Part shown: piece by piece, positions 1-37,243 of the stretch
Numbering within the stretch: position 1 is the stretch's first letter
Layout of the letters: each line of letters opens with the position of its first letter
Virus genome (UHGV): UHGV-1372004
Length of the DNA: 37,243 bases
Strand: one strand, 5' to 3'
Source: a virus
The notes under the pieces: generated by a model
The model's input: the letters and a program-made list of their open reading frames with translations, nothing else
What the model was told of the DNA's origin: nothing
The model's database searches: none
Position numbers and translations under genes: made by a program

Positions 1-260
1 ACTAATGTTTCTCTCCTAACCTACACCTGAGAGTGGCGCACGTCTGCGCTAGTATTTTATGCCTTCTAACTGCTAGTAGCATCCCGACTAGTCAGCCAAT
101 TCATCGGCATCCGATAAGACGAATTGTTTCCGTAGGTTCCTTAAGTCACTGGCAATGAATCGAACATTGCATGGTCAAATCATAAAACGTTAAGGCTATC
201 CCTCGACGTATTGACCTTATTTTTAAGCGTCTACCTTTCCGCCACAGTGACAAATTAATA

Positions 261-288
261 TTGTGAAAATAAATACTAAGCGTATAAT
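261..288 (+). promoter_or_regulatory. sigma70-like promoter (TTGTGA-16nt-TATAAT) upstream of the yegP-like gene
   Basis: TTGTGA at 261-266 and TATAAT at 283-288 with a 16-nt spacer; RBS AAGGTGGTG follows at ~317-325. Confidence 0.4.
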
Positions 289-328
289 TTTAGTTATCAG
301 CGAGTGGTCCGCTGAAATAAATTAAAAG

Positions 329-520
329 GTGGTGAAAAATTTGTACTTTGTTATAAGAGAAGCAACTAATGGCCAATATTACTTCGTTATTAAGTCCAAT
401 AACAATGAAGTAGTAGCAACTAGCGAAACATACTTGACTAAATATTCCGCTGAACAAACCATTAATTCTATAAAAAACGGAATCACCAAAGACTCTCAAG
501 TTATCGATATGACTAAATAA
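329..520 (+). CDS. YegP/DUF1508-family small protein; opposite strand to the flanking phage genes, so moron-like
   Basis: 63 aa; YFVIREATNGQYYFVIKSNNNEVVATSETY...INSIKNG fits the YegP repeat pattern (G.Y.F.L.A.NGE.I..SE.Y....A..GI.SVK.N); own promoter and RBS. Confidence 0.55.
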   Translation: MVKNLYFVIREATNGQYYFVIKSNNNEVVATSETYLTKYSAEQTINSIKNGITKDSQVIDMTK

Positions 521-926
521 GACGACTAACTTCATTTGCTAGGGAGTTCATTTCAGCTGCTTTTTCTACCAAAGCAGTTGAGATACTTTCTAGCTTTTCT
601 GATTTAACAGAATTAAATACTGGCGTCTTGATACTAATCGATACATCTTGACGAGGATCAGGACTCGATGCTCTATTTTTTTGCACCACTGATCTGTACT
701 TTTCTACTGAATGATACTCAATTACTTGTTCTAAATGTTTTTTGTACTCTTTACATACAGCTTCTTTTTGGATCAATTCTAAACGTTGTTGCTCAATAAT
801 ATCAATCAACCGTTTTCGATCCATACCTTGATACTTTATTTGTTCGACTTGGTCACTAGCCTTGTTGAGCAGTTCTTTTAGTTCAGTCAAATCTAATTTG
901 ACAGTTGCTTTGATTTCTTTATCCAT
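513..926 (-). CDS. hypothetical phage protein; start trimmed to an internal ATG with RBS GGAGGG
   Basis: ORF 513..986; the MDKEIK... start is preceded by GGAGGGAAAACGA; coiled-coil-like; no recognisable domain. Confidence 0.45.
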   Translation of the reverse strand: MDKEIKATVKLDLTELKELLNKASDQVEQIKYQGMDRKRLIDIIEQQRLELIQKEAVCKEYKKHLEQVIEYHSVEKYRSVVQKNRASSPDPRQDVSISIKTPVFNSVKSEKLESISTALVEKAAEMNSLANEVSRLI

Positions 927-1181
927 TCGTTTTCCCTCCAATACATAAATTAATAGACAGCAATGGATGATAGATAATAAGAACAATTTAGAAGGAGTTG
1001 AAATTCACATCCTTATTCTTAATATTTCCGTTGCTGTCTATCGAAGCTTAATTAAACGATGAGGGAGATTTCCTCCCTTACATTTTATTTTGTCGATCCT
1101 GTTTCCTAATCTTTCGACACTATCATAATATCACTGGTAAACGGCTAAAAACCGCCATCATTCCGCCAAAAAACCGCCAAA

Positions 1182-1595
1182 TTATTTATAAGCAATTATT
1201 CTTCCGTGTTTATATGCTTCTGCAAACTCTATTAGCGCTTCCGACTTCATCCGTTGTATACTTCTTTCTGAATAACCCACTTCACGGCTAATTCTGTAGT
1301 TTGAGAAGCTATCTGGCACACAAAAGCTGTAGTAGAGTGTCTGACGACTAATCAGACTAAGTGCCATCAAAGCCGCTAGAATCGCATCTCTCTCTGCTTC
1401 TATATCCATCATCTGAATAATCGCGTCTTCTGCCTTATTGCCGTACTTCGGTGCCTTCGGCATATCGGTTATGATAGGAGACTTAATATCTATCAAAGAG
1501 CGACCTGCCATCCGCTCCAAACGCCGAAAGTTCTTCAGCACATCTCTCGCATTACATCTTGTCTGTTTGAAATCTACCTCTCGTAACAATTGCAT
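1182..1595 (-). CDS. ArpU/RinA-like late-gene transcriptional activator (sigma-70 region-4-like C-terminus)
   Basis: about 138 aa from the internal start MQLLREV preceded by RBS AAAGGAG; C-terminal REVGYSERSIQRMKSEALIEF looks like an HTH; sits last in the early region before the packaging genes (circular order), as ArpU/RinA genes do. Confidence 0.55.
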   Translation of the reverse strand: MQLLREVDFKQTRCNARDVLKNFRRLERMAGRSLIDIKSPIITDMPKAPKYGNKAEDAIIQMMDIEAERDAILAALMALSLISRQTLYYSFCVPDSFSNYRISREVGYSERSIQRMKSEALIEFAEAYKHGRIIAYK

Positions 1596-1696
1596 CAAGT
1601 CAAACCGCTCCTTTATGTGATATAATAAACTTGTCGGATTTATTACATCAGTCGAAGTGGTTTGGCTCTTTCGATAATTAATTTTTCTAATGAGGA

Positions 1697-2050
1697 GTGA
1701 CACAATTGTTATTTGTAATATGTTTATGTCTTTCTGTTTACTTGATGAATCTTGAATATAAAGAATATGGAAAACTTGTTCCTGGCTCAGCTGTTACTAA
1801 TAAAACAAGTACACTAAAAGTCTTTCTTCTAATTGTTCAAAGAGTTGCAACAGTAGGAGTAATCTCGTATTTATATCCTTTCTTTGACCAATTTAATAAT
1901 ATCTTTTTAGATTTAGTAGATTTTATACTTTTAATTGTTATGTCATATTTTGGTATAAAAGCTCTTTTTCTTTTGACTCTTTTTTTATTGCGGCTCCTAT
2001 CTAAAATAGGAAAAACCTTTTTAGATGATGATCATAAACCGTATGAATAA
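1697..2050 (+). CDS. hypothetical small membrane protein (2–3 TM); divergent from the ArpU-like gene, moron-like
   Basis: 117 aa, very hydrophobic; RBS GAGGAG at 1692-1697; an extended −10 TGATATAAT at 1618-1626 lies upstream; a hairpin plus T-run terminator follows. Confidence 0.35.
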   Translation: MTQLLFVICLCLSVYLMNLEYKEYGKLVPGSAVTNKTSTLKVFLLIVQRVATVGVISYLYPFFDQFNNIFLDLVDFILLIVMSYFGIKALFLLTLFLLRLLSKIGKTFLDDDHKPYE

Positions 2051-2056
2051 TTTATT

Positions 2057-2095
2057 CAGACAGGAAGTAATTACTGACTTTCTGTCTTTTTATTA
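2057..2095 (+). terminator. intrinsic terminator after the membrane-protein ORF
   Basis: AGACAG...CTGTCT stem (2058-2063 / 2082-2087) followed by TTTTTATT. Confidence 0.4.
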
Positions 2096-2379
2096 ATTAG
2101 TTCAATATCCACCAATCTCGCTACAGCTAAATTCTCTTTGCTTTTCGCTAACCGCTTGTCACATTCCATCGTGTTTTCAATGCGAATGATCGCTGAGTGA
2201 TTATAGACATGCTCTACATATCCACGAAATGGATAGATGAACCCTTCTGCTTCGCAGCGAACCATGTCACCGATTTTGACTTTTGGTTTCTTACGTGTTT
2301 TAGGATTCTTTGTCGGCATATCTAGCATTAAACCGCCGATACCGTGACTGCTAGCGTAAAATCCGTCTTTTAGTTTCAT
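2071..2379 (-). CDS. hypothetical early phage protein
   Basis: 102 aa ORF packed tightly in the minus-strand early operon. Confidence 0.45.
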   Translation of the reverse strand: MKLKDGFYASSHGIGGLMLDMPTKNPKTRKKPKVKIGDMVRCEAEGFIYPFRGYVEHVYNHSAIIRIENTMECDKRLAKSKENLAVARLVDIELINKKTESQ

Positions 2380-2600
2380 TACTCTACCTCCTCGTGATCG
2401 ATAGTGACCAGTTCATATACTTGCGTTAATCCACCAAGTCGTCGTGAAACTTGGTTAGCTTCTTCGAGATTATCAAACCATCTTGCACTTTGGAGTATGT
2501 CTACAATGGATAATGTGTTAGCCCCTATAGAACGTTCATCACTTCTGTAAAATTGATTTCCAAACTTTACTACATAAATCTTCATTCTGTATCCTCCCAT
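2379..2600 (-). CDS. hypothetical early phage protein
   Basis: 73 aa ORF; shares its start/stop junction with the neighbouring ORF. Confidence 0.4.
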   Translation of the reverse strand: MGGYRMKIYVVKFGNQFYRSDERSIGANTLSIVDILQSARWFDNLEEANQVSRRLGGLTQVYELVTIDHEEVE

Positions 2601-2785
2601 TTAATATCTAGTATCGAAATTCCAAACTTACGAATAGCATCACTTGCATCAGCAACACACTGACTTGCCACTTTATATGTTTCTTCTGCTGAAATTCCAT
2701 ATTCTTTTTCAAACTTTGTCTTTAGTACATTCAGTTCCTGTTTTCTTAGTTTTGTTATTCTGCGATGTCTGTTGTTCATTGTCAA
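2582..2785 (-). CDS. hypothetical early phage protein
   Basis: 67 aa ORF overlapping its neighbours. Confidence 0.4.
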   Translation of the reverse strand: MTMNNRHRRITKLRKQELNVLKTKFEKEYGISAEETYKVASQCVADASDAIRKFGISILDIKWEDTE

Positions 2786-3037
2786 TCAACTCCCTAATCT
2801 GAAAGTGTCGTCTATACTTGATCGAAATTCTTTTAAGTGGTTTTCTACCACAGAATCAGTCACGTTAAAACGATCAATTAATACTGGAGCTGCCATATCT
2901 TTCAAATAACTTTGTCTGATAACTATTTCAGTACCATCTGAAAGTTTTTTATTAACCTCCCGACCGTTAATAATTGACTGAACATCTGCTTCGCTTAGTG
3001 GTATTTCGTATTTCATTCCGCTTCCTCCTTCAACCAT
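2786..3037 (-). CDS. hypothetical early phage protein
   Basis: 83 aa ORF. Confidence 0.4.
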   Translation of the reverse strand: MVEGGSGMKYEIPLSEADVQSIINGREVNKKLSDGTEIVIRQSYLKDMAAPVLIDRFNVTDSVVENHLKEFRSSIDDTFRLGS

Positions 3038-3351
3038 AAATTTGGAAAATCATCGGCATATATCTCTATTGCGCCAAACAGCTTAATTGCTGATTCTGAA
3101 TTCCCATACATATCAGGACTGATTAAACGATCATAATAATCCTGACTGATTGTTTTTCCCTTGTACTGATAACGTGTAGCCGCAGTGTAATATACTGCTG
3201 TCTTGCTCAGATAAAGATATTTTGCTAAATCAGCCGATATCCGTAACAAAATGATTCTATTCTTGCTTTTAATTCCACAATTTAGCAATGCTGGGACATT
3301 CCCATTTTCATCTTTTAAAGAATCGATGTAGTCAGTAGCTAAGATAATCAC
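3013..3351 (-). CDS. hypothetical early phage protein
   Basis: 112 aa ORF; ATGA-type overlap with the YopX gene. Confidence 0.45.
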   Translation of the reverse strand: MIILATDYIDSLKDENGNVPALLNCGIKSKNRIILLRISADLAKYLYLSKTAVYYTAATRYQYKGKTISQDYYDRLISPDMYGNSESAIKLFGAIEIYADDFPNLWLKEEAE

Positions 3352-3764
3352 TCTACCTCCAATAACTCGCTATTCTCGTATATATTTCCGATGACTCTTA
3401 CATAGGGTTTTAGCCGAGCTAATAATAAATCTCCGGCACACCATGTTAAGTCGTGTTGATTCCATCCAACTACATAATCTCCTTCGATCTCCATCCCTGC
3501 ACTGCTGTCTTCTTTTCTTTGAAATGGATGATTTTCGACTGCTACTACATCCCCTTCAAATATCTCCACACCATTCTTATCCTTCAGAGTGGTAGATTGC
3601 ATGAGCTCGTATTTGTCTATCATTCCCCACATGCCACCGCCTAAATTTACAAGCGGAGCAATAAAGCCTGTTTCATCGTCTATTGTCCAATCCACATTTT
3701 TATCATTATGCGGATAGTACATTTCATTTTCTTCTTTTGAATATGCTCTAAACTTCGGTATCAT
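3348..3764 (-). CDS. YopX-family phage protein
   Basis: KFRAYSK...DKNGVEIFEGDVV...RVIGNIYENSELLE matches the YopX signature at both ends. Confidence 0.75.
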   Translation of the reverse strand: MIPKFRAYSKEENEMYYPHNDKNVDWTIDDETGFIAPLVNLGGGMWGMIDKYELMQSTTLKDKNGVEIFEGDVVAVENHPFQRKEDSSAGMEIEGDYVVGWNQHDLTWCAGDLLLARLKPYVRVIGNIYENSELLEVE

Positions 3765-4078
3765 TTGCTGTCCTCCATGTATTCGTCTAATATCTCTCTA
3801 TACTTTTCTACAAATTTGAAACGATCTTGATGAATTTTCTTGCTCCAATTTGTTTGCCGATCCAGCTCACGCATCTGATCGAACCCTTTTTGAATTTCGT
3901 TGTAATAAAATTCAATGTTTGCTGTTGCTTTCCAATGCCTGCTACTTCGCACTCCTGATCCTGTTTCAGCCATTTCCAACTTAACTAATTCCGCTCGTTC
4001 TTTTGATTTTTTATCTTTCTGAATCTTCATCATGATTTTCTTGAGGATGATGTCACTGTATTGTGTAATGAGATCCAT
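3761..4078 (-). CDS. hypothetical early phage protein
   Basis: 105 aa ORF, overlapping stop/start. Confidence 0.45.
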   Translation of the reverse strand: MDLITQYSDIILKKIMMKIQKDKKSKERAELVKLEMAETGSGVRSSRHWKATANIEFYYNEIQKGFDQMRELDRQTNWSKKIHQDRFKFVEKYREILDEYMEDSK

Positions 4079-4377
4079 TATTTCTCCTCCACATACCTAA
4101 ATTGTCGTCCTTTTGGATCAATCCATAAGCTCCTAGCTCTATCCCAGATAATGTTTTTGCTCAGACCAGTAATTTCAGATAACTGTTCAGCAGTACCTGT
4201 TACTAGAATTCGATCACCATGCCAGATTGCAATTTTTCTCGGCGTTTTCCGTTTGGGTTTTTCAGTCCACATTGATTTACCGATCCTTTGGACTTCTGCA
4301 ACTATTTCTTTGTCTTCTTGCCAATTCTCAGAATGTGTCAGTTTGATGATTCGTTTCATTGCCGCTTTCTTATCCAT
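4078..4377 (-). CDS. hypothetical early phage protein, possibly HTH-containing
   Basis: 99 aa; LVTGTAEQLSEITGLSKNIIWD looks like a helix-turn-helix. Confidence 0.4.
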   Translation of the reverse strand: MDKKAAMKRIIKLTHSENWQEDKEIVAEVQRIGKSMWTEKPKRKTPRKIAIWHGDRILVTGTAEQLSEITGLSKNIIWDRARSLWIDPKGRQFRYVEEK

Positions 4378-4594
4378 CCCGACGTTCCCCTTTCAATAAT
4401 TTGAGTACTTGATCAAGTGCGCTCTCACGTCCACCATGGAACGTGTTGAGCCACTTGTCTTCGTACGAGGCGCTTTGTCTTAAAGCTTCTTGATGCATTA
4501 GTTCGATCTGTGCTGTAAATGTTTTTAGATCCATCTGATTACACCTGTTCAAGTTCACTAAGATGTTTTTGCAATCCTTTAACGCAATCAACAA
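4370..4594 (-). CDS. hypothetical early phage protein
   Basis: 74 aa ORF. Confidence 0.35.
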   Translation of the reverse strand: MLIALKDCKNILVNLNRCNQMDLKTFTAQIELMHQEALRQSASYEDKWLNTFHGGRESALDQVLKLLKGERRDG

Positions 4595-4808
4595 ATAGTA
4601 ATTTTGTATAAGCTAAATTTCTTAATTGTGTTGCATCGATATAGAGTGCGAAATAGTATCTGAGTTTACTCCAACTCGAACGGTCTTTCTTAATTCCTTC
4701 GATTCCAGCTTCTTCGAGTTGATCATATACGTCTCTCAGGATTTCTATTTCCTCACCAGTTTTATACTTTGCTATTTCATTAATTAGTTCTAGATAATCG
4801 ATTTTCAA
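4539..4808 (-). CDS. hypothetical early phage protein
   Basis: 89 aa ORF. Confidence 0.35.
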   Translation of the reverse strand: MKIDYLELINEIAKYKTGEEIEILRDVYDQLEEAGIEGIKKDRSSWSKLRYYFALYIDATQLRNLAYTKLLFVDCVKGLQKHLSELEQV

Positions 4809-4819
4809 TTTTCCACCTC

Positions 4820-5671
4820 TTAGAATGGTGCTTTTGATTGTCTATTAGCTCGTTCTAGCGCTTTTTTCTTAAGATAGGCTTCTTGGTCGATTGCCCACTC
4901 AGGAAGCTTCTCTCGTCTCCCTGTGCGCTTGTATCCACTGCTTGCGCTCTTAGATTCATTTTTTTCTTTTCTTGCCCAGCTTCGAATAGTTGCCAAATAG
5001 TTTTTATAAGTCTTACCTGATGATTCACAATACTCAGATAGCCGTTCTATTCGTTCTTGATAGTCATTAGGGAATTCTATTTTGAGTTTCTCCATCTGCT
5101 CATCTGACAAAAGAACATTTTTATACTCTCCGTATTTATGACGGATGGGCTTAGCCTTCGATTTTTTCGGAGGCGTTACATTCTCTATATCTTTCTCTAA
5201 CTCTATATCTTTCTCTAACTCTATCTCTAACTCTGGTGTAGTTTTGTCCGGACATTTGTCCGACATTTGTCCACTTGTTATTAAATTCTGTTTTGCTTCC
5301 TCAATTTCTTTTCTGTATTTTCTCTTCCTATCAGCTTCAGTTGAAGATTTCCCAATAAAACTTTGTATATCAGACATATAAATTGCTCCGTTATCTAATA
5401 CGTCAATAAGCTGCAAATCACGGAAAATTTGTACCGCTTTTTCTACGACTCCTACAGAATGTCTTGTAATAGTTGCGAGCATTGTAGAGTTAAATGGAAT
5501 CCTGTCATTAAACATCAACTTACCTTCGTGTTTTAGACTTCTTAAATAAAGTTTGAGAAGAATATTAGAATAAATATAGCCATCTGGCATACTTTCTAAG
5601 AGAACCATCTCGTCACTATCGAAAAAATTCTCTTTTAGTTTTAAATAGTAGTAGCGTTTGTTGTCAGACAA
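4820..5671 (-). CDS. phage replisome organizer / DnaD-like replication initiation protein
   Basis: N-terminus YYYLKLKENFFDSDEMVLLESMPDGYIYSNILLKLYL matches the phage replisome-organizer N-domain; C-terminal KNYLATIRSWARKE is DnaD-like; the gene contains direct repeats. Confidence 0.7.
   Translation of the reverse strand: MSDNKRYYYLKLKENFFDSDEMVLLESMPDGYIYSNILLKLYLRSLKHEGKLMFNDRIPFNSTMLATITRHSVGVVEKAVQIFRDLQLIDVLDNGAIYMSDIQSFIGKSSTEADRKRKYRKEIEEAKQNLITSGQMSDKCPDKTTPELEIELEKDIELEKDIENVTPPKKSKAKPIRHKYGEYKNVLLSDEQMEKLKIEFPNDYQERIERLSEYCESSGKTYKNYLATIRSWARKEKNESKSASSGYKRTGRREKLPEWAIDQEAYLKKKALERANRQSKAPF
5185..5272. repeat. iteron-like direct repeats inside the replisome-organizer gene; candidate origin of replication
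   Basis: 18-bp unit CTATATCTTTCTCTAACT twice plus a partial copy (5185-5234), then GACATTTGTCC twice (5251-5272). Confidence 0.45.
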
Positions 5672-5677
5672 TATTTT

Positions 5678-6364
5678 TTACCCTCCTATTCTAAGTTTCT
5701 TAATTGTTTCCTGGTTTAACTTAATCCCTTTGATTTGATACTTATTTTTGAAATTAGCCACACCTATTTTGTGTTTCTCCGTGTGATGAATCCTGCAGAG
5801 TGCTGCAAATGTGTACTCTGAATGATCAACTTCTTTGCGCTTTCGTCTTCCTAGCGCTTTGTCAAAGTGATCGATGTCAGCTCCTGTTTTGCCACAGATA
5901 CAGCAGACTCTTTTTGTGATGCATTTGTAGAAGTAATATTCTTGATTCGCTGGTAAAATCTCATAGCCTTCTTTGAAAGGAATATGATGTTCAAAGATGA
6001 AATCTAAGATGATATTTGCTAAGACATTGGCATCACTCACGGTTGTGCTCGATTCGTCTTTGAGGCTTATTTCGCGCCCTGTGACACCTTCGAAACGGAA
6101 GTAGAAGAATTCCTTCCAGAAGTCCGTCGGCATGCCTGTATCGATGAAAATATCGCCTATGAGCGCATAGATGAAGTTTCGTTGCTGTACAGTGAAACGT
6201 CTAGGATCAATAAAACGAATTTCAATGACTCGATCGCCATCGTAGCCGTCATACATCGTCTTTAGTCGATCAATGTTCACTTCTTCATTGATCGTTGCAC
6301 CTATGTCTTTTCCTTTGAACTTTTTCAGAACCGCTGAATATGAATCGATTAATGGTTTAAACAC
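5678..6364 (-). CDS. phage protein with a C-terminal Cys/His zinc-ribbon, HNH-like motif
   Basis: 228 aa; CCICGKTGADIDHF...HSEYTFAALCRIHHTEKH; sits between the annealing-protein and replication genes. Confidence 0.45.
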   Translation of the reverse strand: MFKPLIDSYSAVLKKFKGKDIGATINEEVNIDRLKTMYDGYDGDRVIEIRFIDPRRFTVQQRNFIYALIGDIFIDTGMPTDFWKEFFYFRFEGVTGREISLKDESSTTVSDANVLANIILDFIFEHHIPFKEGYEILPANQEYYFYKCITKRVCCICGKTGADIDHFDKALGRRKRKEVDHSEYTFAALCRIHHTEKHKIGVANFKNKYQIKGIKLNQETIKKLRIGG

Positions 6365-6369
6365 TCATA

Positions 6370-7116
6370 TCACTTCTCTTTTGTTTCTTCTCTGTACTGA
6401 TCTTCAATCCAGTTAACGCCTCGTTTTAGAATGCCCAAGTCTCTCTTGGTCCATTTACTGTCATCAGCGGTTATAGAAGCCGCATCAGTCAATGCAACAA
6501 TTGCTTCATCAATCGATTTTTCGTACTTGTTAGCAACCAGTTGTAAAGCATCCAAGAATAGCTTTTTGCTTCTTTGAGTAGCTGGTTCAAGCATCGAGAC
6601 ATCTTCTGGCATATCTTCGCCAGCAAATATATATAGCCCTAGCCCAAACATTGCTAGATTTTTTACAAGACAGCGCATGATCGTTTTGTTGATATCAAAC
6701 ATAGTTGCTGCTTCAACTCGCTTTTCGATTTTTCCAACAATCTCTTTTTTCTTCGTTTCGTTATTCCACTGATAATCATTGACTTCGTAGGTATATGGCT
6801 CATCTTTCATTGCCTTGTTTGCACCATCCATGACTGGTAACCACATGTCACGCTTTACTCCGTTGACTGTGATACTGGTAAAAACCATATAGCCTGTTTT
6901 CTTATCAAAGACATACGGCAGATATGTTTCTGGATCATGATAGATTTCATAATCTACTGCCTCACACACTTTGCTAACTTCTGCCCAAGCCCATGCCCAC
7001 GAAAGATAAGTGAGGTTATTTCGTTTTTCAGTAACATCTTTCACATTTATTTTGTATAAGGTATTAAAAAGCGTATTATCACTTCTATTTTTCAAAGGTT
7101 GTTCCTTTTCACTCAT
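6370..7116 (-). CDS. Sak/Rad52-like single-strand annealing protein (DUF1071-like); start trimmed to an internal ATG
   Basis: NNLTYLSWAWAWAEV motif recalled from lactococcal-phage Sak-type proteins; RBS GGAGG plus 9 nt before MSEKEQ; 8-nt overlap with the upstream gene. Confidence 0.45.
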   Translation of the reverse strand: MSEKEQPLKNRSDNTLFNTLYKINVKDVTEKRNNLTYLSWAWAWAEVSKVCEAVDYEIYHDPETYLPYVFDKKTGYMVFTSITVNGVKRDMWLPVMDGANKAMKDEPYTYEVNDYQWNNETKKKEIVGKIEKRVEAATMFDINKTIMRCLVKNLAMFGLGLYIFAGEDMPEDVSMLEPATQRSKKLFLDALQLVANKYEKSIDEAIVALTDAASITADDSKWTKRDLGILKRGVNWIEDQYREETKEK

Positions 7117-7450
7117 CAAATTCTGCCTCCATTTCAGCAATGTATTTCTTACCTGATCCGTAATAAGAGATATCAATCAAGTTATCTCTGTCGTACTCTT
7201 CTAGCGCGTCAATCATGCCATCTTCGATGACATAAATGTATTCAGGTTTTCTGGACTGCTTCGATAAATGGATAAGATAGACATGATCCCAAATACTCAC
7301 AAAATTGCCCAAATCGTCTTGATCACATGCTAGTTCTTCATCTGTCAAAAGATTTCGTCTGATTTTTCGGTTGTTTGTTTCCTTGATATTCGATTTGCCC
7401 CAACTAGGATCAGTCAAATATTGATCTAGAGTGGAAAGTTCTTTTTCCAT
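7109..7450 (-). CDS. hypothetical early phage protein
   Basis: 113 aa ORF, translationally coupled to the Sak-like gene. Confidence 0.45.
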   Translation of the reverse strand: MEKELSTLDQYLTDPSWGKSNIKETNNRKIRRNLLTDEELACDQDDLGNFVSIWDHVYLIHLSKQSRKPEYIYVIEDGMIDALEEYDRDNLIDISYYGSGKKYIAEMEAEFDE

Positions 7451-7604
7451 GTGGTAACATCTCCTTAGATGTATTTGCTATGTGACTCATTGCTTTGGAC
7501 GGCTGAGTCACTTTTTTATTTGTTGCCATGCTTTTTGCTTTTCGATATGTTGTTTGCTTAAAATAATAGATCGGCTATTTGCCCACCAATTATCATCAAT
7601 CACT

Positions 7605-7778
7605 TTACCGATTTTTAGCGCTTCTTCTCGTGCCATAGTTGCTCCTTTCTTTTGAATCAAGCAGATTGATTAAAACCATCAATGCTGCAAACAAACTTCC
7701 CCCGATAATACTTTGGTGCGCTACAATCACTAATAACCCCAAAATGAATCCTATAAAAAGTGTGTCTGTCTTCTTCAT
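7605..7778 (-). CDS. possible small membrane peptide (57 aa), below the ORF-track cutoff
   Basis: ATG at 7778-7776 overlaps the upstream stop as ATGA; MKKTDTLFIGFILGLLVIVAHQSIIGGSLFAALMVLINLL is hydrophobic. Confidence 0.25.
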   Translation of the reverse strand: MKKTDTLFIGFILGLLVIVAHQSIIGGSLFAALMVLINLLDSKERSNYGTRRSAKNR

Positions 7779-7963
7779 AATCTAATCTCCCTATTTTTTA
7801 TTTCTAGCATTCTCAAATCCTCAAGTTCAGAAGCAATTAGTTCAGCTTGTCTATCTGATAGCTCATCGGCTTTTCTAAGCGCTGCACGGTCATCTTGTAA
7901 TTGTTTCCTGCGTTGTTTAATCAAACCGAGAATTTGATGTTCTTGTTGCAATGTGTAGGACAT
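7775..7963 (-). CDS. hypothetical coiled-coil early protein
   Basis: 62 aa ORF. Confidence 0.4.
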   Translation of the reverse strand: MSYTLQQEHQILGLIKQRRKQLQDDRAALRKADELSDRQAELIASELEDLRMLEIKNREIRL

Positions 7964-7983
7964 AAAATCATTCTCCTTTGCCT

Positions 7984-8268
7984 TTAGAACTCAAAGTTTT
8001 CTTTCAAAAATCTTTGGAGCTCCGATCGTTCAATTCTGATGTCTAACTTGCTCCACTGCTGTGTTTTTAAGCCTAGGTTTATCCAATGTGTTAATTTATC
8101 ATCACCAATTCCTAAAACTTTTCTTACCTCTGATTTGTTTGGATATGGAGGAAGCTCTACTGATTTGTTCATTAGGTGTAATCGTTCGTCCAAAGAATTA
8201 AGCACTGCATTCGTGATCTGTGTAGTTAATTCGGAAACTACTAAATTATCTGGAATTGTTATTTGCAT
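7984..8268 (-). CDS. HTH DNA-binding protein (excisionase/MerR-like fold); candidate Xis or early regulator
   Basis: NKSEVRKVLGIGDDKLTHWINLGL helix-turn-helix. Confidence 0.4.
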   Translation of the reverse strand: MQITIPDNLVVSELTTQITNAVLNSLDERLHLMNKSVELPPYPNKSEVRKVLGIGDDKLTHWINLGLKTQQWSKLDIRIERSELQRFLKENFEF

Positions 8269-8458
8269 GTTTTTCCTCCTTTTCTAATTCTGCTAATACT
8301 GCTTCAATTGGCTTGATTTGTTTATCTGGCTTTCTACGTCCATTCATAATATCCGACATATAAGCTGTTGAAATATTAATCTTTTCAGCTAACCAAGCTT
8401 GACTCTTGTTATGCGTAGCTAGCGCCACACGCACTTTTAAAATGAAGTCCTGCGACAT
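8246..8458 (-). CDS. Cro-like XRE-family HTH regulator
   Basis: 70 aa; KSQAWLAEKINISTAYMSDIMNGRRKP is an XRE HTH; divergent from the cI-like gene. Confidence 0.65.
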   Translation of the reverse strand: MSQDFILKVRVALATHNKSQAWLAEKINISTAYMSDIMNGRRKPDKQIKPIEAVLAELEKEEKHANNNSR

Positions 8459-8460
8459 AA

Positions 8461-9237
8461 CTATCTCTCCTCTAATAGATCAATTTCTGGAATATATCCT
8501 TCTTTTTTTAGCGACTCATAAATGAACAAACGTCCTTTTTGAGTCCATTTTGTATTCATCACAACTTTTGTTCCACCATCAGATTTCGGAATCTCAGTTG
8601 TATGAGATTTTGTATATCCTTGTCTCATATGTTTCTTGCATAATAACCATTGGTTGCCTACTTTTTTCTGAATACCTAGTTTATGAAGTAGTTTGTTCAT
8701 CTGTTGTGGAGACATCCCATAATCTGCTGCAATCTGACTAATTGTTACTGAATCTGTAGAAGATAATATGCTATCTAAATATGAGATTTTGGGTTCGTAT
8801 TCTGCAATCTTTTGTTCTGCGATTAGTCTTCCAGTACGTTCTTCTTTCAATTTAGTTGCTAATTGAATGATTGTATCTGGATTAAGCAAAGCTTCTTCTA
8901 CTTTTTCTGGAGTTAGATAACCTCCATGTTTTCTAATTGCTGGCAACACTTCACTTGTTACCCAACGTTTGAATTTCTTGGCATTTGAGAGTTTAGATTT
9001 AAGGATTAAACTATATAGCCCTGATTCGTTGATAATCGTCATCTCTCTCGATTGACCTGAGGTCGTGATTCGCGACCCCATCTTATCTTCCAAATCTACA
9101 TGCCGCGACAAAGCATCTTTAGTGTTTGAATAACCCAAAACACTTGCAACGTCTTTACCTACAAAATATGGTTCATCATTTACTAAAATTGTCCGAACTT
9201 CGTTTTGTTCGAAATTAAAAATTTGTGGTGTGTTCAT
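8461..9237 (-). CDS. phage antirepressor (Bro-N domain + KilA-C domain)
   Basis: MNTPQIFNFEQNEVRTILVNDEPYFVGKDVASVLGY is a Bro-N domain; the C-terminal half is KilAC-like; start moved to the ATG with an RBS (9237). Confidence 0.7.
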   Translation of the reverse strand: MNTPQIFNFEQNEVRTILVNDEPYFVGKDVASVLGYSNTKDALSRHVDLEDKMGSRITTSGQSREMTIINESGLYSLILKSKLSNAKKFKRWVTSEVLPAIRKHGGYLTPEKVEEALLNPDTIIQLATKLKEERTGRLIAEQKIAEYEPKISYLDSILSSTDSVTISQIAADYGMSPQQMNKLLHKLGIQKKVGNQWLLCKKHMRQGYTKSHTTEIPKSDGGTKVVMNTKWTQKGRLFIYESLKKEGYIPEIDLLEER

Positions 9238-9255
9238 TTTGCTCATTCCTTTCTT

Positions 9256-9264
9256 TGGTATAAT
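9256..9264 (+). promoter_or_regulatory. extended −10 promoter element (TGGTATAAT) for the small plus-strand gene
   Basis: TGG at 9256-9258 then TATAAT at 9259-9264, about 28 nt upstream of the ATG at 9293. Confidence 0.3.
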
Positions 9265-9292
9265 TTTGAATAGAAAGCGAGGTGAAAATAGT

Positions 9293-9514
9293 ATGGAAGA
9301 ATTTAATATGGATGTCGACGCCTTATTCAAACAAACCGTATTCAAGACTGTTAATAAAGAATTCAAAATAGATTTCCAAAATGACGAATCTTTTCCAACA
9401 GAAATTGAATTATTCGAAGAACTTTCTCAGAGCGTTTCTGAGTCTTTTTCTCGTCAGTTGCAAAAGAATTTTTTTGATGCTCTTGTGGATGAATTTCATC
9501 AACAACAGCACTAA
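9293..9514 (+). CDS. small highly acidic protein (73 aa), transcribed convergently toward the early promoter region
   Basis: RBS GAGGTG plus 8 nt before the ATG; MEEFNMDVDALF...ELFEELSQSVSESF...DALVDEFHQQQH is D/E-rich; followed by a strong intrinsic terminator. Confidence 0.45.
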   Translation: MEEFNMDVDALFKQTVFKTVNKEFKIDFQNDESFPTEIELFEELSQSVSESFSRQLQKNFFDALVDEFHQQQH

Positions 9515-9584
9515 ACTTTTGGTCTTTAAAATGTATAGTTATTAAAGCTCCTTTTGCGGAAGGAGTTTTTTTATTTTGTTTCAT
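9363..9584 (-). CDS. hypothetical basic protein, first ORF of the early leftward transcript; overlaps the plus-strand acidic gene, so only one of the two may be real
   Basis: strong RBS AAGGAGG plus 7 nt before the ATG at 9584; 73 aa. Confidence 0.3.
   Translation of the reverse strand: MKQNKKTPSAKGALITIHFKDQKFSAVVDEIHPQEHQKNSFATDEKKTQKRSEKVLRIIQFLLEKIRHFGNLF
9546..9578 (+). terminator. intrinsic terminator
   Basis: AGCTCCTT-ttgcgg-AAGGAGtT hairpin followed by TTTTTTTATTTTG. Confidence 0.55.
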
Positions 9585-9611
9585 GATGTTTCCTCCTTTT
9601 CTTTAAATATG

Positions 9612-9631
9612 TAAGCTAATAAAATTAGCTA
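9612..9631. promoter_or_regulatory. operator-like imperfect inverted repeat (AAGCTAAT-aaa-ATTAGCTA)
   Basis: sits in the cI/cro intergenic switch region; a related site lies at 9771-9789. Confidence 0.4.
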
Positions 9632-9637
9632 ATTTTG

Positions 9638-9666
9638 TTGACAGTTTCTAAAAAGTTTTATAGAAT
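9638..9666 (+). promoter_or_regulatory. near-consensus sigma70 promoter (TTGACA-17-TAGAAT) pointing at the cI-like operon
   Basis: TTGACA at 9638-9643, 17-nt spacer, TAGAAT at 9661-9666. Confidence 0.4.
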
Positions 9667-9770
9667 AAGTGCATAGTTAAATAAGCACAGAATTACCCTA
9701 TAAATTAACATTCTAAGTTTCCCGACCTTGAATTTGTTTACTTTATTAGGTGTCTTTCTTATTGCTTGTT

Positions 9771-9789
9771 AGCTTATTAAATTAGCTTA
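9771..9789. promoter_or_regulatory. second operator-like inverted repeat (AGCTTAT-taa-ATTAGCTTA)
   Basis: shares the half-site ATTAGCT(T)A with the 9612-9631 site. Confidence 0.35.
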
Positions 9790-9881
9790 CGAACATATAT
9801 TAATATAAAGTTTTGTAGATGTCAACGATTATCTACAAAGTTTTTAAGATGTGTTTTAGGCATGATCGGAGAATCATTATT

Positions 9882-10229
9882 ATGACAACATTTGAGAGAG
9901 TAAAAATGTTAGCAGATAAACGCAAAATATCTATTGTCGAATTGGAAGAAAAACTTAATTTTAGTAAAAATTCACTTTATGCGTGGAAAAAGAGTAAGCC
10001 ATCCATTGATAAACTAAATGCAGTTGCTGACTATTTCCATGTTTCAACAGATTATTTGCTAGGACGCACAGATGATCCTAACGCGGGAGTTGCACCAGAG
10101 GAAAGAAAACTAACCGTGGAAGAAGCTTTAGCATCTGTTATGAGTAGCGACGGAAAACCGCTCACCGATAATGATAGGGAAATACTATCAGCTATGATTG
10201 AAGCATATTTAGAGAAAAAAGATAACTAA
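9882..10229 (+). CDS. cI-like XRE-family repressor
   Basis: start MTTFERVKMLADKRKISIVELEEKLNFSKNSLYAWKK (HTH_3) after RBS GGAGA; C-terminal dimerisation region; an ImmA gene follows, as in cI–ImmA pairs. Confidence 0.7.
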   Translation: MTTFERVKMLADKRKISIVELEEKLNFSKNSLYAWKKSKPSIDKLNAVADYFHVSTDYLLGRTDDPNAGVAPEERKLTVEEALASVMSSDGKPLTDNDREILSAMIEAYLEKKDN

Positions 10230-10237
10230 ATAAGTAG

Positions 10238-10660
10238 GTGAGTCATTTGGACAGTCAAATTGAAATGATGATTAACGAACTCGGCGTTAAGGTAGAAGAG
10301 CGTGAAAACCTTGATGCCGATGGCCATTATGTTGCTTGTATGAATACCATAGTAATAAAAGCTAATTTATCTAAGTATAGAAGACAAAGAACCTTATTAC
10401 ATGAATTAGGACACGCTTCTAAACATCATGATAATTATTTTTTATATAACTTAGCATTCTCTCTCCATTCAAAAATGGAATATGAGGCTGATCGCTTCAT
10501 GATTGAAAAATTATTAGATAGATATATTGCAAAGTCTGAATTAGAACCACACAATATCAATTACATGAAATTTATAGAAGATAACAATTTAAGCGTTCGC
10601 TTCGAACCACTTGTGAAAGAATTATTAAAAGCTCGCATCTATTGTTATGCAGCTCTCTAA
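10238..10660 (+). CDS. ImmA/IrrE-family zinc metallopeptidase (putative anti-repressor protease)
   Basis: HELGHAS HEXXH motif; lies directly downstream of the cI-like gene. Confidence 0.7.
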   Translation: MSHLDSQIEMMINELGVKVEERENLDADGHYVACMNTIVIKANLSKYRRQRTLLHELGHASKHHDNYFLYNLAFSLHSKMEYEADRFMIEKLLDRYIAKSELEPHNINYMKFIEDNNLSVRFEPLVKELLKARIYCYAAL

Positions 10661-10712
10661 AATTTTTTAAGCAAAAAAGAACATATGTTCAAAAATAGAA
10701 AGGTGAACAAAA

Positions 10713-11024
10713 ATGATATATACAGAATTCAAAGAATGGTTAGAAAAAAACACAACCGGATACGAAACATTTATCATCAAAGCTACTAATTATCAAATTG
10801 AAAAAAACAAAAATAGACCCCCAAAAAAACGCTGGGATGATAAGAAAATAGATAAAGCTGTATTAGAAATGTGGAAACAAGTCGTGACTAACTTGTATCA
10901 AACAATTCGTAAAGAAAAAGGAGTTCCATTAATTAACGGGAGGGAAATATGGCTTGAATTTATAGAGGAACAAGGACTGATCGAATTTTTCAATGATAGC
11001 ATGGCAGAATTAGAATTTGAATAG
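10713..11024 (+). CDS. hypothetical protein in the lysogeny module
   Basis: 103 aa ORF between the ImmA and int genes, same strand. Confidence 0.45.
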   Translation: MIYTEFKEWLEKNTTGYETFIIKATNYQIEKNKNRPPKKRWDDKKIDKAVLEMWKQVVTNLYQTIRKEKGVPLINGREIWLEFIEEQGLIEFFNDSMAELEFE

Positions 11025-11035
11025 GGGTAATATTG

Positions 11036-12184
11036 ATGGCAATGATAAAACAATATAAAAAGAAAAATGGCGAAAAAGCATGGTACTTTAAAACTTATCT
11101 CGGTATTGATCCGCTAACAGGAAAGAAAAAATATACTACTAAAAGAGGATTTAGAACACAAAAAGAAGCAAAAACAGCACTTTCTAGGTTAGAACTAGAA
11201 TTACAAAAAACAGGAATGCCCACAAGTACAAATACTACTTTCAAAGAAGCAGCAGAATTATGGCTAGAAAGCTATAAAAAAACTGTAAAAGAAAGTTCAT
11301 ATTCAAGGACTAAAATAATCTTTAACAAACATATATATCCTAAATTTGGAAATATTAAGCTTTCTAAAATTAATACGGCATATTGTCAAAAGGTAGTAAA
11401 TGATTGGAGTGAAAAAGGAACTTCAAAGCAGTACCCTCTTTTCATAAACTATATGAACAAAGTTTTTAAGTATGCTATAAATATTGGTTTAACATCTGAT
11501 AATCCAACATTAAATTTACTTATTCCAAAGCCACAAATTAAAACAGAAAAGAAATTAAAATTATATACAAAAGAACAGTTGGAATTATTTCTAAATGAAG
11601 TATCTCAAGAACAGAATCCATATTTTAAAAACAGAGACTATACGCTCTTTAGACTATTAGCATTCAGCGGATGTAGAATCGGCGAAATATTAGCACTCAC
11701 TTGGGACAATATTAATTTTAAAACAAATGAAATGGCCATTAAAAAAACTGTAGCTCGTTCAGATAAATATTATATATCTGAAACTCCTAAAACCAAAAAA
11801 TCAAATCGAATAATTTATTTAGATGAGAAAACTATAAAGCAATTAAAATTTTGGAAGCTTGAACAAAGAAAGTACTTATTTCAATTAGGATTTACCAAAG
11901 CTAATTATTTGTTCACCAATGACGAAAATAATTTCACAATTAATCAGGCAGTAGCAGAAAGATACAATGTATATCGTGAGCGTGCCGGCTTACCTTATAT
12001 CGGTCTGCATGGTTTTAGACATACACATGCATCAATGTTATATGAGGCAGGCGCAGATCACAAAGAAGTCCAAGAAAGAATGGGCCACGCAAATATAAAA
12101 ACTACTATGGACACATATACACACATTACTAACAGCAAAAAAGAAGAAACAACACAAAAACTAACAAATTATATTAACTTCTAA
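11036..12184 (+). CDS. int: tyrosine site-specific integrase
   Basis: C-terminal catalytic region LHGFRHTHASMLYEAGADHKEVQERMGHANIKTTMDTYTHI; N-terminal SAM-like domain; followed by arm-type repeats. Confidence 0.9.
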   Translation: MAMIKQYKKKNGEKAWYFKTYLGIDPLTGKKKYTTKRGFRTQKEAKTALSRLELELQKTGMPTSTNTTFKEAAELWLESYKKTVKESSYSRTKIIFNKHIYPKFGNIKLSKINTAYCQKVVNDWSEKGTSKQYPLFINYMNKVFKYAINIGLTSDNPTLNLLIPKPQIKTEKKLKLYTKEQLELFLNEVSQEQNPYFKNRDYTLFRLLAFSGCRIGEILALTWDNINFKTNEMAIKKTVARSDKYYISETPKTKKSNRIIYLDEKTIKQLKFWKLEQRKYLFQLGFTKANYLFTNDENNFTINQAVAERYNVYRERAGLPYIGLHGFRHTHASMLYEAGADHKEVQERMGHANIKTTMDTYTHITNSKKEETTQKLTNYINF

Positions 12185-12186
12185 GA

Positions 12187-12210
12187 AAGTATGGTCAAAA
12201 GTATGGTCAA
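12187..12210. repeat. tandem 12-bp direct repeat AAGTATGGTCAA ×2 directly after the int stop; arm-type integrase-binding site candidate
   Basis: exact tandem copies at 12187-12198 and 12199-12210; two more copies at 12413-12434. Confidence 0.45.
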
Positions 12211-12412
12211 AAAAAATCCCATAATTTACAAAAAAGCTCCATCCCTTGCCACACAAGAGATAGAGCAGTTTATTTATTAAGCTTCTTGAGCTACTGGATA
12301 AACAGACACTTCAAATATACCTTTTTCTGGTATATTCTGAACAATGCTAACAGCTTGAGATCACTAGATTTCTAATATTATCTATAATGTGCAATTTCCT
12401 ATTATTTCTCAA

Positions 12413-12434
12413 AAGTATGGTCAAAGTATGGTCA
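12413..12434. repeat. second pair of AAGTATGGTCA direct repeats, the distal arm of the putative attP
   Basis: AAGTATGGTCAAAGTATGGTCA, same orientation as the first pair; together they bracket a ~200-bp non-coding segment. Confidence 0.45.
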
Positions 12435-12532
12435 TTTTTTATGTTAAATTTTCATAACTTCTTTTATATAATATTTTCCTCTGATATGATAAGAATGTGA
12501 ATATTATATAGATAGAAGGAAGGTTCATGTAT

Positions 12533-13171
12533 ATGGGGTTATTCGGTAACAAAGAAAAAAAACTAGCTAAGAAAAAAGAAAAAGAAATAAAGAAGACTGA
12601 ACAAGCAAAAACTTTTAACTATTTTAAAGATAATAGTAACTTGATCATTGAAGATTTCTACTTTGATGATATCCATAAAAAAGCTTTTATAAAGAAGTCT
12701 ATATTAAAAAATAGAGAGCAGTGTGTATTAAACTATAATGACTTAATCAGTTATACACCGGTTTTTGAAGGATCAAAAATAAAAAAACATCATGGAATAA
12801 CTAGAGCAGTTGTTGGTGGTGTATTAGCAGGTCCTATTGGAGCTTTAGTTGGCGCCGGTACTGGTGGCAAAGAATTTGAATCTGTAAAACAATTAGGTGT
12901 TATGGTTCATCTTGCTGATAACTCATCAGTTAAATATTTAATCATTAACAGCGAAACTAAATTAGATTCTATTGTAGGAAGAGCCTCTATGGATATATAT
13001 AATAAACTTGTTGCGAAATTAGAATGGATACTAAAAGAAAAAGAAGGAGTTCCGACTAACACCTCAGAAAGTCAAGCAGATGAAATAAGAAAATATAAAG
13101 AACTATTGGATGATGGAATCATTACAGAAGAAGAATTTAATAAAAAGAAACAAGAATTATTAGATTTATAA
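12533..13171 (+). CDS. SHOCT-domain protein with PH-like segments and a glycine-zipper
   Basis: C-terminus ELLDDGIITEEEFNKKKQELLDL is a SHOCT motif; central GGVLAGPIGALVGAGTGG glycine zipper; start taken at the second ATG, which has RBS spacing. Confidence 0.5.
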   Translation: MGLFGNKEKKLAKKKEKEIKKTEQAKTFNYFKDNSNLIIEDFYFDDIHKKAFIKKSILKNREQCVLNYNDLISYTPVFEGSKIKKHHGITRAVVGGVLAGPIGALVGAGTGGKEFESVKQLGVMVHLADNSSVKYLIINSETKLDSIVGRASMDIYNKLVAKLEWILKEKEGVPTNTSESQADEIRKYKELLDDGIITEEEFNKKKQELLDL

Positions 13172-13265
13172 TATCTATCAAAGAAGATGAGCATTTAATT
13201 TAGCTCATCTTCTTCTATTTACAATACAAACATTCGTTCGTATACTCTTTTTGAGGTGAACTTTT

Positions 13266-13568
13266 ATGCTGATGGAAGGAAAAACACAATTATGGTTTAA
13301 ATTTGATCCTTCGAATAGATTTGTCAAAGATTTTTATAAGGTGTGGGATTCAGAAGTTTTCTTTTTAGCAATCGAAGATAGCTTATTAATCAATCTCTAC
13401 TATTCTAATAAGAACTACTTTAAAATCCCTGCTGCGAAAACGAGAATGAACCTAGATGCCTATTTTTTATTTGATGTAGTGACAAATGTCCCAGATGTCA
13501 GAGCAAAACATAAACGATTTGACTATGTAAAGTATACTTTTATTGATCCAGAAAGGTATAAAGATTAA
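13266..13568 (+). CDS. hypothetical protein, co-oriented partner of the SHOCT gene
   Basis: 100 aa ORF 95 nt downstream of the SHOCT gene; followed by a GGCTACC-taaaaa-GGTAGCC hairpin at 13573-13592. Confidence 0.45.
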   Translation: MLMEGKTQLWFKFDPSNRFVKDFYKVWDSEVFFLAIEDSLLINLYYSNKNYFKIPAAKTRMNLDAYFLFDVVTNVPDVRAKHKRFDYVKYTFIDPERYKD

Positions 13569-13797
13569 AGTAGGCTACCTAAAAAGGTAGCCCGGAACGG
13601 ATTTTATCACCATACTTATAAAAGGAGATATTTTTAAGTTAGTATTAAGATTGTGTAATATGATGATATCTATATTTTATAGTATCAGTGCTATAAAATC
13701 AAAAATAAGTCACTAATTAACTATCACTCCAATTATAAGCCTTTTTCCCATTATTTTTTACAGTTATATGGTATGCTTTTTAATAGCTTCAAATATA

Positions 13798-13859
13798 AAA
13801 GAGTTTAAAGCGTAACACACTTATGGGGAAGTGGTTTTTGGGGAACGCTTTAAACTCTT
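13798..13859. repeat. long perfect inverted repeat (15-bp arms) with a 32-nt G-rich loop in a non-coding region
   Basis: AAGAGTTTAAAGCGT (13798-13812) pairs with ACGCTTTAAACTCTT (13845-13859); the loop holds GGGGAAGTGGTTTTTGGGGAA; followed by CTTTATTATTAT. Confidence 0.4.
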
Positions 13860-13982
13860 CTTTATTATTATCTCACAATTTAACCCAAATGTCTTTCTAT
13901 TTTAAAAGTCAAAGTAAAACTTTTCAAATATACAGAAGTATAACTATGTGAAACATCCTTTCATTAATCCATAAAAGAATAC

Positions 13983-14008
13983 ATAAAAAAGCCACTCATT
14001 TGAGTGGC
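13983..14008 (-). terminator. intrinsic terminator downstream of the minus-strand tRNA
   Basis: on the minus strand GCCACTCA-aat-GAGTGGC followed by TTTTTTAT. Confidence 0.45.
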
Positions 14009-14083
14009 AATGGAGAAAAGCTTTAGCTTGTATAATACTCTTCAAAAAATTCTAACACAGAACAATTCAATTGGCTACATTAA

Positions 14084-14157
14084 TGTACCCTGTAGGACTC
14101 GAACCTACGACCGGACGGTTATGAGCCGTCTGCTCTAACCAACTGAGCTAAGGGTAC
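14084..14157 (-). tRNA. tRNA with anticodon CAT (elongator tRNA-Met, or tRNA-Ile2 if lysidinylated); no CCA encoded
   Basis: manual fold of the reverse complement: 7-bp acceptor stem GTACCCT/AGGGTAC, D-arm AGCTCAGTTGGTTAGAGC, anticodon stem GACGG/CCGTC with loop CTCATAA, T-arm GGTTCGAGTCC, discriminator A; G1–C72 pair so not an initiator. Confidence 0.85.
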
Positions 14158-14410
14158 GAGAAGCCACCACAACTCCTGTTAACAAAAAGAATGGAGATAG
14201 ACTAGATATAATAATGGGTTTCATTCTTTGTTGTGATGGCATATTTATTATTACACAGTTTCAAATTAAAAACTAGAATATTCAACATGTTAGAAGTCAA
14301 AATATGCTAATAAACATATTTAAAATTGTCAAGTGATTTATGTTTACTCTAAGATTCTAAGTTGGTATACTATATGTACATAAAAATCAACATAGTGAGG
14401 AGTGATTTTA

Positions 14411-14589
14411 TGGCTACCACTATTAAAAACACTGAATTAGTTTTCAATTCAGAAAAAGAGTGTAGCAAATTTCTAGCCGATATATATAAAAACAAAAAAG
14501 TTCCTTCAAACTCAAAAATTGCCAATACATTAGCTGGCATGAAGAAAATAAAAACAATAAATGTTGATGGTGTAAAATACGAGGTATAG
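14411..14589 (+). CDS. small hypothetical protein (59 aa), upstream partner of the GNAT-like gene
   Basis: strong RBS GTGAGGAGTG plus 5 nt before the ATG at 14411; ends 13 nt before the next gene. Confidence 0.45.
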
Positions 14590-14601
14590 AACGAGGCAGA
14601 T

Positions 14602-15159
14602 ATGTTACTTGATGATAAAGTTGAATTTAAAAAAATATCAAATATCGATGACAAAGAAAGAGCCTTAGTAGAGGCTTTTTCTTCTGGAAAAGATCATATT
14701 GATTCTTACTTAAAAAACGAAGCACTAGAAGATTTACAATATGGAATTACAAAGACTTATTTAATGTTTGTAACCCCAAAAGGTAAAGAAACCTACTTAC
14801 TAGGTTTTTTCTCTTTAACTACTGATCGTGTATTGATTACAAAAAAATCCAAATTACAAGATCTATTAACTAATTGGAAAAACCCAGTTTACCGTAAATC
14901 AATCCCTGGTATACAAATACACCACTTTGCCGTTAACGGACCTTATCAAGCGCAACATTTAGGTCAAGAGATGATGTATTATGCCTTTTTATTTATAAAA
15001 ACTGCGCTACTAAGTAATATAGGAGCTTGTTTGATTACAGTTCAAAGCGAACCTGATGTCCGTGGTTTTTATGAATCTCTTGGTTTCTGCCATACAGGTC
15101 AAGTAAGAGATTCAAATGTTAGTATGGCTATACCCACTAATGAATTTTTTATTCGTTAG
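14602..15159 (+). CDS. GNAT-fold acetyltransferase-like protein
   Basis: IQIHHFAVNGPYQAQHLGQEMMYYAFLF...GFYESLGF resembles GNAT motif A (Q/R-x-x-G-x-G/A) and the β4–α3 region; operon-like with the small upstream ORF. Confidence 0.5.
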   Translation: MLLDDKVEFKKISNIDDKERALVEAFSSGKDHIDSYLKNEALEDLQYGITKTYLMFVTPKGKETYLLGFFSLTTDRVLITKKSKLQDLLTNWKNPVYRKSIPGIQIHHFAVNGPYQAQHLGQEMMYYAFLFIKTALLSNIGACLITVQSEPDVRGFYESLGFCHTGQVRDSNVSMAIPTNEFFIR

Positions 15160-15181
15160 GAAAAGTTACATAATATGTACT

Positions 15182-15207
15182 GCCCCTCAACGAGGGGCTA
15201 TTTTTTT
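15182..15207 (+). terminator. intrinsic terminator
   Basis: GCCCCTC-aac-GAGGGGC followed by TATTTTTTTA. Confidence 0.55.
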
Positions 15208-16225
15208 ATCGTTGCGGAATATTTAAATACCAGCGTTTATCATGAAAATCTTGTACTCCACCTTTAGTATTTCCTGTTGGATCATTTGTAGCCCGCATCA
15301 TGACATAGACTTTCTTATTAGGAAAATTACGCATGTTGAAAGATACATGATAACCAACATTTCCTAAAGTATTATAAGCTTGATTTACGTCTGGTCTATA
15401 AATCCCATCAGCTCTTACTCTAGCTAGTTCTTTTCCAGTATTGTAGTCCATAATGAAAACATACTCGTATTGATAGTTAGCGATGTGCCATCCAGCTACA
15501 TGCAAGTTTGCGTTTTCGATTTCTCCGAACTGATCAATGTGGGCGTAATTTGTTCCATCTGTCAGCGTAGGATTTGCTGCACCTGCTCGGGTTGGATCAA
15601 TGACAGGCTTGTTTTCAGAAGTCGTTGGATTTTCATCTGTAAATCCATGGGCTAAATCGTAAGCCAGTTTCTCCTTACTTACGCCCATTTCAGAAAGATA
15701 ACCGTAAGGATCTGTATGATCGCCTCCGTAGGTATTTGTTACCCATAAATGAGATTTTACTCCCTTATTCGGATACCCCGTATCTAAAGTCTTAGGAATA
15801 TTAAACTGATTACAGTAATCACGAATTAATTCTACGTAAGCACGATAATTCTTTTCAAACAGGTTACGATCGTAAGTATGCTGTAATTCAATTTGTGCAG
15901 GAGCATATGGATTCGCATTCAGTGCACCCCAAGAAACATAGCCTGGTTCTCCTACTCGGTAAACAATCCCTCCGTCTCCAACAACATCAGTTGTATAAGG
16001 CCTAATACCATTATAATTATTCTTCATATTAGCTGCTACATTACGCGCAGGAGCAAGTGTCGCAGTTTCATGGATCAGAATATAGTTTTGATAAGCCATC
16101 CGAGAATCGCCTTCGTTTGGGCCCAAATTAAATTCATTGTTGATCGTATAGGCGAACCCATTAATTGGCAATAAAAAAAGAGCCGTTAATAGGCTCATCG
16201 CAGTAATAATAATTTTCTTTTTCAT
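15206..16225 (-). CDS. endolysin: N-acetylmuramoyl-L-alanine amidase (Amidase_2/PGRP-like) with an N-terminal Sec-type signal peptide and a C-terminal cell-wall-binding region
   Basis: MKKKIIITAMSLLTALFLLPINGFA signal peptide; ILIHETAT...GGDHTDP amidase-2-like Zn-binding region; immediately downstream of two holin-like genes. Confidence 0.65.
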   Translation of the reverse strand: MKKKIIITAMSLLTALFLLPINGFAYTINNEFNLGPNEGDSRMAYQNYILIHETATLAPARNVAANMKNNYNGIRPYTTDVVGDGGIVYRVGEPGYVSWGALNANPYAPAQIELQHTYDRNLFEKNYRAYVELIRDYCNQFNIPKTLDTGYPNKGVKSHLWVTNTYGGDHTDPYGYLSEMGVSKEKLAYDLAHGFTDENPTTSENKPVIDPTRAGAANPTLTDGTNYAHIDQFGEIENANLHVAGWHIANYQYEYVFIMDYNTGKELARVRADGIYRPDVNQAYNTLGNVGYHVSFNMRNFPNKKVYVMMRATNDPTGNTKGGVQDFHDKRWYLNIPQR

Positions 16226-16234
16226 ATGCTCCTC

Positions 16235-16435
16235 CTATTTTTTTGAGTTGTTATACGCTGAAACGCCAGTGATAACACCTAAGAATGTTGCTACTGCATT
16301 GATAGTGAGTACTGTCATATCTGTTCCATTCCATCCATACGCTTTCCCTAACATGGCTACTAAAGCAGATGCAGCTGGCAATACTGTTAAAACTGTCCAT
16401 TTAATGACTTGATAATACTTATCTGGTAAAACCAT
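16235..16435 (-). CDS. holin (two transmembrane helices)
   Basis: 66 aa with two hydrophobic helices and a charged C-terminus NNSKK; RBS AAGGAGGTG; sits between the XhlA-like gene and the endolysin. Confidence 0.6.
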   Translation of the reverse strand: MVLPDKYYQVIKWTVLTVLPAASALVAMLGKAYGWNGTDMTVLTINAVATFLGVITGVSAYNNSKK

Positions 16436-16450
16436 TTCTTCTCACCTCCT

Positions 16451-16693
16451 TTACAATTTAGTCAAGAAATAGCCAATGATCGTAATGCCTAAACCGATCA
16501 TGTAACCCCACGACCATTTATTATTGGCTTTCATTTCTCTAATATCATCAGCATTGTTCAAAGCGATAGAATATGCTTTTTCAGCTTGATCTTTTGCACT
16601 TTCTGCTTTTTCTCTTAGCGCTTCATAGTTATCAAGTTTAGTTTCAATACGAACTAAGCGTTCTACCACGTCTTGTATTGCTTCGTCTTTCAA
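16451..16693 (-). CDS. XhlA-like holin/hemolysin-family membrane protein
   Basis: N-terminal coiled coil plus a single C-terminal TM (WSWGYMIGLGITIIGYFL); start moved to the TTG with RBS AAAGGAGG (16693). Confidence 0.5.
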   Translation of the reverse strand: MKDEAIQDVVERLVRIETKLDNYEALREKAESAKDQAEKAYSIALNNADDIREMKANNKWSWGYMIGLGITIIGYFLTKL

Positions 16694-16715
16694 CCAACTA
16701 GCCTCCTTTCGTTGC

Positions 16716-16745
16716 AAAATAAAAAACACCCTCTATTGAGCGTGT
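16716..16745 (-). terminator. possible intrinsic terminator between the tail-fiber gene and the lysis cassette
   Basis: on the minus strand ACACGCTC-aata-GAGGGTGT (one mismatch) followed by TTTTTTATTTTG. Confidence 0.35.
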
Positions 16746-16756
16746 TGGTAGCAAAG

Positions 16757-19576
16757 TTAATCTATTTTATAAATACATTGACCTGCGGCCCAGGTAGTTC
16801 TCGAAGACCAGCCTAAACCAATAGTAACTGTACCTTCAGTTACACCCGTAGAATGTTTCCATCCCTGCGTATCAAAAGTAGCTAGTGATACACCGCTAGA
16901 CGTCCGTATCATACATTGATTATATTGTTTTTCATGAGGGATAGCCCAATCAGGTAGTTTGGCAATTTCTGTTAATTGATTATTATTTGTTCCATCTTTT
17001 ACATTGAAGCTTAGAAAAACATATCCTCCTTCTAACTCTGCTGCAAACTGTGGGACTTGGCCATTATCATTAGTAGGTGTAAAACCGTTAAGCAAACTTA
17101 ATTCGGCATATTTTAAGTAACCAGATGGACTATTCGTAGTGATATAATCTATTCCTAAGTCTTTCATCTTTTCAAAAGAATTATATTCAACAGTCCACGC
17201 GCCAATTTTCAAGCGATTAGCATGTAGCAAGTTTACATTATCTTTAGTTAGAGACGCATTATTTTCATTTATATCCAAACCGCAAGGTAACCCAAGCGCT
17301 TTTAATTTTGTAATAACATCTGTATTAATTGTACCTTGATATACCCACTGTAATTCGTTAAAAGGAAATATCTCTCGCATTAAAACTAACATATCGTAGT
17401 TAAAACTGATAAATATAATTTTTTCAGTCATCCCAATTCCATCAGAAATAGTTTTAATTAATTGAAGTTGTTCTTTTGTATACCCGCCAGTAGCTTTTAT
17501 TTCAACAACTGGTATTCTATTGTTTTTTTTACATATCAATAAAAACTCTTCTAAATTAGGTGGAATTTTTTCATCATCAGTTAGTTTATCAATATTAGCG
17601 CCTGTATCAATTCTTAAGGCTCTAAATTGATCATAGGTCATATCTGATATTTTTCCTGTACCATTAGTTGTTCTATCTACTGTTTCGTCATGCATAACTA
17701 CCCAACGATTATCGCTTGTTAACTGAATATCTGTTTCTATCGCTTGGTGTCTATAAACATTTTCGAAAGCTACAATACTATTTTCTGGTGCGGTTGAATT
17801 GTTTCCTCTATGTGCAATCCAAGTTAAGCCATGTGTACTTTTATTCTGCGTGAATAAATTTTTGTTTTGTAGTGTAGATATAGCTGTAGTGTTAGTGGAG
17901 ATATTCGTTGTATTAGTAGCAATATTATTTTTATTATTAGCCAGGTTATCTTCTACATATTCAGCTGTGATGTCCCAGCTGTAATCATTGGGATTATTAC
18001 TGTCTTTCAAGCCTTCACCGAAATATTTATATTCACTAATATTCGGGGTTCGTGTATCTCCTTTTTCTAGTTTTGCCCATTCAATATTTACTGTTCCTTT
18101 CGTCGATTGTGGCGCTTGAAATACATTCAATGCATTTGCACTACCATCAATGTGACTTTGTGTTATTTCGAAAGTAAGTTGCCATACGTCTGCCAAACCT
18201 TCTACAGGAACCATATTACCGACAGGTAAAGATCCAGCTCGTAAATAAATTCCAAACGTCTGTGTAGATGGTTTGCTCGCCTTCATTGTAAAAGTATACT
18301 TTTGTCCCTTTACGTATGGTTCATTAGGAGTAAAATTAGCCGCCATATATTCTGTAGTATTAATTGGGAAAGAAGCTGGTTTAAGAATATTCTCTCCCAG
18401 TGGAACCTTACTCAAATAATACGGCGCATCGAGTAGATTTGGCTGATATGGTGTAGCTGTTGAACCAGCTTCAAGTTTAACGTGTCTCAAACGTAGTCTA
18501 CCAGATAGGCTGTTATTGGCGTCTTGATTATATAGTGTTACATGCCAACTTTCAGCCTTATCAATAGCAGTAGTCATTTTAGCGGTAACAGTTAGCTTTT
18601 GCCATACACCCTTAACAGTAGTTAATTTATTAGGCGTAGTTAGCGCTGGGGTCCTATCAGGCAGGTTAAAATATGTCAGTGCTATTGTACTAGGATCTCC
18701 AGCGAAATCATCTTCTAACATAATTTCTACACTCATGGTATATGTTTTACCTATTAACAGAGCTGGTTGACTTTTCACTTTGTATAATTTTAATGTATTG
18801 TTTGGGTCAAGCGTGACCACTACCTCGTCACCATCATCAATAACAGATAAAGCACCAGTACCTTGCGAGAAGCTGTCAGCGTTTATATTGGCTATTAAAT
18901 TCGGATTCCCCGAATAATCATATCCCCCGAAGTCGATGCTGTTACTGTACATTTTCTTCAGCTTGCCGAGATCGCCGATTTGCTGATTGGTTTGATCAAT
19001 ACGGTCTTCAAGTATAGTTAGATCATTTTGCGCTGAACTAACATTTTTAGAAACAGCCTCAACCTTTGCTAGTACCTCATTTACTGCATCTGTTGTTTCT
19101 TGTTTGACTCCATCAAGTAATTGTTGAAAGTCTGCAATAAAGTAGTCTGCTTTATCTTGCGCTAGTCCGTCGATTGCTGAACGCTTCATACGGAAGGTGA
19201 AGCCTAAGTTATCACTTGTTGATCCGTCTGGATACTCGATGTAAACATAAGCTTCCACCATACCGTTATAAGCTTTCATCGCTTCTGGCAAGATATATAC
19301 GACCTGTCCATTCAAGAAGCTTTCAGTGATGAGGTTTTTCGTGATAAAAGGAATTGGCTCTTTCGTGATCATTCCATCTACTTCATCATAGATAAACATC
19401 AACAAGCGCAAGTTAGCTCCTAGCAAGTCCGCCGGTGTGCCGTTCTGTTGTTCGACGTTGAACTCTAACGCTATTTGATTATCGTATGATTTAAATACAA
19501 GCCCCGTTGCTTGCAAATCGTAGTCTTTCGGCTGTGTAGGTACTTTGATAGAGCCTTTTTTGATGACATGCGCCAT
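16757..19576 (-). CDS. receptor-binding / baseplate upper protein (BppU-like N-terminus) with a C-terminal glycerophosphodiester phosphodiesterase (GDPD) domain
   Basis: 939 aa; C-terminus HGLTWIAHRGNNSTAPENSIVAFE...ETDIQLTSDNRWVVMHDETVDRTTNG is the GDPD signature; N-terminal ~230 aa is BppU-like; middle region has NIATNTTNISTNTTAIS repeats. Confidence 0.75.
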   Translation of the reverse strand: MAHVIKKGSIKVPTQPKDYDLQATGLVFKSYDNQIALEFNVEQQNGTPADLLGANLRLLMFIYDEVDGMITKEPIPFITKNLITESFLNGQVVYILPEAMKAYNGMVEAYVYIEYPDGSTSDNLGFTFRMKRSAIDGLAQDKADYFIADFQQLLDGVKQETTDAVNEVLAKVEAVSKNVSSAQNDLTILEDRIDQTNQQIGDLGKLKKMYSNSIDFGGYDYSGNPNLIANINADSFSQGTGALSVIDDGDEVVVTLDPNNTLKLYKVKSQPALLIGKTYTMSVEIMLEDDFAGDPSTIALTYFNLPDRTPALTTPNKLTTVKGVWQKLTVTAKMTTAIDKAESWHVTLYNQDANNSLSGRLRLRHVKLEAGSTATPYQPNLLDAPYYLSKVPLGENILKPASFPINTTEYMAANFTPNEPYVKGQKYTFTMKASKPSTQTFGIYLRAGSLPVGNMVPVEGLADVWQLTFEITQSHIDGSANALNVFQAPQSTKGTVNIEWAKLEKGDTRTPNISEYKYFGEGLKDSNNPNDYSWDITAEYVEDNLANNKNNIATNTTNISTNTTAISTLQNKNLFTQNKSTHGLTWIAHRGNNSTAPENSIVAFENVYRHQAIETDIQLTSDNRWVVMHDETVDRTTNGTGKISDMTYDQFRALRIDTGANIDKLTDDEKIPPNLEEFLLICKKNNRIPVVEIKATGGYTKEQLQLIKTISDGIGMTEKIIFISFNYDMLVLMREIFPFNELQWVYQGTINTDVITKLKALGLPCGLDINENNASLTKDNVNLLHANRLKIGAWTVEYNSFEKMKDLGIDYITTNSPSGYLKYAELSLLNGFTPTNDNGQVPQFAAELEGGYVFLSFNVKDGTNNNQLTEIAKLPDWAIPHEKQYNQCMIRTSSGVSLATFDTQGWKHSTGVTEGTVTIGLGWSSRTTWAAGQCIYKID

Positions 19577-20358
19577 TATTTCACACCTTCAATCTTAGTT
19601 ATTTTCACGTCGTTGCTCATTGCGGGATTGGAAACATTGCCGGATGAAATATCTAAAGCTCTGCCGTTTGACATCGTTATCTTTCGCGCTTCGATTGTCA
19701 GTTCAAACTCGATCAACGTCATTCCTGCACTCTCGTTCCATAAATTAGCTTTTGTAATCCGCGCGTATCTTTGACGTTTCACTTCTTCTACAAAGTCTCC
19801 GTCACCGTCTGTGTAGTGGATACGAAGCGTTTGGTAACGGAAAGTATCATCTGGCAGATTGACTGATTGTCCTTTTCTTAATTCTCCTTCAAAAAGAACA
19901 GAAGCAGTGTAAACGCGCCGCCAACCTAACGAGTTATAACCCTCTACCGGTTCGCTGTTATGTGTCATTTTGATGTAAATTTCGCCGCTATAACGAGCAA
20001 AAGCGACGATTAATTTTCTCAAATCGTGATCCGCGAATACCATCATTTCAACAAAACTATCATCTTCAATCCCGCCGGGGTTGTCTGCACCCCATCCGGC
20101 TTTGGTTGCGTATTTTCCGGGTGGAATATCCAAGATGTTTGGATATTTTTGTGGCAACTTATAATCGCGTAACCAACGCCCACGCGCTTGCATAACTGTT
20201 TCTGGTGTAGCAAAGCCCGCGTTGCTTTCAGTAGCTAGGACGTGCGCGTCGTGATCCGAGCCGTCGTAATGGATAGCCGCTTGACGCAATAACCATTTCA
20301 CAGCCTCTTCATAACTCATTTCTTCAAAAATATTTGGTTTGCTTTGAAAATCTAACAT
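19576..20358 (-). CDS. hypothetical tail/baseplate-associated protein
   Basis: 260 aa; ATGA overlap with the downstream RBP gene. Confidence 0.5.
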   Translation of the reverse strand: MLDFQSKPNIFEEMSYEEAVKWLLRQAAIHYDGSDHDAHVLATESNAGFATPETVMQARGRWLRDYKLPQKYPNILDIPPGKYATKAGWGADNPGGIEDDSFVEMMVFADHDLRKLIVAFARYSGEIYIKMTHNSEPVEGYNSLGWRRVYTASVLFEGELRKGQSVNLPDDTFRYQTLRIHYTDGDGDFVEEVKRQRYARITKANLWNESAGMTLIEFELTIEARKITMSNGRALDISSGNVSNPAMSNDVKITKIEGVK

Positions 20359-20374
20359 TTAATTGTTCACCGCC

Positions 20375-22093
20375 TTAATAGTTATAAGTGAAGTCTTTCG
20401 CGCGTCCTACGCCTTTACTTGTCACTTTTCTCGTTGCTGTGTCAACTTCTATTTTGTAAAACGCTAATTCATCCGGCGTGTCTACTTGGCTAGCTGTTTG
20501 AGAAAAACCAACGTCGCAAATAATCATTTTTACTGTTCCGAACATATCTTCGAGGTGTTGGTGCCAATGTCCGCAGAAATAACCTACCACAACGCCCGCG
20601 CCTTTTGTGTTCATAGCGAAGGTCTTCGATCCACCGAACGAACCGTCATTCGGTTGCCCTAAGTCGGCCCAATTAATAGTTACTGGGCTTCCAGATTTAA
20701 AGCCTTCTACCAACGCGCTAATCATGTTGATATTACGAACATTAGCACTAGCTAAACGTAAAGGTGTATGCCCTACTAATACCACATGATAGTTTCTCGG
20801 AACGTTCACCAACCATTCTCCGAAGGCGTTGATTTGTTTAGCGCTGAAAACTCCCTGCGTTTCATTGCTGTAACCTTCCACGTACTTGTCGCCTGTGCCG
20901 CCTTCGTAAAAATCGCAAGTATCGAAACGGTAAATTGCTACGTTTTTATCTGGGAACAACGTACCACCATACAAGCCGCTCCAATATTCTTCGAAGTCGG
21001 CATTACATAACATTCCTTTTCGTTTGAGCCACGCTGGATCGAAGCAAGCGTCGTGGTTTCCTTTGCAGATAATAACCGGTTTTTCTTGTCCTGCTACCGC
21101 TGCGTTGGTGAAGCGTTTAAGCGTGCCTAACATAGAATGTCGCGCGCTCCATTCGTCAATAATGCCTGTGTCGTTACCGAGTGAACCAAGCCCGCCGTCA
21201 ATATTGTCTCCACCATAGATCATCACATCTGTTTTGTTCCCTAACTTTTGAAATTGAGGGATTGCGCGCCAATGTCTTAGATAGTAAGCGTCTTTGTAGC
21301 CGACACCATCTATACGCAAGTTGTGATTATCTACGTGAATGTCTGTAATGAAAGAAAAGTTAAATTTACTGTTATTAACACTGTTGACAACCGTATTCAA
21401 ATTGCGCGGCACTAGGTCAACGTATTTCATCGTGTCGTAATCAAAAAAGCGTGTTGTTTCTCTAATTTGTGAGCTGCCGACTGGCACTTGGTATTTTTGG
21501 TTTAAACGATCAGCTAATGATTCGTAGTCGCCTTTAGCTTCATTCAGAATGTTAATGATCGTACCACCTGGATCGATATTTTCCAGTATTTCACGATTAT
21601 CTTCTAACCACTGCTCCCAGTCATTTTTGCCCTGATCCATGTAATCTTTGAATTTTCTTAGCAAAACCTCAAAGGTCCACACATAGCCAGAGTCACGTAA
21701 CTGGCTTCTAGATATTCCAGAAATGACTCGATAGGTAAAATCCTGTGTGCTAAATTGTTCACTCCAAGTTCCATCACCATTAAGTGATCGGAAACTGAAA
21801 TGTGCGGTGTTTTCACCACCCCATTGCCAGTCAGGCTCACTTAAGGTGTAAACAAGCCTTGCTTGCGCTGGACTGTATTCTTGTACTTTTTGTTCAACAG
21901 GTTGGTTTTCGCCAAATTTTGTTGTATTAATAAAAAACGGCACTAGGCCCTCGAATGTTTTTAGTTTGCCATGTTCCACCACTTCAACAACGAACTTTTG
22001 CGTTAAAACATCCCCTTGCCGAATTCGAACCAAATTTATTCCGTTGTTTGGTTCGGTGGTGGATAGGACCATTTTATGCTGCGTTTCTGCCAC
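20375..22093 (-). CDS. tail/baseplate protein with a calcineurin-like metallophosphoesterase domain
   Basis: FITDIHVD...YGGDNIDGG...CKGNHD...GHTP...GHWH motifs; start moved to the GTG with RBS AAGGAGGG (22093), which removes the 60-nt overlap with Tal. Confidence 0.6.
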   Translation of the reverse strand: MAETQHKMVLSTTEPNNGINLVRIRQGDVLTQKFVVEVVEHGKLKTFEGLVPFFINTTKFGENQPVEQKVQEYSPAQARLVYTLSEPDWQWGGENTAHFSFRSLNGDGTWSEQFSTQDFTYRVISGISRSQLRDSGYVWTFEVLLRKFKDYMDQGKNDWEQWLEDNREILENIDPGGTIINILNEAKGDYESLADRLNQKYQVPVGSSQIRETTRFFDYDTMKYVDLVPRNLNTVVNSVNNSKFNFSFITDIHVDNHNLRIDGVGYKDAYYLRHWRAIPQFQKLGNKTDVMIYGGDNIDGGLGSLGNDTGIIDEWSARHSMLGTLKRFTNAAVAGQEKPVIICKGNHDACFDPAWLKRKGMLCNADFEEYWSGLYGGTLFPDKNVAIYRFDTCDFYEGGTGDKYVEGYSNETQGVFSAKQINAFGEWLVNVPRNYHVVLVGHTPLRLASANVRNINMISALVEGFKSGSPVTINWADLGQPNDGSFGGSKTFAMNTKGAGVVVGYFCGHWHQHLEDMFGTVKMIICDVGFSQTASQVDTPDELAFYKIEVDTATRKVTSKGVGRAKDFTYNY

Positions 22094-22106
22094 GACTATC
22101 CCTCCT

Positions 22107-24953
22107 TTAGAAATCGATGTAGTCTCTTGCATTATTGAAATGACCAGAAGAAGATGGATAAAATTCATCCATAAATTGGAAATGAAGATGTTCTCCAGTT
22201 GATGGTCCTGTTGTCCCCATCAGCCCAATTTGCTGACCAGCAGTTACTTTTTGACCTTTTGCAACATCCACACGGCTTTGATGTGCATAGCCTGTATACA
22301 TTCCATCAGCGTGTTTAATCACTGTCCAATTTCCATACCAGTCAAAGTAATTTGCATCACCTGCAACAATCACTTCGCCGTCTGCTGATGCAAAAATAGG
22401 TGTATTAGGATTTCCATTTACAAGGTCAATACCGTTATGAAATTCTTGCGCTCCTGTAATTGGAGAAGTGCGCCAGCCAAATTCGCTCGTCACTCTGATT
22501 GGATCTGCAATTGGTTTTATATACCCTTTCGATGCAGGAATTTCTAAATCTTTGAACTTGTCATACCATTCTTGTGCCCATGTCGTCCGTTCTGGATGTG
22601 GATCACGTGGACGTTCAAAGTTAGCCACGAATGCTTGTGCTGCTGTGTTGATATCGGTCAGATTCATGAATTGTGTCCATGTGTAAGGATAAGCGCTAGT
22701 TGCGATCCATTGACCATTTGGTGCATGCCATATCAACAATTTGAACTGCGCCGCGATCGTGTCTGGATCATCACTGATGCCAGCCTTTGTCATTAGATTG
22801 ATCATGTAAACACGTCCGCTAGTTGCGCCAGAAGAATCGGTCCATTGCCATACACCATAACCGAACCCTGGTGCGCCATTGCCCTCATCGGCGGTTGGAT
22901 TAGCATCTGATTCTCCTTGTGCATTTCCAAGTAAGGCTGCAGCAGCTTGTTTAGTAAAGCCAGCACCTATTGCCATTGCCCAAATCTGCCAATAACGTTT
23001 ATCCCGATCAGTAGTTACTTCTGGTGGATATTGTCCATTCCAACCGTTATCGTTTCCTCCAGTATTGTCTCCTCCATTATTGCCTCCACCGTTTGTATCG
23101 ATTTTAACGCCATTCACATATAATTCTTTGACATCTAGACGGCCATCTATGGTTATATTTCCTTCTGAAAATTTACCATCACCGTAAAGATTATATTTGC
23201 GCTTATCAGCAGTAACGTCTGCTGGAATTTGAAAAACAGGATTCCCTCGATCGCCGCCGTCCCCAGCGTTAATGGAAAAAATATAGTTTGGTTCTTTCCA
23301 TACAGCAAAGCCGTTAATCCCTTTAGAACCATAAGTAGATACAATTGAGCCCAAGCGTTCTCCATGTACATCATCTAGCCCAGTAGACTTGACTTGTTTT
23401 TCAAAAGAAAGTTCTCCCCCCTCTGCCACTAATTGGAAATCTTTATCGTCAAATGTTTTTAAAGCTACCCCTTGCACGAGGATACCAGACAGAATGCCTG
23501 CGCGAATAAAATTAGCATTGAAAGTTCCATCCAACGTCCAAGCGGTCGTGCTATCACCATTGTGTACATCTTGGATTGTTTTCCATTCACCTTTCTTACA
23601 CTGTTTGAAAGATATTCCTGAGTTATTTTGGACCATAAAAAAGCGTGATCTAGGAATGTTAGGTCCATCCATATAAACAGTTTCATAGATTTCTCTACTA
23701 TCACTAACACCAGCTTCAATTCCATTTACCCAATAAATAGAACCGCCATTATCTCCTGCACCTCGCATAATGTCATCTTGATATTTTCCAATCTCTGTCG
23801 ATTCGTAAAATGTCATTTTGCTAGATTCTAAACTATTAATATTATTGACAATAGAAGCCGTTTGTTTTCTAACATCTTGTGTTAAATTATCCCCTAGTTC
23901 GATATTCGTTTGACCGGTAAGCCGATTGAATGTAGTTTTATAAATACGAGTTTTATAGTGATAACCTTTATCGTATCTGTGAATAGTCACTGTATTTCCT
24001 ATCACATCTCCTCCAGTGACTTCAGCTTTGAATTGTACTAACGGTCTAGCAGAATCGATTAAGGTTGAATAAGTATTTTTAAGTAATTCTGTTGGATCAT
24101 CTATATCATCAAACACTACTACGGTTTCTCGTTTTCTCATTGATCCATCTTTTTGTGGTATCCCATACTTTTGAGTTGCTTCCGGATCTTCAAGCCAATT
24201 TTGGCCTTTAGGCTTATCTAAAGGATCACCATTCGACTTTTTCCATTCAACATCAGTAAATTCAATTCTTCTACCGTATCCGTCACCAACCTCTTCGCCT
24301 CGCCCACGACCTATCATTGAGGTTGAGATTGAGCTTCGATCTATCTCTCTTACAACTGTTAATGCTTTACTACCATATACAAAACGTGTATTCGATTCTT
24401 CACCAATTTGTTCATATACTTCGATCCATTTATCCTTTATTCCATCAGAATTCAAAGAACACCTAAAGACAAATTCCATACCTAAGGTTTGCAATTCTTT
24501 CAACGCTTCTTTTACAGAGACATAGTAAAAAGTTGCAGTTACTGCTGGTAACATTGCTTCTACGTGACCAACGCGCCAATTTCCTTCAGTAAATTCAATC
24601 AATCGATCAAGGACATTTTTTAAGGGCTGCCCACTCGGTCTAATATCTTTGATGATGTAAGCATCTAATTCATTTGTTGCAAATCCTAACCCTGTAAACT
24701 CTAATGTTTCAGATGGGTCGCTAACTTTAGTAATTCGATACAACGAAAAAGACGACTCGTTTTCACGAATCGCCATATATCTTGCATCCTCTATTTCTTT
24801 ATCATATTTTGTCGTAACGTATAGAGTATCTTTCATTAGATCGCTCTTATCAGAACTAATTTCTTTTTCTTGGGAGACTTCAATCAAACTTCTTGTATTT
24901 TTCCTTTTAATAAGTTTTTGCAAGTGATCAAAGAAATAAACTGTCTCACTCAA
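22107..24953 (-). CDS. tail-associated lysin (Tal): Sipho_tail N-terminus, Gly-rich linker, lysozyme-like domain and C-terminal M23 peptidase
   Basis: 948 aa; M23 signature GIDLV...YGNWTVIKHADGMYTGYAHQS...GTTGPSTGEHLHFQF; middle YWQIWAMAIGAGF...GVWQWT looks lysozyme-like; Gly/Asn-rich GGGNNGGDNTGGNDNGWNG. Confidence 0.8.
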   Translation of the reverse strand: MSETVYFFDHLQKLIKRKNTRSLIEVSQEKEISSDKSDLMKDTLYVTTKYDKEIEDARYMAIRENESSFSLYRITKVSDPSETLEFTGLGFATNELDAYIIKDIRPSGQPLKNVLDRLIEFTEGNWRVGHVEAMLPAVTATFYYVSVKEALKELQTLGMEFVFRCSLNSDGIKDKWIEVYEQIGEESNTRFVYGSKALTVVREIDRSSISTSMIGRGRGEEVGDGYGRRIEFTDVEWKKSNGDPLDKPKGQNWLEDPEATQKYGIPQKDGSMRKRETVVVFDDIDDPTELLKNTYSTLIDSARPLVQFKAEVTGGDVIGNTVTIHRYDKGYHYKTRIYKTTFNRLTGQTNIELGDNLTQDVRKQTASIVNNINSLESSKMTFYESTEIGKYQDDIMRGAGDNGGSIYWVNGIEAGVSDSREIYETVYMDGPNIPRSRFFMVQNNSGISFKQCKKGEWKTIQDVHNGDSTTAWTLDGTFNANFIRAGILSGILVQGVALKTFDDKDFQLVAEGGELSFEKQVKSTGLDDVHGERLGSIVSTYGSKGINGFAVWKEPNYIFSINAGDGGDRGNPVFQIPADVTADKRKYNLYGDGKFSEGNITIDGRLDVKELYVNGVKIDTNGGGNNGGDNTGGNDNGWNGQYPPEVTTDRDKRYWQIWAMAIGAGFTKQAAAALLGNAQGESDANPTADEGNGAPGFGYGVWQWTDSSGATSGRVYMINLMTKAGISDDPDTIAAQFKLLIWHAPNGQWIATSAYPYTWTQFMNLTDINTAAQAFVANFERPRDPHPERTTWAQEWYDKFKDLEIPASKGYIKPIADPIRVTSEFGWRTSPITGAQEFHNGIDLVNGNPNTPIFASADGEVIVAGDANYFDWYGNWTVIKHADGMYTGYAHQSRVDVAKGQKVTAGQQIGLMGTTGPSTGEHLHFQFMDEFYPSSSGHFNNARDYIDF

Positions 24954-25738
24954 ATTGTCGCCCCCCTATAGAATATTTTAAGCTTCCCATTATTGCTAGT
25001 TATCTTCTGACCTTGCTTAAGATAAAAGTTCTCAAAATCACTTTCTAAATCAATCATAGAAGTACAATCTTCTCCGTTTACAGTTACCTGCTCATCGGAA
25101 AAATCAAAAACCAACACATCTCCTGTTTTTATTGCCGCATCAGTTATCGTGATATTTTGTTCTCCGTTTGTAATTTTGATTGAATTATTCATGGATAAAG
25201 TAACTTCAATTTTTCTTGGCGTTATAGGAAACTGTATCGGATTTCCAATATATCCATCACTAACACACTCTTTCGTATACTTTAGTGGATCCGCACAGAA
25301 TACATTAAAACTCGAAATAATCGAGTTGGAGTCTCCTGGAACAGTATCAGTTGATGTATAGCGACCGTAGTAATAATAATCTAACTCATCATAAAACCTA
25401 ATTTCCACGTCTTCATTCCGGTATAAATAATTCAACAGCTCTTTGAATTTAAACTGTAGTTTTTCTGGATCTCTGTCTTCCAACTTGTATGTTATTTTTA
25501 GTGTTCTTGAAGGTATTTTCTGATTTGTAATGATTGAACCAATTTGTATCTCTTGCTGTTCAACTTCTACAGAAAGCATTTCTCTACCTTCCACCGTAAG
25601 TGTTTGATAACCCTCAATCAAATCTTCTAAATACATTCCATCGTACATCATGGCAGACGTTGGAAGGAATCTTTTAGAACTATTGAGATTAATAGTTGTA
25701 TCTTTGAATGAGTACATTTTATTTTCTCGCTGATCCAA
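24950..25738 (-). CDS. distal tail protein (Dit)
   Basis: 262 aa between TMP and Tal, the conserved siphovirus position. Confidence 0.65.
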   Translation of the reverse strand: MDQRENKMYSFKDTTINLNSSKRFLPTSAMMYDGMYLEDLIEGYQTLTVEGREMLSVEVEQQEIQIGSIITNQKIPSRTLKITYKLEDRDPEKLQFKFKELLNYLYRNEDVEIRFYDELDYYYYGRYTSTDTVPGDSNSIISSFNVFCADPLKYTKECVSDGYIGNPIQFPITPRKIEVTLSMNNSIKITNGEQNITITDAAIKTGDVLVFDFSDEQVTVNGEDCTSMIDLESDFENFYLKQGQKITSNNGKLKIFYRGATI

Positions 25739-25749
25739 AATATTCCCTC

Positions 25750-27774
25750 CTAAAATTCTAGATTAATGTCTGCACCTTCGCCCATAGCTTGTGAAATATC
25801 GTCCACAAACAATCTAAACGATTGTCTTCCAAGATTGAATTTAAATACAGCTGGTTTAGTAGAGCCACCCATATTTATTTTATGTTCAACTTGTGCACCA
25901 ATGTTTTTATTTGCATTTTTCAGATTTGCAGCTATATCTACATCAGAATTTGCATTGAAAAGTTCCGCGATAAAGTCTGCCATACTTCCAACAGTATTCT
26001 GTACGTCATTGAATCCTCCTGTCAGTCCTTTATTCAGACCGTTCATAATAGCCTGACCAGCTGGAATCAATAGCTTTCTATCGTATTGGATAGGTCCTTT
26101 ATGTTCACGAATCCAATCACCAATACCTCCAACAAAATCTTGCACAGATTTCCATGCATTTTGTAACCCTTCTAGAAAACTATCCATGATGGCTTTTCCG
26201 GCTGCTAATAAGTCGATATTTTTCAAGTTATCAAACCAGCCAGTTACTCTATCCACCGTATCACTAACAGCATTTACTAAATTATCCCATGCCTCTTGAG
26301 CACCATTTACTAAGTTGTTAAAAGTATTAATAGTCCCTTGCTTTAGATTTTCCCATCCTTGAATTATATTATCTTTCGCCCCTGTAATTAAGTTGATGAT
26401 CCACGACTTAAAGGAGTCCCAAATATTTTTTGCACCTTGAATCGTATTGTTGAACAAGTTGATTGTTCCTTGTTTTAAGTTGTTCCAGGCTTGTTTTACG
26501 TTATTAGAAATGTTATTCGATGTCTCCGATAACCAAGACGTAAACTTGTCCCAAACATTTCTTACCCATTCAACAGACGTGCTTACAATATTTTTAATTG
26601 AATCCCACAAATTAATCCAAAAATTACGAAATCCTTCACTTGTATTCCACAAGTAAATAAATGCACCCACTAACAAAATGATACCAGTTATTATCAATCC
26701 TATTGGATTAGCAGTCATAACAGCGTTCATCAATTGTTGTGTGGTTGTATATATTTTTACAGCTTTAGTTGCTATCCCCATAACAGTTTGATAAGTTACA
26801 ACTGCTGCGGCTATTGCTGTAATCATTGGTAAAAAAGGTTCGATAATTTGATAAAGAGTAGATAAAAAACTAATAACAGATGGTAAAGCAGTAATGATTA
26901 TATTGAAAGTGTTTGTAATTAGACCTTGTAGTTTGTTCAAGTTTTCAGCAATTGAACCAAGACCAGCATTTTGCATTTCTTCATCAATAGCTTTAAAGAT
27001 ATTTGCCAAACCTTTAACAACTGCTGTTTTTATATTTTGAAACGAGGTTTTAATTCCGGCTGAATTTTTCTTAGCTAGATCAGCAAAACCACCAACGCCA
27101 TCGTTTAACTCAATTAATCGATTGTTAAAATCGTCAAAAGTGATTTTACCACTCTGTAATGCAGAATAAAGATCAGTGACAGAGTTAACACCTTGATCTT
27201 TGAATGACTTTGCTACTTTATCCATTGCAATCGGCATAGTTTCTTGTAATGTTCGCCACGACTGCATATCGACTGTACCTTTTGCTAACATTTGTTGATA
27301 TTGTTGCATTCCTCGGCTTGCATCAGCTGTAGAAGCACCCGATGCTAAAAAAGCATTGTTTAAGGCTAGGGCTGTGTCTGTTCCTTTATTTAAGCTACCC
27401 GTTGAGATAGCTAATTGCTGTGTATTTGAAACAATTTCATCTAATGAAGTTGGCAACCCATCTATGCCCTTAGTCAATTTTTGCATTGATCCATCAACTT
27501 CTTGCGTGGAATATCCTAGTGCCTTCATCACCGTAGGATATTTATTAAGCGTATCAAAACGATTAACCGCACCACCGACTGATTGTGTCACTGTTTGAAC
27601 GGCTGCATCCAACACTTTGAAAATGCCCATACCCTTTGCAATATCCGTAATAGAAGTACCAAACTTGTTTGTATTGTCTTGCAAACCATCCGTTTCATTT
27701 TGAGCACTTTTCATTGTAGATGAAAAATTCTTATCAACTGCTGTAAGGATCGCTTGCACAGAATAGCTTTCCAT
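25750..27774 (-). CDS. tail tape measure protein
   Basis: 674 aa, Ala/Gly/Asn-rich, internal hydrophobic segments, repeated ...NxxxxWxxFxxW... units; sits between the chaperone pair and Dit. Confidence 0.8.
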   Translation of the reverse strand: MESYSVQAILTAVDKNFSSTMKSAQNETDGLQDNTNKFGTSITDIAKGMGIFKVLDAAVQTVTQSVGGAVNRFDTLNKYPTVMKALGYSTQEVDGSMQKLTKGIDGLPTSLDEIVSNTQQLAISTGSLNKGTDTALALNNAFLASGASTADASRGMQQYQQMLAKGTVDMQSWRTLQETMPIAMDKVAKSFKDQGVNSVTDLYSALQSGKITFDDFNNRLIELNDGVGGFADLAKKNSAGIKTSFQNIKTAVVKGLANIFKAIDEEMQNAGLGSIAENLNKLQGLITNTFNIIITALPSVISFLSTLYQIIEPFLPMITAIAAAVVTYQTVMGIATKAVKIYTTTQQLMNAVMTANPIGLIITGIILLVGAFIYLWNTSEGFRNFWINLWDSIKNIVSTSVEWVRNVWDKFTSWLSETSNNISNNVKQAWNNLKQGTINLFNNTIQGAKNIWDSFKSWIINLITGAKDNIIQGWENLKQGTINTFNNLVNGAQEAWDNLVNAVSDTVDRVTGWFDNLKNIDLLAAGKAIMDSFLEGLQNAWKSVQDFVGGIGDWIREHKGPIQYDRKLLIPAGQAIMNGLNKGLTGGFNDVQNTVGSMADFIAELFNANSDVDIAANLKNANKNIGAQVEHKINMGGSTKPAVFKFNLGRQSFRLFVDDISQAMGEGADINLEF

Positions 27775-27789
27775 CCCCTACCTCCTTTC

Positions 27790-28188
27790 TTATTTATTTG
27801 CTTTTTTAATCAGATTGACCAGTTCGCTGTCTATTACCTCTTTTACTCCGATAATTTCTTGCTCTTTTTGTTTATAATCAAAGAAAGATTTGAAGGTTTG
27901 ATAAATCGGAACTTGTTTTTTACCTTTTTTCTCTTGTGCTTGAACTTCGTAATTTTTCCAAGCGGCAAGATGAATCAAATATTCTTTGTCTAACATTTTT
28001 AACTGGTGAGCTTTTTGCCTTAGTCTGTATTCGCTTATTGTTAAGCGATCCATTTGATTAAAATCATTTATTCCCAAATAACGTAGACAATTCAATTGAA
28101 ACTCTTCATAAATTTCATCAAAATCTATCTTTTCTGTAATTCTTCTAGAAGTTGGTTTGTCTTCAATTTTGTAAATTCCGACTTTTTT
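27790..28188 (-). CDS. tail assembly chaperone T portion, made as a G-T fusion by −1 programmed frameshift
   Basis: slippery heptamer A AAA AAG at 28182-28188 in the G frame; the −1 frame continues ...KKVGIYKIEDKPTSRRITEKIDFDEIYEEFQLNCLRYLG into the 27790..28095 ORF. Confidence 0.55.
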   Translation of the reverse strand, partial: KKVGIYKIEDKPTSRRITEKIDFDEIYEEFQLNCLRYLGINDFNQMDRLTISEYRLRQKAHQLKMLDKEYLIHLAAWKNYEVQAQEKKGKKQVPIYQTFKSFFDYKQKEQEIIGVKEVIDSELVNLIKKANK

Positions 28189-28469
28189 AACTCTTCTAAA
28201 ACATCATCAAACAACTGCTCGCTACCATTTTCTTCAATGTAATCTGCAATTGCGATCTCACTTACTTTCGGTGTTTCTGTTGAATTAGCAACTTTCAACA
28301 TCTCTACAAGAGTTTCTACATCTTTATTAAGAAAATTTGATAATATTGTTTCCATTCCCATTTTCATCGTTAACCCTTGTTCAGTCACAGAATATCGACG
28401 ATTCATCTCTTTAATGAATCCATAACCAAAAATAAAATCATATTCTTTTTCCTTTATAACTAGCCTCAT
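28125..28469 (-). CDS. tail assembly chaperone G
   Basis: 114 aa acidic protein between major tail and TMP; contains the A AAA AAG slip site near its 3' end. Confidence 0.6.
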   Translation of the reverse strand: MRLVIKEKEYDFIFGYGFIKEMNRRYSVTEQGLTMKMGMETILSNFLNKDVETLVEMLKVANSTETPKVSEIAIADYIEENGSEQLFDDVLEELKKSEFTKLKTNQLLEELQKR

Positions 28470-28514
28470 TGCTTTTCATCCTCCTTAAAATAAAAAGAGA
28501 GCATCTAAGCTCTC

Positions 28515-29066
28515 TTATTTTCCTGGTGCAGTTGCTTTCACGGTATCTTTGAATGCATATTGAACAACATCGGCTTGATCTTCTGTCAAGGTTGCATAAC
28601 CATCTTGACCAACACCATTTACTGCAAATGATAAACTTAATTCAACGTTATCCTCTGCAGCAGCCGATGGAGTAAATTCAGACACATATGCTTGGTAATA
28701 AGTAGCTTTGTACTTGTTTGCATTATCATCTGTTCCCTGTTCTGCTTTGTTGATTTCCCAAATTTCAATGATATCGCCATTTAATAAGGCTTGTTTCATT
28801 TCATCTACATGAGAATCGCCTTTGGCAACTATTGAAGTAGCCGAAAAATCATATTCAACTGGGCTTAAACTTTGAACGTTTCCGTCTTTTGTCACTGTAG
28901 AGTCTGAATCTCTTGATAAACCATTTTCGTGTTCTGTTTGAAATGCCATTTTCCAAGCAGCTTCCTGAGTTTCTTTTTTCAATAAGCGATAAAGCAAAAT
29001 GACATCAATACCTTTTAATGCTTCCATGTTCTTCCTCCTATCTAATTCTAAATTCAAGTGTGACAA
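28515..29066 (-). CDS. major tail protein
   Basis: 183 aa, position relative to the G/GT/TMP genes, terminator-like hairpin downstream. Confidence 0.6.
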
Positions 29067-29433
29067 CCGCCCGTTTTAGCGGTGTATTCGTCGTTGTATC
29101 ATCCATCACTTGAATTCCACTTGCTTGATAATTTAAAGCCCAATAATAGCCTTCTGTGGCTTCTATCAATCTAGCTTCATTAAAAAGAGCAGATGCCATA
29201 TCTGACACCTGCTTTCGTTTCTTCTGTAATCCCCAAACGGATAAGACCACAATCACAGACCCTTTAATGTCAGTTTTATTTACTTCATGGATGGTCTGAG
29301 TGTTCTCAAATTCCACAAAAGGATAACCAACATCCTCTAAAGTTTTGTAATCGTATGTTTTATATCCAAGTTTGTTTTGGGATATTTTAAAAAGTTCATC
29401 AAAAATCGATTGATCTCTTGTCTTAATCATCAT
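29038..29433 (-). CDS. tail terminator / tail completion protein
   Basis: 131 aa, conserved position upstream of the major tail gene. Confidence 0.4.
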
Positions 29434-29789
29434 TTCACCAAGGCTTTCATTTCAGCCATAAATTTGACTTTTTGGTAATTAAACGCTGGTCTAACATAAG
29501 GCTGGGCCGACATAAAGCGAGTTCCATATTCTACATAAGGAGCATAGTCTGCTGTCGGTCCTACAATACCAGTTAAACCAGCTTCTAAAAGATTCATGTT
29601 TATTGATCTTCGTAAGTAACCTGTATCCACTGGCGCACCTTTTTGCATTCGTTCAGTCATTTCAGCAGTATTACTTTTCACGACTTTTTGAACGTCATTA
29701 AGCGTTGCTGCTTTTTTCAGATGTCGCATCAGCTGATCGATTCCTTTATATTCAAGTTGTGCCTTCATCAAGAACCACCTCTTGCACAA
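29430..29789 (-). CDS. HK97 gp10-like head-tail joining protein
   Basis: 119 aa, conserved position. Confidence 0.45.
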
Positions 29790-30078
29790 TTAAACTATTT
29801 CTATATGCTGTATTTCTAGCTGTTTTTTGTTGCCAAGTCTTTCCTTCAATCTCGATATAGTCAAATGTAGGGATAGAAAAAAGAGGCTGCGTCCTAATGA
29901 CCTTCGCCCCTTCTTCCACACTACCAAAAATAGTCACACTTCTATCAGTGCCAATATCTGTCACGTTTGCCTCTGTTCTTGTTCTTTCTGGTTTTCCTTC
30001 AACCCACTCACCGAGATCTGGATCATATTTAGAGTCAGATGAACGTTTAACAAATATAATTTCATCTGTAAATCTCAT
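29752..30078 (-). CDS. head closure / head-tail adaptor protein
   Basis: 108 aa, conserved position. Confidence 0.4.
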   Translation of the reverse strand: MRFTDEIIFVKRSSDSKYDPDLGEWVEGKPERTRTEANVTDIGTDRSVTIFGSVEEGAKVIRTQPLFSIPTFDYIEIEGKTWQQKTARNTAYRNSLIVQEVVLDEGTT

Positions 30079-30404
30079 ATAAATTTAAACCTCCCTCGCT
30101 TTGGCTTGTACAACTCTTCCTGATCTTTACGCTTAAATTCGTCAATCTCATTTTGATACTCTGAAAAATCCGAATCAGGAAAAGCCATCGATAAACCCTC
30201 TTGAGCGTATGAAGTCATGCCCTCTTGCCCAATTCGGTTAAAACGTTTGTTCGTTACGTCAAAAACGATGTATTCTAGTGATTCTGGTGTAACAGAAACG
30301 CCTAGCAATGACGCTAAGCGCTCTCTAGTTCGTCTCTCGATAACTTCTAGCTTATCATCTGTAGAACCGCTTAGAAGCTTCTTAACGTCATCTTTAATTA
30401 CCAT
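30075..30404 (-). CDS. head-tail connector (gp6/gp15-like)
   Basis: 109 aa, first gene after the capsid gene. Confidence 0.45.
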   Translation of the reverse strand: MVIKDDVKKLLSGSTDDKLEVIERRTRERLASLLGVSVTPESLEYIVFDVTNKRFNRIGQEGMTSYAQEGLSMAFPDSDFSEYQNEIDEFKRKDQEELYKPKRGRFKFI

Positions 30405-30419
30405 TCGTACCTATCCTTC

Positions 30420-30706
30420 CTACGGCTCAGTCAGTGTCAAAACGTGAGTATCTGTGTGTGATCCATCTTCCGTTTTTATTGTTGTCGTGTATTTACCGGC
30501 TGGTACTGTGTCAGTCCAAGTGATATTACCGCTAGAAGAAACCGTCAATCCGCTTGTTACTGGCGCAATTGAATACGTCACTGTTTTATTTGTTGCGTTT
30601 TGTGGCGCAACGGTGGCTGTTAATTGTCTATTGCCAGCAGTCCCCGCAACTGCGCTTGAGGTTTTAGGCGTTACAGTAACGCCTATAACGGGGATTGTTA
30701 CTCCCC
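30420..30706 (-). CDS. Big_2 Ig-like C-terminal extension of the major capsid protein, reached by an apparent −1 frameshift at GCG GGG GAG just before the capsid gene's TAA
   Basis: manual translation of the −1 frame gives GVTIPVIGVTVTPKTSSAVAGTAGNRQLTATVAPQNATNKTVTYSIAPVTSGLTVSSSGNITWTDTVPAGKYTTTIKTEDGSHTDTHVLTLTEP (a classic Big_2 domain), 95 codons open to TAG at 30420-30422, no ATG start. Confidence 0.55.
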
Positions 30707-31585
30707 CGCCGGTTCAATTTTACCGAACGCAGCATCTTTGACGATCATAAAGCCGACATCCATTGTTGCACGCAACGCAACCAGCTCTTGTTCAAACAAG
30801 TTTACAGGAGTGCCATCTTCGTTTTTAAGCGTAGATAATTGCGCATCTTCTGAAATCTTGAACGAAATGTTGAATGGGATACCATAGAACATATAGTTAA
30901 AGTCACCAGCGTACAATTCACCTTTACCCAATGCTTTCAAGTCAACCACAGGAAGACCATCAATCGTATTCGCCGAGCGGTCATAGATAAATTCAACGTT
31001 TGTACCGACTGTTTGAGCGGCAGAACGCAATTCTGTGCGGTTTTTACGATTTGAGATGAACGCATTTGGTTCAAATTCATTTTTGCCTAAAGCATCTTCT
31101 AATGCCAAAATGTTGTCATAAGTCAAAGGACCTTTGATAACATTAGCCGCTGCAACGACAGATTCTTCTAAAGACTGTGGAAACGGATTGTCAGTGTTTA
31201 GTAATGCAGCCGCATCAAACTTTTTGTAGAAAGCTTCAGCAATTTTAGGTTGCATAACAGTGAAGAAATCTGACATTTTGTAGTGCAAGTATTCACGAGA
31301 CACAGGAATAATCACGCCTAGCTTTTTAGCTACCATTGTCGCTTGCAACCATTTAGGTTTAGATGTTTGAATCTTCTCACCTTCACCAACCCAGTATGCG
31401 CCAGGACCTTCAGCAAAGTATTCAAATTTCTTTTCCTTATCTGTCATTTCTTCGTATTTCGCCAATTGCATTACTTTCGAGTTTTCCATAATGTCGTTGA
31501 TAATCAAAGTATTATACTTGTCAGGGATTTTACCCTCTTTAGTTTCATAAACTGTTACGTTATCTGGATTCCATGTTTGTGCCAT
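30698..31585 (-). CDS. major capsid protein (HK97 fold)
   Basis: 295 aa; ELVALRATMDVGF and overall phage_capsid-family pattern; downstream of the scaffold gene. Confidence 0.8.
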   Translation of the reverse strand: MAQTWNPDNVTVYETKEGKIPDKYNTLIINDIMENSKVMQLAKYEEMTDKEKKFEYFAEGPGAYWVGEGEKIQTSKPKWLQATMVAKKLGVIIPVSREYLHYKMSDFFTVMQPKIAEAFYKKFDAAALLNTDNPFPQSLEESVVAAANVIKGPLTYDNILALEDALGKNEFEPNAFISNRKNRTELRSAAQTVGTNVEFIYDRSANTIDGLPVVDLKALGKGELYAGDFNYMFYGIPFNISFKISEDAQLSTLKNEDGTPVNLFEQELVALRATMDVGFMIVKDAAFGKIEPAGE

Positions 31586-31599
31586 ATTGTTTATTCCTC

Positions 31600-32202
31600 C
31601 TATTTGATAATTCGATTTTTAGCAGCTAGTTTAGCCACTGTTTCTTTAGTATTTTTCGATGCTGTAAATTGTCCACCTTCATTTGGTGGTGTTTGTCTTG
31701 CGTTTTCTCTCTTAATCAAAGAAGCAAAGTTAGTGATGACTGCTACAGCTTGTTTTGTGGCATCTGCATCATCAGAAACAATCAGACCAAGTAAATCATC
31801 ATCGTGTGGTAAATTTGCATCTGTCAGCATTTTAGAAGCTTCTTTCGTCATTTCAGATAGTGCCTGTCCACGCTTTAATTCAGCGATTTCAGCTTCTTTT
31901 TGTTCCAACTCATGCTGTAGTTTTTCTTCCGCATTCATTTTTGCCAGTTTTTTAGCTTCTTCTTTTTTTGCTTCTAGTTCTTTTTCCCACGCTGCTTTTG
32001 CTTTATTCGTCTCAGCAGCGATCATTTTCGCTACCTCATCACGAGAAAATGTTTTGCCAGTAGTGTTTTCTCCTTTTGCTGCGGGCGGTGTCTCTTGTGA
32101 GCCAGCTGATAGGTTTCCTTGTTGTCCCTCATCACCAGATCCACCATCTCCTGGTTCAGAAAAAAATTGTAAGTTCATTGGCATAAATAAACGTTTTTTC
32201 AT
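31600..32202 (-). CDS. scaffolding protein
   Basis: 200 aa; MNLQFF-type N-terminus; charged coiled coil with KAKAAWEKELEAKKEEAKK. Confidence 0.65.
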   Translation of the reverse strand: MKKRLFMPMNLQFFSEPGDGGSGDEGQQGNLSAGSQETPPAAKGENTTGKTFSRDEVAKMIAAETNKAKAAWEKELEAKKEEAKKLAKMNAEEKLQHELEQKEAEIAELKRGQALSEMTKEASKMLTDANLPHDDDLLGLIVSDDADATKQAVAVITNFASLIKRENARQTPPNEGGQFTASKNTKETVAKLAAKNRIIK

Positions 32203-32361
32203 GATTAATCCTCCACGGTTACGCCGTTACCCGATAATTTAACTAGTTACGCCAGTCAGTCGGAACAGCTTTCTCTTTAATGCCTGTAAGCAGTAAGAAG
32301 GCATATTAAAAAGCCGTTAGCGAATTGGCTAGCGACTCCTATATTTATCGACTATCAACTT

Positions 32362-33282
32362 TTAGCGATCCACAATGGGATAAGTAGAACATCTATCAAA
32401 AGGATGTACCGGCATCATATTTTTGCCAACTTCCATTTCACTTACTAAATATGGACCATCAGCGGCAATGCTTTTACATAATTGACAAGCGTTAGGTTCA
32501 GTTACCCATCCATATTTCTCAATATCCGCATCTAGATAACTTTCCTTCTGTACACCACTTTGAATTCTTGTTGTTTCGGTTACCATCAAACGTTGTGTAT
32601 TAAACTTAGTATTCTCTCGTCCTTCTTCTGTTAAAAACTTACTTAATTCCGGAGCCAACTGCTTAGGGTTACGACCCATTGTCACACTTCGAACAAGTAA
32701 CTTATCCAAATCGGCTTTCAATTCTGCTTGATACATCCAAAGCCGTTCGCTAAATGTTGCAAATCCATCAGCCCTAAATGAGCTATTTATTACATGTTCC
32801 ACTAATTTCAGATAGCCTTTTTCAGCTATTGTCATTTCAAGTATTCCTGCTTGACGCTTTAGTTCATCCATACCCGCTTTTGTTAATTCATTTGAAAAGT
32901 ACTTATCCAATTCATTAAACAGAGAAATCAATTCAAGTCCGATATTAGCTTTTAAGAGCTCTAATCTATTTACACGCATCGTAAGATTGTATAGCTTTAA
33001 TTCTTGGTTTGCTGTAGGAGAAAAATCTTTCTCTTTAACATACTTCTTTGCTTTGCGAGCGAATGCTTTGACGTCCATTTCACTAGCACGCTTCATCGCT
33101 TCGCTACGTGTGATTTTCTGACCATTGGAGAAACTGTCCCACTGCGCGTCTATTTCTTTTTGTATCGCATCTTGTGCGTATTGCATGCGACTTTTAATTT
33201 CTGCCATGCGCTTTTTATCATCTTTAATTTGTTGCTTTTGCCATTCCTTTTCCCGTTTGATCCAATATTCTTGGGAGTTCAT
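32362..33282 (-). CDS. minor head protein (MuF / SPP1 gp7-like head morphogenesis)
   Basis: 306 aa directly downstream of the portal gene; C-terminal Cys motifs. Confidence 0.65.
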   Translation of the reverse strand: MNSQEYWIKREKEWQKQQIKDDKKRMAEIKSRMQYAQDAIQKEIDAQWDSFSNGQKITRSEAMKRASEMDVKAFARKAKKYVKEKDFSPTANQELKLYNLTMRVNRLELLKANIGLELISLFNELDKYFSNELTKAGMDELKRQAGILEMTIAEKGYLKLVEHVINSSFRADGFATFSERLWMYQAELKADLDKLLVRSVTMGRNPKQLAPELSKFLTEEGRENTKFNTQRLMVTETTRIQSGVQKESYLDADIEKYGWVTEPNACQLCKSIAADGPYLVSEMEVGKNMMPVHPFDRCSTYPIVDR

Positions 33283-33286
33283 TTAA

Positions 33287-34786
33287 TCACTCCCCTGTTT
33301 CATCTTTTTTGTTGTTAATTACTTCTTCACCATCTGAATCAAAAATGCCAATCTGCTTTTGCGTTTCTTTATTTACTCGTTTCAACTCTGCCTGTACATC
33401 TGGAACAAAAGAAGCGAGTCCTAAGATCGTCTCTTGACTGAGTTCAGCTCCAGCATCAACCAAAGATTTCAACTCTTCCAGAATGGCTTTAGGTAGATTA
33501 GGCGTAAATATTACACGTAAGCCTTTCAAATCGGAGTTATCCATTTCAGAAATACTTGATTTTAGGCTAAATAAAAGACGATAACGCCGCATAAGACCTT
33601 TTTTGAATAGCCTTTGCTTTGTTGCCGTCATTTGTTCAAATCCAAATAATTTATATTTCATTGCTTCTCCCGATTGCACTCCGGAAAAATTGTCATCAGT
33701 AAGATCAGGAACCATGGATATTTCGTGGATATCCTTGCGTACTCTGTCTTTGTATGCTTCTACACCGTTCACATCATATTGTTTGTAAATATATCCTGCA
33801 GTCACACTTGTTTTATTACCGTTCACATCAGTTCCAGACTCAAGCAAAAGCATATTCGCTTCTTTCTGCTTGATGGCGTCCTCTGTGGATAGTCCTGCTG
33901 CTTCAATATCACCAATAATAACTAGAAGAGCATCGTTTAGATCAGTCATATAGTTGGCGGTATCAGACTGCCCTGCATCGTATAGATCAATCAAAGATAG
34001 TACATCTTCATACAAGCCCATCCGAAAACGATTAGGAGAATACTCTGTAATAGGTACCTCTTTATATTCATGCGGTTCATCCTGGGGATTCTTTAACTCA
34101 ATTGCTGTTAGTGTCGTCTCATCATAAGTGATACTTTTTTCTTTTGTGTATACGATTGGTTGAATGTACTGTTTATCAGCATCCTTGTTGAATCTTGTCT
34201 TAGGATACCGTACAGCCAAAATAGGCTCTCGCTTTACTGTAGTATCATATACAACAAACGTTTCAAATACATTAGCCAAATCAACATAATCTGTATCATC
34301 TGAATCTCGATAGATAATCTCATAGGCTCTCCCATACTTATCCATATCAAGCCAGAGTTCAGCATTTAACCCATCTATGTCATTATTAGTATTAAACTCT
34401 TCGATTTCTTTTTGTTGATTTGTGTCCTCGATTTGCACTTTTATAGGATTGCCTGTGTTGTACCCAACATCAAACGTACAAAGAACTTTTCCAAAGTTAT
34501 GTGCTGATCGATGATCCGCTTTTTCCTTTTCTCTACGTCTACGGTTATCCATGATATTTGTATTTCTAGCTTTGTAATAATCATCTAATACACTAAGCCT
34601 TTTTACCTGATATTCATGATGATGTTTTATCATTGCTGCTAAAGTATCTAAATCGTTAAGTAAATCTTCTGCTGAGCTAAACCTATAGTGAAGATTGGAA
34701 TCTACGCTAAACTTTACATAATTTGTGTTCACGTCGTTAGAATAATGTATATCAGCACCGTATTCAAATTCGTTTACCTTATCCAT
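33287..34786 (-). CDS. portal protein (SPP1 gp6-like)
   Basis: 499 aa, immediately after TerL; acidic C-terminus. Confidence 0.85.
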   Translation of the reverse strand: MDKVNEFEYGADIHYSNDVNTNYVKFSVDSNLHYRFSSAEDLLNDLDTLAAMIKHHHEYQVKRLSVLDDYYKARNTNIMDNRRRREKEKADHRSAHNFGKVLCTFDVGYNTGNPIKVQIEDTNQQKEIEEFNTNNDIDGLNAELWLDMDKYGRAYEIIYRDSDDTDYVDLANVFETFVVYDTTVKREPILAVRYPKTRFNKDADKQYIQPIVYTKEKSITYDETTLTAIELKNPQDEPHEYKEVPITEYSPNRFRMGLYEDVLSLIDLYDAGQSDTANYMTDLNDALLVIIGDIEAAGLSTEDAIKQKEANMLLLESGTDVNGNKTSVTAGYIYKQYDVNGVEAYKDRVRKDIHEISMVPDLTDDNFSGVQSGEAMKYKLFGFEQMTATKQRLFKKGLMRRYRLLFSLKSSISEMDNSDLKGLRVIFTPNLPKAILEELKSLVDAGAELSQETILGLASFVPDVQAELKRVNKETQKQIGIFDSDGEEVINNKKDETGE

Positions 34787-34798
34787 TTCTCACACTCC

Positions 34799-36106
34799 TT
34801 AAAACATTCTTCTGATTTTGTTCCGCTGCTCTTTAGTAACGGTTGATTTCTTTTTGGCCCACATGTCTTCGTTGAAGGCGTATCTTGTCGCATCAATCGT
34901 ATGGTTATCTTTATCCTCTAACCTTGGCTTAGGATTTCCATCACGATCTGTTTGATAGTCGATGTTCTCGAATTCCTTAGCAATATTCGGAGTGCGTAGT
35001 GGATCAATACAAATAAAAGCCAAATCATCTAGCCACTGTTCACCGTACTCAACAGAATCAGGTCCTTTTTTCACGCCTTTTATTCCTTTCATGCCATGTT
35101 CATTAACTAATTCAGCATTACTCTTTGGCTCTGCGCTATCTGAAAATATCTCCTCATTTTGGTAACCTTTAGATTTAGCTTTGTTTGCAAATTCTCTATT
35201 GCTGATCTTCACGCCGTAAATTTCATCGATTGCATAAATACCGTTTTTCTTTTTGTCATAATGCCATCTGACGAACGCTAAAGGATCCGTTGCATATCCA
35301 TAGTCCAAACCGTTGCGGATGTTATCAAAGTTAGAGATCATTTCATCTGTAATAGAACCTTTCTTAACTTGTAGATTATCAAAAGGTACAACTCCTGACC
35401 CCACAGCTTTACCATCATATTCCCACTCAGCCCTTCTTGGATTCCTTGCTCTAGTTGCCTCAACTTCTTTCAGAAATTCCTTAGAGATGAATGGATTATC
35501 CCGATAGGTCGAGTGATGAATAAAAGTGTTGTCTGGTTGAAAAGAAGTCTCATATTTTTTATTTACCCAAGATTGTTTTCTCTTAGGTGGATTGTAGCTG
35601 TAAAAAAACTTATAAAAAAGACCATCATCTAATTCTCCACGTAAAAGGGAGTTCGTGATAGTCGTGACTTCATCTTCTGTTTTAAATTCTGCTAATTCTT
35701 CAATCCAACCTATAGCAAATGGAAACTTGCTATCTTTTAAAGACTTGATTCGTTCTGGGTTTTGAGCACCACGAAATATCATATAATTCCCTCTTGGAAG
35801 ATAAGTAATTTTAAGTGGTGACTTATTAAACTTAAATAGGCGCGATACTCCCTGCTTCTCAATTGCCCATTTCATTTGTTCGTAAATAGATTGCTCAAGT
35901 GTATTATCAACATAACGTATACCTACAGCATTCACTGCATATCTCATAAGTAACTGAGTAACGATATGCGCTATATCTGATGATTTTCCTGAACCCCGGC
36001 CACCTTTACAAACTATATTAAGAATATCTTGATTTAAAGTTGCTCTCCATACTGAATGAAACTTCGGCGGAAGAAATTCAGATAGTTTTTTAGCCATCAT
36101 CATCAC
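34799..36106 (-). CDS. terL: terminase large subunit (Terminase_3 / XtmB-PBSX-like, headful type)
   Basis: Walker A GGRGSGKS near the N-terminus; C-terminal nuclease Asp motifs; overlaps the TerS 3' end. Confidence 0.9.
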   Translation of the reverse strand: MMMMAKKLSEFLPPKFHSVWRATLNQDILNIVCKGGRGSGKSSDIAHIVTQLLMRYAVNAVGIRYVDNTLEQSIYEQMKWAIEKQGVSRLFKFNKSPLKITYLPRGNYMIFRGAQNPERIKSLKDSKFPFAIGWIEELAEFKTEDEVTTITNSLLRGELDDGLFYKFFYSYNPPKRKQSWVNKKYETSFQPDNTFIHHSTYRDNPFISKEFLKEVEATRARNPRRAEWEYDGKAVGSGVVPFDNLQVKKGSITDEMISNFDNIRNGLDYGYATDPLAFVRWHYDKKKNGIYAIDEIYGVKISNREFANKAKSKGYQNEEIFSDSAEPKSNAELVNEHGMKGIKGVKKGPDSVEYGEQWLDDLAFICIDPLRTPNIAKEFENIDYQTDRDGNPKPRLEDKDNHTIDATRYAFNEDMWAKKKSTVTKEQRNKIRRMF

Positions 36107-36545
36107 TACTTATATCATCAATGAAAGTAGGTATTTCAGAAATTTCAACTTTCTGCTTATCTACAAATGCTGCGTTTATTTTATAATAGTGCTCAAGTGC
36201 TTGGTTACGTTCTTTGAAACCTGCTGAATATTCACTCACTTCACGTTCTATGATTTCGTTTGTATAAGGATCTCTCTTAACAACTTCAAAGCGTTGTGGT
36301 TCTCCTTTTGCAATAGAAGCAGTAATAGCCAAAGCTTCTTCCATTGTTAAATGCCTCTTAGTTTGAACTTCTTTTAGCTTCTCTTGAATGTAGTCGGATA
36401 CTTTTCCACCTTTTTCCACCAATTTTTCTTGTGCGTTCTTAGCGTAGTTTTCTTTATAGCCAGCTTTCAGTGCTGACTGATAAGCATTGCCTGTGATGAT
36501 GTACTCATCAGCAAAGGCTTGTTGCTTAGGATTCAACTTACTCAT
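36090..36545 (-). CDS. terS: terminase small subunit (P27/Terminase_2 family)
   Basis: MSKLNPKQQAFADEYIITGNAYQSALKAGY is the canonical N-terminal HTH of this family. Confidence 0.8.
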   Translation of the reverse strand: MSKLNPKQQAFADEYIITGNAYQSALKAGYKENYAKNAQEKLVEKGGKVSDYIQEKLKEVQTKRHLTMEEALAITASIAKGEPQRFEVVKRDPYTNEIIEREVSEYSAGFKERNQALEHYYKINAAFVDKQKVEISEIPTFIDDISSDDDG

Positions 36546-36570
36546 TTTCCATCACCACCTTTGTTATATG

Positions 36571-36795
36571 TTAATGATATTTTTTTATATTTGTCTGTAT
36601 GTTCTGCTCACTAAAATATCCATGGCCACAGTAACGAAGATTGTACTTATCGATCTCATTTGGTGTAGCTTCTCTGGTCATTTCAATGATGGAGTATTTC
36701 TTTTTGATTTGGACTGACTGAACTGAACGAACCGAATCTTGTTCGCTTGATTGCGGATATCTATTTGATAGTGATATATACCAGTAGTTTCTCAT
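36571..36795 (-). CDS. hypothetical small protein upstream of terS
   Basis: 74 aa ORF. Confidence 0.4.
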   Translation of the reverse strand: MRNYWYISLSNRYPQSSEQDSVRSVQSVQIKKKYSIIEMTREATPNEIDKYNLRYCGHGYFSEQNIQTNIKKYH

Positions 36796-36801
36796 TATGT
36801 A

Positions 36802-37014
36802 TCACTCTTTCTGTTGGTTGTTGGCAGAAAAGGTTCGCATCATAAATTCCATAGCCTGTGCGTCATTAAATCCTTGCAGAATAAGCTGATCGTAGAAATA
36901 CTTAGCTTGTTTTGCGATTAACGCTAAGCTTTTTTGAGTTTCATAGAATGTCGCCTCCATTGTTTTGTTTGCTTCATTTGTTTTAAACAACTCTCTTAAT
37001 TGGTTTTCGTTCAT
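36802..37014 (-). CDS. hypothetical small protein, first ORF of the late transcript
   Basis: 70 aa; RBS GAAAGGGGAG; preceded by an intrinsic terminator. Confidence 0.45.
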   Translation of the reverse strand: MNENQLRELFKTNEANKTMEATFYETQKSLALIAKQAKYFYDQLILQGFNDAQAMEFMMRTFSANNQQKE

Positions 37015-37030
37015 TTGTTTACTCCCCTTT

Positions 37031-37060
37031 CAAAATAAAAAGACCACTCAAAGAGTGATC
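37031..37060 (-). terminator. intrinsic terminator on the minus strand, about 15 nt upstream of the first late-operon RBS
   Basis: on the minus strand GATCACTC-ttt-GAGTGGTC followed by TTTTTATTTTG. Confidence 0.5.
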
Positions 37061-37243
37061 TAATATGTAATAGCAACCTACACACAGGCGGTTATCCTGT
37101 TCCTCCCTAGGGCTCGCACCACACGAGTTCATACCACCCTCGGTTGCTAACGAATACTGAAACAGAATACCGTCTCTGTTCATGACCAACGCGACAGTAC
37201 AAAGCTTTGTCGCAAGCAGGTTATCGTATTCCTAATAACCCCA

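Follow-up and report, generated by a model that had tools for sequence, protein, structure and literature searches.

A probable programmed −1 ribosomal frameshift that would add an Ig-like domain to the major capsid protein of an Enterococcus phage

An open −1 frame behind the capsid gene

We sought to determine how an Ig-like domain that is encoded directly behind a major capsid gene, in the −1 frame, might come to be expressed. The locus lies in virus genome UHGV-1372004, of which a stretch of 37,243 nt (here called the window) was analysed. A preliminary description of this DNA, made from the letters alone, had proposed that the capsid protein acquires the domain through a −1 frameshift at a G-run. 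The features on which the analysis turns are collected in Table 1.

The capsid ORF, which comes from an Enterococcus phage, matched the Pfam family Phage_capsid (PF05065) with an E value of 1.7e-34 and the PHROG family phrog_10 ('major head protein') with an E value of 6e-56. Both matches were full-length and the gene sits in a head module, between genes for a DUF4355 scaffold and a gp6-like connector, which places the product among the HK97-fold major capsid proteins (PF05065). Its 3' end reads ...GAA CCG GCG GGG GAG TAA on the minus strand, as had been described. The gap of 15 nt reported between the end of the −1 frame and the next gene was also right: the connector ATG lies 15 nt past the stop of the extension, and its RBS sits in between.

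Table 1. Positions in the window of the capsid gene, the proposed frameshift signals and the neighbouring gene.
Feature	Position	Strand	Remarks
−1 frame TGA	30714..30716	−	5' limit for the shift; three-frame translation
Major capsid protein ORF (0 frame)	30698..31585	−	295 aa, 33.1 kDa, HK97 fold family
Putative −1 slippery heptamer G GGG GAG	30701..30707	−	P site GGG, A site GAG
0-frame stop TAA	30698..30700	−	directly 3' of the heptamer
−1 frame extension, 94 codons	30423..30704	−	GVTIPVIGVTV...LTLTEP; Ig-like, Big_2 / He_PIG type
Outer stem, 5' arm UCCCCG	30689..30694	−	predicted with RNAfold; begins 6 nt past the heptamer
Inner hairpin AGGCGUUA-CUG-UAACGCCU	30666..30684	−	predicted with RNAfold
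Outer stem, 3' arm CGGGGA	30641..30646	−	in all 9 unique cassette segments
Extension stop TAG	30420..30422	−	sequence
gp6-like head-tail connector gene	30075..30404	−	Pfam Phage_connect_1, E 1.6e-9

Following the TGA, the −1 frame is open for 97 codons, up to the TAG at 30420-30422. The frame had been put at 95 codons; it is open as described, but the length has to be corrected to 97 open codons, of which a slip on GGG would add 94 residues. At this base composition the chance of an open run of 92 codons is about P = 0.003. A naive baseline, the lengths of −1 ORFs after all genes of the window, was of no use, as downstream genes with an ordinary overlap make these lengths too large. We looked for an ATG in the −1 frame and found none, in agreement with the earlier claim, and the first GTG (30581) falls in the middle of the domain. 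Readthrough of the capsid stop codon was rejected as a route to the domain, since the 0 frame meets a TAG four codons past the TAA, and it is the −1 frame that encodes the domain.

The 0 and −1 frames overlap by 13 nt, between the TGA of the −1 frame and the TAA of the 0 frame. Because stops in both frames close this interval, a shift is confined to these 13 nt, and the sole slippery element inside them is G GGG GAG (30701-30707). A slip on GGG would yield a product of 388 aa and 42.5 kDa, compared with 33.1 kDa for the unshifted protein.

Conservation of the −1 frame at the synonymous level, which the preliminary description had named as a check, was examined in 13 unique relatives. The variable sites were distributed 10/10/32 over the three codon positions, so that 32 of 52 fell on position 3, and pN/pS was 0.19 in the −1 frame; the other two frames gave 1.59 and 1.90. 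Despite the 52 variable sites, no frame-breaking indels or stops were found in the −1 ORF of these relatives. Judged by this pattern of substitution, purifying selection maintains the −1 ORF as coding sequence; a pseudogene was rejected on the conservation and the selection together.

The extension was compared with profile and structure collections. It matched He_PIG (PF05345) with 29.6 bits (cut-off 24; E 9.8e-7) over profile positions 4-94 of 96, whereas Big_2 (PF02368) reached 16.2 bits (E 0.01), below its cut-off of 22.8. Precomputed PF02368 matches are present in some homologues, and among the PHROGs the extension matched phrog_341 and phrog_215, which are Ig modules found in major tail proteins and in structural proteins. 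An AlphaFold model of the extension (pLDDT 96.5) has nine β-strands. Its best Foldseek match in the PDB was the Big_2 domain of 7quz (38-40% identity, TM 0.81), with T5 pb6, φ29 gp8 and λ gpV as further top matches. The model thus supports a Big_2-like Ig fold for the extension. What had been called a textbook Big_2 domain deserves the name for its predicted fold and not for its Pfam assignment, where He_PIG scores higher. By analogy, such a domain may provide weak carbohydrate adhesion or stabilise the capsid.

The putative slip site and the predicted RNA structure downstream

The heptamer G GGG GAG lies in the register that a −1 slip requires, and re-pairing of the P-site codon from GGG to GGG would be perfect. 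Re-pairing in the A site, from GAG to GGA, depends on a G·U pair at the central position, and it is for this reason that the heptamer is non-canonical (not X XXY YYZ). In what follows, heptamer, stop, downstream RNA structure and Ig ORF are together called the cassette. Across every carrier of the cassette 'NNG GGG' is unvarying in register, and the codon before GGG changes between GCG, GTG and ACG (Ala, Val, Thr). The A-site codon among the carriers is GAG or AAG, both of which belong to the 12 of 64 codons that are able to re-pair in −1 by Watson-Crick or G·U pairing. GGG is used less here than any other Gly codon (6 of 84), and a variant with four Gs, GTG GGG AAG, retains the downstream ORF and the structure. 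The 0-frame stop is TAA or TAG in all carriers but one (L030, with CAA). Persistence of the slip site in relatives was another check proposed at the outset, and the site is indeed kept in register. The G5 run itself is present as described; it is not adjacent to the stop, however, since one codon (GAG) intervenes.

A 'shifty stop', in which the ribosome would slip while GAG occupies the P site and the stop codon the A site, was also considered and appears less likely, in that the stem would begin only 3 nt past the A site, and both the four-G variant and an in-frame variant with six Gs (see below) implicate the GGG codon.

A motif-only scan of viral contigs returned 121 pattern matches. The motif alone is not diagnostic, because 87 of these 121 matches were unrelated, many of them representing a terminator-like hairpin, GCGGGGGGAG-UAAUU-CUCCCCGC.

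As a stimulator we looked for RNA structure beginning 5-9 nt 3' of the heptamer. RNAfold predicted a structure of −22.7 kcal/mol (z −2.8) that starts 6 nt past the heptamer of the window and in which an outer stem encloses an inner hairpin. The predicted structure was present in 9/9 unique cassettes and in 0/5 stand-alone genes for the same peptide. CGGGGA was present in all nine cassettes, though it lay outside the search pattern, and neither it nor the outer stem was found in any of the five stand-alone genes. Folding energies ranged from −14 to −24 kcal/mol for the cassettes, compared with −8 to −13 kcal/mol for the stand-alone genes. The 5' arm uses CCC, which is the least used of the Pro codons (2 of 47), and the rare codons that build the stem are kept in the frameshift context only. 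The inner hairpin is more variable: one group of carriers (L129) has another hairpin sequence, GAGAGCG-UGA-CGCUCUC, in the same place, and in another (L101) the hairpin is weaker. The outer stem is invariant, without compensatory changes; because it is identical in all carriers, it offers no true covariation. An Rfam scan brought no family near any threshold. The prediction of this RNA structure, a putative stimulator, draws its support from thermodynamics, rare-codon use and the stand-alone control.

We infer the occurrence and the frequency of slippage, the identity of the slipping tRNAs and the exposure of the Ig domain on the capsid surface, and the proposed sequence of events would run as follows. 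Most ribosomes would terminate at the TAA of ...GCG GGG GAG TAA, which yields the 295-aa capsid protein, and a minority would slip back by one nucleotide on G GGG GAG. At the moment of the slip the G+C-rich stem (UCCCCG...CGGGGA around the hairpin) would stand at the mRNA entrance, 6 nt past the heptamer or +13 from the P-site codon. The tRNA-Gly would re-pair perfectly from GGG to GGG; tRNA-Glu, if it were already in the A site, would move from GAG to GGA by way of the central G·U pair. The shifted ribosome would then decode 93-94 further codons, giving a long form of 388 aa and 42.5 kDa with a C-terminal Big_2-like Ig domain. If the slip took place in the P site before GAG was decoded, the junction would read ...EPAGGVTIPV (...IEPAGGVTIPVIGVTVTPK), as the preliminary description had it, and if both tRNAs slipped it would read ...IEPAGEVTIPV.... 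Long and short forms would co-assemble, with the Ig domain displayed on the capsid surface and the ratio of the two forms set by the efficiency of frameshifting.

The cassette in relatives and in known systems

The same cassette stands behind three unrelated head-protein families, phrog_10, phrog_29 and phrog_1623. Pairwise identity between the families was 0.24-0.30 upstream, 0.83-1.00 across slip site and stop, and 0.68-0.78 downstream; homology sets in at the G-run. The G5 junction occurs in 30 loci of the capsid lineage (14 unique sequences) and in the two other capsid families. The extension is out of frame in 33 of 34 cassette carriers, and a natural contig, L162, has six Gs and with them a continuous capsid-Ig ORF of 461 aa, a hard-wired fusion. 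In relatives ~70% identical to the capsid protein of the window, a C-terminal β-sandwich is fused in frame at the same junction, which evidently tolerates a domain. Five relatives with capsid proteins 96-98% identical carry no extension of any kind, and the Ig domain is therefore dispensable in the lineage. Phages IME197 and EFC-1 have only a short −1 tail (20 codons) after the same slip site.

Within the capsid lineage, then, the cassette of the window, the cassettes of the A2 and A118 types described below, a mini-extension of ~21 aa, in-frame fusions and no extension at all alternate at one codon. On balance, and with some reserve, we favour the view that heptamer, stop, two-helix stimulator and Ig domain form a mobile recoding module that has been recombined onto at least three unrelated capsid families. 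The A2 cassette behaves in the same manner. If this is true, 'frameshift plus decoration domain' would be a plug-and-play unit, and not the outcome of a chance out-of-frame landing for which a slip site arose later, and low-GC Firmicutes would be shown to use G GGG GAG as a true slip site.

Extension of a capsid protein by frameshifting is a known phage strategy; the slip sequence found here is unusual. In Lactobacillus phage A2, work attributed to García and colleagues in 2004 reportedly validated by experiment a −1 frameshift that yields the two forms gp5A and gp5B of the major head protein. It resembles the shift proposed for the window: in both, a ribosome that changes to −1 a few codons ahead of the end of the capsid ORF would add an Ig-like domain of ~85-95 aa, with a structure just downstream. 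The A2 capsid protein is unrelated in sequence to that of the window, and heptamer, stem and Ig module differ as well. The junction of A2 (CC CCA AAA GCG TAA CGC CTG) is nevertheless unchanged in the closest relatives of the window, for example in vB_ElaS_B1578, whose capsid protein is 87% identical to that of the window. The extensions of the A2 and B1578 types are homologous (38% identity, E 2e-9). The window itself does not carry an A2-type cassette: C CCA AAA is absent, and its extension compared with that of A2 gave E 0.54, which is not significant.

A precedent within the capsid family of the window comes from Listeria. Dorscht and colleagues are said to have described in 2009 a programmed −1 frameshift in Cps of phages A118 and A500. 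The capsid protein of the window is, over its full length, 37% identical to the A118 Cps (E 2e-65), aligned through to the C-terminus, and in both phages a gp6-like connector gene comes next. A118 ends in GCG GGA AAC TAA where the window has GCG GGG GAG TAA, so that the same two codons before TAA are concerned, and the predicted stems (−22.9 kcal/mol in A118, −22.7 kcal/mol in the window) both start 6 nt downstream. The A118 heptamer as we read it from the sequence is canonical, G GGA AAC, whereas that of the window, G GGG GAG, is not, and the A118 extension is a HeH/LEM-type domain of ~52 aa (ORF7) instead of an Ig domain. Atkins and colleagues, who summarised that work in 2016, report −1 frameshifting of the coat gene for both A118 and A500 (PMC5009743).

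For the heptamer itself, a precedent is GGGGGAA, a near-identical motif that is reported for about 1000 tail-chaperone shifts in actinophages and is recognised as a non-canonical −1 motif, with G·U re-pairing as the explanation (PMC10885494). This 'fivetwo' motif, G GGG GAA, would engage the same tRNAs as G GGG GAG, Gly and then Glu. The actinophage sites lie in the tail chaperone G/GT of phages with high-GC hosts and are annotation-based, whereas the site of the window lies in a capsid gene (PRFect paper, PMC10885494). In the φEf11 paper another site is proposed, a speculative A7 with an extension of 21 aa and without mass-spectrometry support. Our literature search for a paper reporting the cassette of the window found none.

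The φ29 gp8, λ gpV and T5 pb6 proteins share the fold of the extension and its C-terminal placement on a major virion protein. In these proteins, unlike in the window, the Ig domain is in frame, so that every subunit bears it and recoding is not needed. The concept of promiscuous phage Ig domains reportedly goes back to Fraser and colleagues in 2006.

Alternative explanations and implications

If the Ig ORF were a separate gene, GGGGGAG would serve as its Shine-Dalgarno sequence, translation would begin at a non-canonical codon such as the ATC at 30693-30695, and the product would be a free decoration protein of ~90 aa. The G-run does resemble a Shine-Dalgarno sequence and lies 5 nt upstream of this in-frame ATC; NCBI and phage records carry labels such as 'putative Ig domain-containing protein' or 'structural protein with Ig domain', and true stand-alone proteins with the Ig module occur in other phages. 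Among the carriers, however, ATC is replaced by GTC in L032, L029, L103 and EG-TP1, and independent initiation was rejected on the ground that the start is not conserved and its position switches between ATC and GTC. The starts given in databases disagree (MPVIGV.., MRENPTGGGV.., MTGVTI..). The true stand-alone versions all have an ATG, an intergenic gap of ~75 nt and an extra N-terminal domain of ~60 aa, and their genes lack the RNA stem. Because the ORF of the window does not have this N-terminal domain, its Ig module would be left free, without an anchor, and the six-G variant and the in-frame relatives point to the fusion as the functional form. We regard a separate gene as extremely improbable.

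It is also very unlikely that the extra nucleotide is supplied at the level of nucleic acid, by RNA polymerase slippage from G5 to G6 or by a phase-variable G-run in the DNA. Homopolymer runs are classic slippage sites, and L162 is a natural six-G contig with an in-frame fusion. Efficient polymerase slippage or phase variation usually needs runs of about 8 or more, though, and five Gs are well short of this. The four-G variant (GTG GGG AAG) retains the downstream ORF and structure, 33 of 34 carriers are out of frame, and structure at 6 nt combined with an in-register 'NNG GGG' typifies ribosomal and not polymerase slippage. Equally little weight falls on the possibility that the ORF is an evolutionary leftover, a fusion that lost one G and is no longer usefully expressed, or that the window contains a sequencing error. 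Close relatives without the extension do exist (class D), and the 20-codon −1 tail that IME197 and EFC-1 keep after the same slip site would fit decay. Against this, purifying selection persists, neither stops nor indels having appeared although 52 sites vary, and the rare stem-building codons are kept in the frameshift context only. A sequencing error is ruled out because the G5 junction recurs in 30 loci and in two other capsid families. The frameshift originally proposed for this locus is supported by coding selection, by the Ig fold and by conservation of the slip site in relatives. It gains further support from the cassette-specific RNA structure, the three capsid families, the six-G fusion and the parallel with A118. 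From this sequence evidence we put at roughly 0.85 the probability that the 3' end of the capsid gene carries a site of programmed −1 ribosomal frameshifting.

We note that the Ig ORF routinely appears in annotations as a gene of its own, labelled 'hypothetical' or 'Ig domain-containing' and given an arbitrary start, as in NCBI Enterococcus genomes, vB_ElaS_B1578 and EG-TP1. The capsid gene would be better annotated as a joined, frameshifted CDS. For recoding biology, the locus would add G GGG GAG to the −1 sites of low-GC Gram-positive hosts, as a non-canonical but well-supported and testable example whose slip site, stimulator and domain are passed on jointly as a single unit. Enterococcus phages are candidates for therapy, and a sub-stoichiometric Ig-like decoration of their capsids may bear on how they adhere to mucus or cell surfaces. 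The cassette would represent a natural, portable device for displaying a domain on only some of the capsid subunits.

Junction and putative slip site of the capsid gene

The capsid gene of the window, whose product matches PHROG phrog_10 'major head protein', lies on the minus strand like its neighbors and ends GAA CCG GCG GGG GAG TAA. Because the −1 frame is open only after a TGA close to this end, entry into that frame is confined to 13 nt; a 92-codon open stretch has a chance probability of P ~0.003 at the window's base composition. The preliminary description had proposed that a −1 shift at a G-run adjoining the capsid stop appends a 95-codon Big_2 domain, from a frame that lacks its own ATG and ends 15 nt before the next gene. 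Three minor corrections apart, this sequence observation holds; the third concerns the domain label and is taken up below. A slip on GGG would add 94 residues, not 95; the G-run is present, with one codon between it and the stop. No ATG was found in the −1 frame, its first GTG falls mid-domain, and 15 nt separate the TAG from the connector ATG. The predicted slip product has 388 aa and 42.5 kDa, versus 33.1 kDa for the short form.

Features of the window in and near the capsid region
Feature	Position	Strand	Remarks
DUF4355 scaffold gene			upstream of capsid ORF
Major capsid protein ORF	30698-31585	−	295 aa; Pfam Phage_capsid E 1.7e-34
−1-frame TGA	30714-30716	−	5' limit of open frame
G GGG GAG	30701-30707	−	sole slippery element within entry interval
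−1-frame TAG	30420-30422	−	end of extension; 97 codons open after TGA
gp6-like head-tail connector gene	30075-30404	−	downstream of capsid ORF
Major tail protein gene	28515-29066		no frameshift extension
Terminator-like hairpin	28487-28515	−	GAGAGC-UUAGAU-GCUCUC + U-run
Tail-assembly-chaperone ORFs	28125-28469, 27790-28095	−
Chaperone slip site	28182-28188	−	TTA AAA AAG (A AAA AAG)

Comparison of the site in relatives found 'NNG GGG' invariant in register in every carrier of the cassette, by which we mean slip site, stop, RNA stem and −1-frame Ig module. The preceding codon is GCG, GTG or ACG, so that the amino acid varies while the third-position G is kept, and the following codon is GAG or AAG. 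On GGG, tRNA-Gly would re-pair perfectly; tRNA-Glu (GAG to GGA) and tRNA-Lys (AAG to GAA) could do so given one G·U pair. The same G·U reasoning has been applied to the 'fivetwo' motif GGGGGAA of ~1000 actinophage tail-chaperone shifts (PRFect paper, PMC10885494). Among Gly codons in the window's structural genes GGG is the least used (6/84), as is CCC among Pro codons (2/47). In one class A contig, L030 (IMGVR_UViG_2558860768_000002), the capsid stop TAA has become CAA and the 0 frame runs five codons further (…AGEQQSPL*) with the −1 Ig ORF intact; a stop right after the heptamer is therefore not strictly required.

Elsewhere in the window, the tail-assembly-chaperone pair carries a textbook −1 slip site near the end of the G-like ORF of 114 aa. 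Across that site the −1 frame of the T-like ORF is open, which gives the window a second, canonical frameshift. A terminator-like hairpin lies directly past the major tail protein gene and ahead of the chaperone gene. This tail gene is unlike those of A118, PSA and A2, which have a frameshift extension.

Coding status, fold and downstream structure

Among 99 loci collected as encoding relatives of the window capsid protein, 30 have the same junction and a ~92-codon −1 ORF, in 14 unique nucleotide versions. The 13 versions of equal length contain no frame-breaking indels, and their 52 variable sites split 10/10/32 by −1-frame codon position, with pN/pS of 0.19 in the −1 frame versus 1.59 and 1.90 in the remaining frames. 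Conservation at the synonymous level, on which the preliminary description had staked its proposal, is thus borne out.

In PHROGs the −1 peptide falls among the Ig modules found at the C-terminus of 'major tail protein' families, and also with 'structural protein with Ig domain'. An AlphaFold model built with 38 homologues (pLDDT 96.5, nine β-strands) best matches, among solved structures, the Big_2 domain 7quz (38-40% identity, TM 0.81) and the Ig modules of T5 pb6, φ29 capsid protein gp8 and λ gpV. On the grounds of this placement, model and matches we take the extension to be a Big_2-like Ig decoration domain. The Big_2 label holds for the fold; by HMM it is borderline, since Pfam Big_2 scores 16.2 bits, below cut-off, and the assignment goes to He_PIG (29.6 bits, above cut-off).

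A predicted RNA structure starts 6 nt past the heptamer with an outer stem, UCCCCG...CGGGGA, enclosing the hairpin AGGCGUUA-CUG-UAACGCCU (−22.7 kcal/mol, z −2.8). When GGG occupies the P site, the predicted stem begins at +13, the mRNA entrance. Five stand-alone genes coding for the same peptide segment (...P..VTGV.LSPKTS.A.AGTAG) served as a natural control: UCCCCG and CGGGGA occur in none of the five, and their predicted energies are −8 to −13 kcal/mol. Both arms are present in 9/9 unique cassette versions, at a predicted −14 to −24 kcal/mol, and CGGGGA lay outside the search pattern used to find cassettes. One divergent cassette keeps the outer stem and has, at the same position, an inner hairpin wholly different in sequence (−26 kcal/mol). 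The outer stem is without compensatory covariation because it never varies among carriers. A stable structure at the same 6-nt spacing is predicted for every class that has a −1 ORF, the sequences that form it being unrelated.

Alternative modules and known frameshifting phages

The identical arrangement, G(C/T)G GGG GAG TA(A/G) NNN UCCCCG ... GCGGGGAC plus −1-frame Ig module, stands behind three unrelated head-protein families: the window's own phrog_10, phrog_29/Phage_cap_E (locus L101 and the L129 group of loci) and phrog_1623 (locus L103 and the isolated temperate phage EG-TP1). Pairwise nucleotide identity between families is 0.24-0.30, equal to random, over the 90 nt upstream, 0.83-1.00 over the 12-nt slip site and stop and 0.68-0.78 over the following 60 nt; this jump places a homology boundary directly 5' of the G-run. 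These comparisons are evidence that slip site, putative stimulator and domain may move as one cassette between unrelated capsid genes. The phrog_29 contig L162 (IMGVR_UViG_3300012836_000003), with a Phage_cap_E-type capsid protein, has six Gs, not five, and a continuous 461-aa capsid-Ig ORF (...DVGGVVIP...), which as read is the putative P-site slip product hard-wired in DNA; either a genuine variant or a mistake in assembling the homopolymer could account for it.

Within the window's lineage, the capsid-gene 3' end is a hot spot at which modules alternate.

Classes of capsid-gene 3' end in the window's capsid lineage
Class	Junction	Module	Occurrence
A	G GGG GAG (or AAG) TAA	−1-frame Ig domain	30 loci incl. 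the window
B	xxC CCA AAA GCG TAA CGCCUG	different Ig-like −1 ORF	40 loci incl. vB_ElaS_B1578
C	G GGG GAG TAA	20-codon −1 tail	8 loci incl. IME197, EFC-1
D	...CCA GAA GGG TAA	no extension	5 loci whose capsid proteins are 96-98% identical
E	slip site not required	in-frame fusion of a ~95-110-aa β-sandwich	clostridial prophages, ~70% identical

In the clostridial MAG prophages L006-L019, Pfam finds a match for the in-frame C-terminal domain in S-l_SbsC_C (C-terminal domain of S-layer SbsC; E 2e-16); L012 has a different in-frame domain of ~130 aa without family assignment. vB_ElaS_B1578 is otherwise 93.5% identical in nucleotides to half of the window. 'Acinetobacter phage D2SVT' (PQ554527.1) and vB_ElaS_B1578 (PQ283533.1) gave exactly equal match statistics in every search; D2SVT appears to be the same Enterococcus-type phage, and its host label therefore looks doubtful.

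A −1 'mini-extension' of ~21-23 aa (examples: GGVTSPVVGKVTPTTNGATIELT, VASPTVGAVTPTTDGANIELS, VAIPVIEKVTPTTDGAVVNLK) is conserved in L002/L003 (IME197, EFC-1; ~2380-2460), L102 (~1950-2020), L104 and ~13 similar viral contigs. It follows slip-prone sites (GCG GGG GAG TAA, ACG GGG AAG TAG, CCG GAA AAG TAG) behind three kinds of gene: a window-family capsid gene, a 394-aa ORF and a major tail protein gene. Similar to the linker plus first strand of the Ig module, this peptide may be either a remnant of truncation or a short tail with a function of its own. The hairpin GCGGGGGGAG-UAAUU-CUCCCCGC recurs past short ORFs in L106, L107, L112-L117 and ~50 other viral contigs, one group of gut-metagenome phages; it resembles an intrinsic terminator and has no relation to the Ig cassette, and these contigs show that the slip-site motif by itself is not diagnostic.

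The class B junction equals that of Lactobacillus phage A2 orf5 letter for letter (ACC CCA AAA GCG TAA CGC CTG), and the two extensions share homology (38% identity, E 2e-9), although the capsid protein of A2 is not related to the window's lineage. The −1 shift of A2 is documented as the source of a second capsid component (title of García et al. 2004). Cps of Listeria phage A118 is homologous to the window capsid protein over its full length (37% identity, E 2e-65) and ends GCG GGA AAC TAA, placing canonical G GGA AAC on the two codons of G GGG GAG. Its predicted stem (−22.9 kcal/mol) begins 6 nt downstream, and its −1 frame runs into the HeH/LEM-domain ORF7. The A118 and A500 coat genes use −1 frameshifting (Atkins et al. 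review, PMC5009743).

Expression of the Ig module

We consider it probable, at roughly 85%, that ribosomes undergo a −1 programmed frameshift on G GGG GAG, with the downstream structure as stimulator, and so yield the capsid-Ig protein. A minority 388-aa product would then co-assemble with the 295-aa form. Independent initiation of the Ig ORF as a separate gene is the least probable reading: its sole conceivable start, an ATC 5 nt past a Shine-Dalgarno-like GGGGGAG, is GTC in many carriers, and the database starts disagree (MPVIGV..., MRENPTGGGV..., MTGVTI...). True stand-alone genes with the module, present in Bacillaceae and Enterococcus phages, are built differently: they have an ATG, lie behind an intergenic gap of ~75 nt and encode an additional N-terminal domain of ~60 aa. 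That the six-G contig betrays polymerase slippage or DNA phase variation is very unlikely, given the shortness of the run, the existence of a G4 variant, the 33 of 34 carriers that are out of frame, and the register-specific and structural features. Equally unlikely is an unexpressed relic or sequencing error, against which stand purifying selection on the −1 ORF and its recurrence across lineages.

The Bacillaceae-type phages L222, L224, L225 and L227 (~1501-2000 in each) carry the module on a separate protein of 154-166 aa that has a conserved N-terminal domain of ~60 aa (M..FKIYKGDEVV.EGESPL.ITGL...) and is encoded ~75 nt past the major capsid or tail-tube gene. It is probably a decoration protein with a gene of its own, which would reach the same decoration by another route.

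A literature search found no publication on the window's cassette, and no family corresponding to it was found in Rfam. Capsid decoration with Ig-like domains by 3'-terminal frameshifting is already established for T3, A2 and A118/A500 (reviews: Fraser et al. 2006; Atkins et al. 2016, PMC5009743); the window locus adds another case. Its specialist interest lies in a non-canonical heptamer, G GGG GAG, in a host of low GC content, and in a slip site, stimulator and domain that appear to travel together between unrelated capsid genes. The practical consequence is that the Ig ORF is widely mis-annotated as a separate gene. Frameshift-accessed Ig ORFs are so entered in public records, at L001 2403-2666 (PQ283533 gpB15781_7), L230 1477-1749 (PQ571292 EG-TP1_gp52) and P0001-P0003, with arbitrary GTG or ATC starts and the labels 'hypothetical protein', 'structural protein with Ig domain' or 'putative Ig domain-containing protein'; in the B1578 record the phage A2 junction C CCA AAA GCG TAA is present, unrecognised.

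Follow-up and report, generated by a model that had tools for sequence, protein, structure and literature searches.

What is the structure-rich, non-coding segment that lies immediately upstream of the late operon in virus genome UHGV-1372004, and does it encode an RNA with a function of its own or a leader that controls the genes behind it? The window that we analysed, the whole 37,243-nt stretch of this genome, represents a circularly permuted temperate siphophage with its late operon on the minus strand. A sequence-only reading had singled out positions 37031-37243 as an ORF-free, GC-richer and palindrome-rich segment that ends in a terminator and makes about 550 nt of non-coding DNA when joined to positions 1-260; it proposed either a large structured RNA of the ROOL or GOLLD class or a leader through which ArpU-dependent transcription must read. 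The following features of the window bear on these proposals.

34799-36106, minus strand: terL.
36090-36545, minus strand: terS.
36571-36795 and 36802-37014, minus strand: small late ORFs.
37012-37030, minus strand: RBS (GGGGAG) and ATG of ORF 36802-37014 (phrog_8955), the first gene past the terminator.
37019-37189, minus strand: mechanical 56-aa ORF with a TTG start, running over a hypervariable insert.
37199-37210: palindrome ACAAAGCTTTGT, overlapping the 3' strand of hairpin C2 and a conserved UUUGUA.
37105-37112: palindrome CCCTAGGG, inside the hypervariable insert of module D.
37191-96 and 37208-13: inverted pair GCGACA/TGTCGC.

The circular join is real, because the junction sequence (GAGAGAAACATTAGT running directly into TGGGGTTATTAGG) is contiguous in many independent contigs; the joined gap (37015-37243 plus 1-260) measures 489 nt and is shorter than had been supposed. 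The segment is indeed richer in GC than its surroundings, at 0.44 in 37000-37199 against 0.34-0.38 in the flanks, and the joined gap as a whole has a GC content of 0.438 against 0.365 for the genome, a value that as many as 5.6% of windows of this size attain. The segment holds no conserved ORF and is not strictly ORF-free: a protein-coding reading was rejected since the sole ORF, the mechanical 56-aa frame, has no PHROG match and covers the hypervariable insert. The palindromes are all present; however, they occur at chance frequency (213 nt should contain 0.06 palindromes of 12 nt, and the genome-wide count is 11 against 13 in shuffles), a repeat search returned only one weak inverted repeat, and none of them corresponds to the covarying helices described below, so that we do not regard them as a meaningful feature. 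The minus-strand intrinsic terminator predicted at 37031-37060 was confirmed as a 9-bp stem (37061-37041) followed by a U-tract to about 37032, and it does stand immediately ahead of the RBS of ORF 36802-37014, at a distance of about 10 nt and not the 15 nt estimated.

We find that the terminator closes a composite RNA element of about 465 nt, which extends on the minus strand from window 251 to 37032 across the circular junction. In 5' to 3' order its parts are:

251-145, minus strand: tRNA-like head with a variable central arm.
144-5, minus strand: core B, the universally conserved part.
37242-37160 (within 37149-37243, continuing from window 4-1), minus strand: module C, three hairpins, optional.
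37148-37072, minus strand: module D, a stem (AGCAACC/GGUUGCU) round the hypervariable insert.
Absent from the window: module F, optional in relatives, where it is flanked by UACAUA repeats.
37071-37062, minus strand: conserved UACAUA box just before the terminator, duplicated around module F in relatives.
37061-37032, minus strand: intrinsic terminator, AGAUCACUC-UUU-GAGUGGUCU then UUUUUAUUUU.

The sequence upstream of the element is of at least six unrelated kinds, in each of which the element starts sharply at TGTCACTG; its end is the terminator. The modules are shuffled between phages, with differences of more than 100 nt in the spacing of core and terminator. Folding of the whole 463-nt transcript gives a z-score of -3.2.

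The core carries most of the evidence for a conserved RNA structure. An alignment of 24 distinct core B sequences made with MAFFT was folded with RNAalifold, which predicts the helices below with compensatory changes in P2 and P4, and a covariance model (R1) built from this alignment matches window 5-144 over its full length with 178 bits.

126-97, minus strand: helix P2.
96-69, minus strand: helices P3/P3a.
49-36, minus strand: helix P4, with a GACG loop.
33-11, minus strand: helix P5.

Core B is 84-100% identical across temperate and lytic phages and its loop sequences are conserved. Model R1 also finds a diverged paralogue, B', in lytic phages of the genus Schiekvirus, which keeps P2, P3, P3a, P4 (with the same GACG loop) and P5 with different sequences. 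When B and B' are aligned jointly, 94.1% of 1052 cells are paired against 30-42% with slid partners, the paired fraction being somewhat inflated by the fitting of this alignment to the covariance model; both sides have changed in 18 of the 36 pairs, and none of 500 shuffles attains the observed value. The sequences behind this covariation amount to only about four to five independent lineages. Covariation is likewise found in the flagged segment, whose hairpins in module C are:

37242-37218, minus strand: hairpin C1, loop UAGGAAUACG.
37217-37204, minus strand: hairpin C2.
37181-37160, minus strand: hairpin C3, loop GACGGUAU.

In a structure-blind MAFFT alignment of module C all 19 pairs are intact throughout (100% paired) and 8 show compensatory changes, against 0-1 in slid controls; the module is missing from the Schiekvirus and L004-type copies. 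The stem of module D is compensated in phage EH-TP1 (GCAAUC/GAUUGC), and at least seven unrelated versions of its insert occur among relatives. A link between the version of module D and the downstream gene was considered and rejected, as comparison by eye with the sequence past the terminator revealed no consistent pairing. The P5 loop (GUAGGUU) is complementary to window 138-131 (AACCUACG), and a pseudoknot between the two is plausible on the strength of this complementarity: in B it would comprise 8-9 bp, a length that only 1-3% of shuffled loops attain, and is invariant, whereas in B' it would comprise only 6 bp, a pairing that about 20% of loop shuffles match.

Compensatory substitutions in independent lineages are accompanied by strand-specific G·U pairing, with 80 G·U cells against 5 A·C cells, and together these mark the element as a structured non-coding RNA. 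The asymmetry also identifies the window minus strand as the functional one and argues against an element that works at the level of DNA. Such a site, for instance cos/pac, an origin or a recombination hotspot, might have been suspected from the position upstream of terS and terL, the mosaic modules and the several contigs, the window included, that break inside the core or at its edge. We consider it very improbable: besides the asymmetric pairing, the locus includes a cloverleaf of tRNA type and ends in an intrinsic terminator, every copy is oriented with local transcription, copies in the tRNA arrays of Herelleviridae lie 4-5 kb from a divergently oriented terminase gene, and the breaks fall at different positions, as expected of a multi-copy repeat that disrupts assemblies.

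The suggestion that the RNA belongs to the ROOL or GOLLD class was examined with Rfam, at the gathering threshold for the whole window and at E<=10 for both window ends, an intact copy in L003 (4900-5800) and the shortest head. The whole-window scan returned only a tRNA-Met elsewhere in the genome. ROOL (RF03087, gathering score 99.1 bits) was matched neither by the whole window at that score nor by the window ends or the intact L003 copy at E<=10, GOLLD was not matched in these sequences at E<=10 or in phage phiSHEF16 at E<=1, and HEARO, the IS605-type omega RNA, likewise had no Rfam match; an adjacent IscB/TnpB-type ORF would be expected of HEARO, and the neighbours here are a DUF1508-like gene and small late ORFs. 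In the E<=1 scan of phiSHEF16, which served as a positive control, a true ROOL scored 259 bits and the adjoining copy of our element remained unmatched. As a scan of this type does detect a true ROOL, the absent matches exclude membership of the three families. A divergent member could be argued for from the similar setting, in Lactobacillales phages and next to tRNAs, and from a length of several hundred nucleotides with many helices; since both window halves and an intact copy fail to match even at E<=10, and the phiSHEF16 scan finds ROOL only, we give that reading a negligible probability. The part of the original proposal that stands is that of a large structured RNA.

Comparison with these families remains instructive. 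ROOL is an RNA of Lactobacillales phages and prophages, often beside tRNA islands, several hundred nucleotides long and with many helices and pseudoknots, whose function is not known (PMC12286853). Our element resembles it in its phage or prophage context beside tRNAs, its length and its many helices, but ROOL is a single conserved fold of about 580 nt, whereas the element is modular, possesses its own tRNA-like head and terminator, and has no similarity to the ROOL model. GOLLD is also phage-borne and near tRNAs, which are sometimes embedded in its linker; it combines a universally conserved part with a variable one, and its expression rises during lysis (PMC12286853). The element shares the phage-borne location near tRNAs and the division into a conserved and a variable part; the conserved region of GOLLD, however, is 3'-terminal, while that of the element is central, and the element is about half the size of GOLLD and without an Rfam match. 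The tRNA cluster of phage T4 contains small stable RNAs (species 1 and 2, rnaC/rnaD) of 120-140 nt that are structured, co-transcribed with tRNAs and released by tRNA-processing enzymes; we know of no function for them. B', which lies between tRNA-Met and tRNA-Asp, would be released in a similar manner, although host and sequence are unrelated and the likeness is one of description and not of sequence. The literature contains no description of the element that we could find, and it could be among the 10,006 candidate viral structured RNAs catalogued in 2023 (PMC10690425). The element is absent from Rfam and constitutes a narrow family of phage RNA that is associated with tRNA islands and, so far, with Enterococcus phages.

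This association extends to the structure of the RNA itself. The head has a 7-bp acceptor stem (GUCACUG/CAGUGAC), U8, A14, a D-arm (GCGG/CGCU) with GG in its loop, a central arm that varies between copies and a T-arm of 6 bp, whose loop is UUCGAUU in temperate copies. Minimum-energy folds recover the cloverleaf of acceptor stem, D-arm and T-arm in all six head variants, and the T-stem covaries (GCAAUG/CAUUGC, GCAAGG/CCUUGC, GAGUGG/CCACUC). A tRNA-like structure is recognized by an acceptor stem stacked on a T-arm, an elbow of D-loop GG and T-loop UUCRA, and an unpaired discriminator base; the folds, together with U8, A14, the GG and the UUCGAUU loop, place the head among such structures, although the Schiekvirus heads have no canonical T-loop. 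The central arm ranges from 25 to about 80 nt and its anticodon-like loop, if present, is non-canonical. We rejected the head as a true tRNA: neither ARAGORN nor the Rfam tRNA model calls it (the 77-nt head of L021 remained unscored at E<=10), and the putative loop of the L021 head, AAAAUUU, has no U33; the only tRNA that ARAGORN and Rfam recognize in the window is tRNA-Met at 14084-14157. In three relatives (L004, L027 and L045) a true tRNA-Lys(UUU) stands where the head would be, immediately ahead of core B. In EH-TP1 the corresponding slot is made up of a head, followed in the list of its contents by a true tRNA-Lys and by module D, and core B is missing. Judging from its shape and position only, the head presumably serves as punctuation for RNase P and RNase Z, such that tRNA-processing enzymes define the ends of the RNA. 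There is precedent for such an arrangement in MALAT1-mascRNA and in the TMERs of gammaherpesvirus 68, in which a fused tRNA-shaped module recruits RNase P and RNase Z and sets RNA ends; these systems are eukaryotic or eukaryotic-viral, whereas cleavage of the phage element is a deduction.

About 60 related copies were found, all in Enterococcus phages or prophages or in metagenome contigs. They come from exact-word scans and include approximately 45 IMG/VR contigs, 22 metagenome contigs and GTDB-representative prophages of three Enterococcus species. A B-specific pattern found sequences resembling the core only in those three species among GTDB representatives, a degenerate pattern common to B and B' found only the same Enterococcus-phage family in IMG/VR and the metagenomes, and the off-family pattern matches (five in IMG/VR, four in GTDB) are unlike the core and appear to be chance. 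A BLAST search against phage genomes aligned window 2-152 at 84% identity with unannotated DNA in seven records (six phages) of the lytic, 150-kb Schiekvirus, and patchy colinear homology to these phages covers the whole gap including the terminator. In phiSHEF16 the homologue resides in a tRNA array between tRNA-Met and the true ROOL, which lies immediately 5', and model R1 detects only two copies in this array. The main Schiekvirus copy is followed by an RBS-like relic past its terminator, is flanked by a 45-nt duplication of the 3' end of ROOL and is absent from phage EFDG1; these signs suggest that it was acquired recently from a temperate phage, and an ancient, independent function is indicated by B' only. 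In every one of the 28 Schiekvirus records that BLAST recovered, B' occupies exactly the space between tRNA-Met and tRNA-Asp, and no terminator or ORF comes after it. The minimal core that B and B' define is 125-140 nt long. In the lytic L025 the element is followed by terminator-like hairpins and then by a TG-extended promoter (TTGACT-17-TACTAT), so that there it behaves as a discrete gene.

The second of the original proposals concerned the position of the element in temperate phages. The parts of the window from the ArpU-like gene to the head include:

1182-1703: ArpU-like gene.
1152-1180, minus strand: three direct TGGCGG repeats, immediately past the stop codon of the ArpU-like gene.
1117-1132, minus strand: putative -10 region GATATTATGATAGTGT, recognized by comparison and common to the late promoters of relatives.
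951-1042, minus strand: long imperfect leader hairpin GATAGACAGCAACGG...CCATTGCTGTCTATTA.
261-288, plus strand: promoter of the DUF1508-like moron.

In phage phiFL2A, three 7-nt repeats just distal to arpU are needed for ArpU-dependent late transcription, the ArpU-type activator being a DNA-binding protein (PMC3753634). The layout of the repeats after the ArpU-like gene of the window agrees with this arrangement, and by analogy we presume that they form the activator-binding site of the late promoter. Relatives have other repeats (TGTAGGG, TTATACC) in the same place but share the -10 region and the long leader hairpin. In L003, L016, L019, L021 and L033 the head follows directly after the leader hairpin; the ArpU-type repeats and the shared -10 region of L021 are situated about 190 nt upstream of the head, and the other four have analogous repeats. 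In the window, ORF 925-513 and the opposite-strand DUF1508-like moron are inserted between leader and head. No sigma-70 promoter was found on the minus strand directly upstream of the head, and the space between terminator and RBS is too small for a promoter. In temperate relatives the element is in every case located between an ArpU-type promoter and the first late RBS. Among relatives the terminator has 19 sequence variants, whose stems covary and which carry five or more U residues, as expected of an intrinsic terminator; the scan that identified it in the window found three terminator-like sites against 0.2 expected. From this layout, late transcription must pass the boundary terminator, and the proposal of a leader crossed by ArpU-dependent transcription is to that extent upheld.

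These observations could mean that the RNA, or the terminator alone, is a cis-acting leader of the late operon that gates ArpU-dependent transcription by attenuation or by processive antitermination of the put/Q type. An RNA of the put type, which would make RNA polymerase resistant to terminators in cis, is suggested here by position. A late promoter, a leader RNA and a terminator to be overcome are found in the same succession in PR'-6S RNA-tR' of phage lambda, which depends on Q, and in the put system of HK022. The order of promoter, leader RNA and terminator before the late genes is alike here; the activator, however, is of the ArpU type, and the element also occurs away from late operons. 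A cis role fits the location of the island directly before the late genes in every temperate phage, with a terminator that abuts the RBS, the conserved long hairpin just downstream of the promoter, and the relatives L051, L085 and L061, in which the terminator is missing and the RNA consequently stays fused to the mRNA leader. Phage vB_ElaS_B1578 speaks on both sides: it retains the same promoter, leader, terminator, RBS and orf70, so that its late genes are guarded by the same terminator, but the slot is filled by a CDS of 313 aa and not by the RNA. This protein cargo implies that the terminator is a boundary module of a cargo slot in the late leader and does not depend on the RNA. A regulatory leader is further expected to offer the terminator arm an alternative partner; the best upstream partners of its 5' arm are at shuffle level, specific to single variants and not conserved across nine variants, and neither an antiterminator protein nor a put-like two-hairpin motif was identified at the locus. 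We rejected a transcription attenuator or riboswitch platform because no conserved helix competes with the terminator stem, and a classical attenuator is not supported given the absence of antiterminator pairing, the protein cargo in a relative and the occurrence of the core alone between tRNAs. The variable spacing of core and terminator brought about by module swapping, the situation of B' and the fresh promoter behind the element in L025 also stand against control in cis. We regard this main alternative as unlikely, though possible for the terminator or the leader hairpin.

A more modest role would be that of a device for processing or stability, which provides a defined, exonuclease-resistant 5' end for the late mRNA or separates it from antisense RNA of the moron. 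The head does come right after the opposite-strand moron cassette, the region is dense in stable helices, and late transcripts are extensively processed in related Gram-positive phages (PMC3753634). A device of this kind, however, would need neither a 140-nt core that retains such high identity and conserved loops nor a paralogue kept between two tRNAs, and in most copies the terminator parts the structures from the mRNA; we think it quite unlikely as the sole function.

On balance, we favour the interpretation that window 251 to 37032 (minus strand) is a composite non-coding RNA locus, a tRNA-punctuated 'RNA island' in which the core acts as a stand-alone functional RNA. The locus would be transcribed together with the late operon in temperate phages and with the tRNA operon in lytic phages, and RNase P and RNase Z would cut at the tRNA-like head or at the real tRNA in its place. 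Cleavage may free a stable RNA with its 5' end at about window 143 and its 3' end at the terminator, near 37033. The freed RNA would then act in trans during late infection, as ROOL, GOLLD and the small stable T4 RNAs are presumed to do, and transcription would have to read through the boundary terminator to reach the late genes. To look for an antisense target in the phage, the element was compared by short-word BLAST with the remainder of the window, which gave only chance 11-13-mers.

A bolder version of the RNA-island interpretation, which we hold to be doubtful, is that core B/B' and its companion modules represent a third independent class of ornate RNA of tRNA islands, an autonomous RNA machine expressed late and at high level. 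If this were true, the RNA might assemble with itself into a particle through intermolecular AACCUAC/GUAGGUU pairing, be a ribozyme, or serve as a factor in tRNA function, translation or host defence, and the hypervariable inserts in the head arm and module D could be under diversifying pressure from the host.

ROOL and GOLLD have shown that phages invest in large structured RNAs beside their tRNAs, and the element described here is an unrelated further example. It offers practical gains in being small and modular, with a core that is naturally bounded by tRNA processing sites, and it is carried both by inducible Enterococcus prophages and by lytic phages used in therapy (Schiekvirus). Natural variants from which a single module, the terminator or the core is missing are nearly a ready-made deletion series for the function of a tRNA-island RNA, and the recognition of the ArpU-type late leader as a cargo slot closed by a terminator raises the question of how late transcription gets through. 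As for the segment 37031-37243 with which the sequence-only reading began, it holds only the variable 3' half of the element and the terminator; the most conserved part, window 5-144, lies outside it on the other side of the circular junction.

The conserved 140-nt core of the RNA element (core B) has a diverged copy, B', in the tRNA arrays of Schiekvirus phages, including the lytic phage phiSHEF16, for which two sequence records (L001 and L063) are used here.

L001 2551-2674 (-), equivalent to L063 17119-17242 (+): B', diverged core paralogue, 124 nt
L064-L067, about 2520-2645: B'
L001 about 2750-2800 and about 3260-3300: direct repeats of the ROOL 3' end

B' fills the gap between tRNA-Met and tRNA-Asp exactly, and is present in 28 of the 28 Schiekvirus records matched by BLAST; none of these gives it an RNA annotation, and in one a 'hypothetical protein' is listed over it. 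The phiSHEF16 array (L063 14800-25000) contains many further unannotated inter-tRNA gaps of 100-240 nt, together with one of 820 nt located 3' of tRNA-Leu. The covariance model of the core, R1, found no match in these other gaps or in the 820-nt gap; any of them may be sites of more structured RNAs. In the same phage, roughly 45 nt belonging to the 3' end of the structured RNA ROOL (GCAGGAAGAAAAGCCYTTAATCTATTAAGTTTTGAGTTTTTAA) recur in direct orientation on both sides of the element, and phage EFDG1 does not have the insertion. The flanking repeat and this absence together constitute a sequence signature of recent insertion or recombination.

In the temperate phages the element occupies a late-leader position closed by a terminator, and this slot can hold other cargo.

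L091 1340-2790: slot with protein cargo in Enterococcus phage vB_ElaS_B1578
Window 951-1042 (-): long imperfect hairpin in the late leader, just 3' of the ArpU-type promoter
Window 1152-1180 (-): triple direct repeats after arpU

The late promoter, leader, terminator and orf70 of vB_ElaS_B1578 all match, and a 313-aa CDS replaces the RNA island. The terminator is itself absent from the 3' end of the element in three relatives (L051, L085 and L061), where the RNA leads directly to the RBS belonging to the gene that follows. The leader hairpin is kept in all temperate relatives, vB_ElaS_B1578 included, and is a candidate cis element for carrying RNA polymerase beyond the boundary terminator. Comparison of the post-arpU triple repeats with those of L003, L019, L021 and L091 shows that they vary (TGGCGG, TGTAGGG, TTATACC), while a -10 region, GATATTATG(G/A)TAGTGTCGAAAG, is common to the relatives despite these unlike repeats; this combination suggests that activator and operator specificity have been exchanged upon one common core promoter.

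The 5' end of the tRNA-like RNA head directly adjoins an outward-facing cassette on the opposite strand.

Window 261-340 (+): predicted promoter cassette, TTGTGA-16-TATAAT, conserved
Window 341-520 (+): DUF1508-like gene, driven here by the predicted 261-340 promoter

The cassette includes a 5'-UTR hairpin, TCAGCGAGTGGTCCGCTGA, and recurs with differing downstream sequence in five relatives (L012, L031, L006, L052 and L036); the promoter and hairpin unit looks like a moron-swapping cassette.

Individual relatives differ around the element. The terminator in L060 is followed at once by sequence beginning GTGCGCCAGGCATGG, similar to that at the 5' end of group II introns; an intron of this type would have been inserted directly after the element. 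L056 and L061 carry a tandem pair of tRNA-like units upstream of core B, separated by a conserved spacer bearing a GGAGGUAGCUCCUCC hairpin. In several independent contigs (the window, L014, L015, L032, L041 and L043) an end falls within the conserved core or on its border, and the position varies; these are likely assembly breaks at sequence common to several prophages of one genome. The window also encodes a tRNA.

Window 14084-14157 (-): tRNA-Met (CAU)

This gene lies in a region of short ORFs, about 1.9 kb past the end of the ORF at 11033-12184.
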